A DNA stretch of 64,000 nucleotides, taken from Leucoraja ocellata (Eukaryota). Shown piece by piece: positions 1 through 64,000 of the stretch. Location: assembly GCA_036785375.1 (NCBI GenBank), contig JAWMAR010000026.1, positions 12,152,001-12,216,000 on the forward strand, written 5' to 3'. The notes beneath the pieces were generated by a model. It was not told the DNA's origin. It searched no databases and was given only the letters and a program-made list of their open reading frames with translations. How positions within the stretch are numbered: position 1 is the first letter of the stretch; each line of letters opens with the position of its first letter. Position numbers and translations under genes: made by a program.

Positions 1-85
1 ACCTTTCTCGCGCATTGAATGCTTTTATTAAAACACCGTGGTTTCAATTACAAGCAATTTACGAGCGCACTTATTCAATATCAGT

Positions 86-290
86 ATGTAGGAAAGAACT
101 GCAGATGCTGGTTTAAACCGAATATATGTTGGAGTAACTCAGCGGGACAGGCAACATCTCTTCGGAGAACGAATGGGTGACGTTTCGGATCGAGGTTTGA
201 AGAAGGGTATCGACCCCAAACGTCACTCATTCCTTCTACCCAGAGATGCTGCCTGCCCCGCTGAGTTACTCCAGCATTTTGTGTCTCTAT
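86..290. mobile_element. Penelope-like element terminal (pLTR) inverted repeat with degenerate hammerhead core
   Basis: Arms ggagtaactcagcgggacaggca / tgcctgccccgctgagttactcc flank tttgaagaagggtatcgaccccaaacgtc. Confidence 0.75.
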
Positions 291-1397
291 ACAAATCAGT
301 TCCATCTGTTGTGCCAACTTGGCGACAGTGAATCGACAACGTTAGATCGGCGTTAATGATGGTAGCTTGCAGAAGCCAAACGATGGAAAATAACAAGCTC
401 TGTTTCTCGCTGTGCTGATTCTACTCATTTACGTCTGCACGTAAAAGGTCCTATATTTGGCATTTATTAACGCGAACTCCTTCCGTACGAGCTGCAGCCG
501 GTGTCTAACTGGACGGGGAGTTAATTGTTGGGTTGCTTTGTCGGTTTATTACAAATCTTTAGAAAGCTTGACTTAATTCACTTAATCATGATAATCTTTA
601 ATGATGAAATAAATGTTACTGATTATTCCCGGACTTTAAATAATTTCATTTGAGATGTTGTTTACTTCTTTTTTCCCCCGTACGGTGCCACATTGGTTGA
701 ATAGACTGACGTTATGCCTGACAAAATTAGTATCAAGCGATTTCAAAAAAAAGAAAAAAGATTTCATTGAAGTCAGCTTGGAATCAGCAGCGATGAGTCC
801 CACATGTTGGAAGACCAAGGTCCTTGGGTTGCAGCAGCACATTGGTCTTATGAGGTTCCAAAGCTGTCGATGTAGAATAGAGGCATGACAGACTCTACCA
901 TCGACGTATTAAAATTGCTCCTACTCTATTTTCTTAGTGATGAGAAACCTGGACATCACACTCCAGCCACTCAAACTAACAGGAATATCATTTAAATATC
1001 TCATCGCAAAACATTTCTAACCACACCTCAGAATGAATTCCTTCCATCTCAGCATTTACCCGTTCTTAGCGATAAATCCATCTGGGAGATTGGCTTAAAA
1101 TTCGGGACCGCTAAATGAATGGGCTGCGCCAATTCATAGCGGCAATGAAAAGGAGTCTCGCAAAGTATCGTACAATGAACAAAATAACCCTCAATACCCA
1201 CGCGTCCCACAAGTGCTACTCGACCTGCTGGTTATGTCCATTGTGCTTTGTTTTATTTTGAATTACTGGTCCCTGTAATTTAAAATTGTTATTACTGGAT
1301 ATTTATCAACAGGCGATTTTTCATATTATCCTCGCGACTAGACTTTACAAATGACATAGAACTGAAAATTGTTTATTTCCCTAACACACACACTCAC

Positions 1398-1703
1398 CAA
1401 ATACGGTGATTCGGCTGCCACTTCCATTTCTGATAACCTGCTGCTGGAACTTTACTTGACAGTAATACAGGCCGGAGTCAGCTACACGCACATGTTGGAG
1501 AGTAAATGTTCCGCTTCCAGAATCTATGGTAAATTGTTTTCTATTGTCCGGTTCAAGGAAAGTCTTCATGCCGCCCCTCCACCAATTAACGCTAATATTG
1601 CCTTTCGATATTGGAAATGTGCAATACATGGTAGCATGTTCACCGCCGCCAACGTCCAAGTTGACAGGGAATTGGGACACTCGGGTCGGATAGACTTCGG
1701 TAG
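1398..1703 (-). CDS. Ig V-set exon with germline-joined J-like G strand; NCR3/NKp30-like non-rearranging VJ-type receptor (partial gene, 3' exons not seen)
   Basis: Acceptor ttgtgtcccgacAG at 1705-1704, donor GTGAGT at 1397, 306 nt, phase 1/1. Translation (A)TEVYPTRVSQFPVNLDVGGGEHATMYC...VNWW...DSGLYYC...NGSGSRITVF has VSQxP, B-strand Cys, C-strand Trp, DxGxYYC and a GxGxxxxV J-like motif. Confidence 0.9.
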
Positions 1704-1896
1704 CTGTCGGGACACAAGCAAGAACAATTGAAACAGTTGTAAACACTGGACAGAGAAAACAGGAACCAACTGTCGAAAAGCACGAAACAACTATAAACCC
1801 GCGAGGGCCTAATAGATGAACCTAATAGCTCGAAACCAGGTCCGAATTTTCGTAAAATAATACTTAGACCAGAAATGGCACACATTTTAACTATAC

Positions 1897-1951
1897 CCTG
1901 CGTTAGTATGACCAGAAGAGCCATGGACCAAACTCTAACTTTCACCGACAT
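1897..1951 (-). CDS. Leader/signal-peptide exon of a V-set IgSF gene (MSVKVRVWSMALLVILTQ, phase-1 donor)
   Basis: ATG at 1951, hydrophobic 18 codons + 1 nt, then donor GTATAG at 1896. The phase-1 donor joins in frame to the phase-1 acceptor of the V exon across a 193-nt intron. Confidence 0.8.
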
Positions 1952-1989
1952 ATTACAAGAATAAATTGCCAACTTGTTGTTAGTTTACT

Positions 1990-2140
1990 CAAAACTTGCT
2001 CTGCGGAAAAGGAAATTATGAGTAAATATATGAAACGTGACCGTGACGTAATATATCCCACGACTGTGGCTCGTGCGGCGGGAGAGGTCATAGTTCGGCC
2101 CATTCCCATTGTAACAAAGCCTTCCAATACTTCCTGAAAC
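1990..2140 (-). promoter_or_regulatory. Putative proximal promoter/5' UTR of the IgSF gene
   Basis: TATA-like TATATTTA (~2023-2030, minus), CRE-like TGACGTAA (2044-2051), Ets site CAGGAAGT (2129-2136, minus). CpG-rich. A polypyrimidine-AG at 2002-2001 could instead be an acceptor for an upstream UTR exon. Confidence 0.4.
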
Positions 2141-3078
2141 ATGTTCACAACCTCCTCCCGTAGCATCCAGATTTTTACTCAGAATTGAATATGCATCAGC
2201 TGCCTACTCAGTTAATTTTCACAAATCGTTTCGGCGTAGAAGGTAAGGAGTGCTTGTGAATATTTAGATGCACAAACGTAGACACCCACCTTCCTTTGAA
2301 TCTCCCCCCCCCCCCCTTCCCAATTTGTGTTGTGCTCTTTCGCTCTTTCGATTATATACATTCAAGCAACAATTTTGTTCAGCCCTCACCATCGCCATCC
2401 GCCGCTTTCTATTGATTATGTTTCCATCTGACGCTTTATCAATAACTCCGGTTGCTATTCCTACAAAACCAAATCTCCATGCTGGTTTTTGTTAACTAAT
2501 ATTTCTACTATTTTCATAAACACCATTGCAGCAATATTCTATGGGGAGTCCAGCAGAAAATTGGTGCCAAGCCGCGACAGCTAACGTATGAATGAAATCT
2601 ATGTTTTTTCTTCCGATAATGCCCAGTAGAGCAATCAACATGCTGTTGACATCCACACAACACAGGAGAATAGGGGCTGTAAATTAATCGAATGGGCCAA
2701 TATAAATTAGGGAGATTTAACCCAAACTTTAAATTTCCTCCAAAGTATTGTTTTAAAAATCGTAGAAATGAAGGATTACTTAAAGTTTGGACTACAGGCA
2801 AGAAGCCAACGTGGTGAGCGAGGCGGTTTGTACTCTTTATGTTTTCCCCGTATCGTGGTTATACTCACATTCCTCTGCACAAACCAATGATTTTGGCTTC
2901 AGAACACACATTAAATTGCACGAGTAGAAACCTGTTGTAGGCCAAATGGTTAAGTAATTTTCGTGTAATTTAACTGTTTGATGCGCCTCACTTAGAGACC
3001 TTGTGCCGTTCAATGGAAGGACATAATACTCCAAATATACACAGTAATTCTCTGGATATTTTTTAAATTACTGAAATC

Positions 3079-3383
3079 GGGCAGGACCGTATCGCAGCGG
3101 TAAAGTTGCTGCACTTACAGCGCCAGAGACCTGGGTTCGATCCCGACTGCGGGTGCTGTCTGTATGGAGTTTGTACGTTCGTCCCGTGACTGGCTTGGGT
3201 TTTCTCTGGGCGCTCCGGTTTCCGCCCACATTCCAAAGACGTACATGTTCGTAGGTTGATTGGCTTCGGTAAAGATTGTAAATTGTCCCTAGCGTGCAGG
3301 ATAGTGCTAATGTACGGGGTGATCGCTGGTCGGCGCGGACTCTGTGGGTCGAAGGGCCTGTTTCCGCGCTGTATCTCTAAACT
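3079..3383 (+). mobile_element. tRNA-derived V-SINE (HE1-like)
   Basis: tRNA-like head (cgcagcggtaaag...gggttcgatccc, B box), central V-domain-like ctccggtttcc.cccac, CR1-like 3' tail gaagggcctgtttccgcgctgtatctctaaa. Confidence 0.85.
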
Positions 3384-3482
3384 ATTGCTTCTGTAAATGG
3401 CTTCTATTTGAACTTCCATGTAAAGATTGCGTAATATTCGGGTTTTAAGTCTGTCCACATTAACCGTTCAAACGAGGAGCTG

Positions 3483-3682
3483 NNNNNNNNNNNNNNNNNN
3501 NNNNNNNNNNNNNNNNNNNNNNNNNNNNNNNNNNNNNNNNNNNNNNNNNNNNNNNNNNNNNNNNNNNNNNNNNNNNNNNNNNNNNNNNNNNNNNNNNNNN
3601 NNNNNNNNNNNNNNNNNNNNNNNNNNNNNNNNNNNNNNNNNNNNNNNNNNNNNNNNNNNNNNNNNNNNNNNNNNNNNNNNNN
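3483..3682. other. Assembly gap (200 N)
   Basis: Run of N. Confidence 1.
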
Positions 3683-3815
3683 AGCACCGGGAGGGAATCC
3701 ATATGGTCACAAAGTGAAAGTGCAAACTCCACACAGACAGCATCAGAGGTCAGGATCCAACCTGGGTGTCCGGCACTCTGAGGGAGCAGCTCAACCAGCT
3801 GCGCAACTGTGCCGC
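3683..3815 (-). mobile_element. V-SINE 5' half abutting the gap
   Basis: Reverse complement of the SINE head (caaactccacacagacagca...ctgcgcaactgtgccgc). Confidence 0.7.
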
Positions 3816-4719
3816 AATACTTACTATTAAGCCATTGTTTATTTTCCTAGGGCGTCCAATGTCATGCATTTTGCGGGTGGTGTTTTTCTTTCATGTTTGC
3901 CAAAGGTTTATCGTGGAAGGTCAAAATTTACCTGCACAAAGAATATAGTCTTTGCTGTGGAAACTCTGGACCATTAGTTTTCTGGGTAACCAGAGCGAGC
4001 ACATGGTTGAACAGTCTTGTTCTTTAGGAGGCTGGGCTGCCGGTTGACACAGTTTGAACTCCTGTGTCTTTCACTGTATCTGAGTATCCCATCGTATCCC
4101 CTCTTGAAAAAACATTGCATTCCCTTTCTAGAATGTGTGTTCCAACTGGACTTCAGTTGTGAGGTTACTGGTTTTGTATTTGCTCCTTCATCTGGATGGG
4201 AATCGCCCAGTTAAATGTAGGTCTACGAGTGGTGATACAGTTGAGGACATCATTCCACTTGGGTATGCTCCTCAATGTAGCAGCCTGATTTCCATTCCTG
4301 AAAGATGGTAATGAAACAATTGGGCTCATGTGATAATCTGTTAGACTCGTGGTGACCCAAGTCACTTTCTCTTGTTTTTATTCTGAATTTAGTTAATTAT
4401 TTGTTAATTATCCTCAGAATGCAAATCACAGACAGTCTCACCTGGTCCAGGAACAACACTGGGATTGTCAAACGGGCCCATCAGCGACTGCACTACCTGA
4501 GGAAGCCAATAGGCATCATCTGCTCTATCCTCGTTAGACTCTCTCGTTAATCATGAAGTCGTAGGGTCATGCCGCACAGGAACAGGATGTTACAGCCCAC
4601 CACGTCCATGTAGATATGGACCATATTATTTTCCGTTGAATTGTGAAAGGAACTGAACATTGGACAATCACCAGCAAACATCCCGACTTGGACTTTATGG
4701 TGAAGGAAGGCCATTGGTG

Positions 4720-4840
4720 AGGATGGTAAACCTCTGCCTCAACTGAAAGGACTGTCGTGGTCCTTGGACAGAGCCGAGGGAGGGGGTTTAGGGACAGGTA
4801 TTCCAACTCCTGCATTTGCAGGGGAAAGTACCTGGGTGGT
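4720..4840 (-). mobile_element. Penelope-like element ORF fragment
   Basis: aaacctctgcctcaactgaaaggactgtcg matches the PLE fragment at 42510-42540. Confidence 0.55.
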
Positions 4841-6174
4841 TTGAGCCTACCTACCGTGTTCCCCTGACTAGTTTCACTGTCCTCCTGATTAAATTTTACT
4901 GATTGTATGCCTCGTTCACCTTCCCCTTTGATCTCTCGTTTTCACACCTTACCTTTCCATAAAAAGCAGGCAGCTGGGTCAAAGGAAATGGGAAGACAGT
5001 TTTTCCAGAGCTACATGAATCCCGGCGCATCAGCTGAAACAGTTTTAAGATTATAACTGAGAGGGGCTCCCCCATTACTAGTTAGTCATTTGTTTGCTCT
5101 GGGTGTCATGTCTCTTTATTTGTATTCTACATATTCATGGAACTGTGATTTCTCTATGAATCAATACACTATTCTGTTAAACTGTAATGTTTGTAGAAGG
5201 CTGATGTCTTACATCTAAGCTGTACGGCTGACAAAGCACATCATTAATAAACCCTGGCTTATAGCTATGCATCTCAACTCTTCGATAACTTGGATGCTGC
5301 AACTCCAATTCAGTGTTATTCATTGCTGTACAACTGAGCTCATGCAATGATCCCCATTCCCAGTCATCTTGGCAGTCAGTGAATTTCAAAACAGGTCAAT
5401 AACTGGTATCCAATTCCACGAGGATTATCTGCAGTTCAGAATCTCTTATGTCGCTTCCATCAAATGCCTTGTAAGATGTCCATAAATTGTAGTGTTTTAA
5501 TCTTAGTTTCTAGGTAGTTTTGAAAGGGACAAAAATGAGGTTGGGATTTATACACCGATAAATAAGTTTTGATAGAATTTAGTGTTTGTGACTTGTTCAT
5601 TTCTGCATTTCATTTTGCTTACAGAAATGAAATCGTAAAGCAAAATGCAGTGCATTACTAATGCAAAAAAAAGTGTAATTTGAATTGCTTTTTATTCATT
5701 ATTCAAATTTATAGGGGTAAACCAAATATAGTTGAAACCAAGAGATATTTTCCTAAAATTGCAGTCACCAAAGTGATAATAGATCACACACAGATGTGAC
5801 TTATACATCTGATTTTAAGATACAGTAAAAAAATGTTGTCCCTGAATGTATTTTTTTCCTATTATAGTTAACTTTTCAAATAACTATATGAATCTGATTA
5901 GGAGGCATGTCCATACACATTCTGGTCAGATGGAAGCAAGCTAGATCATCACACCCTGTCAGACTGTCAACAAAATAGTTTAAAAATCTCAATTAAATTT
6001 CATATGACCTGCCCAGTTGTGGCTCTGAGACAGACCGCTGTAAATTCACTTATTATAAAGAAATTACTGCCTCTTCAACCTGCATGCTAATCTCAATTGG
6101 TGTGTGAGTTTCATCATATTTGTGAAACATTGCGCTTCAGTCTATGCAAGTGCATAACTTCCTGAGAGAGACAG

Positions 6175-6456
6175 TATGGACGTAGCAGCATAGCTACTGC
6201 CTTACAGCGTCAGAGGTCTGGGTTTGATCCTGACTGATCCTGACTAGGGGCGCTAGTCTGCACGTCTGCTAGTTTAGTGTTCTTCTTCGTGATCTGCATG
6301 GGTTTTCTCCCAGATCTTCTGTTTCCTCCCACACTCCATAGGAGTGCAAGTTAATTAGCTTAGTACAAATGTAAATTGTCCCTCTTGTGTGTGGGACTCA
6401 TGTTAGGTGTGCAGGGATCGACTGTTTCCACACTGTATCTCTAAACTAAACTAAAC
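6175..6456 (+). mobile_element. V-SINE (degenerate)
   Basis: Same consensus as 3079-3383; ends in (CTAAA)3. Confidence 0.75.
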
Positions 6457-6800
6457 ACAAGTGGACAGAGTGGTAAAGAAAGCATTCAACATGTCTGCCT
6501 TCATTGGTTAGGATATGAGTATGTCATTTAGCAGTTGCATAATAGTTTGGTGAGCACATTTGGAGTATTGTGCACAGTTCTGGTCACCCCATTACATTTT
6601 GGACAATATGGAGAGGGTGCAGAATGTTTTACCAGGATGTTGCACGGATTAGAGAATATTAACCATATGGAGAAGTTGGACAAATCTGGATTGTTTACCT
6701 GGAACTATGGAGTTTCTTTTCCAGGGTGGAAATGTCAAATACTAGGATGCGTAGCCTTAAGGTGTTAAGTGGGAAAGTTTAAAGTAGATGTGAGGGGCAA
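6457..6800 (+). mobile_element. CR1/HER1-like LINE RT 3' fragment
   Basis: tttggagtattgtgcacagttctggtcacc (LEYCxQFWSP) and gagagggtgcaga...tttaccaggatgttg, degenerate. Confidence 0.75.
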
Positions 6801-7635
6801 GTGAGGGAGAAGGGGAGTGGGGGTGAAGGGGGGGGGAGAGGAAGGAGGTAGGAGGAAAGAGAGGAAGGGGAGTGGGGTGGGGGGGAGGAAGGGGAGAGGA
6901 ATGGGAAAGGAGAGGGAGAGGGCGAACTTGAACTCAGTGTGTGGGCGACTCGGACGGGGCCGACTGACGAAAGGGCAGCGGTACCTCGCAGCTCTCTGGC
7001 GTCACAATTCCCCATGTCTCTGCGATCAACGGAGGAATCGCAGGTTTCCCAGAGGGAGTAATGGCCGCCAGTGCCACCTTCTCATCGCGCTACCATGCGC
7101 GACGATAACGGCTGCTGCCATGTTCTGCATCAGGCGGGAAGATGGACAGGATTCAAAAGATGGGCCGGTGGCCTCCGTTGAGCGGCACGACCTCCGGATC
7201 CGCAGAAGTTGCTCGTTCTTTCTGCGCCTTTTGAAGAACGGGGAGGGGGAGGGGGAGGGGGGGGGCGGGAGTGGTCGTGGGGGGAAAAGGTGGCGAGAAG
7301 AGGGGGGGGGGGGGGAAGGAGGAAGGGAGCAGGAAGTGGGGAGCGTAACTGGCTCATTGAAAATCTGCGGAGCTAGTCGCAAGGAACAAAGGCATTGTGA
7401 CATCAGGAGCTGGCCAGCGGCGATATTTGTGTTTGTTTGGTGAACAATTTGTGTGAAAATATCGGGCAATAATTGACCAAATTTACAGAGGAGTGGATTT
7501 CTAAAATCATAAGGTCAATCGCTAATGAAATCTGAAAATATTTCCCCGTTTTGGCGTCTGGTTTTCGAGGAGATAACTTTCAAAGGCAAAATGACCCACA
7601 CCCCCACCCACACACCCACACGCACCTTCTTAAGT
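6800..7635 (-). mobile_element. GC-rich non-autonomous DNA element, possibly Helitron-like
   Basis: CpG-rich with G-tracts. The right end on the minus strand (GT-rich, then cgccaaaacgg) resembles the 5' region of the element at 35124. No coding signal. Confidence 0.35.
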
Positions 7636-8393
7636 CACATATTGCTAATAATTCAAGATCTAAAATCTTCTCTGCAGAATTATGAAGAAAGCCCCACTGC
7701 AGAAATGATTTCAGGAATTTGTAAATGTAAAACCAATTAAACTGAATTATAAACTGAATTATAGATCCTTTAACAGTGGGATTAGGGATGGGATTACATT
7801 AATTCTAACGCATTTTAAATTAATATTTGATTTAATGAGGTATTAACTTTTCTGTTATTTCTCTCTGCTGTGGACTGTAGTCAGTGTTATTGTCATCTCT
7901 CTCCCTCAGCCTCCCCCCCTTCCTCTCATATTCTGTCTCTGTGGACCTCATCATGGTAAACCTCTTTCCAGGTGACATCACAAAGGGAACCAGAGGCCGA
8001 TCACAAATTAGCGCATAATTCTGCCAAGGAGCAGAAGACTCCCGGGATCTGCTGCGGTGCAACGGCCAAATGACCGGCGGGCCCAGAGCAACCTGAGGGA
8101 GGGGGGGCATTCTGATATACGCCACAGAGTCAACGGTTCAATCTATGGTATTTTTGTTGACATAGCATGGAGCGCAGTCTGAATAAAAATTCCTCCGCCT
8201 ACATGAGTTGGGAGATAACTTTACATCATTGAAATTCTGAGCGATATGTCTCATTAAGTCTATCCCTGTGGCAGCTGTAACTGGTAAGACTCTCACCTCT
8301 GCAATATCCAGGGATCTCCGTCAAGTTTCTCATAACTATCACGCTTGAAACATTTATATTGTTTATAAAGGTTCATATGGCTCCACAATTGGA

Positions 8394-8948
8394 GTCAGGC
8401 CCAAATTGGAGTATTGTGGAGCCATATGGGATCCTTTCAACACCAACAACAAGATCACCCTGGAGAAAGTACAACACCGAGCAGCCCGCTTTGTAGGTAA
8501 TGACTACAAGCGCAACTCAAGCGTGAATAATATGCGGACTTCTCTCGGATGGGATACCCTAGAGCTCCGCAGACTCAGGCTGAGACTTATTGCAATTTAC
8601 AAGGAGATTCACAAAATCACGCCATCAAATTTCCTGTCATCCCAGAGCACCAACTGCAATGAAACAAGACAAAATAACAGTCCCTACATCATCAACTCGC
8701 TAATTTCAATAAACGTTGCTACCAATATTCCCTTTAGCCAAGGACGATAAGGGAATGGAATAGGTTCCCACCCAACACACGGGCCGCTCCCGATGTTAAG
8801 TCATTTAAAAAGGGGATGTGCAACTAAATCTCCTCAACTTGGTCAAAAAGGCCCACTTCAAAATTTAATCACTACTCTACTCACTCCGACCTGCGTGAGA
8901 TAACCACATGAGGTGTTTGTGCCGGTAATCAACCAGAACCAGAACCAG
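8394..8948 (+). mobile_element. Non-LTR retrotransposon 3' end (RT C-terminus, 3' UTR, (AACCAG)3 tail), distinct from the local CR1/Rex families
   Basis: VRPKLEYCGAIWDP...LEKVQHRAARFV...SSVNNMRTSLGWDTLELRRLRLRL; tandem tail at 8931-8948. Confidence 0.8.
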
Positions 8949-9419
8949 ATATTCACATCAATCTCAAATCAGAGGTCCACTGTGATACCCAATGTGAATC
9001 CATCAGTTTCCTCTTCTGCTCCTATTGATCTTGCGTAACCAAACTTGTCTCCAGGCGACATCTCAAAACACCCACCTTGTCACAATGCAGCCAAGCTCCA
9101 AACAGGAAGGGTTTCACTGCCAGGGGCCAGGTTCTACTCACCTGCACTTAGTTGATCATGGCACGTGTAATAATGTTACAAAGAACCAATTCTTTAGCTT
9201 GTTCAGCAACTGTGATGTGGCAGTTGAGCAATAGTTTCTGGGGTGGTCTCGTGTCTCTAACTAGTTAATTCCATGGGAAAGGAAAGATCCTCGTGACCAA
9301 AATGTGGAGAAGTATCACATGGATTCTGTGACAGAAACATCGGAAATTTCAGCAGGAACATACAGCCATAGTCGTACAGTCTATCTTCGGTTTAAACCAG
9401 CATCTGCAGTTCCTTCCAA

Positions 9420-10285
9420 TGCAAAGCCAGGCCCTTCAGCCCAACCCTTCCATGCTGACCAAGATGCTGCATCTGAGCTAGTCCCATTTACCTGTGTTGG
9501 TCCATTCCCATTTAAACCATATCTATCCATGCACTTGTCCAAATGTCCTTTAAATGTCCTTATTGCATTTTTCAGTTAGCGATTGTCTGCTTCAACTGCC
9601 TTCCCTGGCATCTCATTCCACATACCTGCCATCCTTCCCATTAAATATTTCCCCTCTCACTATAAACCAATGCCCTCTTGTTCTGGATTCCTCTACCCTG
9701 GGTAAAATACTCTGTAAATACACCCTATCTGTTCCCGTCATGATTTAATACAGCTCCTATGCTTCCAGGAATAATGCCTCAGCCTGCCCAATCTCTTCCT
9801 ATGGCTCAGGGCCATTGAGTCTTGGCAACATCCTTGTAAATTTCTTCTGCACCCTTTCCAGCTAATGGCATATTTCTATACCAGGGTGACAAAACAACTG
9901 AACCAATGCTCCTACTGCAGCCTCTCCAATGTCTTGGGCAATTCTAACATCATGTCGCAATTTCGATACTGTGTTGTTCAACTGATGATGGCAATCATGC
10001 CAAAAGCCTTCTTTACCACCCTATATATTATATTACCACCCTGCAACGGGCACTTTCAGGGAACTGTGTACTTGTAGTCTCAGCTCCCTCTGCTCTGCAA
10101 TACTTCTCAGGGCCTATCGGTAACAGTGAGGCCTTGCCCTGGATCGACCCCTCAAAATGCAAACACCTCTCACTTATCTGAATTAAACTATCAGCCATTC
10201 CTCGACCCACTTGCCCAGCTGATCAAGATCCCGCTGCAATTCTTGATAACCATCTTCAATGTCTACGACCTATTTTAGTGCCATC
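9420..10285 (-). mobile_element. CR1/HER1-like LINE 3' fragment
   Basis: Reverse complement shows ggaaagggtgcagaagaaatttacaaggatgttgcc and the terminal gggctgaagggcctg motif. Confidence 0.75.
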
Positions 10286-10317
10286 TAAAAGCTATCATTC
10301 TCATACAAATCGAACAG

Positions 10318-10619
10318 GCAGAACGGTGGCGCAGCAGTAGAGTTGCTGCCTTGCAGTGCCAGAGACCCAAGTTCGATTGTAACTATGGGTGCTGTCTGTA
10401 TGGAGTTTGTACGTTTTCCCATGACCACATGGGTTTTTCCCGGGTGCTCCAGTTTCCTCCCACACTCCAAAGAGGTTTGGAAGTTAATTTGCATTGGTAA
10501 AGATAGTAAATTGTCCTTAGTGTGTAGGATAGTGCTAGTTTACGGGGATCGCTGGTCGGCGCGGACTCGGTGGGCTGACGGACCCCTTTCCACGCTGTAT
10601 CTCTATACTAAACTAAACT
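10318..10619 (+). mobile_element. V-SINE, near full length
   Basis: ggtggcgcagcagtagagttgctgcc head through ctgtatctctatactaaactaaac tail. Confidence 0.85.
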
Positions 10620-10974
10620 CCTTCTTAAAAGGCTTCATTTGCTCATTACAGCATGTTAATCACAGTGTGGTGAATGCACACTGGTTTGTGGCTTGTGTAT
10701 ACCAGCTGTTAAATTTAACAGTTATTTTAAGGTTGACGAGTCATTATTATCAAGGAACTGGTTGCACGGCTGGTTAAGTAATGATGTGTGCACCGGGCTT
10801 CAGTTCCACTGAGAAAGTCGACCACCTCAATCAACAGGTTTGTGAGTCTTCCGGTACCACAAGACATCCATAAGGGAACACTGCTGAGTACATGCTAAGT
10901 GATGCACATGGTGCAGTCAAAGCAAAGGCATTTTGGGGAAGGACCCCAAATCAAGGTGCTGCCACCAAAAAGTC

Positions 10975-11310
10975 ATAGCGTGAGCCCTTCGGCCCAACTA
11001 GCCCATACCGGCCAACATGTCCCAGCTACACTAGTCCCACCTGCCTGCGTTTTGGCCCATATCCCTCTAAACCTGTCCTATCCATGTACCTGCTAATTGT
11101 TTCTTAAACGTTACGATAGTCCCCTGCCTCATCCACTCTTCTGGGCAGCTGATGGTTATGTGGACGAGCTGCCAGAGGAAGTAGTAGAGGCAAATACAAT
11201 GACAACATTTAAAGGATATTTGGACAGGTCCATGGATTGAAAAGGTTTAAAGGGATATGGGTCAAATGTTGTCAAGAGAATTAGCTCAGGGAGGCACTTT
11301 GGTCAGCATG
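10975..11310. mobile_element. Two CR1-like 3' fragments in opposite orientations
   Basis: cccttcggcccaac...(minus) followed by gacgagctgccagaggaagtagtagaggca...(plus). Confidence 0.6.
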
Positions 11311-11311
11311 T

Positions 11312-11440
11312 ATGAGGAAGAGTCTCGACCCAAAATGTCACCCATTCCTTCTATCCAGAGATGCTGCCTGCCCTGCTGAGTTACTCCAGCATTTTGTGTC
11401 TATCTTCGGTAAAGCAGCATCTGCAGTTCCTTCCTACACA
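11312..11440 (+). mobile_element. PLE terminal repeat, single long arm
   Basis: Degenerate hammerhead core followed by cacccattcc...cagcatctgcagttccttcctacaca. Confidence 0.75.
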
Positions 11441-12242
11441 CTGAGAAAAGGGCTGTCCAGCCTCCATATCTATGTCTCTCGTGATTTTATAAAATCCTAT
11501 AAGGTCACTCCCTCACTTGCTTCAGGAGAAACACCCGGCCTATTCATTCTCTTCTCATAACTCAAGCCTCCCTGGCTACCTTTTAGTGAATCTTTTCTAG
11601 ATCCATTCAAACTTAATCACATCCTTTCTGCAGTATGTCCATAAAATTTCTTAAATATAATGAGACTTACAAGTTCTTGACTGACACGTTTTAACTAACT
11701 GAAGTGTATACGCTTTATTGTGAACATGTTCACCCATCTGCACACCTTCCCTTTTCCCTAAAGGGGAAGTATTGTGATATATGTTTTATGGCTTGTGGTT
11801 GTTGTGTTTAACTGTTAGTTTAAAGTTGATGGGGTTGTTTTTATCTCTTGAAGCTGTGCTTCATGCTTAACGTAGCTTCAGTTCAGTTAAGAGTTTACTG
11901 CCACAATACAGGCAGATTCCTCTGCTGCTCCAAGCTTGAGTGAGCTTTTGTTATACTCCATCGTACAGTCACAAAAGAAGAACCCATTACACCACACAAA
12001 GAAAAGCTTCACCTAGGCTGACCCATTAAACACATATTGGACATTTACAGAATGGAATATGGGAGATTAAAATGTGTTCCTTGAAAAGTGGTGAATGTTG
12101 CAAAGCGCAAAATTGGATCTGTGTGCAGAGTTCACAGAGGTAACCACATACAGTACAGCTCACTAACTTGCTGTCTCCATCCCCTGAAGTGTGCTGGTTC
12201 AGATACACTGAGGATAAGCAGGTAAGAATACAATACGGTACG

Positions 12243-12550
12243 GGGGTGGCACGATGGTGCAGCGGTAGAGCTGCTGCCTTACAGCGCTGGAGGCCCGCGT
12301 TCGATCCCAACTATGGGTGCATGTCTGTATGGAGTTTGTACATTCTCCCCGTGACCTTGTGGGTTTTCTTCCGAGATCTTCGGTTTCCTCCCACACTCCA
12401 AAGATGCACAGGTTTGTAGGCCAATTGGCTTGGAATACGTGCAAATTGCCCCTTGTGTGTGTAGGATGGTGTCAATGTGTGGGGATTGCTGGTCAGTGCA
12501 GACACAGTGGGCCCAAGGGCCTGTTTCCGCACTATCTTTAAACTAAACTA
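12243..12550 (+). mobile_element. V-SINE
   Basis: Full head-to-tail match to the local SINE consensus; (CTAAA) tail. Confidence 0.85.
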
Positions 12551-13242
12551 AAGATACAAATTCCTTTCCATACACCAGGTGGGAAACAATCTTTACATCA
12601 GTTAATCCGTGATCAAGACTTCCCATCGTAGGCTGATTGCCCCCGGCCCCAGGCAGTGACTGACCTGCAACATTCAGTGATGGATTACCCCCCAACCTCT
12701 GCTCCATCCTGGTCAAGGGAATCTTAGGAAAGTTCCTCCCACTTACAGCAGCTGAAGTGAACGGATTCATCCCAACTTCCGGCACTTTTTCTTCACCTTC
12801 CTTGGACTTTGCCCCATTCTAGAATCCCATAATACAGTACATACAAACAGGTAATATTAATTCTGGATTCTGCAATTGGAATACAGTGATTTTTAAAACA
12901 GGCAATAAAACAAAAATACTGGCATTTGGTCAATGACTCTCTTGTTGTGGGACGTATTATTAATTTCCCACTTTTTTCCCCATCTACATGGGCTAAAGTT
13001 GGCCTCACCACCAGCTACTGCTCCAGCTCTTCCCACGGTGACTCCACTGACCCAACGTAACCAAGGGCAATAACCGTTCACCTGGTGCCATCACACAGGA
13101 GCCATGAGCCAGTGTTGTCAGTTCAAAGGTTCCCCGCACCTCTCAGCTGAGGGGCTGCCTGGCCAGTCTGCTCCTGGCATCCTGCCTCGCCGGACAGCAT
13201 TGCCGACCGAGCTCACTTTCCCACATGTTCAATCCCTTCAAG

Positions 13243-13471
13243 GATAGACACAAAATGCTGGAGTAATTCAGCGAGACAAGCAGCATCTCCAGAGAGAAGG
13301 AACGGGTGACATGTCGGTACGAGACCCTTCTTCAGACAGTCTGAAGATGGGCCTCGACCTGAAAAGTCACCCAATCCATCTCTCTAGGGATGCTGCCTGT
13401 CACGTTGAGTTACTCCAGCATTTTGTGCCTATCTTCGGTTTAAACCAGCATCCGAAGTTCCTTCCTACACA
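13243..13471. mobile_element. PLE terminal palindrome with two head-to-head hammerhead cores
   Basis: gagacccttcttcagac-a-gtctgaagatgggcctc centre near 13338; ~95-nt inverted arms, right arm extended. Confidence 0.8.
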
Positions 13472-14039
13472 ATCCCTACAAGGAGCTAGGTTTACCCCCA
13501 ACCGTCAACTTGTACTAGAAAAATCACACCCATGACAATCTGAACGACACTTTGATTTTGCTCTCTTTAACTTGTCTTTGTGCTTCAATTCTGTGAAACA
13601 TTATTCCTTCCTGATCCTGTGCTAGTGAGCTAGTTTTTTTCCTCTCTAGGAAAGATCATCTCTCCGCATTTATTCAATTCCTATGACAGGCCATTGATGT
13701 AAACTATTTCGCTTTCATTTCATTTGCGTGCAGAGGAATTTTTGTTCTCTAGTCTTAGTGCCACTGGACAATGCGAATGGCTAAATTTCTACATGTGCTG
13801 TGCCTGACATTGCTCTCTCTGAATCTGCCTCGTACTCAACCTTGCCTAGAGCTGTTTGATGGAATGGTTAGGATGGAGCTCTAACCTGCATCTAATCCAG
13901 GCTGTACATCTCCAGCAAATGGAGAAATGAAGACATGGGCTCTGCATCCAACCTGTGCTGTATCTGGCTTGGAAGTATTTAATGAGTCAGCAAAGAGGGA
14001 ACATTATGCCACTAATGCTGACCATTAGGTCCTTCTAAT

Positions 14040-14360
14040 TACATGCCTCACTGCACCAGAGTCCCGGGTTCAATCCTGACCTTTGGTGCTGTCTACATGG
14101 CGTTTGTACATTCTCCCTGTGACCACGTGTGTTCCCCACACAGCTCCGATTTCTCTCACATCCCAAAGCTGTGTATGTTGCTGGGTTAAAATGGCCACTG
14201 TACATGGATCCTCATGTGTAGATATGAATGGTAGAATCTGAAGAGAATGTAAGGAGATTAAAAAAAGGATTAATGTAGGATTAGAGGAAAAGGTTGTTTA
14301 ATGGCCAACGCAGATTAGAAGGATCAATAGGCCTGTTTCAATGATGCATCTTTCCGTGAC
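14040..14360 (+). mobile_element. Old V-SINE
   Basis: cccgggttcaatcctgacc...gctgtc...ctccgatttctctcacatcccaaag, diverged. Confidence 0.6.
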
Positions 14361-16655
14361 TCCATGACCATGGTTTCACAGTTTACCCCAAACTTTATTA
14401 CCAAAGATGGGAAACATGTCTTCAGCCATTGAGAAGGTGAAGAGGTTTACTGAGATTCCCATTAGAGCAGGATTTTGCCAGTTTAGTGGGATAATCCATG
14501 CGAACCATGTCAATATACGTCACAAGAGGCATTACCTCCAATTTAATAACTTTGTAGGTTTAACATATGATAAAACTACATGTGGATCACAATGTACGAA
14601 TCTTATAAATGGATTGCCCGATAGCCCCAGCTCAGTGTAACCCAGCTTGATGATGATGCATCAACTCTGGATTCCAGAGAATGGTTTTGCTTAAGCCCTA
14701 TGTTTCCCAAGCTGGGAAAATAGAGCAGGTCACAAAAGATAAAGCTTCAGACTAAGTTCATGCCTCCTCAGCAGCTGCAGCAACTGTACGTTACAGTAGA
14801 AGCACAGGATATTTCAAGGTGTAGTCAGGCTTTCTCAGAACCCCGGGTGAGAGGGGGCTGTGGCAGTGTCTGCTTCCAGGAACAGGGACCCAGCTGGGTA
14901 TTTGGTGGGTGCCTTATAGTGGTTAAGAACGATGGTGAGAATGGTAGTTGACGATTGCTTCTCTGTGGAGAGAGGACCCAGATGGTGGCACAAGACACAA
15001 TAGATTGTGGACGTTGGAATCTACAGCAACAAATAAAGTGTCGGAAGAACTCAGCGGGTCAGACATGCGTGCTGGCCAGAAATGACCATTGGTTATTTAC
15101 AGCCAACTGTCTCGCAGAAGCCAGGTCATTACAGGTTGGAATCCCAGCTATTTCTCAGCCGCCGGAGTTCACAGCTTCATTCTGATCAATCATTCATTTG
15201 GTGGTCATATTAGATCATGCATTTTACAGCTGTGCCATCTTCCGAAGGTCACCAAGACCTTTAAGCCTTGATAACCTTTAATCCTTTGACACCAGGAGGT
15301 CAACGTATGCCTTAATCTTCTGCCCAAGGAATGCAAAGGATTAGGACTGGGCACTAGTTCATTTTCTGCCTCACAGGCTTAATATCAGTTTCACTTGAAA
15401 CCAGAAATCTACAATATAAAAGGTGGGCAGTCAGTCAGGAGGGGTTGCAAATAGATATCAATAGAAGGACGATTCAATGTATATATACATTCAGCATAGG
15501 GATGGGGGACTTTCTTCCCTTGTATCAATCAAAGAATGCAGAGGGCATGGCATTAACAGTCCAGGCAGGGCCCCGGTTATGACAGGGTTCTGTCCCCGAG
15601 TACCATTCGTAACCCAAACTGTTTATGTCAGAAGTGAACAAAACCCGTGTGTGTGAGGGGTTCACAGAAACAGCTGTGATGGGAGAGTGAGCAGGTGAGG
15701 CAATGTGTCTGTGAAGGGTGCACCTTCTCTCTATGATCCCGTGAGTTATATACACGAGTGCTCAGGTTTGCACACTTCATAGTAGATTCATTGGCCTCTG
15801 TAAATGGCTTCCAGTGTAGCTGTGTGGTAGTGTCTGGTTGGTGGGAGGAGAGTTGATGTGAGGAGAATAAAATAGGATTAGTGCAAATGTGTGCTTGTTA
15901 CTCGGTATGGATTTGGTGCTGAAGGGCCTGTTTTTATACTGTGTGACTTTCATTAAGTAAGAGTCAGGAAGGATTATTGGGGAGAGTTGTAGGGGAGGTA
16001 GTGTCAGAGGTTGTTCAGCCACAGCTGATAGCCACATACTTCCCCTCCTCATTTGCCCTCACCTCCATGGCAGCCTTTTATCCGGCTGTTCTCTTGGGGC
16101 TGACCCACTTCCCAGCAGGCAGTGCAGAGTGTCATGGCAACCACAGGTATTTGTCACTGTGACAGCCCAGGTAAGCAGTCGCACAGTGACATTTTATGGA
16201 CCAACTTTTGAAATGGTCTTTTTCCGTCAATTTCCTAATTAATTTGCTGGTCACCTAAATAAACATTGGATGCACCGATAAATCTCTAGGCAAAGGCATT
16301 TGGAAGGCAGGAAGGGAGGCTAAGATAAATAATTCCAAAACACAAACATTGTGTTCATTTCTGGTCAATACACTATGAGAGTCTTGTAAAGGATACAAGA
16401 AGGTTTAGTCAATGGGAATGCGTGTGTGTATGACCTCTCTGAAGGATTTACAGAGTTGGCACCACTTAACAAGCCAGCGTGATTAATGACTAAACTGTTT
16501 GATCGAGTAATACCTTTCTTTGTTTAGTGACTGCATTTACTGTATGAAAAACAGAATCCCTTTCATTCTGCAAGGCCCAGCAGCGGGGCAACAAACAAAG
16601 GTGAGGTGTAGCTCAGTGTCAGCCTGAGAAGAGCAGGGGCAGTGGAAATTATGAT

Positions 16656-16659
<4 letters not shown>

Positions 16660-16690
<31 letters not shown>
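16660..16690. repeat. (GA)n microsatellite
   Basis: About 15 GA units. Confidence 0.95.
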
Positions 16691-16696
<6 letters not shown>

Positions 16697-16854
16697 TTTA
16701 TTACCTTTGGCTTGCACTCACTCAAAAGTGCCCTGTGCAAACCCGAGCTGAGATCTGTGCATAAACTGGGCTGAAATGCTAAGTGAGAAGGGTTGGAGCC
16801 CCCGGCTGTTCATGAACGGCCTACAGTGGAGCTCGCTTTGACATGTCATCTGGA

Positions 16855-16946
16855 GATAGACACAAACTGCTGGAGTAACTCAATGGGGCAGGCAGTATCT
16901 CTGGAGAGAAGGAATGGGCAAAGTTTCGGGACGAGACCCTTCTTCC
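16855..16946 (-). mobile_element. PLE terminal repeat, single arm
   Basis: gatagacacaaactgctggagtaactc...gtttcgggacgagacccttcttc. Confidence 0.7.
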
Positions 16947-17129
16947 TGGAGGTTCACTGATAGTTGTCCGAGCCTGAAAGCTCGGAACCTGGGGCTCCAC
17001 ACCCCCTTTCTGTGGTATCAAATGCATAATCCACCTGACACTCTCATACACTGACTGAATGTGGGAAGGAACTGGAGCTGTACAGCTGGACGCCCTCGTG
17101 AGAGTGTTTGAGATAGGGGTTATAGTGAG

Positions 17130-17900
17130 GTGGTCACACCCAAGTTGCAGACAGAATGTAGATGTGAGACCACCAGGAAGGGTAAAGGGATTCGGCAGAG
17201 AGTGCAGGAAACTCTGCTAGCCATTCCCTTCAAAAGCAAGTATACCTTTCAGATATTGTTTGGGAAAGGGGGGTGGGGGGTGGGAGGGGATGATCGTGAT
17301 CGGGGAAAGCAGCAACAGTCAGGTCTGTGGCACCAGGTTTGCCTCTGAGGAAGAGCAGAGAGCAGGGTAGGGTGAGGTCCAGCAGGTTTATATCGACCAG
17401 AGACTGTGTAGTTAGGGGGAGAGACAGGAGATACTACAGCAATAAACAGAACCCCAAGATTGTGTTGCCTCCCTGGATGGCTCGGAGCAGCTGAAGAACT
17501 TTCTCAAGAGGGAGGTCGTTAGAACATTGGTACCAACAACATAAATAAGCTAAGGGATGAAGTCCTGCGGGTGTATGGGGAGTTAGGAAAAAGATGAAAA
17601 AGCAGGACTTTGAGGGGGGGAATCTCTAGGTTACTCCCAGTGCCATGTGCTAGTGAGGGCATGATCAGAGAGATAGGGCAGATTAATACGTGGCTATGCA
17701 GCCTGTGCAGGAGGTAGGGGTTCAGGTTTTTGGATCATTTGGATCTCTGCTGGTCCAGAGACAACGACAAGAGCAGCGGGTTGCACCAGAACTGGAGAAG
17801 ATCCAATATTATGGAGAGGGGGAGATTTGCTAGCGCTATTTGGGGAGGTTTACAATACCACATTGGCAGGGAGGAGGGTCCCAGAGCATAAATGAGGCAG
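17130..17900 (+). mobile_element. CR1-like LINE ORF1 (SGNH-esterase-like) remnant
   Basis: Degenerate tgtgttgcctccctgg (CCLPG-like), acattggtaccaacaacata (HIGTNNI-like), gggttgcaccagaactggagaag; many stops and frameshifts. Confidence 0.6.
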
Positions 17901-18249
17901 ATGAGAGGTTAGGGGAAATTACTGCAGTTAAAGAGAGAATGTTTACAGACAGGGCATGCATGTGCACAGTAAAGAGAGGTGAAAGACCTCTTTGGTTTGC
18001 ACTGTATTTATTTAAACACTGGAGGTTTAACAGTGGGGCAGTCGGCAGAGGAGAGGGAGATCGAGTCACAGGCCTGCAGGTTTCCTGGATCGGGGGCACT
18101 CCAGGCCCTTCAACTTGTGGACTGCACTTTGGAATTTGCACTGTTTGTGTTTTCTGTTTTTTTAATTTTAAATGGCGCCAACATTGTAGCGTTTGTGGTT
18201 ATGCAAAAGAATTTCACTATGGGGTGCAGACGTGACAATAAAGAACCAT

Positions 18250-18492
18250 TATACCATTGAACCATTGCACTACCTCTGTGTTATCCCACTTTTTCACCCA
18301 CTCTCTAAACATTAGCGGCAATTTATTAACCACAAAAAACATACATTTTGGGAGGAAATCACAGCACCCAGAGGAAATCCATGTGGTCACAAGGAGAATG
18401 TACAAACTCCACCCAGACAGCACCCGAGGTTAGGACTGAATCCCTGTGTCTGGTGCTGTGAGGCAGCAGCACCACAAGCTGCATCACTGTCC
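18250..18492 (-). mobile_element. V-SINE (degenerate)
   Basis: Reverse complement of SINE head and V domain. Confidence 0.65.
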
Positions 18493-18795
18493 CGTCTGTT
18501 TAGAGGCCTTTGGGGGTAAATGCAGGCCAGTATGCTGAGTTCTGGTGGGAACAACTGAGATTCTGGGGGTAGTTCTGGAGGAAATGGGCTGAGACATTGG
18601 ACGCAGAGGATGACTTGGAGTCGGCAGCAGGGCACGTTGTTATGGTCAAGAGCTGCTGAGAAGTGGTTCAAGCAATTTGTGGTATTCTTTTATCTCAATC
18701 CTTGAACCATCCTCACTTGAGGCAAAATTATTGGAGTAGCAGGTCCTATGTTGCCATTAATTGTATGTCTGTGGTTTTGCTTCATTGTTTCGTTA

Positions 18796-19103
18796 AGTTT
18801 AGTTTAATTTAGTTTAGAGATACAGCGCGGAAACAGCCCCTTTGACCTACTGAGTCCTTGCTGACCAGCGATCCCCGCACACTAACACTAACCTATACAC
18901 ACTAAGGACAATTCACAATTTTACCCAAGACAATTAACCAACAAGCCTGTATGCCTTTGGAGTGTGGGAGGACCACACTGGAACATCCGGAGTAAACCCA
19001 CGCTGGTCATGGAGAAAATGTACAAACTTCATACAGACAGCACCAGGATCGAACCTGGGTCTCTGACGTTGTAAGGCAGCAACTCTACCGCTGCGCCACT
19101 GTT
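18796..19103 (-). mobile_element. V-SINE
   Basis: (TTTAG)n tail then agagatacagcgcggaaacag...gcagcaactctaccgctgcgccac. Confidence 0.85.
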
Positions 19104-19358
19104 CCCCTTTAAGTACTAACACAATGTGTGAAGGCATTTCAGGTAATAGAAATTCACAAATCACCACCAAAAAATTTGAGATACGGAATAAAGTTTCAAT
19201 TTATCAGAGGAAAAAACGGAAATAAACACAAAATATGGAAGAAACACCACATTTTTTGTCAAGGGTTTGAGTTAGAGAAAATCAAGATGTTGGCGTTTTT
19301 TGAGGAACCCACCCCCTTTGTTATGGGGAATATAAAGTGGTATTAGCATTTAGGTACG

Positions 19359-19940
19359 TTAGACTTTAGACTTTAGAGATACAGGTCTTTCGACCTATCG
19401 AGTCCGCACTGACCTGCAATGACCCCTTACACTACACACTAGGGACAATTATTTTTTTTTACTGAAGCTAATTAATGTACAAACCTGTATGTATTTGGAG
19501 TGTGGGAGGAAACTGGAGCACCAGGAGAAAACCCACGCAGTCACAGATTAGTTAAACTTGACATAATGTTTGGCATGGACACTGCGTCAAGGGGCTTTTT
19601 GCTGTGCTTTACTGTTCTGTGAAACTGGCCCAATGAATTCACATCAAGCACTAATTTACGCTAATCTGACACTAATCCCATTCAACTCCCCCACATTCCC
19701 ATCAACAGTCTTCCCTCTCCAGATTCTATCCCTCACCCATACGAGGGCTAATTTACAGCAGCCTATAAACTGACCAACCCACTCGATTTTGGGATATGGT
19801 TGGAAACCAGAGCACCTGGAGGAACCCGTGTGCTCACAGGGAGAACATGCAAACTCGATACAAACAGTGCCAGAGGTGAGAATCGAACCCGGGTCACCGG
19901 AGCCGTGAGGCAGTGGCTCTACCAGCTGTGCCACTGCACT
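19359..19940 (-). mobile_element. Two tandem V-SINE copies (19359-19545 truncated; 19620-19940 older subfamily)
   Basis: Both match the reverse complement of the SINE consensus. Confidence 0.75.
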
Positions 19941-19990
19941 GCATTCAGACTCACAATTTTCCAACAGGATGCTATACTGCAATCAGAGGA

Positions 19991-20087
19991 GATAAACACA
20001 AAATGCTGGAGTAACTCAGTGGGACAGGCAGAATCTCTGGAGTGAAGGAATGGGTGACATTTCGGGTCGAGAATTCCTTCCTACACA
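19991..20087. mobile_element. PLE terminal repeat, internally deleted
   Basis: gataaacacaaaatgctggagtaactcag...tttcgggtcgaga joined to ttccttcctacaca. Confidence 0.7.
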
Positions 20088-20956
20088 TCAGAGGAGGTAA
20101 CCTTATCTCTCACGACAAGACTGAGGTACTTCAATCCCCACGTCAGTTATCTCAGTGAAGAGCCACTATGAGTGTCACTGCAAATGCACACAGGAAGATT
20201 CCCAATTCAGCTCCTGAGACGAGCCTATTTTTTGTCCCATTTTACTCAGAATCCCTGTTCAAAATCTGATGAAACAGGCACGTTTTTTCTTTCTCAGAAG
20301 ACGAGATGATCATGTGCTGGGGCTTGAATGTAACAAAAGCTTGTTAGAAACTCCGCTTGTAACACCAGTTTAATGAATGTATTATTTGTGCTCCACAATC
20401 CAGGGAACCCTCTGTGCAAACTCCTTAGAATTTAAAGAGAAAACCCATTGCCGCTCAACAAAACTAACCACATGTCATGAATACAAAATCAGCAAAAGCG
20501 AAGGACTGGTGCCCCCTGGGACAGAGGCTGTGGTTAAAGGCCTTTGTCTGGGTAACAAAAAGACTATTAGTAGCAGCTAGTGAGTTGTGCGAGGTGACCC
20601 TTCACAGTCAAACTCCATCATGAGAGGCTTTCTCAACCAAAGCCCCTTGCTTCCTGATTGAAGTACTGATTGTGTCTTTGGTGACATCAAACAGTAAGCC
20701 CATTAACAGTCTGTGCCGCACAATTTATCACAGATTCACTGATCAGCATCAGACTGACCATCTTTTGTCTGGCGGTTTCCAAGTTAGAGCCATGGATAGA
20801 AACAGCATGGGAATAGTCTCTTCGGCCCACCAAATCTCCACTGCCTATCAACAACTCATTTACACTAATCCTACGTTAATCCTATTTTTTTTTATTCTCC
20901 CACATTCTCATTGACTCCCTTTAGATTCCATCACACACCCACAAAGCTACTTCAGG

Positions 20957-21188
20957 CTTTAGATTTTAGAGATATAGCGTGGAACTGACCAGCGAACACT
21001 AGCACTATCTTACACACTAGGGACAATTTACAAATGCCAATTAACCTACAAACCTGAGGAGGAAACGGGGCACCCAGAGAAAACCCACGCGGTCACAGGG
21101 GAACATACAAACCCTGTGCAGACAGCAATCATAGTTAGGATTGAACCTGGATCTCTGGTGCTATGAGGCAGCTGCTCTACCACTGCAC
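20957..21188 (-). mobile_element. V-SINE (deleted)
   Basis: Reverse-complement SINE match. Confidence 0.7.
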
Positions 21189-21339
21189 TACTTAATACAC
21201 AGTGGCCATTTAAACTACCAGCACACGTTTGGATGTGGCAGGAAAGTGCAGTATCTTGAAGAATCTCATAGTGAGATGTGAAACACACAGAAAGAGAACC
21301 TGGTTAGGATTGGCACTGGCGACAACGCGTCTGTCTACA

Positions 21340-21690
21340 TTATTTTTTATTTATTTATTTATTTATTTTTATTAGCAGTACAGTAAATCACATTAATACA
21401 TCGCATATATCTTATTACATTATGTTGTACCACTTCATTTTTTGAGCTTTAAAAAAGATAGAAATAAAAGAAGTAAGGAAAGTAAGCAAGAATCATGAAG
21501 GTGCAGGAAAGTGTTGGGAGAAGAGAACCCCTTAGGGAAGGAATTAGAGAAGGAAGCAAAGAAAAGAAATAAGACCCTAGAAAGAAAAGAAAAAAAAAGA
21601 AGAAAGGAAAATCAATCGCTCTATTGTAACACAAAACTCCGCAAAAAAGGATATACCAACCGTGTCTTTATTAAAAATTTATTTTATACA
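21340..21690 (-). mobile_element. Poly(A)-tailed LINE (L1-like) 3' end
   Basis: (TTTA)n tail at 21340-21372; aagctcaaaaaatgaagtggtacaa on minus matches 31858-31881 on plus. Confidence 0.6.
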
Positions 21691-22069
21691 CATTCTGTGT
21701 AGGAGTTTAACATGAAGGTTCCTCTTCTAATATAGCCTATTACCCATTGACCATCTCACTGACCATCTAATCTGATTTACTAAACATCTAATCCGATGGT
21801 TGGCACGGATCTGGTGGGCCGAATGGTCTGTTTCCATGCTGTACCTCTCCGTGACCCCATGACCACTCCCCGTGGCAGACCAGGTGAGGGGGAGGCAGCC
21901 AATGTGATGTTCAGTGGGTGACCAACCGCAAGTACAATCCACCCAAGAAGGTCCATGCTGCAGGTGGCTCCACTCCTCTGAAGTGTGGCACAACCAGTGA
22001 GGCTGAGAGCAGCCATTTTAGTCAAAGGCGTGTCAGAGGTTATGGGGAGAAGGCAAGGAGAATGGAGGA

Positions 22070-22620
22070 ATAGGAATAGGAATACTTTATTGTCACATGT
22101 GACTAGGCACAGTGAGATTCTTTGCTTGCATACGCAATGTATACAAATAGCAGCCACGGCGCTGACAAAGTTATAACAAAGTTATAAAAAGGACACCGGC
22201 TCCCCCTTTTATCCACCCCCCCCCCCCAACAGTTCCCCTACGTGGGTCCCCATCGTCTTTTACCCCCTCCCTCCCCCATTGTCCTTCCCCCACCTCCCAC
22301 GCCGGGTCCTCCATTGTTCTTCCCCTCCCCCCCTCATTGTGGTCCTCCACTCTCTCATCGTGGATCATGACAGAAGCCTCCCCGTGGCGATCCCTGGAAG
22401 CGACGACACGATTCACTCTGTGACTCGTCGGGCGACAATTCTGTCAACGTGTTGGACGACGACAGAAACCACCAGCGAGCTACATCGTCTGACACACGAG
22501 CAAACAAACTCTCTCATTGACCGTCGACAGCAGGTCGACCCGTAAAGCATCACCGCCACCTCGAGGCCTCACCACAGCTGATGCCCCATCGTCCCAAGGC
22601 TTCACCGCTGACGCCACTGA
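22070..22620 (-). mobile_element. Non-autonomous LINE-tailed retroelement, related to 43950-45200
   Basis: aatactttattgtcacatg...cagtgagattctttgcttgcatac terminus plus CpG-rich body. Confidence 0.5.
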
Positions 22621-22978
22621 GGAGGGAGCGATAGATCAGCCACGATTGAATGGCAGAGTAGACTTGATGGGCCGAATGGCCTAATTCTACTGCTATCTCA
22701 TGATCTTATGAACAATGTCTGATGCTGTGCAGAGGTCAAACATACCAGAGTGGGAACATGTAGAAACAAAGAACTGCAGATGCTGGTTTATCCTCGAGGT
22801 ATGCCTACCAGAGTCGGACCTGAACCGAAGAGCGATCTGGTAATTTTAGGCATAGGTTTCTTTCCAAATACCTGCAAATGGGTTGATGCAACAGGAAGAT
22901 GAGAAGTGAGTCTTAATCTCTTTGCAAATTTACCTTCGGTTACAGCCTCACTCTAATGCCTGACAAGTGAAAGTCTCA

Positions 22979-23432
22979 GGTACACAAAAATGCTGGAGAA
23001 ACTCAGCGGGTGCAGCAGCATCTATGGAGCGAAGGGAATAGGCGACGTTTCGATCCAAAACCCTTCTTCAGACTGATGAGGGGGGAGAAGGAAGGAAAAA
23101 GGGAGGAGGAGGAGCCTGAGGGCGGGGGGGATGGGAGGAGACAGCTCGAGGGTTAAGGAAGGGGAGGAGACAGCAAGGGCTAGCAAAATTGGGAGAATTC
23201 AATGTTCATGCCATCAGGACGCAAGCAACCCAGGCGGAATATGAGGTGCTGTTCCTCCAATTTCCGGTGTTGCTCACTCTGGCAATGGAGGAGACCCAGG
23301 ACAGAGAGGTCGGATTGGGAATGGGAGGGGGAGTTGAAGTGCTGAGCCACCGGGAGGTCAGGTAGGTTATTCCGGACTGAGCGGAGGTGTTCGGCGAAAC
23401 GATCGCCCAACCTCCGCTTAGTCTCCCCGATG
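22979..23432 (-). mobile_element. Penelope-like element 3' end: GIY-YIG endonuclease C-terminus, 3' UTR and hammerhead-bearing pLTR
   Basis: IGETKRRLGDRFAEHLRSVRNNLPDLPVAQHFNSPSHS...RKLEEQHLIFRLGCLRPDGMNIEFS* (stop at 23180). Hammerhead-like core at 23071-23044. Confidence 0.9.
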
Positions 23433-23496
23433 TTAGTCTCCCCGATGACAGAAGTGAAAGTCTCAAACAGGATGGCTCTGTAGGAATGAAACTGAA

Positions 23497-23660
23497 GAGA
23501 CACACAAAATGCTGGAGTAACTCAGCAGGACAGGCAGCATCTCTGGAGAAAAGGAATAGGTGATGTTTGGGGTCGAGACACCTTCTTCAGAAACAGTCCC
23601 TGTTTGTTCTCTCCAGAGATGCTGCCTGACCCGCTAGGTTACTCCAGCTTTTTGTGGCTC
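23497..23660. mobile_element. PLE terminal palindrome
   Basis: Inverted arms gctggagtaactcagc...cagcatctctggaga / tctccagagatgctgcc...gttactccagc. Confidence 0.75.
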
Positions 23661-24414
23661 TCTATGATAGGATTGCTCTGCTGTGAGCTGACCTCGACTT
23701 GATGGGCTGAATGACCTGCTTCGGTTTGAATCAGTCATCAACATGTAAATGATAAGGGGGGTCCAGTGGACACTTACGCTGCACAGTACAATCCGGTAAG
23801 TTACAGTTGCCAGGGGTTGATTTTGTAATAGGCAATTGAATGAAACCACTGAATGAAATGCGAGTGGATTAGTACTGGGAGGTAGGAATGCACAGGGAAA
23901 TATCTTAGTGGCCGCTGAACTGAACCACAATATAGATTTATAGATCTGTCAGCTTGCTGAATTCATCCAGCAAAACAAACAGTTAAAAAAAGAAGCTAGT
24001 TCTGAAAGGTCTGGTTTTTGTTGCAGGTTGAACTCCTTGAGCAGGGTCAGAGGTTGGGGTCAGGGTCACATAGCCTGGCCCAGGACCCAGGGGATTAGGG
24101 TGGGCAACTTGCCATCAAAGATTGCCGTCAGTGACAGTGCCTTGACCCCCTTCAATGAACAATTAGCGGAGGTTTCAGCTTACTCCGGATTGAAAGTTGA
24201 TGTAGAGTGTGAAAGGGCAGAGGTGGGGAGTGGGCTGCAGCTGGGCGTCACAGGGCACCAGTTGAACTCAGCACCCTGTCCTCCAGATACTGCCGAGACG
24301 TGGCGAGTGGGTGAGGAGCAGGGGAGGGGTAGTGGACCACAGGAGAAGAAACGCCGGAGCAGAGGACAGAGTTGTATCGATTGTATCGAGAATGGCTTGA
24401 TTGTAATCACGTAT

Positions 24415-25170
24415 TAGAAACATAGAAAATAGGTGCAGGAGAAGGCTATTCGGCCCTTCGAGCATGCCCTGCCATTCAATATGATCATGGCTGATCATCC
24501 AACTCAGTAACCTGTACCTGCCTTCCCTCCATACCCCCTGATCCCTTTAGCCACAAGGGCCACATCTAACTCCCGCTTAAATATAGCTCCAATCTAATCC
24601 CTCTTAAATATAATATTGTCTCCCTGCTGACTGGTTAGCACGCAACTAATGCTTTTCACTGTATCTCGGTACACGTGACAATAAACTAAACTCAAACTCA
24701 AAGTTGTTGGCCACTCATGGACTTTGACAGACACATGAGGAAAAAATGGATTGACTGTGCTTATATTCACTGGAATTTAGAAGGATGAGAGGATATCTTA
24801 TAGAAACATATAAAATTCTTAAGGGATTGGACAGGCTAGATGCAGGAAAAATGTTCCTGATGTTGGTGGAGACCAGAACCTGGGGTCACAGTTTAAGAAT
24901 AAGAGGTAGGTCATTTAGGACTAAGATGAGGAAATACCTTTTCACCCAGAGTTGTGATTCTGTGGAATGCTCTGGCACAGAAGGCAGTGGAGGCCAATTC
25001 ACTGGATGTTTTCAAGAGAGTTAAATCTAGCTCTTAAGCCTAATGGAATCAAGGGATATGGGGAGAAAGTAGGAATGGCGTACTGCTTTTGGATGATCAG
25101 ACATTATCATATTTAAAGGTGGTGCTGGGCTCGAAGGGCCAAATGGCCTACTCCACCTATTTTCTATGTT
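24415..25170. mobile_element. CR1/HER1-like 3' ends (minus 24415-24590; plus 24750-25170) around a short LINE-tail fragment
   Basis: MRGYLIETYKILKGLDRLDAGKMF...HSLRIRG (typical CR1 ORF2 C-terminus); tail ctcgaagggccaaatggcctactcc...ttctatg. Confidence 0.85.
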
Positions 25171-25995
25171 TTTAATCAGAACAGGACGAGGGTTGGAACT
25201 CACCATAAACTAAGGCAACAGAGCAGAGGGACCGACAACAAATGGAGAGGGTAACTAGGATGAGAAGAAAGATTTCTCACATGGTCGGACAAGCGGGATA
25301 CCATTTGTGATGCTAATGTGGTCCCTTGTTCTGTGGTGACAGAGACACAAGGCAGACGGAACTCTGGGTAAGGTGGGCTTGAGGTCGGGAGGTTGACGAA
25401 CATTGAAAATAAATGAGTTTGGTGGTTTATAAGGAGGGAGGAGCTAAGGCTTGAGTTTGGAAAAGGGAGATTCGGAGGAGGGAGTAACCCATAATGGCAC
25501 AAACCACGTAGAGATGAGGATATGATTTTAGTTAGATGGTCAGGGGGCACGGAATCAATGATTGTGATCTGAGTGACATTAATCATCACAAACTCCATGC
25601 AGCTGCAGGAGATATGGAAGCAAAGAATCAGGTCAGCAGGGTGTGGTGTAAACCAGGGGCCAGCTTTACAGTCCAGGAGCTGTGGCAGGGGCAGCTTTGT
25701 AGCAGCGGTGATGAACATGGTTCAGCCTCAGCAGATGGTAAAATAGTGACACAGACTGTGTGCAATTCTAGAATTACTAGAGATTCGAGAAATCAATATT
25801 CTTGTTGCTGGATTGTAAGCTGCCCAAGCAAAATATTCCATCGGTGTCTAGATTTCAATTTAGCGCAGCTATACCAGTTAGACCAGAAAAAAATAAATGA
25901 TTATTTCCTTTGTCATATCCATTTAGTGTTATGTTGGAGAAACATAACTAGGGGTCGTGGGATTGTGGAGGACAGCAGCTCACCGAATGGATGAA

Positions 25996-26237
25996 GATAG
26001 ACACAAAATGCGAGAGTAACTCAGTGGGACAGGCAGCATCGCTGGAGAAAAGGAATGGGTGACGTTTTGGGTCGAGACCCTTCTTCAGATAAGAGTGAAG
26101 AAGGGTCTTAAGAAAAGTCTCGGCCCGAAACATCACCCATTTCTTCTCTCCAGAGATGCTGCCTGCTCCGCCGAGTGACCCCAGCAGTTTGTGTCTATTT
26201 TTGGTTTAAACCAGCATCTGCAGTTCCTTCTTACACC
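25996..26237. mobile_element. PLE terminal palindrome
   Basis: Minus-strand core CTGAAGAAGGGTCTCGACCCAAAACGTC at 26088-26061, second partial core on plus, extended right arm. Confidence 0.8.
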
Positions 26238-27219
26238 AAATGGATGAATGCGGCTGAGGGCCTTCAGTTTTGTCATCGTCAGGTGGCTCAATGGTGCCAC
26301 CTGCAGGCAGCACAGGTGCAAGGATTTGAAGAGTTTTACGGAGTACCAATTTATTTGCAGTTATCAATACATAATCTGGTAAAACTGCATAATTACACAG
26401 GTCCAAAGTACAGAAGGAAGGCTTCTCTCCCACTATATAGACTCATTGACAGAGAAGTAGATGATAAATACATTAGATTCTCTGAATGCTGAGAGCCTGA
26501 GATTTATTGTGAGCAGCCCCACAAGGGATCAATACATAATGCTTAATTTCATTGAGGCAAAGGCTTCTATTTTTATTAGTTTGCGAGACTGACAAGGAAA
26601 GGTAATTTGCAAATGTGCACCTGCTGGATAATAAATTGTTATTTTACTCTGAAATCAATCGCAATTAACAGAAGCGGGAAGATCTCGTTGCATCGAGCAT
26701 AATTGCTTTGAAATGTTCACAAAAATGCAGCAAATTAAAAGTATGAAGCTTCAAGCTGGCAGCTGAGGAAGGCCAGATGTCAGCCGCCGACACTCCCTGG
26801 CCTGGTGGATAGCAAGGGAGATGGTGGCTGCTTCACTGACTGATGCTGGAAGTATTGGCGTTTATCACTGCCCTAAGCTATGCCCAAGCTGCGCAAACAA
26901 ACAACAACATCACTCAGCGTCATCTCGCACAACATGGCTACCATGTGAAGGCGCTTTGTGCTCTCACTCTGGGCAGTATGGGCATCAGCCTGCAGTCAGC
27001 TGGCACCCAGTGGGTAAGCTTCCAAAATGGCACCCAACCCAGGCGACTATTTGCAAGCCACAGAAGCAGATCTACAATCACATATTACAATCGCTCCACA
27101 CTCTTAAATCTCTACTCCCACAGCACCATTTCTTACTTTATTCCCTTGTCATGTATCTATACACTGTAACGGCTCGATTGTAATTATATATTGTCTATCT
27201 GCTGACTGGATAGCATGCG

Positions 27220-27520
27220 AGGGCCAGTGCAAATTGGAGGAACAGCATCTCATATTTCGCTTGGGTAGTTTACACCCAGCACTGTGAACATTGACTTCTC
27301 TTATTTTAGATAGCCCTTGCTTTCTCATTCCTTTCCCTACCCCTTCCCAGTTCTCCCATAAGTCCTACTGCCTCTGCCTACCTCCTTTCTTTTTCTGCCC
27401 CTCCCCACCCCCCTCCCCGACATCAGTCTGAAGAAGGGTCTCGACCCGAAACGTCGCCTATTCCTTCTCTCCATGGATGCTGCCTCACTCGCTGAGTTTC
27501 TCCAGCATTTCGTGTCAACC
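27220..27520 (+). mobile_element. Penelope-like element 3' end (GIY-YIG tail plus pLTR)
   Basis: aaattggaggaacagcatctcatatttcgcttggg (KLEEQHLIFRLG), followed by the hammerhead core and pLTR. Confidence 0.85.
27428..27455 (+). ncRNA. Minimal type-I hammerhead ribozyme core within the PLE pLTR
   Basis: CUGAAGA-A-GGGUC UC GACCC-GAAA-C-GUC: conserved CUGANGA and GAAA boxes, stem II hairpin, palindromic ACGU stem III, GUC cleavage triplet. Stem I is only ~2 bp locally. Confidence 0.65.
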
Positions 27521-27521
27521 A

Positions 27522-28020
27522 TAGGAAAGATGTGGAGGCTTTGGAGAGGGCACCGAGGAGATTTGCCGGAATGTTGCCGGGATTAGAGGGTTTCAGCTAT
27601 GGGGAAGATTGGGATTGTTTTCTCTGCAATGCCAGAGGTTGAGGGGAGACTTGACAGAAGTTTGTATAATTATGAGAGGCATAGATAGGGTAGACAGTCA
27701 GAACCATTTTTCCCCAGGATGGAAAGGTCCAATACTAGAGGGGATAGAGCTATGTGGTGAGAGGGGGAAATGGAGATGTGTGGGGCAAGTTGTTTTACAC
27801 AGAGAATGGTGGGGGCCTGGAAACGCATTGCTAGGGATAATGGTGGAGGTAGATACGATAATGCCATTTATGAGACTTATGGTTAGGCACATGGAAGTGC
27901 AGCAAATAGAGGGATATGGATCATGTACAGGCAGATTAGATCAGTTTAACCTGGCATCATATTCGGCACAAATATTGTGGGCTGAAGGGCTTGTTCCTGT
28001 GCTGTACTATGTTCTATGTT
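27522..28020 (+). mobile_element. CR1-like LINE 3' end
   Basis: LGLFSLQCQRLRGDLTEVCIIMRGIDRVDSQ; ends gggctgaagggcttgttcctgtgctgtactatgttctatg. Confidence 0.85.
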
Positions 28021-28325
28021 CTGTCCTATGTTCTATGTTCTATGTTCTATGTGATATGTTCTATGTTCTATGTGATATGTTCTATGTTCTATGTGATATG
28101 TTCTATGTTCTATGTTCTATGTTCTATGTTCTATGTGCTATGTGCTATGTGCTATGTGCTATGTTCTATGTGATATGTTCTATGTGATATGTTCTATGTG
28201 ATATGTTCTATGTGATATGTTCTATGTGATATGTTCTATGTGATATGTTCTATGTGATATGTTCTATGTGATATGTTCTATGTGATATGTTCTATGTGAT
28301 ATGTTCTATGTGATATGTTCTATGT
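28008..28325 (+). repeat. 7-mer-based satellite (TATGTTC / TATGTGA / TATGTGC) expanded from the LINE tail
   Basis: About 45 heptamers, ending in a regular 14-mer (TATGTTCTATGTGA)n. Confidence 0.95.
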
Positions 28326-28367
28326 AAAGTTTGGACAGATACGCCAATGCTTTGCTGTCTGAGACTT

Positions 28368-28984
28368 CGTTTAGTTTAAAGATACAACATAGAACAGGCC
28401 GTTCGGCCCACCAAGTCCACAGCAATCATTGATTACCTGCTAACACTAGCTCTACATTATCCCAATTTCCCATACATTCCCTACACACTAGTGGCAATTT
28501 ATGGAGGCCAATAAACCTGGAGATCCACACATCTTTGGCATGAGGGAGGAAGCCACCACATTTAGGGACCGTTTCATCCCAGCTGTTATCAGGCAACTGA
28601 ACCATACTGTCAACAACTAGAGAGCAGTCCTGTGTTACTATTTACCTCATTGGGGACACTAGGACTATTTGTAATTCAACTTTATTGGACGTTCTCTAGC
28701 AAACTAAAGGTTATTCCCTTTATCATGTAACTGTACACTGTGGATGGCTCAATTGCAATCATGTACAGTTTTTCCGCTCACTGGTTAGCATGCAACAAAA
28801 AGCTTTTCACTATTTCTCAGTTCACGTACGATGAACTAAACTAAACTAAGACGTAACACTTGGAGAAAACCAACCGGTCACAGGGAGAACGTGCAAACTC
28901 CACACAGGCAGCACAGGTTAGGATCGATCCTGCGTCTCTGGCACTGTGAGGCAGCAGCTCCACCAGCTGTGCTTCTGTGCTGCC
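28368..28984 (-). mobile_element. V-SINE split by a plus-strand Rex1/Babar-like 3' end (~28555-28848)
   Basis: SINE 3' half at 28368-28550, 5' half at 28860-28984; the insert ends in (CTAAA)n. Confidence 0.65.
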
Positions 28985-29732
28985 CAGATATGCTGGCTGT
29001 TGAAAAAAAGTGTCCTGGAGCCAGGCCCTTCGGCTCATTGGATCTGTGGCCACTATCAAACATTCATTTACATCAATCTCTATTTATTTTGGGGACACAC
29101 AAGACTGCAGATCATGGAACAAAGGGTTGGAGGAACTCAGCAGGTCAGGCAGCACCTCAGGAGGAAATGGATTGGCGATGTTTTTGGTGGGGACCCTACT
29201 TATCCCTTCTCCCCCACAACTCCCCCTCCTGATTCTACCTCTCACCCACACACAGGACTTAATTTAGTGGGGTGATTTAATCTATCCACACGCCTTTGGG
29301 ATATTGGAGGAAACTGAAGCAGTTTTCCGGGGAAAACCCATGCGGTCACAGGGAGACAGTACTGAAGATCATCATCAAACCTGGGTCAATGGAGCTGTGA
29401 GGGAGCAGCACTAACTGCTGAATCTCTCTGCCGCCTGCCATGATAAACCTGAACTCTCGCTGTTCCCTCTGCTGGACATCCATCAACAGAATAGATCTTG
29501 GGAGAGCACTTTAACCTGTTCTGACCCATGCGTTCCTCTGTAGGAAATATGCTGATGAGAACTTTGGAGAGGGTAAAGAGACAGATTCACATGGATGCTG
29601 CCTGGATTAGAGGACATTAGTTTTAAGGAAGCTGGAGAAACATGGATTATTTTTTCAGGAGCATTGGTCACTGAGGGGAGACTTGATAAAAGCATCTAAT
29701 CTTTATGTGGCATAGAGAGGGTAGACTTTTCG

Positions 29733-30037
29733 AGTTTAGCTTAGAGATACAGCTTGGAAACAGGCCCTTCAGCCCACTGAGTCCGCGCCGACCAGCGATC
29801 CCCGTACACGAGCACTATACTACACACTAGGGACAATTTACAATCATTACCAAAGCCAATTAACCTACAAACCTGGACGTCGTTGGAGCGAGGGAGGAAA
29901 GTGGAGCTCCTGGGGAAACCCCACGTGGTCACAGGGAGAATGTACAAACTCCGTGCAGACAGCACCCATAGTCATGATCGAACGTGGGTCTCTGCCGCTG
30001 TAAGGCAGCAACTCTACCGCTGCGCCACCGTGCTGCC
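29733..30037 (-). mobile_element. V-SINE inserted into a CR1 3' fragment (CR1 ~29560-29725 and 30053-30372, plus)
   Basis: Young SINE close to consensus; CR1 gagggtagac is resumed as ctgtcagatctttttcccagg. Confidence 0.8.
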
Positions 30038-30817
30038 GCTGCCAATTTCTCGACTGTCAGATCTTTTTCCCAGGATGGAAATGTTAAATATTAGAGGTTA
30101 AAGCTTAAAGCTCAGAGGAGGAATGTTTAAAGTGGATGGTATGCGGCAAGTCCATTGCACAGAGGGTGGTGGGTGTCTGGAACGCACTGCCAGAGATAGT
30201 GGTGGAGGCAGATATGACCGTTGTGTTTAAGAGGCTTGTAGATGGTCACATGAATATGCAAGGAATGGAGGTATGTGGATTCAAAAGCAGGCAGAGGAGA
30301 TTGGTTTAACTTGACATCATGTTCGGCACAGACATTGTGGGCCGAAAGGCCTTTCCTGCGTTGTACTGTTCCATGAAAATAATGGCTGTGTTCAAAGCTG
30401 CAGTACCTCCAGCTGCCACATGAGGCTGCTGAATGCTCAGTGTGCCTCCACACCATTCCTCCCAGACACAACCTCAGTCACCCTTTCCTCTCCCACAGAC
30501 CTTTGGTTAACGTTCAAAGCAAACAGCAAATGTCAGGGTAATCCAAAACCAATTAAAATTGATTAACTGCGTTGGCTAAAAATCATTTGAAGAGATTGTG
30601 TTTTATTTTTGTTACAAATGAAATTGGCATTGGAAAAGCAAATTTGCTGCTGTGAATCCTCCAGTAGGAATATAGAAACAAAGAACTGCAGATGCTGGTT
30701 AATAGACAGAAGCACATTAAGGTGCCGAAATAACTCAGCAGTCAGGCAGTATCGGGAGTAATTCAGCAGTTTATGAGCCACTGAGTTACTCCACCACTTT
30801 GAATCCTTCAAAGTTGT

Positions 30818-31210
30818 AATAGTGAAAGGCCTGGATAGAGTGAATCAAATAGTGAAAGGCCTGGATAGAGTGAATGTGGGGAGGATGTTTCCACAAGTGG
30901 GAGAGTCTAGGACCAAAGGCCATAGCCTCAGAATAAAAGGACGTACCTTCAGAAAGGAGATGAGGAGGAATTTCATAAGTCAGAGGGTGATGAATCTGTG
31001 GAATTAATTGCCACAGAAGGCTGTGGTGGCCACGTTAATGGATATTTTAAACACAGAGATTGATAGATTCTTGATTAGTGCGGGTGTCAGGAGTATGGGG
31101 AGAGGGCAGAAGAATGGGGTTGAGAGGGAAAGATAGATCAACCATGACTGAATGGTGGAGGAGACTTGATGGGCCGAATGGCCTAATTCTGCTCCCGTAA
31201 CTTATGAACT
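30818..31210 (+). mobile_element. CR1/HER1-like 3' end
   Basis: KGLDRVNVGRMFPQVGESRTKGHSLRIKGRTFRKEMRRNF; tail gggccgaatggcctaattctgctcc...cttatgaa. Confidence 0.85.
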
Positions 31211-31499
31211 TTAGTAATTGAGTGGCTGAGTTTTGAATGAACAGGCAGAATTACCGCTCCAGGGAAAAACTGCCCGGCAATAATGTCCTCCCGGAATAGG
31301 ATGGACGGGGTGTCCACCAGAGTCAGCGGCACAGAGCTGGCCTTTGGTCCTGACCCATCCACAGGGTCAGCTGTTCACACACACCTGTCACTGCTGGCCA
31401 GGCCACAGCTGCCCACTCGCTGCTACATCTCAGAATAAGAGACATGATAATAACAGGATTCAATCCCTTGGTTGGATAAAATCAGCAGTGATAGTCGAA

Positions 31500-32500
31500 A
31501 CAAAAGAAAAGTAAAAGGCTTTTCATGATACATTAAAACAAGGGAATAACTAGGGAAAATGTAGGTCCGCTCACGGGAAAAGGAAGGAAATGAGGCTTGG
31601 AGCCAGAGTGTGTAGGTGGGGTACTAGGGATATACTTTGCAGCCATTCACTAAGGGGAAGGACATGGAGGACAGGGAGATCAGCGTGAGGAACATTAATG
31701 TGCAAGGGCAGTTGGAAATCAAGAATGAGGTGGTTTTGGAGCTCTTGAAAAGCTCTTGAAAAGCATAACTCTTTGCGCCCATGGGTCTTTTTTCTTGATC
31801 ACTTTTTCACACACTCACAATTCTATCTCACTTTCTTTACCTTTTTTTTCTTTTTAAAGCTGAAAAAATGAAGTGGTACAAGAAATGTATTGTTATATTT
31901 GGCTCATATTATTGTGATGTACTTTACTTCTAATAAATAAAATAAAAAAATAAATAAAAAAAACTAAAGCATTAATGCGGATGAATACCGAGGGCCTGAT
32001 AGGATCTATCCCAGGGTATTGAGAGAGGCAAGAGAAGGGATTGGGACCTTTTTGAAGATCTTTGTACCTTTCTTACCCACTGGCGAGGTTCCAGAGAACT
32101 GGACTGTAGTCAATGTTGTTCCTTTGTATAAGAAAGAAAGGAGAGATAATTGAAGTCATAGCTAGGGTAGACAGTCAGAACATTTTTCCCCAGGGTGGAA
32201 ATGTCAAATACTAGAAGGCATAGCTTTATGGTGAGGGTGGCAAAGTTGAAAGGAGATGTGCGTGGCACGTTTTATTATACAGAGAGTGATGGGAGCCTGG
32301 AATGTGCTGGCAGTAGTGGTGACGGAGGCTGACACAATAATAGCATTAGGCGGCCTTTGAATAGGCAAACGGATTTCCAGGGAAGGAAGGGATATGGATC
32401 ACGTGCAGGCAGAGGAGATTAGTTTAACGGCATCATGTTTGGTACAGTCATTGTGGGTCAAAGTCCTGTTCCTGTGATGTTCTCTTCTATGTTCAATGTT
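31500..32500 (+). mobile_element. CR1-like ORF2 fragments interrupted by an L1-like poly(A) 3' end (~31767-31965)
   Basis: gggcctgataggatctatcccagggtattgagaga (GPDxIYPRVLRE); the insert is flanked by aaagcat repeats. Confidence 0.7.
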
Positions 32501-32639
32501 CTAAACAACTGCAGGTGCTTGAAATCTAAAATAAAATGTTTCTGCTGAAAGGTCATCAATCTGAAATGTTAAATGTTTCCCTTTCCGCAGATGCTGCCTA
32601 ACGTGCTGAGTGCTTCCAATGATTCCTCTTAGTTTTTCT

Positions 32640-32955
32640 GGCCATTCACTTGGACTTTTTCCCAATGTTGTTAATGGTGTTCACCGTTCACAACATGGCC
32701 TCCCCTACATGGGGGAAACTAAAGGCAGACTGGATGATCGCTTTGAGGAGCACTTGCACTCAATGTCCATCAACGACCCTGATATTCCCATTATCTACCA
32801 TTGACCGTCCCACTCTCACTTGAACCCGTCTGCCTGTGGCCTCCTGCACTGTTACAATTAAGACCCTTGACATCTCAAAGAACACCACCTCATAATTCAT
32901 CTGGGCATGCTTCAGTTTGCAGGATTGAATACCAAGTTCTGCAATTCAGATAGCT
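32640..32955 (+). mobile_element. Old PLE GIY-YIG remnant
   Basis: GLPYMGETKGRLDDRFEEHL (YIG motif region); later aaagaacaccacctcataattcatctggg. Confidence 0.7.
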
Positions 32956-33954
32956 TTTCTTCTGTGTGTATCAGGACTGGATTTTCTGTGCCTGCCAATC
33001 TCTTCTTTTCATCTTTCCTTAGTATATTCTGGCCTCGTGGGCATGTCCCAGTTAACCAGACTACACAGCATTAACACATTGCACCAGATAAAAGAGCCTC
33101 ACTGTCCATGCAACACTCACATCATTTCACCATACGACAGATATTCCCTCTGCTCCACCCATTGATTTCTCAATTACACTGCAGGGGCATTGACCTGAAA
33201 CGTTAACTCTTTGTATTTTTCACAGATGCTACCTGCTGTGAGACCCCCCCCCATCCCCTCCCGCCCCCCCGCAATGTTCATTTATTTTTAGGGCCAAATA
33301 AACAAAGCCTTTCATCCTAGGAAGATCCTTTCACAATTCTGCTGCAGTGTCTCTACACTCCAGAGGTTTAACTTCTGGAGAACAATCTTTTACAATAAAA
33401 TTGCTTTCTAAAAACTACCTTGGAAAGGCCAGATCATCGGTCATGGGTCTGGATGCCTTTTGCTAAGTTCCCTTTGTGTCTCAGAGTCTGGAGCTCTGAT
33501 GTGGTTGGAGGCTGGTAGCTGGCTCCGCAATGGTATATTTATGCTGACTTCAATCAGCTTTCATGTTTCAAAACATCTGAGCTCAAAGCAATCACAAACA
33601 TTATTGAACATACAGTAGATCAGTACAATGCAGGGGAACAGGCCCTTCAGCCTTCCATGTCTACACCAACCATGATGCCAATGTAAACAACCCTTCTGTC
33701 TTTGTCCGTACCCTGCCTGTTCATGTGCTTTAATGCTTCTTCACATGCTGTCAAACCTGCTTCTACCATCTCCTCTTGCAACATACCCCAAATATCTACC
33801 ACTCTGTACAAAACAATTTGCCTCACAAAACTCCTTTAACATTTCTGTCTCTCATCCTAAACCAGGATATATATATATATATGGCAGCATGGTGGGTTAG
33901 GTGCCATCATTTTGTAAGGGAGTTTCGAAATCAGTAAGTGTTCCATACGTCTTA

Positions 33955-34865
33955 TATGTCAATTGGATCCTCGACTTCCTCATCCACAGACCACAGTCTG
34001 TCCGTATTGGTGGAAATGTGTCTTCCTCGATAACGATCAGCACGGGAGCACCTCAAGGCTGCGTGCTCAGCCCTCTGCTTGACTCACTCTATACTCATGA
34101 CTGCGTAGCCGGACAGAGTGCGAACTCCATCATCAAGTTGTGGGACGAATCACTGATGGGGACGAGCTAGAGAATAGAAGTGAGATCGACCGATTGACCA
34201 AATGGTACCAACACAATAACCTGGCTCTCAACACAGGCAAAACCAAGGAACTGATTGTGGACTGGAAGGGGTAGGATAAGGACCCATAATCCCTTTTACA
34301 TCAACGATGGTGGAAAGGGTCAAGAAGTTCAAATTCCTGGGCATGCACATTTCTGAAGATTTCTCCTGGTCCCAGCACACTGATGCAATCATAAAGAAAG
34401 CACATCAGCGCCTCTACTTCCTGAGAAGACTACGGAGAGTCGATATGTCAAAGAGGACTCTCTCGAACTTCTACAGGTGCACAGTAGAGAGCATGCTGAC
34501 TGGTTGCATCGTGGCTTGGTTCGGCAACCTGAGGGTCCAGGAGCAGAAAAGGATGCAGAAAGTTGTGACCACTACCCACTACCATCACCGGCTCTGACCT
34601 CCCCACTATCTTTCGCAGGGATCTATCGCAGCCACTGCCTCAAAAAGGCAGCCAACATCATCAAGGACCCACACCATCCTGGCCACGCACTCATCTCTCC
34701 ATTACCATCGGGCAGAAGATACAGGAGCCTGAAATCTGTTACATCCAGGTTCAGGAACAGCAGCTTCCCCACAGCCATCAGGCTATTAAACTCGCCAACA
34801 AACAGACTCTGAACTGTAACAGCCTATTGCATTTTATCTGCTTATTTATGTGTATATTGAACTGA
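33955..34865 (+). mobile_element. Rex1/Babar-like LINE RT 3' portion (frameshifted)
   Basis: [17 protein letters not shown]...[14 protein letters not shown]; ERVKKFKFLG...KKAHQRLYFLRRL...IIKDPHHPGH...LPSGRRYRS. Confidence 0.9.
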
Positions 34866-35442
34866 ACGTCTCTTGACTTGACATATGTCTTATAAATCTT
34901 TTTTTTGCATTCTTTTTTCAAATTTTGGAAGTATTCCATTTTGGGCAAATAGTGGCTGTTTTTTTTATCACAAATTAGCTCTAAAGGATCATAGGCAGGC
35001 CCATTTTTAATCCTGTGGTGTTTAATTATGATTTAATAACTTTCAAATGTGTCCACCCATGTCACAGGTTGGTATCCTTATTTACAGAAACCCCTATATA
35101 TATATATATATAACTGCCTTACCTCTATACCTATAAAAGTCTCAACATGTATGTGTGTGTGTGTGTGTTGTATGTATGCATTTGATTTTGTATTTTTGCC
35201 AAAACACTACGCAGTAGCGCTTAAATGTTCACATATTCTGACACCTTTTTCCCCTCCACGCAGTGTTCAGGTTCACTAGATTTGATGATATATTTCACAC
35301 GTTATTGGTGAATGAAATTGAAAAAAAAAGATGAATCAGCCTTTTTAATCACCTTTCACACACAGATTCTTCAACCAGCTTTGACTGATGACGTCACAAT
35401 GAGGTGGGCGGGCACCATGGCTCGGTCGGCGCCCATTTCACA

Positions 35443-35568
35443 CATGCCCACCCGCGGCCTTGCTCGATTCCTCGGGTCCATGCCCACCCGCGGCCTTGCT
35501 CGATTCCTCAGGTCCATGCCCACCCGCGGCCTCGCTCGGGTCCTCGTGTCCACGCCCGCCCACGGCCT
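35443..35568 (+). repeat. 36-bp GC-rich minisatellite (~3.5 units)
   Basis: Unit catgcccacccgcggccttgctcgattcctcgggtc. Confidence 0.9.
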
Positions 35569-36465
35569 CCCTGCTTCCCTCCCACAGCACGGTGCTCCCT
35601 CCTCACCACCCCCCCTCCCTCCCACATACTTTCCATCGCGGACCAAATATGATTTGAAAGCCGTACGGCCAACTCTCAACACCGTGGTAAAGGAATTTAA
35701 TCTCACTTACAGCCAAGCTTCTAAAGTTACTCAAGGCTACTCCAACTTCACATTCCTGACAACAGCTCAGAAACCATAGAGACTTCAATGCACATAGTTC
35801 TGAAATTTACTCTGAGCAAGAGAAGGACCAAAATTGGAAAGCCATAGAGTTATCCCTTCTACCCCCCACCCCTCCCAAACAGCCCACTCCCCCCTACCCT
35901 CCCCTCCCCACCCACACATCCCACCCCGCACACCCTCCTGCCCCACACACACCCCACGTATATATAAGGTACTAGACTAAGTAGAACCCATTGGATCCCA
36001 GCACCACACAGGAGGGCTAGTCCCCCAATGCAATATTCCACCTCTCCACCAATTCCAATATAGGTGGCCAGTAGGGGGCTTTCTGGAGTGCTAGTATGGG
36101 TGTTGTGGGCTAAAAGGACTGGTTTCCAGAGAGCTAGTATGGACCTTGTGGGCCAAATGGGTTCTTGGGCTGGCGGCTCATTCACTCAAGCCTGTTATGC
36201 TGGCAGCTCACTCACGGCTGGTGGGCTGGCAGTTGACTCACGGCTTTTCCTTGAAATTCCATTTCAAGCAGGGTGCAAGGCAACCAAATTCAAGTGCAGT
36301 TTCTTACCACTTCAAGCAGGGTGTAAGGCCACTAAAGACAGAGAGTCGGGAGCTCTCCCTCATCCATCTTGCAGAGACTGAGCCACACCCACACTTCTGG
36401 GTTTTATAGTCCCTCCCCCCTCCCACCAGAAGGAGTGGTCAAGATTAGACTTTTAATTATATAGA

Positions 36466-36528
36466 AGGCAAGGCAACTTTAATTAGGCAAGGCAACTTTA
36501 ATTAGGCAAGGGAACTTTAATTAGGCAA
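36466..36528 (+). repeat. 19-bp tandem repeat (~3.3 units)
   Basis: Unit aggcaaggcaactttaatt. Confidence 0.9.
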
Positions 36529-38248
36529 CACAGCTTTAGCTTTAAAAAACCTTGAGATCATCTGATTAGTCCTCTTGCCTGTCAATCACCGTGATGAAGG
36601 TTACGCCCCTTCTGGGGAGGGGGGTGGCAGGACTATAAAACCCCGGATGACTGGACGTGAGTCAGTCATTCTGTAAGATCGTGAGGGACAGGCCAAGACT
36701 GTCATTCTAGGCTGTGAATCAACTGAACTGTGGGTCTACAATGTACTTGCAATAATTGATTTTTTAAGCCCTTAATGACAATGCCATGAGTTGTTTGGCC
36801 TGCTGCCCTGCCTGTGCTTGAAAGTGCAATACTTGATTGGAAATGAAATGAAATGAAATGACAATGCCACAAGTTGTTTGACCTGCTGCCCTGCCTGTGC
36901 TTGAAACTGCAATGCTTTATTAGGTCCGGCTGTGTTTGGAAGGAATAAATGCTTTATTAGGTCTGACTGTGTTTGGAAGGAATAAATGCTTTATCAGGTC
37001 TGACTGTGTTTAGTCCAAAAGTCGCACTGATTGTGTAATTTCTGGTGAGTGCAGAGGTTGCGCTGATTGCGTAATTTCCAGTAAGTGCAGAGGGCATACT
37101 GATTGCGGAAGTGCCACTGACTGCGGAAGCCCCACAGTGGAGAGGCTGCGCTCAGCTGTGTGAGTAGATTCAAGAATGTTTACTGTCATATATATATATA
37201 TATGGTATGTGTCTGTATGTGAGTATGTGTGTGAGTCTGTGAGTGTATGTTTGTGTGTGTATTTGTGTATGCACGTGTGTGTGTGTGTGTGTGTTAGTGT
37301 ATATGTGTGTGTGAGTCTGTGTGAGGGGGGGGGGAATTGGTGGAGAAATGGAATATTGTGTTGGGGGACCAGCCCTCCCATGTGATGCTGGGACCCAACG
37401 GGTCCCACTTAGTCTAGTATATTTTTTATTTTTCTAAAACTCCTAAGGGTTCTTCTTCATCCTACTTGACCCCTTTAGCTCTCCTCTTTCCATGTTTAAG
37501 TTCTTTCCTGCTAAACATCATCAGGGTGAACAACTGGGGTACTGGGAAGTGATGCAGTCTGGCATGAACCCCATGCTGATCCAGTCTTCCAATTTGACCA
37601 TTTATTTTATTTGATAATCATTCATTCAGGTCGGGTAGATGATGTTTAAGAACTGACAGTTGGAAAGGATCCTGAATGTATGATTTAAAGCTCCTGAGTT
37701 GATGTGTCTAGGATAATTAAACACCCCAACCAGCCTCACTGGATTTCAATAACCATCGATTATATTCTCAGGAAGTGCAGCTGGAATGGGTCCAATTGAG
37801 AATTCTTCTTGGAATGAACCAGTAGTTAGAAACCTCAGAGTTTTTAACTGAAGTGAGCATGGTCTGTGCATGACAGAGGTCTGAGCAGAGAATACCACAG
37901 CTCCCTATTGTCATTGACTTGTGCCTCCAGATACATTGCTTGAGGTAGGCTGGGAATGTGAGACAACTTCAAACATGGAGCCAGGGTCGTGTTGAATGAA
38001 GTCCCGTTTAACTCTGATGATCAGGCATCATGAAGGTGATCATGGTGATCAGAGTCGGGAGAGTGAGTTGGAATATGATGGGTTGTGCAGGCAAAGCACG
38101 GGGCCTGGAAAGTATCTGGGGGCAGGGTTGGGGTCTGCAACACCAGAGGGTCCACAATGTGGGCCCGATTAGTGGGCCAGAGACCTTGTGTACTGTATTT
38201 CTTACGCACTTTGTCCTTAGCGGGCTGACTGGAAAATCGATCATAAAC

Positions 38249-38563
38249 AGGGCGGCACAGTGGCGCAGCGGTAGAGTTGCTGCCTCATATTGCCAGAGAC
38301 CCGGTTTCAATCCTGACTGTGGGTGCTGCCTATATGGAGTTTGTACATTCTCCCTGTGACCTGCGAGAGTTTCCTCCGGGTGCTCCGGTTTCCTCCCACA
38401 CTCCAAAGATGTACAGATTTGTAGGCTAATCACTTTCGGCAATAGAAAATATGTAAATTGTCCCTAGTGTGTAGGATAGTGCTAGCCTACGGGATGATCA
38501 CTAGTTGGCATGGACTCGGTGGGCCGAATGGCCTGTTTCCATGCTGTAAATCTAAAGTCTAAA
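38249..38563 (+). mobile_element. V-SINE
   Basis: Full-length match; tail tctaaagtctaaa. Confidence 0.85.
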
Positions 38564-38769
38564 CCGTTTTGACGTAACAAAAATCAATTAAGATTGTGTG
38601 CATGTATTATTTGAAATAACATCCAGTTGTCTGGAAGATCTGGCACTTCACCACCACCAGAGACCCATGAGCCAGATCATCAGAGGGTTGAAATTTAGGG
38701 CTGAAGATAGAGCTTGGAAGCAAATTGTGAGAGGGGCATGGGAGAGGTGAGGTGAAATTTAGAAGCTTA

Positions 38770-39330
38770 CAGAGTTTAACGGTAGTGAAATGGATAACAA
38801 TGACTGGAGTGTGACGGGAAGGGAGTGTGTGCAAACATTGTGTTTCAGTGTCGTTTAAGAGGCTTTTAGATCGGCACATGAATATGTGAGCAGAAGAGAT
38901 TCATAACTTCATAAGTTATGGGAGCAGAATTAGGCCATTTGGCCCATCAAATCTACTCTGCAATTCAATCATAGCCGGTCTATCTTTCCCTCTCAATGCA
39001 TTCTCCAGCCTTCTCCCCATAACCCCTGACGTCCGTACTAGTTAAGAATCTATCAATCCCTGCTGTAAAAAATATCTATTGACATCCCCCACAGCCTTCA
39101 CAGAATCTGTGGAATCTTTGGCAATGAATTCCACAGATTCACCTCCCTCTGACTGTAGAAATTCCTCCTCATCTCCTTTCTAAAGGTATGTCTATTTATT
39201 AAGAGGTTATGGCCTCTGGTCCTAGATGTTTAAACTAAATAGTTTAATTTAGTATCATGTTCGTCAGAGACAGCATTGCTGAAGGGCCTGTTCCTGTGCT
39301 GAATTGTTCTATGTTTTATGTTCCATAAAG
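38770..39330. mobile_element. Nested CR1-like 3' ends (minus copy ~38900-39225 inside a plus copy)
   Basis: ggagcagaattaggccatttggccc (minus tail) interrupts gtgagcagaagagatt...agtttaatttagtatcatgttc. Confidence 0.65.
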
Positions 39331-39435
39331 GTTAACCTGCTAAACCTTTATGGAACATAAAATATAGAACAGTTGAGCGTAGGAAAGGGCCCTTCAGCAA
39401 TGCTGTCTCTACTGAACATTATGCTAAATTAAACT
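39241..39435. repeat. Fold-back inverted duplication (~92-nt arms, ~9-nt loop)
   Basis: agagacagcattgctgaagggcc...atgttccataaaggtt / aacctttatggaacat...ggcccttcagcaatgctgtctct. Confidence 0.85.
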
Positions 39436-39659
39436 CTAACTGTATTAAAGTCTAAATAGGAAAAAAGAGGTGAAATAGAACTAAAGAGGCTGCACAAAAG
39501 AATTATTTGGCGATTGACCTGATGGCAATTAGAGATGTGGGTACAAGATGTCTCGGGCTGGAACTCAATATTTCAAGGAACCCAACATTTCAGAGGGACA
39601 GGTAGGAAGGAGCTCTGTTAATAAAAATGCATGTTTCCACTCTGAAAATCTTAAGATTG

Positions 39660-39890
39660 TGATCATAAGATCATATCTGATAGGAGCAGAATTAGGCCAT
39701 CTGGCCCATCATGTCTACTCCACCATTCAATCATGGCTGATCTATCTCCTCTTCAACCCCATTCTCCTGCCTTCTCCCCATAACCTCTGACACATGTATA
39801 AATCAAGAATCTATCTATCTCTGCCTTAAATATATTCAGTGACGGCCTCCACAGCCTACTGTGGCAAAGAATTCCACAGATTCACCACCC
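39660..39890 (-). mobile_element. CR1-like 3' end
   Basis: ggagcagaattaggccat...gaattccacagattcaccaccctc. Confidence 0.8.
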
Positions 39891-39943
39891 TCATGACATT
39901 GACATCCTCAAGACTAAAAACAAGACATTAAGTGAGTTTGAAG

Positions 39944-40131
39944 GTACACAGAAATGCTGGAGAAACTCAGCGGGTGCAGCAGCATCTATGGAGCGAAGGA
40001 AATAGGCAACGTTTCGGCCGGAAACGTTGCCTATTTCCTTCGCTCCATAGATGCTGCTGCACCCGCTGAGTTTCTCCAGCTTTTTTGTGTACTTTCCATT
40101 TTCCAGCATCTGCAGTTCCTTCTTAAACACA
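39944..40131. mobile_element. Near-perfect PLE terminal palindrome (39944-40092) plus ~38-nt tail
   Basis: gtacacagaaatgctggagaaactc...caacgtttc-ggccg-gaaacgttg...gagtttctccagcttttttgtgtac. Confidence 0.9.
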
Positions 40132-40189
40132 TTAAATGAGCTTGTCTGGAGGAAAGGAACAGCAAGGGATGGAAGGTCAACGTCGGGGC

Positions 40190-40515
40190 TGCTAACAGGA
40201 GATAAGCTGTAGGACAGAACATATATCCAAAAATAATGGAAGACACGGTGATAATTGTGGGTGACTTTAATCTTCGTATAGATTAGATAAATCAAATTGT
40301 CAAAGATAGCCGTGAGGAGAAATTCAGAGTTGGTTTTGTGGCATCTTCTTGGAATACATACACAGTGGAAACATCCAAGGAACAGGCTCCTTTAAGATAA
40401 GGTCATGGGAAATTGGTCATTAAAGATCTCACAGTAAATGATCCTCTGGGGAAGAGTAATGATAACATGATAGAATTTCACATTCAGTTTGAGTGCGAAA
40501 ACCTTATGTCTGAAA
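40190..40515 (+). mobile_element. CR1-like AP-endonuclease remnant
   Basis: gtgggtgactttaat (VGDFN) and ctggggaagagtaatgataacatgatagaattt (LGKSxDNMIEF-like). Confidence 0.6.
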
Positions 40516-40694
40516 CTAGTGCCGTCATTAGCCAGCCAGAGTCACCGACTCGGCCCCAGAAATAACCCCCGGCCAAGATTTGGTTCAGTGTAACATTTTC
40601 TGTGCTTGCAATGAGTGTGGCAAGGGTGCTGCACCCGGGATGGAGGGTGTGGTGCTCGTGAGCAGCATGGTGCGGGGCCAAGAGAACGGGCTAA

Positions 40695-40970
40695 ACTGTG
40701 ACTGGGAGTGAGGCCAGGGACAGGGGGAGGAGAGTGAGCAGGAGTGACATGAGTAGGAGAGTGTCTGGGAGCAGGAGCAGGCACACGGGTAGGAAGAGAG
40801 TGACTGGGAGTGGGGGTAGGGCCAGGGGGAGGAGAGGAGTGACTGGAAGTGATGGCAGGGGCAGGGGTAGAAGAGCGAGCAGTAGGGCCAGGGACAGGAG
40901 GAGGAGGAGAGTGACTGGGAGTGAGGACAGTGACATGTAGGAGGAGAGTGACTGCGGGTGGGACTGAGTA
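40695..40970 (+). repeat. Degenerate purine-rich tandem repeat
   Basis: Recurrent gagagtgactgggagtg and gggccagggacagg units. Confidence 0.75.
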
Positions 40971-41113
40971 CACAGGTAGCTGTGGGTCTGGGAACAGGAT
41001 TATGGTGTGAGCTGGGAGTGGGGTCTGTAATGCAGACAGAACACGGTGGGAATGGAAAGGGCAGTGCCGATGGAATCTGACACTTGCAGTGCCTCACACA
41101 ATCAAACTGAAAA

Positions 41114-41266
41114 TAGATACAAAATGCTGGAGTAATATCTCTGCAGAGAAGGAATGGGTGACGTTTCAGGTCGAGACCCTTCTTCAGAAGTCTGTCCCAT
41201 CCCGCTGAGTTACGCCAGCGTTTTGTGTCTATCTTTGGTTTAAACCATCATTTGCAGTTCCTTCCA
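41114..41266. mobile_element. PLE terminal palindrome (deleted) with an intact minus-strand hammerhead core at 41187-41160
   Basis: CTGAAGAAGGGTCTCGACCTGAAACGTC on the minus strand. Confidence 0.75.
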
Positions 41267-41892
41267 ATCAAAATGGCAAGTTTCAAGCTGCAATTGTAGC
41301 AACTAACAATGCTGTGCTTTGTTCATGAAATCTGACAGAAACGTCCCAATTACAGTCATTTGCTTTTCCTTTTCGGGAGAAAGCGTTCCTGAAAATAACC
41401 TTGTATGTTGTCGTTTAATGTTTTGACATTTTATGAAATGAAATTTAATTGGACTGTGCCAAACAAAGAGCCCTGAAAGTCTTTATCTTCATCAACTTTC
41501 GACGGTAATGAAATAATTGATGCGCATGTTGATTTGCAAGTTCTCGTATCTGTTGTGCATGGCTCAGCTGGTCTGGAAATAGCGCTGAGAGTAAATCGTC
41601 CATGTTCACCAACATGCTTATCTATGCTCTTCTCATTTGCCTGTGTTTGGCCCATATACATCTGAACCGTTCCTATACATATACCTGACCAAATGCCTTT
41701 AAAAATTGTAATTGGACCCACCACAACTACTGCACGACTGCACCGGCAGCTCGGTTCATACACCCATCTCCTCTGCATGAAAAATATATCCCTATTAAAT
41801 CTATCCCCTTCCATCTTAATGTCTGCCCTCTAGTTTATACGGTCACCCCTCAATCTTCTTCACTTCAGGAAAAACAGTCCCAGCTTCTCCAG

Positions 41893-42570
41893 TGCAGGAA
41901 GGAACTGTAGATGCTGGTTTACACAAAAGATAGACACAAAATGCGAGAGTGACTCAGCGGGTCAGGCAGCATCTCTGGAGAAAAGGAATAGGTGATGTTT
42001 CAGGTCGAGGCCTTTCTTCAGACTGAGAATCAGGGGGGAGGAAAACTAGAGGTGTGAAAAGGTATAGAATAAATAAAAGACAGCACTGATGGCCAAAGAG
42101 CCCACAATGGTCCATTGTTGGCTGTGGAAGAGGTGATAGCGAAGGGATATGAACAGTGAAACTAGCAGGACAACTGGGGTGGTGGAGGGATGGAGCGAGA
42201 GGGAATATAAGGGTTACTTGAAATTAGAGGTCAATATTCGTGCTGCTGGGTTGTAAGCTGCCCAAGTGAAATATGATGTGCTGTTCCTCCACATTGCATG
42301 TGGCCTCACTCTGACAGTGGAGGAGGCCCAGGATCTCGATGGGAATGGGAATGGGAGTTAAAATGTTTGGGGAACGCGTAGGCCGAGGCGGATTGAGCAG
42401 AAGTATTCAGTGAAACGATCGCCGAGTCTGCGCTCAGTCTCGCTGATATATAGAAGTCCAAACCGAGAATAATAGATACAGTAGACGAGGTTGGAGGAGG
42501 TGCAAGTGAACCTCTGCCTCACCTGAAAGGACTGTCGGGGCCCCTAGTTTGAGTCGAGGGAGGAGGGAGT
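41893..42570 (-). mobile_element. Penelope-like element: GIY-YIG domain, 3' UTR and long pLTR
   Basis: Minus translation GPRQSFQVRQRFTCTSSNLVYCIYYSRFGLLYISETERRLGDRF (VY...YI motifs); hammerhead-like core ~42021-41994. Confidence 0.85.
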
Positions 42571-42799
42571 CGCTAAGATATGTGTGTTGTTCCATTTATT
42601 GGCCGCTGTAAATTTCCCCTGTTGTGTAGATGAGTGGGAGAATCTGGGGGGGGGGGGGGGGGGGGGGGGGAGTTGGTGAGAATGTGGGGGCGATCAAACA
42701 AAATGTTAACTGTGTAGCCTTAGAGCTAATGTGGGGTTGAGAGACAGTGTGGAGCTGATGGGCAAAAGGACTTGTTTCTGTGTTTTGTTTCTCTATAAG

Positions 42800-42930
42800 A
42801 CTGACACAGAGAAGTGGAGTAACGCAGCAGGTCCGGCAGCATCTCTGGAGAAAAGGAATAGGTGATGTTTCGCATGAAGGCACTTTTTCTGTCTTTGGTT
42901 TAAACCAGCAGCTGCAGTTCCATCCTACAC
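42800..42930. mobile_element. PLE terminal repeat remnant
   Basis: ggagtaacgcagc...ggcagcatctctggag plus tail ggtttaaaccagcagctgcagttc. Confidence 0.65.
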
Positions 42931-43996
42931 ACTTTGTCTGTCCATGACTGATTCTTGCTGGCACTGCCCTGGGCAGATTGGCTCACGACTTCAACAGCAG
43001 TAAAAGACAAGAGAATATCAGACATAATGATGGAAATGGGAGAGCATCACAAAGGCATAACAGTGGATCTTCTGTTAATTATAGTAAATTGACCTAATCT
43101 GCACATGAACATTAGGTTAATTAAGAAGTAATTTTGCATCCACCTCGACCCGTAAATCCAACCTTTATAATGTGTTGAGGGCATAATTATGCCTTTTGCA
43201 ATACCCTATTCGTAGATCATGCTAATGACTTCCTGCTCGCATCCGTTTTAATTAGAAATGTGTTTTCCCTTTTCAATCCAAATCTGTTTTTGCTAACCCA
43301 GGTGACTTGGCAGATCCATTATTGTACTAAACCTTGAGATATGTGGCATGCCGCAAAATGATTGTAAAAGTGACGGTTCTGTATGGAAGGGCTGAATTTA
43401 CTCAGAATGGACACAGACAAATGTAGAGACTATAAAAGTGGTTTAAGATGCGTGCATACAAATTCTCCCTTTTCATCGCAAGTACATTGTGATCACAGGA
43501 ACAGGGTGAGTGTTTAAACAGGATAACAGAAATGGCATTGACATTCTTAGACAATACACGTATAACGTGTTAGACTGAGAACACCAATTGACTCAGTACT
43601 GAGTTATACAAGTACAGGTGTACCTCCCTTAATGCTGCCCCCTATAGTGCTGCTTTGCTCCAGCACTCTTTCATTTTGCAGCATTATTTTTCCCATCTCG
43701 CCTTGGTTTTAATGATTGCTGGTGTGTTAATTTGCAACATGGGGGTGCTTTTGAATTTGCTTCCATGTCAGAGGGACCGTGGTCAGTCAGAGCCGCTGTG
43801 TCGGGTGTGCGGAGGTGTTAAAGGATCGCTGTGACAGGCTCCTTCTGCAGGGTGAGAAAGTGTGATTTTCCCCAGCCACTGGAGGAGTGCAAGCTGTTGG
43901 ATTTGCCGGCTTGTGTGGGGCTGGTGGAGTCTGAGAAAGGGTGATTCAATGATTCAATGATACTTTATTGTCACATGAACCGAGGTACAGTGAAAC

Positions 43997-44705
43997 AAGT
44001 GGCAGAAATCACTATCAAAACATGGGGGGGGGGGGGGGGGGGGACACACAATTTATTGGCGCCCGCACACGCATGCGCACACACGCGAGGCTTCGGCCGT
44101 GGGCCCTGTGGACGATAAGATCGGGAACTGTCCTGGTTGGTACCGACTCGGAACTCCAGCAACAGAAGCTTCGTCCACCCGGAATCGTGGGGCTTCACTC
44201 GGCCCGTTCACGGGGTTTCATCACCCGGCGCGGCTTAAAACTGACCGTGGAATCTTCCATCGCCCGGCGGGGGCTTCAACATCGGGAACCTCTATCGTCT
44301 CGACGCAGTAATTTGACTGCGGGGTGATGGAAGATCCCACGGCCGATTTTAAACCACGCCGGGCCCGGGCGATGAAAGACTCCGTGAACAGTCCAATTCA
44401 AGCTCCGCTCTATGATCTTTGCTCCACCAGGACTTCTCCCTCCTCCAATCATCGCGCTGAATCGTCATGGCACGCCCACCACCCCCCCACTGCCTGCTGA
44501 CCGACGTCTCTCTCATCCAATCGGCGCCCTGGATCATCAGTCCCACCCCCACTGTCTCGTGGAATGCGGGGATTTTTAATAGATTTTTCACCGAATTTCA
44601 AAATCCGGATTACAAATCATGGGGGGGATTGTCCCCCCACCTCTCAAAACATGGAGGGGACGTCCCCCCCCGTCCCCCCCGTCCCCCCCGGGATTCCCGC
44701 CCATG
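43997..44705. mobile_element. hAT-like non-autonomous DNA transposon inserted into a LINE-tailed element (43950-45200, minus)
   Basis: Flanked by agtgaaac (43989-43996) and agtgaaat (44706-44713), an 8-bp TSD with 1 mismatch. Right end GGGATTCCCGCCCATG. tcaaaacatgg motif near both ends. CpG-rich. Confidence 0.6.
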
Positions 44706-46287
44706 AGTGAAATGCTCTGTTTTGCATACAACCTGGTAAAATCATCCAGCAGACCTCACCTAGGCAGTATCCAGGAGTCATCACAAAATTACAAAAAGTC
44801 AATCGAACAGTTTTATCTTCTGCCTGCAGTGGTGAACCGGGCCTGTCACCACACGTGGCAGCAGGTGCCCACACCCGTCGGGTCCCCCCTTTGTTCCGTG
44901 CCAGGCGGCTCTCAGCGACGCATGTCCCCCCACATCGTTCCTGATGGCCCACCTCACTCGCGGGTCCCTCCTCGCTCTCAGCAACACATGTGCCCCACCT
45001 CGCTCCTGACAGTCCACCTCACTCTCAGGGCCCTCTCTCGCTCTCAGCGCACGGGTCCCATCGACAGCGGTGGCTCGGGGCCGAGTCCAGAGTGGGTGGT
45101 AGGTGAGGCCCGGCCTACCGGCGGGTCCTCGATCATCGGTCCACGTCGGGTGCGAATGGCCCATTTCCCCACTAAGATTCCGGTGAGTTAGGTTCATGCT
45201 TCACCGGTTAGTGCTTTGTCCCAAGTTAGGTCTATTACTGGGCACAGGCGGGATATGGTACAGAGCACCCCTGGGTTAGGGTCTGTCTTTTCCCAGGATA
45301 CAAGGATGCTGGAATCTTGCTTAGATTACAAAGTGTTGGAGTAAACTCAGTGGTCTGGCAGCATCTCTGGAGGGATTTGTTGGTGTTGAGCAGGGGAATC
45401 ACAACTCCAGTCGGGGAATCAGGGAATCCGATCAGTTCAATTCTCTTTTTATACTGAAGCCGAAAATGGAATAAGTGAGTCAAAAATAATCAGGATTGCA
45501 TCTCCATTGATGCTACGTTATAATGGCCTCTATTAGCACTGTTTCTCTTGGCCCCCCATTTTCTGGTATCTAAAGTGTTAAACGAGGCATGATGGGACCA
45601 GGAGCGACAAACTCCAAGCTTGTCATGAAACTAAGTTATGGTAGATTGCAATTGGAGCAGGAGCAGGATAGAGGTAGGGAGGAGGGGGGGGGGGGGGGGA
45701 TAGGAGAAATAAGGTGGAGATGGAATGTAAATCCAGATGTTTTGCCCCACATGTATCTTGGTCCAAAACAACGATGTGCCAATTGAGTTAACGGTGGCAT
45801 AACCGTGTCAACGGGGACTTCACAGACATGCGTGAGAGAGAATAATTTGTAGGGAAACAGGGAAATGGGAGAGTGCGTATGGGGCTAAGTTAGTTCTTGG
45901 GAAGCGATACGGACCCAATCGTCTCCTTCTCTATCATTTTCAATACAAAATGACAAAATGAGTGGGAGCAGCCACCCGGCCCGTCAAGCCTTCCCTCCCA
46001 TTCCATTTGGTCACTGCTGATTCTCTATCTCAACACCATTTCCTTCTCCTCTCTCTCTTCCCATACGCGTGACACATTTTGTGCCTGAAGTCAAAGTGTC
46101 ATTCTTTTGAACCCCACATGTACAAGACCTTTCAAACCCTGGTAACGCTTCAAATTCTTAAAAATCCAGCTCTGACTTCAAACGGAAATATCAAAACAAC
46201 TTAAATGTAAGATCATGGGATAAAAAGAGGACAGTAAAAAAAATATATATAATCTTTACTGATTGAAATCTGCCAAAAATACTGGAT

Positions 46288-46598
46288 GTTTAGTTTAGTT
46301 TAGGGATACAGCATGGAGACAGGCCCTGTGGCCCACCAAGTCCATGCCGACCACCGTTCACACTAATTCTATGTTATCCCACTTTCTCATCCATTTTCTA
46401 TATACACTAGGGGTATTTTTCACTGAGGTTAATTAGCCCATAAACGCGCTTGTCTTTGGGATGTGGGAGGAAACCATTGCACCTGGAGTAAATCCACGCG
46501 GTCACAGGGAGAACTGACATCACCCAAGGTCGGGATCGAACCCAGGTCTCTGACGCTGTGAGGCAGTAGCTCTACCAGCTGCGTCACATTGCCGCCCC
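46288..46598 (-). mobile_element. V-SINE
   Basis: (TTTAG)3 tail; head ends ...gctgcgtcacattgccgcccc. Confidence 0.8.
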
Positions 46599-48584
46599 TG
46601 GATGAAAAAAATGTTTTTTTTTATCATTTGCTGTGTTATTATTAACCTTGTGACATTATGTAGAATAATATTACCATGAGGGTTAACATTATAATACCTA
46701 TAATATGATTGAAAAAAAGCTAATCCCCATTAATTGTGCAATTCTAAAAATAATCTGGAATTAACCCTGGTGTTAATCACACTAAGACAATGGTGGAATA
46801 CTAATATTTTGTAAATATTGAAAACAAATCTTTATCCTTAAAACTGGGCTGAAAGAATAGTTGAAGCCTGCTCAATAAATCAGAGGTACTTTCAGCATGT
46901 TCTGTCGTTTTCAGAGAAAGTATTTCCCAGCCTGGAGCGCTTCCTGTTACAATTCACCTTGATGCAAAATTAATTTCCCCATTACTGACAGACTGATGAA
47001 AATGGATCAAAAGACATCATCATTGCTCACTCGTGGAAAAATAATGAGCTCATCAGGGGTAAGTTTGGAGCCAAAGATGAATTGATGAGACTCTGTGGGG
47101 GGCATTGTATCTTCACCAACCCCACACTGAAACTGACCTTTAGCAGACCACCTGCACTTGCAAAGAACGCAGCATCTCTGCAGTAAGTCAGTTTCAGTTT
47201 AGTTAATTGTCACGTGTACTGAGGTACAGTGAAAAGCTTCAGTTGCCTACAATCTCTGGCTCTGATGATCACTGTGCCTGTGATAAGGACTTGTTATGAA
47301 TCCAAATTAACCAGCACTGCACTGTTTAACCTCCCGATTAGCCCCTGCAACGCCCTTGCCTCCGCCCCAGGCAACACAGAATGAAATGGCAAATTTGCAG
47401 ATGACACAAAGCTGGGTGGCAGTGTGAACTGTGATGAGGATGCCATGAGGTTTGTAGTCTAATTGGCTGTAAATTGTCCTTGGTGTGTAGGATACAGCTA
47501 GTGTACAGGTGATTACTGGTCAGGGTGGACTTGAAGGGCCTGTTTCAACGCTGTATCACTAAACTAAACTAAACTAAACTAAACTAAGCTAAACGAGAAG
47601 GCAGTGGGCCAGGTGCTGGAAGAAGGTGTTAATATGAATGGGTACCCACTGGTTGATGTAGACGTAATGGGCCGAATGGCCTGTTTCCCTGCTGCATGAT
47701 TCTAGCTGAGGGGTAAGAGTCTGACCTCAAGCAGCTATGTGTGACCATCCTCCCCCCCCCCCCCCCCCCCCCCCAGCCCCCTCCCCATCCACCAACATTC
47801 ACCAATGACTATGGAAAGCAAGGCATTAAAAAAAATGGGAAGACCCCAAGGTTTATTGGGTGAGGGAGAGGGTGCTCTGGATGGGGAGTTTCTTTTGTAG
47901 AAACAAAGAAGCATTCTTTATATCCCACACCAATCTTCTTCACTCAAATATGTGCAAAAAAACCCGAAAAGGTAGAGGGTTATGTGATCCTTCATTGGAG
48001 CTGGCACAGTGGACAAGTGGTGATGGCAATGAGCTGGAGTATTTGCATTGGAAAATAGTATTTCTCTTTTTTAATACCTGGCTCCGTAATACATTCTACT
48101 CAATGTCGTCCATTTAATAAAAAACTAATTACTGTTCTTTCGGGCAAGACTGACATATTGATCTCGTGATTATTTGAGCTGAAGTTGGGTTCGGAATGAT
48201 ATTATAATGAATCGCATTCCGAGCCCTTGCCTGCGAACTGCAATGCTCACCATTAAAGCGAAATCCCCCCGGCCGGCTGCAATGAGTTGTCATCCCACCA
48301 GGCTGCTCAGTGACACCGTCCAGCCTCCTGTAATAAATCATCGGCAAGTATTCACACTGTGACAGGAGGACAGCACAGGGGTCGGGAAATCATCAAATTG
48401 CGCTGTGCTTCTGAGCGGAGCTTGTCACAGTATTGTCTAACTTACTTAACAGGGGTAGAGACACCATGGAGGTTACATTCCCCAATCAGCCACCAATGTC
48501 TCACCACATTAACAAGGCGTGCAGACAAGTACTTGAATCTCCAAAAATTTGACGGCTATGAACCACATGCCGGTAAATAAGATG

Positions 48585-49430
48585 GAAACATAAAAACAGA
48601 GAAAATAGGTGCAGGAGTAGGCCATTCGGCCCTTCGAGCCATTCAATCTGATCATGGCTGATTATCCTAAATCAGTAGACCGTTCCTCCTTTCTCCCTAG
48701 ATCCCTTAATTCCATTAGCCCTAAGAGCTATATTTAACTCCCTCTTGAAAACATCCAGTGCCTTCTGTGGCAGAGAATTCCACAGATTCAGGATCAGATG
48801 TATTGATACAATGGATGACACGCACATGATGGGCTGAAGGGCCTGTTTCTCCGCAGTACGACTCCAAGTACAGCATTCTCAAGGCTTGAGTGGAAGCTTA
48901 AAGCTTCCTCGTTGACCAATTTGTTATTTCCAAGCAGATATTGCCCCATTTCTACATTTTACCATTTCGAGTTCTTTCCTGGTTGCTTTATATTCCTTAA
49001 AGGCCGTGTCGGATTTCATCATCTTAAATCTGTGCAACCAAACTACACCTCACCCACTGTGATTCCCTCAACAAACATAAAATCTGGTGAAAGATTCACT
49101 GCTGAAACATCAACAATTTCTCACTCCATAGATGCTGACTGACTTTCGAGTTTTAAGAATAAGGACTAAGCCATTTAGAACAGAGACGAGGAAACACTTT
49201 TTCCCACAGAGAGTGGTGAGTGTGGAATTCTCTGCCTCAGAGAGTGGCAAGTTCTCTGGAAGCTTTCAAGAGAGAGCTAGATAGGGCTCTTAAAAATAGC
49301 AGAGTCAGGGGATATGGGGAGAAGGCAGGAATGGGGTACTGATTGGGGATGATCAGCCATGATCACATTGAATGGCGGTGCTGGCTCGAAGGGCTGAATG
49401 GCCCACTCCTGCACCTATTGTCCATTGTCC
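48585..49430. mobile_element. CR1-like 3' ends (minus 48585-48790; plus 49155-49430)
   Basis: ggtgcaggagtaggccattcggcccttcgagcc and its plus-strand counterpart ending cctattgtccattgtcc. Confidence 0.8.
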
Positions 49431-49834
49431 GTTGAATTTCAGAATTTTTTCTGGCTCTTCAGCACCGGCAGAATTTTGATTCTATCTGAGGAGATAGATT
49501 TGAGATGAAGAATGAAAGATTGGTGCAAGTCGTAAATTAAACGGCTGGTTCATGAATTACTAAACTCAACGTTGAGGCTGGAAGGTTGGAATGTGCTTGG
49601 TTGGAAGATGCGGTGCTGTTCCTCAAGTATGTATTGAGTTTCATGGGAAGAGTTGGGATAGTGTGATTGTCGTGGATGAGGACCATTCAAGTCAAGTCAA
49701 GTCGAGTTTATTCATCACATACACAGACGAGATGTGCAGTGAAATGAAAAGTGGCAATGCTCGCGGACTTTGTGCAAAAAGACAAACAAACAAACAACCA
49801 AACAAACTACAAACAGAATGGAACAGAATCAAGT

Positions 49835-50385
49835 CGTAAAGTCAAGAGAGTTTATTGTCATGTGTCCCAGATAGGACAATGAAATTCTTGCTTGCTGCAG
49901 CACAACAGAATATTGTAAGTATAAATACAGAATAGTTCAGTATGTCTATACAGCATTAACCATATATATACACATAAATAAACAGATAAAGTGCAATAGG
50001 CTGTTATAGTTCAGAGTTTGTTTGACGGCCTGATGGCTGTGGGTAAGAAGCTGTCCCTGAACATGAAAGTATCAGATTTCAGGCTCCTGTACCTTCTACC
50101 TGATGGCAGCGGAGAGATGAGTGTGTGGCCAGGATTGTGTGGGTCCTTGATGATGTTGGCAGCCTTTTGGAGGCAGTGACTGCGATGGATCCCTTCGATG
50201 GTGGGGAGGTCAGAGCTGATGATGAACTGGGCAGTGATCACAACTTTCTGCATTATTTTCCGCTCCTGGACGCTCAAGTTGCCGAACCAAGCCACGATGC
50301 AACCAGTCAGCATGTTCTCTACTGTGCACCCGTAGAAGTTCGAGAGAGTCATCTTTGACATACCGAATCTCCGTAATCTTATCCC
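49835..50385 (-). mobile_element. Rex1/Babar-like LINE 3' end
   Basis: TLSNFYGCTVENMLTGCIVAWFGN...IIKDPHNPGHTLISPLPSGRRYRS; same family as 33955-34865. Confidence 0.9.
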
Positions 50386-51036
50386 GATTTGGCTTTGTCA
50401 ATGGTTTGGTTTGATGTTGCTTGATGTGGTTTGCAGAACTGCATTCATTATGATCGATCACTTCACCCCATTACCCTAAGGCCAGTGGTAACAATTGAAA
50501 GATTTTGTCTGCTGGACAGACCTGGAGGTAGAGCTGTAATGAAAGGGTAGGGAAGTGTAGGTGGAATCTGAATTTCTCAACTGAATGTTAATTTCAAAGA
50601 CCGCATCATCTGATGTGCAGGTTAATTTTATCTTTGCCACAGGGGTCGCAAGACATGTTGGATTAGTCCTCGTGGCCCGTTGGGGTTCAGTGCTTAGGTT
50701 AGTGATTGTAATCTCATACTTCAATTTACTCAGTTCCATTACATATCCATTTAACTGATAGAATTTCTTGTCGCTAAACAGGAATTAATTATGAAACGTT
50801 GCCGGTTTGCAAGGTAGATATTGATGCCCAAAGCCACTAGGCCACACAGATCATCCAGAAAGAAGGTCACCTATTGTAACTCCAGGATAAAAACATTATG
50901 TGGATGATTAAAACTTCTAAGCTTCAGTAATTGCTGGGTTTTCTCCTCCACTGACCCCTTCCTCGAAGATTGTTCTATACAAGTGTCCTGACATCAAATT
51001 ACCAAGTGACGTTTACTGTTTGCAACTGGAGCCCTG

Positions 51037-51328
51037 TTTAGAGATATGGTGCAGAAACAGGCCCTTCGGCCCACTGAGTCCGGACATACCAGCAATCCCC
51101 ACACATCAGCATTATCCTCGGGACAATCTAAAAAGTTTACCTAAGCCAATTAACCTACAGACCTGCACGTCTGTGGGATGTGGAAGGAAACCGGAGCTCC
51201 CAGAGAAAACTCACACGATCACGGGGAGAACGTACAAACTCTAACCAGACAGCACACATAGTCAGGGCCAAATCCGGGTCTCTGGCACTGTAAGGCAGCA
51301 ACTCTACCGCTGCGCCACCATGCCACCC
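51037..51328 (-). mobile_element. V-SINE
   Basis: Full-length reverse match. Confidence 0.85.
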
Positions 51329-51428
51329 CCCATTGTGGTTGGCCTGGTCTGGGACTGTATCGTTGTTGCTTACATGTTTTTCTCATTTACGCCTCTGCCT
51401 CATTGCCGCCTACTCATCTTATTTTAAT

Positions 51429-51560
51429 GGGCCTGTCCCACTTAGGCGACTCATTAGGCGACTGCCAGGGACTAGTTTTAATGGAATTCACCTACGACAC
51501 CTGGCGACAACCTACGACAGAACCTACGACAACCTACGACAGCAAAAATAGTCGCCACTG
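51429..51560 (+). mobile_element. Truncated MITE end with GGGCCTGTCCCAC terminus and (CCTACGACA) subterminal repeats
   Basis: Shares the first 13 nt with the TIR of 55281-55554; no partner end seen. Confidence 0.55.
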
Positions 51561-51871
51561 AAGTTGAAGAAGGAGACAGAAGAGAGAGAACTGGACGCAA
51601 TGAAATGATTGAAGGTGGAAACAGGCAACGTGGTTGATGTACTGTTCAATTTTGAATTGAGAGCTGTAAACATTACAAGTACAGGCAGTTCTGCTATAAA
51701 TCAAGAGCTATTCCTAAAAAAACCTTGTGTAATAGAAAATTGCTGTATGAAAACAATAGTGTCAATGGATTTGGGGCTAGAGTTCCAGAATCGAAATAAC
51801 AAGATTATTTATCCTCACAGGATTCAAATATAATGATATTTTAAATAACTATAAGTTTATTTTTATTATTA

Positions 51872-52156
51872 ACTTTAGACTTTATAGATACAGTGCGGAA
51901 AAGGGCACTTTGACCCTCGGAGTCTGCACGGACTAACGATCACCCTGTACACTAGCACTGTCCTACACACTCGGGACAATTTACAATTTTATCAAACCTA
52001 TATGGTTTTGGAGTGTGGGAGGAAACAGGAGCAACCGGAATAAACCCACGTTGTCACAGGGAGAATGTACGAACTCCATGCAGACAGCACCCGTAGTCAG
52101 GATCTAACCCAAGTCTCTGGTGCAGTAAGGCAGCAACTCTACCGCTGCACCACTGT
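51872..52156 (-). mobile_element. V-SINE
   Basis: Reverse match with (ACTTTAG) tail. Confidence 0.8.
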
Positions 52157-52631
52157 GACACCATTGCAAGCTAAAAATATGAAAGGCTGCATACATTGTT
52201 TAATGGACCATTATTGCATAATGTCAATAGAAGCGATTGCTTGTCAATTTCAATGGCCATCCATGGTGGAACTGACAGACTGTGTGCTTTAGAAACAATG
52301 GTGCCTGATTACTGCTGGGAGGCCACACAGAAGCATTTTTTTCTAAGACAGCTTTTTTTCTCCTTGCTAATTCCCAAAGTAATCGTCAAATGGTTTCGGT
52401 CCTGATCAAAATCTAGTTATAACTAATTAGGTCCGCATAAAACAAACAATGTTCCCTAATTAATTAATCGCATTGTATCCAATTTGCTTCATGGAAACAT
52501 ACATCATAACAGAACTACCTGTATGATGACTGAAACTTAAGGAGGACCTAGTACTGTTTTTCCACTTGGTAAATTATATTTGGTGCTGATAATATGGTCT
52601 CTTCTACATCGAGTGACTACTGTACGGAACA

Positions 52632-52810
52632 CGTTCACGTTACAAGTTAGGAGCAGAATTTGGCCATTCGGCCATTGAGTCTACTCCGCCATTCAATCAT
52701 GGCTGATCTCTGCCTCCTAATCCCATTTTCCTGCCTTCCCAATCATAACCCTTGACACCCGTCCTAATCAAGAATGAGTCTATCTCTGCCTTAAAAATGC
52801 CCACTGACTT
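52632..52810 (-). mobile_element. CR1-like 3' end
   Basis: ggagcagaatttggccattcggcc...ctatctctgccttaaaa. Confidence 0.75.
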
Positions 52811-53366
52811 GGGTCTCTACACCACTAATCACTCCACAAACCTAACCCCATGTTCCCAGTTAATTGCCACTTTAGTAACCATCTTACTTCCAAATTAGGT
52901 TTTGGTTCTCCATCTGCATTAGGTGAGCCTGAAGTGCTACATTGGCAAAGGGGTGGATTGTAACGTCAGTGAGGATTACATCGGGCCATTATTCTGGCAG
53001 AAATAGAATGAAGCAACGTGCTTCAATTTGCCTGCACACTGTGAAAGACTTTTTAAAGGCTTTCATTCCAATTTAGCTGCAGGGCACAGTCACCTTGTTC
53101 ATTTTGTAAATTATGCTGTCAGGTTCATGACTTGAAAAGTAGAGGATGAAGTCCATACTTTTCAGCTTGGCTGAAATCACAGTCAAAGCCAGCTGCCTGT
53201 TTAAAGTAACTCAGCTTAAGTAGACTGGGGAAGAATATATAACCTTCTGCATTGGGGTTAAGCTGACTCTGTGGACCACCGGCTCATGACAGAGACCAAC
53301 CAGATCCACTCCCCATAAAATCCAGTGGATTTGCATCAAAATGGATTCATGAAAACATAAGAAATA

Positions 53367-53677
53367 GGGTGGCACGGTAATGCAGAAGTAGATGCTGCCT
53401 TACAGCACTGGAGACCTGGGTTTGATCCTGACTACGGGTGCTGTCTGTGCGGAGTTTGTACATTCTCCCTGTGATCGTGTGGGTTTTTTTTCATGTGCTC
53501 CGGTTTCCTCCCACACTCCAAAGACATACAGGTTTGTAGGTTAATTGGCTTTATAGATTGTAAATTGTCTCTAGTATGTAGGACAATGCTAGTGTACGGT
53601 GTGATTGCTGGTCAGCGCCGACTCAATGTGTCAAAGGACCTGTTTCTGCGAAGCATCTCTAAACTAAACTAAACTAA
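53367..53677 (+). mobile_element. V-SINE
   Basis: Full length; (CTAAA)3 tail. Confidence 0.85.
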
Positions 53678-53784
53678 AAAATAGGAGCAGGATAATCAGC
53701 CCCTCAGGCCTGCTCCACCCCATTCAATATGATCAGGGCATATCAAGTCCATGCCTTAACTCCTAGTCCGTCAAAGAGTCATAG

Positions 53785-54120
53785 AGAGATACAGCAAAAA
53801 AACTAGCCCATCAGCCCACTGAGTTTGTTCTATCGAACATCTATTACACTAATCTAATCCAATCTCTCCTCCAATACTTTCATAACTCCTTCCAGATTTT
53901 CCCACTCTTCCAACACCAGGGGCAATTTACAGTAGCCAATGAACCTACTCGCCTGCACGTCTTAGGGATGTGGGAGGAAACCAGAGGGCCCGGAGGAAAC
54001 CCATTCCATCACAGAGAGAACATGCAAACTCCACACAGACAGCACCCGAGGGCAGGATTGCACCTGGGTCTCTGGTGCTATGAGGCAGTGGCTTTTCTTG
54101 CTGTGCCACTCTGCCACCCC
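53785..54120 (-). mobile_element. V-SINE (older subfamily)
   Basis: Reverse match to head and V domain. Confidence 0.7.
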
Positions 54121-55209
54121 TTTGGTGCCGTATAAGTTCCATGATTTTCAAAAAATATATATCTACCTGCTCCTTAAATACCTCTTGGGATCCCATCCCC
54201 ATGACACTCCTAGGTCGAGAATTCCAGAGATTCACCACCCCCTACAAGAAGATATTCCTACGCCCCTCAGTTTTAAATTACCACTTCCTTTTATTTTAAC
54301 TAAATCCCTTGTTCAAGGTTCTCCCAGGGGTGGAAACATCTGAATATTTAGCTGTCACGTGTCCTTAGATATTATATATTCTAATTAAATAAGCCCTCAT
54401 TCCCCACAACTTTAAAGTTAGCGCAAGGTTAACAAGTTGAAGGTGCTCTGGTGCTTTAGGTTTCTCCTGTTCTTTGACTGCAGGTAGGGTTGGGGGAGGC
54501 TCTTACAGAGCGATGAGCTGATGGGCTTGAAGATATCCTTCGATGCTTTCCCCACCGTTCAGTTCAAGACAAGATTCAAACTCACGGGTGCCCAATGTCT
54601 GGAACGTGTTGCTCGAGCAGGCGGTGGAGTTAGTTACCATCACTGCCTTTAAGAAGCATCTGCCGGTCCTCCCAGGATTATACAAGGCAACATATACACA
54701 TGGTGCACACATGAATTGATGTTTAGGAGATCGACGGCAAGGATTGAATGGCTGCTGCAGAGTTCCAAGCATCCGCTGTGTGGGAACGCTGGTTTAACTA
54801 CATGTCACCTTTAGTTGTCTATGTTTTATTTCAACATAAAGTCGGGCAGCCACATTTCCGACGTGAACTGTTTGGGTTAAGGACCCAGCCATTACCCGGG
54901 GCAGACGTAGACAGACACTCTCATAGGCAAGGCATAGAAGGATATGGTCAAGTGGGAATGGTGTAACAGTACAACGAAGGTTGACATGGACGTGCTGGGC
55001 CGAATGGTCTGTTTCTGTTCTATGACTGTGGCTATGAGGAGGAGAGAGAAATGATCATTCTGCCAGCTCCTGATAACATTAACCTCTTCAGGGACAGCAG
55101 TCTTCACAGAAGAGTATCAACCTCAATAACATTAGTGGGAGTGTTGCATTTACACAGGTCACACCCCATCAACATCACATGTAAAATGCACCACCATTAC
55201 TCGCGTCAA

Positions 55210-56030
55210 ATGTCAAGCGTGTTTAATTGTCATATATACCAATAATGGAACAATGAAATTCTTATTTTCAGCAGTTTTAAGGGCCTGTCCCACGAACATG
55301 CAACTGCGGGCCGGCAGGCCGTTGCCGTGCGGAATTTTTAAACACGGTCAGTTTTTTGGAGCCCCGCGCGATGTCGGGACCAGCTCCACACAACTCCATA
55401 CGGCTCCAGCGATCGAAGTGGGACCGGCCCTGCGAGACCGTACGGCTCAAGTGACCACGTTAGGTCGCGCTTGCCTCATGCAGGCGCATGCTGGTGGGGC
55501 CAGCCCTTTAGGTCGCGCTTGCCGCATGGAGTCGCATGCTCGTGGGACAGGCCCTTAACAGGCCTGTAAACACAATTTGCACCGATAAATATAATAATAA
55601 TTAAAAAATGTGATAAATTAATTATTGTAATATTAGTGCAAAAAACTACAGATATCCGCAGTGGAACTAAGGACATAGTCCTTAGAAATTCACGGTTGCT
55701 GAAATTAACGTTGTGTATCTTCAAGAGTTTGATGGTTGCTGGGGAGAAACTATTCTTGAAGCTTGTGGCCATGGTTTTCTAGCTCCTGTACCTTCCCAAT
55801 AGGAGGAGTGAAATGGAATCATCGTCAGGACGGTGTAGTCTTTGATGATATTGGCTGCCGTTTTGTGGCAGCGCCTGCTATAGATCCCTTCACTGATGTG
55901 GAGGTCAGTACCTGTGATGGATCGGGCATTGTCTACCACCCTCTGTAATCTTCTACATTCCTGGGCATTCGAGTTGCTGAACCAAGCCATGATGTAACCA
56001 GTCATTGTGCTCCAAAGGTGCTCCAATAGC
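55210..56030 (-). mobile_element. Rex1/Babar-like LINE 3' end (host of the MITE)
   Basis: TGYIMAWFSNSNAQECRRLQRVVDNARSITGTDL...AANIIKD. Confidence 0.8.
55281..55554. mobile_element. 274-bp MITE with ~24-bp TIRs and TTAA target-site duplication (Kolobok- or Harbinger-like)
   Basis: TTAA|GGGCCTGTCCCACGAACATGCAAC ... GTCGCATGCTCGTGGGACAGGCCC|TTAA; interrupts a LINE 3' UTR. Confidence 0.85.
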
Positions 56031-56406
56031 ACCTTCTAAAGCTGTGGCCTCCTGCACCCATAGGATGGAAGGATCTGTGTCCCATGCGAGTTCCCACCTC
56101 TATCTTGACTTGGATGTTGTCAGGACTCGAGGGACCAAGTTATAGGGTGAGGTTGGACAGGCCGGGACTTCATTCAAGCAGTACAGGAGAAAGCAGGGTG
56201 ATTTTATAGGTACATAAAATTATGAAGGGGATTGAAAGGATGACTGCACACAGTATTTTTTACCAGCATTTCAAGAATTTCCTGTTTATATTAATTAGGT
56301 TCTAACCTGTTGGCTGCAATATCTGTAAATGAGAATGACCACACACTAGGAATGATGTGATCACAAATGTGTCATGTCTCCACATGCACAGCCTAAGAAG
56401 AATCAC

Positions 56407-56682
56407 ATGGTGGCACAGCAGTAGAGTTGCTGCCTTACAGCACTTGCAGCGCCAGAGACCCAGGTTCGATCCCGACGATGGATGTTGTCTGCACGGAGTT
56501 TGTATAGTCTCCCCATGACCGTGTCGGTTTTCTCCGAGATCTTCGGTTTGTAGGTCAAATTGGCTTTGTACAAATGTTAAATTGTCCCCAGTGTGTGTAA
56601 GATAGTGTGAATGTGCAGGGATCGCTGGTCGGTGCGGACCCGATGGGCCGAAGGGCCTGTTTCCGCACTGTATCTCTAAATT
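56407..56682 (+). mobile_element. V-SINE
   Basis: Head with short insertion (cacttgcag); standard tail. Confidence 0.85.
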
Positions 56683-57093
56683 AAGCAACTTTTAAATTTC
56701 TCTTAAAAAAGACAAAATGTGCTTGAGTAGCTCAGAGGGTCAGGCAGCATCTCTGCAGAACATAGATATGTGTTATTTTGGGTCAGAACTTCTTTTTACA
56801 AGTTCTCTGCCTTACCAGCATTTTGTCTGCATATTCTGTGTGCAGTGTGGCCTGCATATCACCCTGCAGTCTCCTGCAGTCCACCAGAGTACATGCAACC
56901 ATAGTGGTGTTGTAGTCTAACAAGGCTTTAACTCAACATTTCAACCAGGAAGGGGAGACGGTTCTCCGACCTGAGATAAATAGAAGATGCCGTTGTCCAA
57001 CACAAACTTTTGTTATTGACAAAGATACAACTCAGAAGTGACTGCAAGTGCCGCATCAACAATAGGAGAAGGAAGTATTCATGAAATCACTTT

Positions 57094-57307
57094 TACACAA
57101 AATGCTGGAGTAACTCAGCGGGACAGGCCGCATCTCTGGAGAGAAGGAATGTGTAATGCTTCTTCAGTTGAGACCCTTCTTCCAACTGAAGAAGGGTCTC
57201 GACCCGAAACTTCACCCATTCCTTCTAGCTAGAGATGCTGCCTGTCCTGCTCTGTTACTCCATAATTTTGTGTCTATCTTCTGTTTAAACCAGTATCTGC
57301 AGTTCTT
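57094..57307. mobile_element. PLE terminal palindrome with hammerhead core at 57186-57213
   Basis: CTGAAGAAGGGTCTCGACCCGAAACTTC; inverted arms, right arm extended. Confidence 0.8.
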
Positions 57308-57645
57308 ATAAATAACCTTTGCATTCAGCATGAGATAACCTTAAAAAGGACAACACGGACACCAAACTCAAGTACTGCAGATGCTGGGCATTGAAATGCT
57401 CCTTCCATTCTGCTGAATATTTCCAGCATTTTCTGTTTTTATTTCAATATTCCAAATCCTAGTTATCAATGGAAGAATGAATACTAATGGACAGATCATC
57501 ATGCAGCATAACCATCTGTTTTTATATTTGCAATTGTAGTTACCCCTTAAATTTCACTGGCAGCAGAAGTGAAGACAGTCAGATGGCATGAAGAGCAAAC
57601 AGTGGTCTGGGATGGGTTAAATTAACAGCAAAACATTCCTTTTCC

Positions 57646-57832
57646 TGAAGGTACACAAAAAGCTGGAGAAACTCAGCGGGTGCAACAGCATCTATGGAGC
57701 GAAGGAAATAGGCAACGTTTCGGCCCGAAACGTTGCCTATTTCCTTCGCTCCATCGATGCTGCTGCACCCGCTGAGTTTCTCCAGCTTTTTTGTGTACCT
57801 TCGATTTTCCAGCATCTGCAGTTCATTCTTGA
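57646..57832. mobile_element. Near-perfect PLE terminal palindrome, same subfamily and centre as 39944
   Basis: gaaggtacacaaaaaagctgg...caacgtttcg-gcc-cgaaacgttg...ccagcttttttgtgtaccttc plus tail. Confidence 0.9.
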
Positions 57833-59739
57833 ATTCCTTTTCCTGAGCCTGTTTCCAGCTAGCAGAAGTTAGCCTATTAAAGGAATCCATTATTGAGCAG
57901 CGTCGGGGGTTAGGATTTCCATCAAACCTCGCTGTCACGGAGCACTATCTAGGAAATTGAGCGAGGGCAGGTGCTCCGTAATCTATCTGCAGTTCGAGCG
58001 GCAGCTTCAATACCTGTTACGTGTTGTGTGATTGCGACCGTCACCTCCAATCTTCCCCTCCCCTCCCCGCCGGTGTCCCATTATGCAACGTGAGAGACAA
58101 TTGTGGCTCTGTGTGCCTGACTGACTTCAGACTGACACCAATTAATGTTCCAGGAGCAGCACTGCTCTTTACCCAGACTATTTCTATTTCAGTACCGGCT
58201 TTTACCTCCCTCCCCACCCACCATGGCAGAATCACCTTCTTTTAATTGTCAATTTTTAGTAGACTCCTTACGATGCATTGAAACAGACTGTGTATTCCTT
58301 CAATGGTGATTATTGATAGATGGTATCTCTCTGGATATTAAGGGAATCCAGCAATATGGGGGAGTGCAAATGACAGATCAGACTTGAATGATAGAACAGG
58401 CACAAGGGGTAGAATGTCCTCTTCCTGCTAATGCCACGACATGAATCCATGTCACCAGCACCTCCACAGTCCCAGCCTCAAGTAGCCAGGCTTCAGGGTG
58501 GCTGGAGAACTTTGATGTTGGTGCATGCCAGGTGCTGGTGGCAAGGTTCAGCATGGACTTGGTGGGCTGAAGGGCCTGTTGCTGGGCTGTGTAGTTCAAC
58601 GACTTATGTAGTGGTCAGAGGGAAGAGACTGCAGCAGGATGGATTCCCTCGGGGTAACAAGTCAAGAGCTGACTATTACATTCATTAATCCCTAAAGCTC
58701 CAGAGCCAATTCTAGCTCCACACTTTGAGCCACAGATCCATACAGAGCAGAAACAGGCCATCTAGCCCACCATGTACATGCTGGCCACCAAGTTCCCATC
58801 CACAACACTGCCACATACAAACACTTGGTCCACACTCTTCTGTGCCTTGGAGATCCAAGTGCCCACCTGGATATTTAAGAGTTGTGATAGTTTCTGCCTC
58901 CACCACCCTCTCAGGCAGAGAATTCCAGATTCAGCAACCATAAAGTTATCGTTGTATATAACTTTGTTCCGGGTACCAGAGGTTGCACTCCACAGTATGG
59001 TGAATTACATGCCCCAGCGTAGTATGAGAATCAGCCCTCTCTCAACGTCAGTGAATCTGACCATGATGAAATTATTGCCTATGGTGTCTGGTAATCAGTT
59101 CCCATGCGTTTGACGGTGGACTAGTGAGCAAAAACAAAAGAAGAGCAACTGGGAGAGCTCAGCATGTTGGGGAGCATCTGTGGAGAGAAATGGACAGTCG
59201 ACATTTCAGTTTGGGACCCTTCATCAAGATAGTGACACCATCTGGAATAGTGACATCCTTGATATGCACTGAGTCCCAAAAAACGGTGAGCCCGTGCTTT
59301 ATTTTTAAAACACGCACCAAGTTACCCACCTCCTGTTCTCTGATATCCTGGGAGTCCAGAATGAACACTATTTCTGGTAATCGCTCCCCACCCCTCAACA
59401 TTTGACAAACAGGCATTTTGTATCAAGTGGCAATGCTTCCCAAACTTTGAAGATGACAGCTTCAGCAAGTGATACAGTGTTACCAGTCTTTCATTTGGAT
59501 CAATGAAGAAAACATTTGATTATAATTTCAAATTCATAAAAGTACAAGATCACATCCTTGTCTGAATAGATTATTAAATGTACCAGTGTGGAAAACACCT
59601 GACAGACTCACCAATTAATCCCCTCATTCTTTCCAGCCTATGCTTCCCCCCCCCCATATTTGTCCAGTTCCTGACTGAAGACCAACACTGTTTCCACTTC
59701 AACCTTGTTTGGGTGTTCAAACGCACAATCATCAAGGGT

Positions 59740-60395
59740 CAAGAATCAAGGGTCAAGATTGTTTTATTGTAATGAGTCATGATAATGGACCAATGACATT
59801 CTTAAATGCAGCAGTGCAACAGATATGTAAACATACAGCAGTATTCTGCAAAGCCCGCTATAACAAAAAGTTCAGCACATTTGTATTTAATAAAAGTCAA
59901 ATAAACAAACAATAGCGCTATGTCAAAAATAATGTCTCCAAGTCTACAGTAGTTCAGACCCTATTTGGAGGTTGTAGTGTTTAATAGTTTGCTAGTTGTA
60001 GGGAAGAAGCTGCAGGAAATATATCCTCTGTTGGGCCTTTTTGACTGTGGAGTCGATGGTGGCCTCCCATTTAAGGTCTCTGGAGATGATGGCTCCACAG
60101 ATAATAACTCCACAGATGTGACTGTGGTGTTGTTGATGGTGAGTGGGGGAAGGGGAGGGGGAGCTCTCCTAAAGTCTACAGTCAATTCCACAGTCTCGAG
60201 AGCATTGAGCTCCAGGTTGTTGCAATGGCACCAGGACACCAGCTGTGTCACTTCCTGTCTGTAGGCAGATTCCTCCCCATCCTGGATCAGTCCAATCAGG
60301 ATTGTGTCCTCCGCAAACTTGAGAAGCTTGACAGAGGAGTCTGTGGAGGTGCAGTCGTTGGTGTTGAGAGAGTAAAGGAGAGGGGAGAGTACACA
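59740..60395 (-). mobile_element. Rex1/Babar-like LINE fragment (RT FADD region)
   Basis: Minus: LYTNDC-like...KLLKFAEDTIL; QLVSWCHCNNLELNALETVELTVDFRR. Confidence 0.8.
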
Positions 60396-61543
60396 GCCTT
60401 TCCGGATAAACCTCTTTCATGCTAGAGCTATGGTTCTTCCTCAGCTTGTTGAATGGTGGGTGATATAGCCAGCCATGCATGGAGATTCCAGCTATTGTAG
60501 CATCACGACCATTGGCAATAATGTTCTTCAAAGGATTGGTGCAAGCCTCACTGTTGCTGGTTTTATTCTGTTTGAAACTCTCCTTCAACTGAGAGTGCTT
60601 TAGAAATAAAAAATAAAGGAAATGTTGGAAACACTCAGCAGGTCAGACAGCATCCATGGAGAGAGAAAAGAATGAGTCAACAATTCAGGTCAGAAGTCAA
60701 AATACGTCTTCTTGACAAAGGAGGCAAAATATAAAAGCCTTCCCAATTCCCCATCTGTCATTTTGTTCTGACAAAATGTGTTGTTAAAATTCCAGGAGTT
60801 TGAAAAAATATTATGAGCAGAAACAGTAAAAAAAAAAACCCAAAATGAGCAAAACTGTGGAAATTCAGCAACAGCCCCTTTCAATTATGAAAATGAGAGT
60901 ATAAACTTATTTCCATTTTGTTGCGAACAAGCCTTATTTTATTTGTGAGGATTTTAAATGATTTTCTTACTCAATCTAAAAGACCAAATTAATCTCCTGC
61001 TCACAAGACATATTTTGGTTTTACTTTGTACAGATGTTTGGTAGAAAGTCATTATGTGGTGATATGCACAAGGTATTCTAAATATGCTGCTGTCAGAATG
61101 AAAACCACATGAAATATTACTTTTAATTATCATTCATGAATATTTTAACAATTGCTGAACAAAGCCAAAAATTAACTTTACAATTCAATTTCTCCTTTTG
61201 TTCGAGACTCCAAGCAAATGGCTCCTCAACCATCTCAATGCCTCCGAACATCTTTTATCACCTCACTTTCTTTCAATGCAGCCTTCATCTATGTTAGATG
61301 CCTATCACTAAAAACAACCATTTGTTATGGGTTGAACATGCTTATGGGTCTCACAAAGAGAGGGAATGTAAAGTGGTCAAGGAAGTTTCCATCCTCTACC
61401 AACAATGATGTTCTTAGGTTTAATGGGTTTTGGGGAAGATACAACATGGAGGTAAGCACAAAATTGGTCCAGAATGTGGTAATATAGCCAAGGAGCTTAT
61501 TCCGTTTCTACCAGTGGTGTTCTTTATGGCCAACATAATCAAA

Positions 61544-61676
61544 GACTGAAGAAGGTTCTTGACCCGAAACGTCACCCATTCCTTCTTTCCAGAGATGCTG
61601 CCTGTTCCGCTGAGTTACTCCAGCTTTTTGTCTGTATATTCAATTTAAACCAGCATCTGCAGGTCCTTCTTACCCA
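61544..61676 (+). mobile_element. PLE terminal repeat starting at the hammerhead core (61546-61573)
   Basis: CTGAAGAAGGTTCTTGACCCGAAACGTC plus long arm; flanked by a cataatcaaagact direct repeat. Confidence 0.8.
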
Positions 61677-61679
61677 TAA

Positions 61680-61935
61680 TCAAAGACTTGTCCCACTCTG
61701 GTCATTCTCTCTTCTCCCTGCTCCCTTTGGGCAAGAGGTACAGAGGCTTGAAAGCTGGCACCATCAGACTCAAGAATTGATTAGTACGGGTGTCAGGGGT
61801 TATGGGGAGAAGGCAGGAGAATGGGGTTGAGAGGGAAAGATAGATCAGACATGATAGAATGTCGGTGTAGGCTTGATGAGCCAAATGGCCTAATTCTGCT
61901 CCTGTAACGTTCGAACTTATGAACAGCTTCTTCCC
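61680..61935 (+). mobile_element. Rex-like fragment interrupted by a CR1 3' end (~61778-61922)
   Basis: LPLGKRYRGL-like sequence resumes as aacagcttcttccca after the CR1 tail. Confidence 0.6.
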
Positions 61936-62359
61936 ATCTGAACAATCCTTTCATATGTTAGGAAACTGTCAATCTTATCACTATCTTATTGCGGACATTG
62001 GGCTTTGTGAAGGAACTGATGTGCTTCAATGCTGAGAATTGTATTTTGCACTCTGTATCATCCCCTTTGCTTCACCGATTAGTACTTGAGTTTGATGATT
62101 GTATTTATGTCCAGTATTATCTGTTCTGATTGGATATCATACAAATCAAAGCTTTGCACTGTGCCCTCAGTATATGTGACGATAATCAGCCTACTTTTTT
62201 TAACAAGATTAAACAAATGAAATTACTGTAATAGAAAGATGTGTAGAAGTGAAGGTTTTGCGCCAATGTCCTTGTGGAGCTGCAGCAGGGCTGGGGAACT
62301 AGTCACTGCAATCATTGTCTTGGAGTCACAAGTGAAGCTTGATATCACAGAGGCAAGGT

Positions 62360-62760
62360 TGGGCAGCACGGTGACACAGCTGGGAGAGCTGCTGCCCCAC
62401 AGCTTACATGACCTGAGCTCAAACCTGACCTTAGGTGCCCTCTGTGTGGAGAAGGGTCTCGACCCGAAGCGTCACCCATTCCTTCTCTCCATAGATGCTG
62501 CCACACCCGCTGAGTTACCCCAGCTTTTTGTGTCTACCTCCAGTTTATTCCCACATCCCAATGACATGCTAGGAAGTTAATGGGCTACTGTAAGGTCCAC
62601 ACACAAAATGCTGGAGTAACTCATCGGGACAGGCAGCACCCCCCGAGAGAAAGAATGGCCTGCAGCCTGTCCCACTGGGTTACCCCAGCATTTTGTGTAT
62701 ATCTTCAGTTTAAACTAGCATTGCAGTTCCTTCCGACACATACTGTAAGGTACATCTTGA
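62360..62760 (+). mobile_element. Old V-SINE carrying two PLE-terminus insertions (62450-62540, 62599-62741)
   Basis: SINE head gggcagcacggtgacacagc interrupted by agaagggtctcgacccgaagcgtc... and acacaaaatgctggagtaac.... Confidence 0.6.
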
Positions 62761-63061
62761 TGTAGGTTAATGGCAAAATAAATAAAGGACATTTGCGGGG
62801 CATGTGTGACAGGTGTACAAGGAAATAAATCAGGGAAATGAGATAAAGTGAGTTGTTCCCCTGGAAGCTGGCATGGACACGATGGGGTTAACAATGTCTT
62901 CCTCTATTAGTATCAGTATAAGATTGTATAAAATAAGATTCAAGGACATCTTATAAGTGAAGGATTTATTCCTGATTACCCAGCCTGTTAGGGAACTTTC
63001 CAATTCTTTGAACGTTGAACTTTTTTTATCTACACTTTCCCTGCACTATATCCTGCATAGC

Positions 63062-63158
63062 GAGAAGAAGGGTCTCAACCTGAAACATCACCCATTCCTT
63101 CTCTCCAGAGAAGCTGCCTGTCCCGCCGAGCTACTCCAACATTTTGTGTCTATCTTTG
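63062..63158 (+). mobile_element. PLE terminal repeat, single arm
   Basis: gaagaagggtctcaacctgaaacatcacccattcc...ttttgtgtctatc. Confidence 0.7.
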
Positions 63159-63754
63159 ATTGCATTCATGTTTGGATGTTTTATTTGAAAGTTTTCACTG
63201 TGTTTTGGTACAAGTGAGAATAATAAAACAATAAATAAATGTAAGATGAGCCATTGAAAGAGTTACATGGGGCCTCAATACAAGTTGGGAACCAAGATTG
63301 GCAATTATTCAATCACTCGCTTTAGGGGCTACTAACTCCAAAAGTGCCTTCTGTTATTGCAATTGTAATTTAATTACAGCAATGAGTGTCTATCAGGAGC
63401 TCTTGCCTCTTGGCAACATATGTACCTACCAGCACTGCAACACTTCTGCATTCACAGAGCCTTTCCTGTTGGTGTGTTCAATGGTTAATAAGGCCCCAAG
63501 GATGGTTGGTAGGAAGTATTTTATGGAAATAATTAACGTGGGTGTGCATTATTGGGACCAGTGATCTACAGATTATGGTGAAGCCGTGTCACAAGATTGC
63601 GCAAAATGAAGAATATTATTTATATCAGCTTCACACAACAATGTACCGATCATTTTAACATCTTAATGCAGTGCTGGGCTCAGTGCTGTACTCTCATGTT
63701 GGAGTCAGGAGATCACAGTTTCAAGGCCTTGTTCAGAAACAGAGCATACAGCCA

Positions 63755-64000
63755 CGGGCAGCCGTGGTAGAGTTGCTGCCTTGCAACGCTTGCAGCGCTG
63801 GAGATCCAGGTTCGATCCCGACTGCAGGTGCTGTCTGTATGGAGTTTGTATGTTCTCCCCGTGACTGCATGGGCTTTCTCCGAGATCTTCGGTTTCCTCT
63901 CACACTCCAAAGACATACAGGTAGGTAAGTTAGTTGGCTTGTTGTATGTGTAAAATCATCCCTAGTGTGTGTAAGATAGTGTTAATGTGCGGGGATTTCT
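63755..64000 (+). mobile_element. V-SINE running off the window end
   Basis: ggtagagttgctgcc...caggttcgatcccgact...ggtttcctctcacactccaaagac. Confidence 0.85.

Follow-up and report, generated by a model that had tools for sequence, protein, structure and literature searches.

Minimal hammerhead motifs in Penelope-like element remnants of the skate Leucoraja ocellata and the insertion geometry of their short, decaying copies

A stretch of 64,000 nucleotides from Leucoraja ocellata (GCA_036785375.1, contig JAWMAR010000026.1, positions 12,152,001 to 12,216,000; in the following called the window) carries at 27428–27455 a sequence that resembles the core of a hammerhead ribozyme, and related sequences recur throughout it. 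In a preliminary description the motif was assigned to the terminus of a Penelope-like element (PLE), and the genome was proposed to be seeded with self-cleaving RNAs by a non-autonomous retroelement. The locus thus raises two questions, namely whether the motif is a PLE hammerhead and how its many look-alikes arose.

The exact 28-mer is present on the plus strand at 27428–27455, and seven matches with up to three mismatches were found in the window compared with none in 100 shuffled sequences, which confirms the core as described. Read as RNA, it runs C3-U4-G5-A6-A7-G8-A9, an extra A, stem II, G12-A13-A14, ACGU and C17, so that CUGANGA, GAAA and UH are all present. Stem I consists of 2 bp (27426–27427 with 27456–27457), stem II of 4 bp with a 4-nt loop (27436–27447), and stem III is the loop-less palindrome ACGU. 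The motif has an additional nucleotide separating positions 9 and 10.1, G10.1-C11.1 and palindromic 15.2-16.2 without a loop. These core features bear out the proposed dimer-type minimal PLE hammerhead with a palindromic stem III, carried by a PLE terminus, and the extra A after A9 agrees with the min-HHR in the accessible text of PMC4209133. The doubt about monomer activity is likewise justified, and stem I is 2 bp long, as had been cautioned. A model-based scan gave no such agreement: a search with Rfam, hammerhead models included, recognised no hammerhead anywhere in the window at E≤10. The focal copy consists of the following parts.

27219–27313, plus strand: C-terminal PLE GIY-YIG endonuclease remnant with one frameshift, ending at a stop codon (tblastn with P0004/P0006, match 27219–27337)
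27314–27424, plus strand: pyrimidine-rich spacer of the pseudo-LTR (pLTR), from the end of the ORF to the ribozyme, aligning with the equivalent region of the copy at 23073
27426–27457, plus strand: minimal type-I hammerhead, predicted cut after 27455 (from the sequence and the accessible part of PMC4209133)
27456–27519, plus strand: downstream pLTR to the proximal 3' end, no tail; 27461–27471 is predicted to bury the core

A decayed LINE-like frame, presumably CR1-like, starts right at the 3' end of this copy (27520–27640, plus strand).

The host element can be approached through the endonuclease. The stop codon at 27311–27313 lies 114 nt upstream of C3, close to the distance of about 115 nt given before, and four arms of the family (27426, 23073, 42023 and 33183) lie 108–244 nt downstream of endonuclease remnants. 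Besides the focal copy, three such long copies were annotated.

22974–23473, minus strand: GIY-YIG remnant, spacer and core-intact hammerhead with 3/4 stem II pairs
41893–42597, minus strand: linker and GIY-YIG remnant, spacer, hammerhead with G16.2 changed, and pLTR with 3' tail
32664–33238, plus strand: old copy with GIY-YIG remnant and a decayed hammerhead arm 244 nt behind

Leucoraja erinacea has a protein that is 93% identical to the remnant at 23180–23473, and other skate, ray and shark proteins are 61–74% identical to it. Pfam gave no match in the window's own endonuclease remnant; the remnants of the window are 65% identical to protein P0004, which has RVT_1 and GIY-YIG domains. A CX4CxxC linker between the reverse transcriptase (RT) and GIY-YIG is found in the close relatives P0002–P0004, P0006 and P0009; in the window it is seen only in decayed form (4707–4871), and such a linker does not separate Neptune from Nematis. 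A CX2-5CxxC linker marks both clades in the accessible part of 10.1101/2021.04.23.441226. The host is likely a Neptune-clade PLE, an assignment that rests on the linker of the relatives and not on a tree. Within the 64 kb there is no intact element or RT of the skate family, and the viral contigs searched for the family gave no match. One shark protein reads through its pLTR and ends in a peptide matching the translated motif at 9 of 13 residues, which hints at retention of the motif across elasmobranchs.

With a profile built from six window copies, 43 arms were detected, of which 39 reached E<1e-3 and the four weaker ones were left out of all counts; the same profile found none in the reversed window. 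By manual grouping these 39 arms form about 29 loci, ten of them two-armed, which corresponds to one locus per 2.2 kb and 5.6% of the window. All ten further sites named in the preliminary description hold a family arm: C3 lies at 23071, 26088, 41187 and 42021 on the minus strand and at 57186, 61546, 13341, 197 and 62446 on the plus strand, and the copy near 63062 begins at 63064 without C3-U4. The description of the copies as mostly devoid of ORFs was accurate, but their spacing was overestimated at 3–6 kb. In public sequencing runs, 74,000–168,000 family contigs were counted per large run, which shows abundance, contig depth being no copy number.

Short copies, here called stumps, measure 100–130 bp. 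Their 3' ends are bimodal, with 15 of 39 arms ending at model positions 93–103, 16 at 120–130, three in between and five that are shorter and old. The two ends thus lie about 30–35 nt apart, with or without a tail, and loose ends in public contigs were found at 41927 and 41892, 35 nt apart. Two-armed loci are arranged head to head with the tail on one arm. Seven of the 20 loci that were tested are flanked by target duplications of 11–16 bp (P≤0.0033, with 300 random pairs as reference); an eighth locus has a weak duplication, a ninth match is an internal repeat, and at 12 of the 20, the focal copy included, no duplication was found. An inverted 5' copy, a one-sided tail of 30–40 bp and a target duplication are features of EN+ PLE insertions, and all are present here. 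The main insertions are listed below, with the strand where one applies.

87–314: head-to-head pair, target duplication not found
11310–11439, plus strand: single tailed arm from the 5' edge, core decayed
13239–13470: head-to-head pair, both arms from the ribozyme 5' edge, one tail, 15-bp target duplication
16848–16945, minus strand: single arm from G5, no tail
19990–20087: inverted arm from stem II and last part of the tail, 14-bp target duplication
23484–23669: head-to-head pair with dissimilar arms, weak 12-bp duplication (P=0.013)
25992–26236: head-to-head pair, 15-bp target duplication, arms 19% apart, left arm nearer to long copy 42023
39939–40127: young head-to-head pair joined in the stem II/GAAAC quasi-palindrome, target duplication of about 16 bp
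41105–41266: two-armed insertion; minus arm from U2.1, core intact, G10.1-U11.1, internal 17-nt deletion
57092–57306: head-to-head pair from the ribozyme 5' edge, target duplication not found
57643–57830: young head-to-head pair joined in the stem II/GAAAC quasi-palindrome, 14-bp target duplication
61546–61673, plus strand: single tailed arm from C3 with an intact core and without stem I, abutting a 14-bp target duplication
62444–62548, plus strand: single arm from the 5' edge, core decayed
62592–62738: two-armed insertion without ribozyme, 11-bp target duplication
63064–63161, plus strand: single arm from G5, no tail

The two young palindromes have their joints at 40004–40030 and 57710–57737, within a 15-nt quasi-palindrome that stem II and GAAAC form together; each of their four arms has U at position 17 where the long relative 23073 has C. 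Rfam miRNA matches at 39960 and 57667 are these palindromic stumps and not miRNAs. At 25992–26236 and 23484–23669, the two arms of an insertion differ by 19%, and either arm is more similar to copies at other loci; a two-base variant present in both the arm at 26089 and long copy 42023 is missing from the partner of that arm. Such discordant arms hint at two template RNAs per insertion or at later conversion.

Several other features were noted in the window. An immunoglobulin V-set exon (1381–1821, minus strand; PF07686, E=4e-9) ends in a J-like motif and possibly belongs to an immune receptor gene, in which case the first stumps may be intronic or flanking. ARAGORN reported a tRNA-like element at 19034–19107 (minus strand), likely the head of a tRNA-derived SINE and unrelated to the stumps. 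The long inverted repeat at 39241–39435 comes from a different repeat family, and its Rfam MIR856 match is false. An open frame at 50476–50784 (minus strand) with a weak DUF7497 match (E=9e-4, below the cut-off) is possibly a host exon.

Whether these copies could still cleave was assessed from the state of their cores and from predicted folds. Only 14 of the 39 arms cover C3 to N17 in the alignment, and all core bases are kept in four (23073, 27426, 41188 and 61546). Two of these, 41188 and 61546, begin at or just before C3 and have partly or wholly lost stem I, which leaves two core-intact arms with the 2-bp stem. An intact core together with 4/4 stem II pairs including G10.1-C11.1 and a 2-bp stem I is found in the focal copy only. 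In the main subfamily, represented by 16 arms, private changes outside CpGs affect 8 of 161 core positions (5.0%) and 63 of 923 flanking positions (6.8%; P=0.49). A better-kept core (3/122 versus 75/920, P=0.026) had appeared in a count that omitted C3/U4 and kept lineage-shared sites; the difference vanished once C3/U4 were included and lineage-shared sites were handled, at small sample size. In X20 contigs, the core CpGs C11.1-G12 and C15.2-G16.2 are changed in 9.9–15.7% of depth and the loop CpG in 6.7–7.8%. The core decays neutrally in stumps.

Folding predictions, which take no account of protein or tertiary contacts, point in the same direction. In native context the predicted probability of stem II is 0.00 in five of five folds because the purine core pairs with a pyrimidine run 6–16 nt past the cut, or elsewhere; among six further arms, four place the core strand onto the pyrimidine run and two keep stem II. 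The double-hammerhead dimer is predicted at −6.7 kcal/mol and competing dimers at −19.7 and −25.0. For seven palindromic loci, read-through RNA is predicted to fold into hairpins of about 90 bp (−102 to −149 kcal/mol) that swallow the motif. A longer distal stem I suspected by eye did not appear in the folds. The stumps are thus predicted to be catalytically silent. With four intact cores among 39, of which two have stem I, with neutral decay and an unfavourable predicted fold, the idea of a genome seeded with self-cleaving motifs was not supported. The complementarity between the purine core and the pyrimidine run behind the cut site (27430–27471), a run kept in both subfamilies, was also observed in its own right, and this pairing might possibly represent a built-in off fold.

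A different picture emerged for the elements from which such copies derive. Metagenome contigs were scanned with the core pattern, giving at least 126 matches; 121 loci were fetched, and 124 usable matches fell into 33 clusters. The search pattern itself prescribed the core, so that core conservation in these matches is circular; counts were confined to stem I, position 17 and the endonuclease link. Among the matches listed, Watson-Crick pairing is seen at stem I pairs 1–3 in 22, 29 and 24 of the 33 clusters compared with 12.7, 11.3 and 10.7 after shuffling, and none of 5000 shuffles reached the observed values; the clusters come from other organisms and unrelated PLE ends and are not phylogenetically independent. 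Position 17 is H in 29 of 33 clusters, and a same-strand core lies 73–156 nt downstream in 26 of 29 loci with an endonuclease match (both among the matches listed). A blastn search of two pLTRs against the 121 loci gave no match at E≤1e-3. Within the skate family, common stem variants retain pairing: 27444 A>G turns a stem II pair into U-G and 27456 G>A a stem I pair into U-A, and only U-A or U-G occurs at pair 1. Since stem I covaries and family variants keep pairing, the structure is under selection in master elements. The ribozyme is selected there, likely as a dimer- or protein-assisted switch, and not in stumps. Seven metagenome loci (L020, L023, L025, L044, L058, L072 and L112) have two extra stem III bases and a 4-bp stem I in shifted register, similar to D. 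virilis. Metagenome contigs of unrelated PLE families (L004, L080, L093 and L111) likewise contain arms in inverted orientation whose joint lies immediately upstream of the ribozyme.

The most distinctive property of the stumps is their 5' edge. Counting from C3 as 0, with the cut after 27 and with several 5' starts assigned by eye, 16 of 39 arms start at −5 to +3, ten in stem II or GAAA, four are long (33183 included) and nine start further down. The cut site is included in 30 of the 39, and no arm begins 2 nt or less away from it. Starts about 30 nt upstream of the cut, like the many head-to-head pairs with target duplications, are absent from the preliminary description. Of 20 arms that reach +3, 16 stop within −5 to +3, compared with 6% expected from a truncation rate of 0.007 per nt further downstream (P about 1e-16); with one arm per locus the figure is 13 of 17 (P 3e-13). 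In all four public runs, which consist of assembled contigs and cannot show RNA ends, the top loose ends with an unrelated A/T-rich flank fall on 27425 and 27426 (−3 and −2), and about as many, at 27422 and 27423, continue as pyrimidine-rich pLTR of other subfamilies (both among the best 24 of 536 rows, with capped counts). From these similar numbers, long copies are commoner genome-wide than in the window. Inversion joints lie at the equivalent base 42024 in two public runs. The sharp edge is not general across PLE families: among the metagenome matches listed, 115 copies were examined, of which 67 have close partners; 8 of these 67 end no more than 10 nt from C3, and 37 run on for more than 70 nt. 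As a cleaved 3' product would give ends at +28, where none occur, the template of the stumps was likely uncleaved RNA.

The edge itself lies in a short motif.

27423–27429, plus strand: TCAGTCT, fitting the initiator consensus and also a 3' splice-acceptor context, with the family edge on 27425–27426

The initiator consensus is YYANWYY, the A being 27425 here, and the edge A lies within TCAGTCT in all three young long copies. The match is weak, with 10.7 occurrences per kb by chance and four bases fixed by the ribozyme. A DPE-like reading of AAACGTC against RGACGTGY fitted at 5/8 and was dropped. PLEs have internal TATA-less promoters according to the accessible part of PMC2377424. The preferred reading, tentative and at less than even chances, is that the edge at −3 marks the start of the RNA. 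The cDNA would stop at −3/−2 by running off the RNA 5' end, and if it did, transcription of the element would begin 3 nt upstream of the hammerhead. Run-off products of exactly this kind would result if priming took place inside the 5' pLTR of an mRNA. The full proposal, in which transcription starts 3 nt before the hammerhead and the RT primes within the first 100–130 nt of the mRNA and runs off the cap, is put forward with similar reserve.

A somewhat unlikely alternative is that RT or second-strand synthesis fails on the 3' pLTR of full-length RNA, at the pyrimidine tract or at a core/anti-core hairpin. A C/U-rich tract does lie directly upstream in all three young long copies, the predicted hairpin covers the core, and 5' truncation is usual in PLEs (accessible parts of 10.1101/2021.04.23.441226 and 10.64898/2026.07.22.740005). 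Failure of this kind is difficult to reconcile with an edge that is sharp to 1–2 nt at the A/G of TCAGT and that lies at the exit of the hairpin and not at its entry, and no ends fall inside the tract among the best 24 of 536 rows.

The edge could also be a 3' splice junction (pyrimidine tract, CAG|T), with stumps copied from spliced RNA. Three young long copies out of three have the acceptor-like context, three arms have the T that follows AG as their very first base, and in D. virilis an intron ends at helix I (accessible text of PMC4209133). Yet a common upstream exon is missing, the loose letters at 27425/27426 agreeing at only 0.31–0.36; resolved junctions put the arm within a few bases of the target duplication or of the other arm, and no exon joint was found among the best 15 rows per contig comparison (441 and 8 further rows). 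Splicing is therefore regarded as improbable.

As improbable is the origin suggested in the preliminary description, a ribozyme-bearing non-autonomous retroelement of SINE or retrozyme type with a short master of its own that seeds self-cleaving RNAs. Most copies are ORF-less and share one 5' edge, the young palindromes at 39939 and 57643 are nearly equal in size and centre, and non-LTR retrozymes are reported to derive from pLTRs in the accessible part of 10.64898/2026.07.22.740005. But the short arms share lineages with endonuclease-bearing copies at 2–8%: over model positions 31–92, long copy 23073 is 2–3% from the four arms of the 39939 and 57643 palindromes, and long copy 42023 is nearest to short arm 26089 (8%). 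Junctions differ among loci, the window holds no tandem units, same-strand spacings being irregular (217–13152 nt), and the stumps have no tRNA-like head, as judged from this one window. The few intact cores with their neutral decay, and the predicted hairpins of palindromic loci, also argue against such a master. Given these relationships, the varied junctions and the lack of tandem arrays, the claim found no support. Since tandem units and a tRNA-like head are lacking, the stumps also fall outside the definition of a retrozyme.

Highly improbable, finally, is copying from RNA that was cleaved and religated to circles after the model of Cervera and de la Peña (accessible text of PMC4209133), which would restore the cut site and let copies span it. 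This model does not account for a stop 3 nt ahead of C3 and predicts head-to-tail repeats where the window has none, and the double-hammerhead fold is disfavoured among predicted dimers.

Taken together, the motif is very probably the min-HHR of a PLE pLTR, and its look-alikes are decaying stumps, predicted to be silent and likely made by the element's own RT-endonuclease from uncleaved RNA. The GIY-YIG link, two 3' ends, head-to-head pairs, target duplications, the 5' edge and neutral core decay are the observations behind this explanation. By analogy with the Anolis element PAc, the enzyme would nick one or both target strands, reverse transcription would prime internally at two sites to give arms with and without a tail, and use of both nicks would produce mirror pairs.

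If the explanation including run-off is true, an autonomous retrotransposon would mass-produce SINE-sized, ribozyme-headed stumps, about 5% of the window, without a non-autonomous master. The stump edge would then map a PLE promoter to the base, the 2-bp stem I would be explained by only 3 nt lying upstream, and uncleaved RNA would be shown as the in vivo template. This leads to a prediction precise to one base, namely that the A of TCAGT would carry a capped end.

In comparison with known systems, the ribozyme, its PLE host and the mass of solo copies are already in print, and as a ribozyme finding the locus is ordinary. According to the accessible text of PMC4209133, min-HHRs have no activity as monomers and low activity as dimers, and their thousands of solo copies are probably truncated PLEs. 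The skate motif shares with them the core, the additional nucleotide separating 9 from 10.1, G10.1-C11.1, a palindromic 15.2-16.2 that lacks a loop, the pLTR site, many solo copies and opposite-strand pairs. Helix II and helix I measure 4 and 2 bp in skate compared with 7–8 and 4–5 bp in S. mansoni; in D. virilis helix I is also 2 bp. The accessible text of that paper contains no cartilaginous fish and no mapping of solo-copy starts, either of which its supplements may hold.

Non-LTR retrozymes (accessible parts of PMC7229834 and 10.64898/2026.07.22.740005) likewise have a type-I hammerhead, no ORF and pLTR ancestry. They form head-to-tail tandem repeats of 150–450 bp with circular RNA, whereas the skate copies are dispersed, single or head to head, of the minimal type and mostly decayed.

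With EN+ PLE insertions (accessible parts of PMC3846280 and 10.1101/2021.04.23.441226) the stumps share the inverted truncated pLTR, the one-sided tail of 30–40 bp, junction palindromes and solo pLTRs. Target duplications are 11–16 bp in skate and 8–10 bp in Adineta, the solo pLTRs of these studies have no duplication and were ascribed to recombination, and stumps are the main product in skate, unlike in the EN+ PLEs described there. The stumps are the known PLE insertion layout in its smallest form. For the sharp 5' edge no description was found in the texts and search listings consulted, subscription papers, Repbase reports and several supplements being out of reach; the accessible text on PAc does not describe such an edge of short copies, and supplementary figures S1–S2 of that paper may cover it.

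PAc, a Poseidon of Anolis carolinensis (Frangieh et al. 2024, PMC11167929), is described in the accessible text as having two internal RT starts that bound the tail; both target strands are nicked and extended, the RNA template is uncleaved, and the ribozyme needs protein. PAc belongs to the Poseidon clade and the skate element, known from genomic sequence alone, likely to Neptune. The RT starts, two-strand nicking and uncleaved template of PAc have their counterparts in the skate copies, namely two 3' ends, mirror pairs and cut sites that are left intact. The geometry of the stumps bears on how PLEs transpose and on what the hammerhead does. Its two 3' ends, its mirror pairs and a 5' edge placed without regard to the cut site amount to a natural insertion library, and it fits in vivo what one study had found in vitro.

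Follow-up and report, generated by a model that had tools for sequence, protein, structure and literature searches.

Within Adineta vaga, the EN+ Penelope-like elements (PLEs) Pen2a and Pen3a have been described as head-to-head inverted insertions of the terminal repeat, or pLTR (PMC3846280), an arrangement for which a general scheme is drawn in Fig. 2 of PMC8557442. In Pen2a the inverted and direct pLTRs share a 15-bp overlap, the target-site duplication (TSD) measures 9 bp and a 31-bp tail is optional (PMC3846280). Palindromes at inverted PLE junctions were read in 2013 as products of self-priming (PMC3846280), and a survey presents the inverted 5'-truncated copy with a one-sided tail as typical of PLEs while calling its mechanism undefined (PMC8557442). 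An inverted pLTR with a tail, a TSD and a palindromic junction is already published PLE anatomy, and the self-priming idea is not new.

Biochemical information is available for Poseidon of Anolis carolinensis, whose protein, a predicted dimer, was described in vitro as cutting and extending both target strands, with two reverse transcription (RT) start sites on the RNA that bracket the tail and with uncleaved RNA as the main template; inverted copies are not treated in the main text of that paper (PMC11167929). The pLTRs of metazoan PLEs carry minimal hammerhead ribozymes composed of CUGANGA, a bulged base, stem II, GAAA, a palindromic CG and UC, and dual motifs on opposite strands, 100-700 bp apart, are described for Schistosoma (PMC4209133). 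Non-LTR retrozymes are short non-coding PLE-derived hammerhead repeats arranged as head-to-tail tandems with a hammerhead in each unit, and were reported in the sole chondrichthyan sampled (bioRxiv 10.64898/2026.07.22.740005).

The window analysed here is a 64-kb stretch of the genome of the skate Leucoraja ocellata, in which BLAST detected more than 20 segments of one repeat family, including 11 two-part copies (2 young, 9 old). As in the Adineta PLEs, these place an inverted 5'-truncated pLTR beside a direct one, with a 30-40-nt tail at one end, a TSD around the whole and a palindrome at the junction. Unlike the Adineta PLEs, the skate inserts are pLTR only (the young insert measures about 185 bp and has no ORF) and very dense (11 two-part copies in 64 kb), their TSDs are mostly 11-15 bp long (14-19 bp in the young pair), and the junction palindrome is formed by hammerhead stem II and GAAAC. 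The non-LTR retrozymes are likewise short, non-coding, PLE-derived and hammerhead-bearing; an assignment to them was rejected, the skate copies being dispersed and either single or head-to-head rather than head-to-tail units with a hammerhead each.

The hairpins are short head-to-head insertions of a PLE pLTR; the PLE identity and the hammerhead had been proposed in the earlier note and are supported by the linear copies. Three long linear copies retain the C-terminal end of a protein upstream of the repeat. The best-kept fragment, an 83-aa frame upstream of a young-type pLTR, gave no Pfam match alone, and shares 93% identity with a predicted protein of Leucoraja erinacea, 65-74% with the other shark, skate and ray proteins heading its 41 matches, and 67% with residues 369-450 of the relative P0004, where the Pfam GIY-YIG domain scores above its cut-off. 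The same C-terminus occurs in two further window copies, and the family thus carries the GIY-YIG endonuclease end next to the pLTR expected of an EN+ PLE. All window copies are 5'-truncated and without RT; an RVT_1 domain lies upstream of GIY-YIG in the relatives P0004 (below cut-off) and P0025 (above cut-off). A CxxxxCxxC linker motif of the Neptune/Nematis type, instead of the Poseidon type, was found in the relatives P0004, P0006, P0025 and P0039 and not in the window; a CX2-5CxxC linker before a CCHH GIY-YIG domain marks the Neptune clade together with RT phylogeny, and the motif is shared with Nematis (PMC8557442).

Positions within the repeat are numbered from the C of CTGA (1), which places GAAAC at 21-25, the predicted cut after 28, the body end at 96 and the tail at 97-130. 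The linear copies contain a minimal hammerhead (CTGAAGA, a bulged A, stem II, GAAA, CG and TC) that fits the motif of PMC4209133, and at 27428 the core, stem II and palindromic CG are intact. The core pattern matched six copies in the window; a seventh match, at 49462, is unrelated. Rfam returned 17 weak matches, none of them a hammerhead and all below the gathering score, and two linear copies folded whole had no unusual stability (z -0.37 and +0.31). A degenerate body motif had no match among viral contigs, whereas metagenome contigs gave 25 loci and prokaryote genomes 20; no alignment exceeded 37 nt in any of these 45, and they were taken as chance. In a search of sequencing runs, part of 39500-40500 was present in 20 of the 24 listed and at least half of its words in 4, under two organism labels, a result on which no conclusion was based. 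Feature coordinates are collected in Table 1.

Table 1. Coordinates, within the window, of the two young palindromes and of other copies of the PLE family.
Feature	Position	Strand	Remarks
Left TSD copy, first young palindrome	39922..39940	+	16/19 match to 40126-40144
Inverted pLTR arm, first palindrome	39940..40015	-	GAAAC (position 21) to tail-less body end
Junction, first palindrome	40011..40025	+	Hammerhead stem II/loop II/GAAAC near-palindrome, positions 11-25, 1 base changed, without CTGAAGA box
Sense pLTR arm, first palindrome	40011..40096	+	Positions 11-96
One-sided PLE tail, first palindrome	40097..40125	+	About 30 nt
Right TSD copy, first young palindrome	40126..40144	+	
Left TSD copy, second young palindrome	57635..57648	+	14/14 match to 57833-57846; final 2 bases overlap element end
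Inverted pLTR arm, second palindrome	57647..57723	-	Tail-less end
Junction, second palindrome	57717..57731	+	7+1+7 inverted repeat GTTTCGG-C-CCGAAAC
Sense pLTR arm, second palindrome	57717..57802	+	Positions 11-96
One-sided tail, second palindrome	57803..57832	+	
Right TSD copy, second young palindrome	57833..57846	+	
Old two-part copy (126)	86..293	-	Inverted arm to position 0, sense arm from ~13; TSD weak
Old two-part copy	13243..13469	+	Join at CTGA box; TSD 14/15
Mirror-form copy (20072)	19996..20086	-	Inverted 13-14-nt tail end on tail-less sense body; TSD 13/14
Old two-part copy (23496)	23481..23668	-	Internal deletion in tail; sense arm begins at CTGA, inverted arm reaches GAAAC; TSD 11/12
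Old two-part copy	25993..26233	+	Filler and short duplication at junction; TSD 14/15
Old two-part copy (41135)	41107..41264	+	Deletions in both arms; 8-bp TSD match
Old two-part copy (42872)	42794..42932	+	Full inverted arm, sense part scarcely beyond tail; TSD weak
Old two-part copy	57095..57309	+	Complex junction of templated look; TSD weak
Old two-part copy (62601)	62597..62740	+	Join inside body; 11-bp exact TSD
Single sense copy (61548)	61546..61674	+	CTGA to tail end; 14-bp exact TSD
Linear 5'-truncated young-type PLE	22979..23453	-	Endonuclease C-terminus 23183-23431, 3' UTR, hammerhead core 23044-23071, tail-less end; 12-bp exact TSD
Linear PLE 3' end	27215..27520	+	Endonuclease tail, pyrimidine tract and CAG, intact minimal hammerhead, tail-less end; no clear TSD
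Linear decayed PLE 3' end	41893..42620	-	Endonuclease remnant, pyrimidine tract and CAG, hammerhead, tail-bearing end; no clear TSD

Two near-perfect hairpins of about 150 nt with nearly the same centre had been noticed at 39944-40092 and 57646-57802, and both were recovered. The first is made of 76-nt inverted repeats at 96% identity (39940-40015/40021-40096) and the second of 67-nt inverted repeats at 97% (57657-57723/57725-57791), the latter extending by eye to about 57647-57801 across a 1-nt indel; the two arms mismatch at 3/73 and 2/72 body positions, respectively. Folding of 39940-40131 gave -149 kcal/mol (z = -22), and 0 of 200 shuffles were equally stable. The centres, GTTTCGGCCGGAAAC and GTTTCGGCCCGAAAC, are 1 base apart and correspond to stem II/GAAAC with the CTGAAGA box missing from both, as first read. 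A tail of about 30 nt is found on the right side only of each palindrome, with no left counterpart. Each has its own flanking direct repeat, and the two are therefore separate insertions; the independence claimed for them holds in this sense, their TSDs and flanks being different, but does not extend to how the palindromes were formed.

As the CUGAAGA box is absent, the young palindromes would not self-cleave. An active hammerhead in them was rejected, positions 1-10 being missing from both arms of both copies, and they differ from the metazoan minimal hammerheads in lacking CUGAAGA and in matching no Rfam hammerhead model. A MITE or other DNA transposon was dismissed on account of the tail, which lies at one end outside the inverted repeat, and the long, variable TSDs, and a miRNA precursor was dismissed in that all Rfam miRNA matches fall far below the gathering score and reflect the hairpin only. 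Inverted PLE structures are reported to trouble short-read assembly (PMC8557442), yet the arms differ from each other, TSDs flank both palindromes, the tail is one-sided and the same build recurs in the nine old, decayed copies, and we give hardly any credence to an assembly artefact.

The one-tail arrangement is general: each of the 11 two-part copies has a tail at one end and a tail-less end, at about positions 88-100, at the other, although the tail is internally deleted in 23496 and only its end is left in 20072. Further single copies were located at 9379, 11314, 16945, 62450 and 63064. Among the nine one-part copies whose 3' end could be classed, four stop at the tail and five at the body end, and one of each end type has an exact TSD (61548 and 22969). 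The tail end and the body end each work alone as insertion ends, as expected if they correspond to the two RT start sites seen in vitro (PMC11167929). TSDs, of variable length as in EN+ PLEs, were scored for 19 elements of the family, whose limits were placed by eye with a slack of 12 nt; a score of at least 9 was obtained for 9/19 elements versus 5/342 mismatched flank pairs, and at least 8 for 8/11 two-part copies, with 126, 42872 and 57095 weak. At the junction of 57095 (57140-57200) filler bases are present twice, by eye, in inverted form, which resembles templated insertion from end-joining repair.

Of 28 short segments, 15 have their 5' end between -3 and +5, 8 between 11 and 21, and the remaining 5 at other positions, counts that were hand-assigned with edges uncertain by about 3 nt, in windows chosen after looking and against an alignment reference starting at -4, so that binomial values are rough, and that leave aside three upstream-extending long copies and the short or divergent fragments 22790, 29201, 30712 and 60664. 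The clustering of junctions in the ribozyme region, also claimed earlier, is borne out by these ends. Three old copies (13243, 25994 and 57095) had been described as folding back just 5' of CTGA, and their inverted arms do end near it, at about positions 0, 0 and +3. Ribozyme cleavage was rejected as the cause of the junctions, only 1 of the 28 ends falling near the cut site (27-31). Copies extending 5' of the cut site point to uncleaved RNA as the template, in agreement with the in vitro results (PMC11167929).

A pyrimidine tract (20/24) followed by CAG stands directly before TCTGAAG in the two long copies scored (27387-27427 on the forward and 42022-42062 on the reverse strand), and most short copies begin at TCTGAAG, just after the place of this tract. 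It looks like a splice acceptor, which may account for the pile-up of 5' ends. In the Penelope of D. virilis, an intron is reported to end at the 5' end of helix I (PMC4209133).

In both young copies the sense arm starts at position 11 and meets the inverted arm at position 19-21. The young sequence at positions 11-25, GTTTCGG-C-CCGAAAC, is a 7+1+7 inverted repeat that spans stem II and GAAAC and is absent from the old subfamily. When 3249 pairs of start points over positions 11-67 were mapped, on a reference whose positions 11-20 were taken from the palindrome at 57646 itself, the observed junction was the sole one with a 7-base overlap and the longest self-complementary site in the young stretch mapped. 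That positions 11-25 are native sense sequence is supported independently by the linear young-type copy, which matches 12 of the 15 bases, and by peptides of outside copies. Outside the window, VSARN is encoded at the junction site in P0043 and P0046 (two of the four outside proteins with an exonised copy) and KKGFARN in a third, while in another outside copy, read in antisense, the element continues through VSGR and is left at about position 13; the peptide of the palindromic junction occurs in 0 of 5 outside peptide-level copies, exonised copies being a biased sample. The computed self-dimer of the cDNA reaches -18.6 kcal/mol at the young centre versus -4.7 for the old type. This strong self-annealing in the young and weak self-annealing in the old subfamily would explain why the junctions of the nine old two-part copies all differ. 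The shared centre thus likely derives from a native 15-base near-palindrome in the ribozyme region of the young subfamily, where two separately primed cDNAs would anneal, and the junction point is set by sequence whichever step uses the palindrome.

As a side observation, the predicted host proteins P0043, P0045 and P0046 (NmrA-like and galactosyltransferase-like in Leucoraja erinacea, and one PLC-beta-like) include translated pieces of the young pLTR, which suggests exonisation or an error of the gene models. The predicted exons of P0043 and P0046 appear to start at about position 10, after another AG.

We propose that the palindromes are formed anew at each insertion, with both nicked target strands priming at the element's two RT start sites and the cDNAs joining by microhomology, a reading to which we give an even chance of being right. 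The tail end would be the start site for one target strand and the body end that for the other, and both cDNAs would usually stop in the hammerhead region, at CTGA or at the 3' foot of stem II. Since the two cDNAs are antisense to the RNA, pairing of their 3' ends would require a self-complementary site. In the young subfamily this would be stem II/GAAAC, on which independent events would converge, whereas in the old subfamily the site is weak and junctions would scatter. The cDNA ends would anneal at the palindrome and be filled in, and ribozyme cleavage would have no part in setting the junction. In L1 twin priming, both target strands prime and the cDNAs join by microhomology, leaving an inversion inside the TSD. 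The L1 cDNAs copy adjacent, non-overlapping parts of the RNA, whereas those of the skate overlap over the body, which would call for two RNAs or one displaced cDNA. Our search of the open-access literature found no paper applying twin priming to PLEs or describing these elasmobranch palindromes.

The two-part copies differ in how far their arms reach, and this bears on whether a second cDNA is needed. The inverted arm is contained in the sense arm in 7/11, which fits snap-back as well as two-ended priming, whereas it reaches further 5' than the sense arm in 126, 42872 and 62601. A single cDNA folding on itself cannot give sequence that it has not copied, so these three and 20072 need a second cDNA or a later deletion. 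All four are old and could have undergone such a deletion; 41135 and 23496 do have internal ones. Snap-back at the ribozyme hairpin was one of the explanations first offered for this locus: the cDNA would stop after the native hairpin, fold and copy its own body, and the product would be resolved where body meets tail, a step for which the endonuclease may be responsible. Self-priming on an antisense template is a published proposal (PMC3846280); a hairpin of 6 bp with a loop of 3 nt (-3.5 kcal/mol) can form at the end of the young cDNA, and the filler bases at the 57095 junction recur inverted, by eye. Nevertheless, a single cDNA that simply snaps back does not yield 4/11 copies unless a deletion followed, and the stop at the body end, which is accounted for by two-ended priming, would need a cause of its own. 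Nor do the two arms of old copies share private changes in excess (3 departures from the majority in common, permutation p = 0.42, in 6 copies, a test blunted by their 17% decay). We regard snap-back as quite unlikely. On the other side, two-ended priming must reckon with only two young palindromes, for which recurrence is indistinguishable from inheritance, with old junctions that hold fillers and, by eye, little clear microhomology, and with a one-tail rule that is predicted equally by snap-back and by a master element.

Inheritance was addressed by comparing arms within the window, as the earlier note had suggested, and the old copies gave neither an excess of privately shared changes nor clustering by arm. 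The mean distance within a copy was 0.172 (6 copies) versus 0.174 between copies (183 pairs), and pairings of tail arms, of inverted arms and of mixed arms gave 0.20, 0.19 and 0.19, although the 17% decay of these copies limits the power of such tests; ongoing gene conversion between old arms is not supported, and there is no sign of a common template. Among the young arms (2-4% decay), every pairing differs at 2-3 of 72-73 sites. A single palindromic master is not supported for the old subfamily, in which each of the nine two-part copies has a junction of its own and no clustering by arm is seen. As regards the two young copies, we consider it unlikely that one or more palindromic pLTR-only source elements, copied in trans, passed on one junction. 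The junction is the same, the left ends agree within about 1 nt, and the young tail arms differ at only 2/73 body positions and share a T where the inverted arm at 39940 and the linear copy have A, a site that leans towards arm-wise inheritance or two RNA templates rather than one template. Against such a source, the young arms are about equidistant, the T/A site has other residues in tail-bearing copies elsewhere (P0043 and P0044 have H), a few bases distinguish the tail ends of the young copies, and none of the five outside copies has the junction peptide. A source element may also use the same two-ended priming, with cDNA running past the centre complementing its partner over the whole arm.

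The shared junction could also have arisen by loss rather than by joining. Rearrangement at the centre is a known property of long perfect palindromes, and longer palindromes joined near CTGA could have lost their centre between two 7-base direct repeats, giving the same junction twice. The same 7-base word does occur in both arms of a longer palindrome, and old copies show internal deletions and fillers. However, the product would still be a near-perfect palindrome, so that the gain in stability is small, and both copies are young; a central deletion seems to us decidedly improbable.

Other features were recorded in the window. An unrelated palindrome lies 500 bp from the first young one, at 39241-39435, with two 93-nt arms joined tail to tail that are 87% alike and 71-80% like five other window copies; the sequence resembles a CR1-type LINE 3' end, and the arrangement suggests a local inverted duplication. 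Inverted pairs from different repeat families are found at 44224-44392, 55254-55581, 58549-58783 and 11051-11266. On the reverse strand, an immunoglobulin V-set exon (Pfam 4e-9) lies at 1384-1821, and an open frame at 7026-7514 with an Ala/Arg-rich stretch after a Met at its end is, by eye, a candidate first coding exon with a transit peptide.

The formation of tandem and inverted PLE ends was called undefined in a 2021 survey (PMC8557442), and the skate family offers a dense natural test of it: the copies are short, their TSDs can be read, the 3' ends are of two defined kinds, and one junction palindrome distinguishes the subfamilies. Such copies also carry a warning for annotation tools, as they mimic MITEs or miRNA hairpins. 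If transcribed, the young palindromes are predicted to give dsRNA of about 75 bp; in Drosophila, siRNAs matching inverted Penelope regions have been reported (PMC3681739). An unlikely reading is that the young subfamily spawned a self-propagating palindromic mini-retroelement, a ribozyme-dead pLTR hairpin of about 185 bp copied in trans by two-ended priming, in which overshooting cDNA would anneal along the whole partner arm and regenerate the palindrome more efficiently than linear templates do. If this is true, the way in which PLEs build inverted ends would be extensively recorded in skate genomes.
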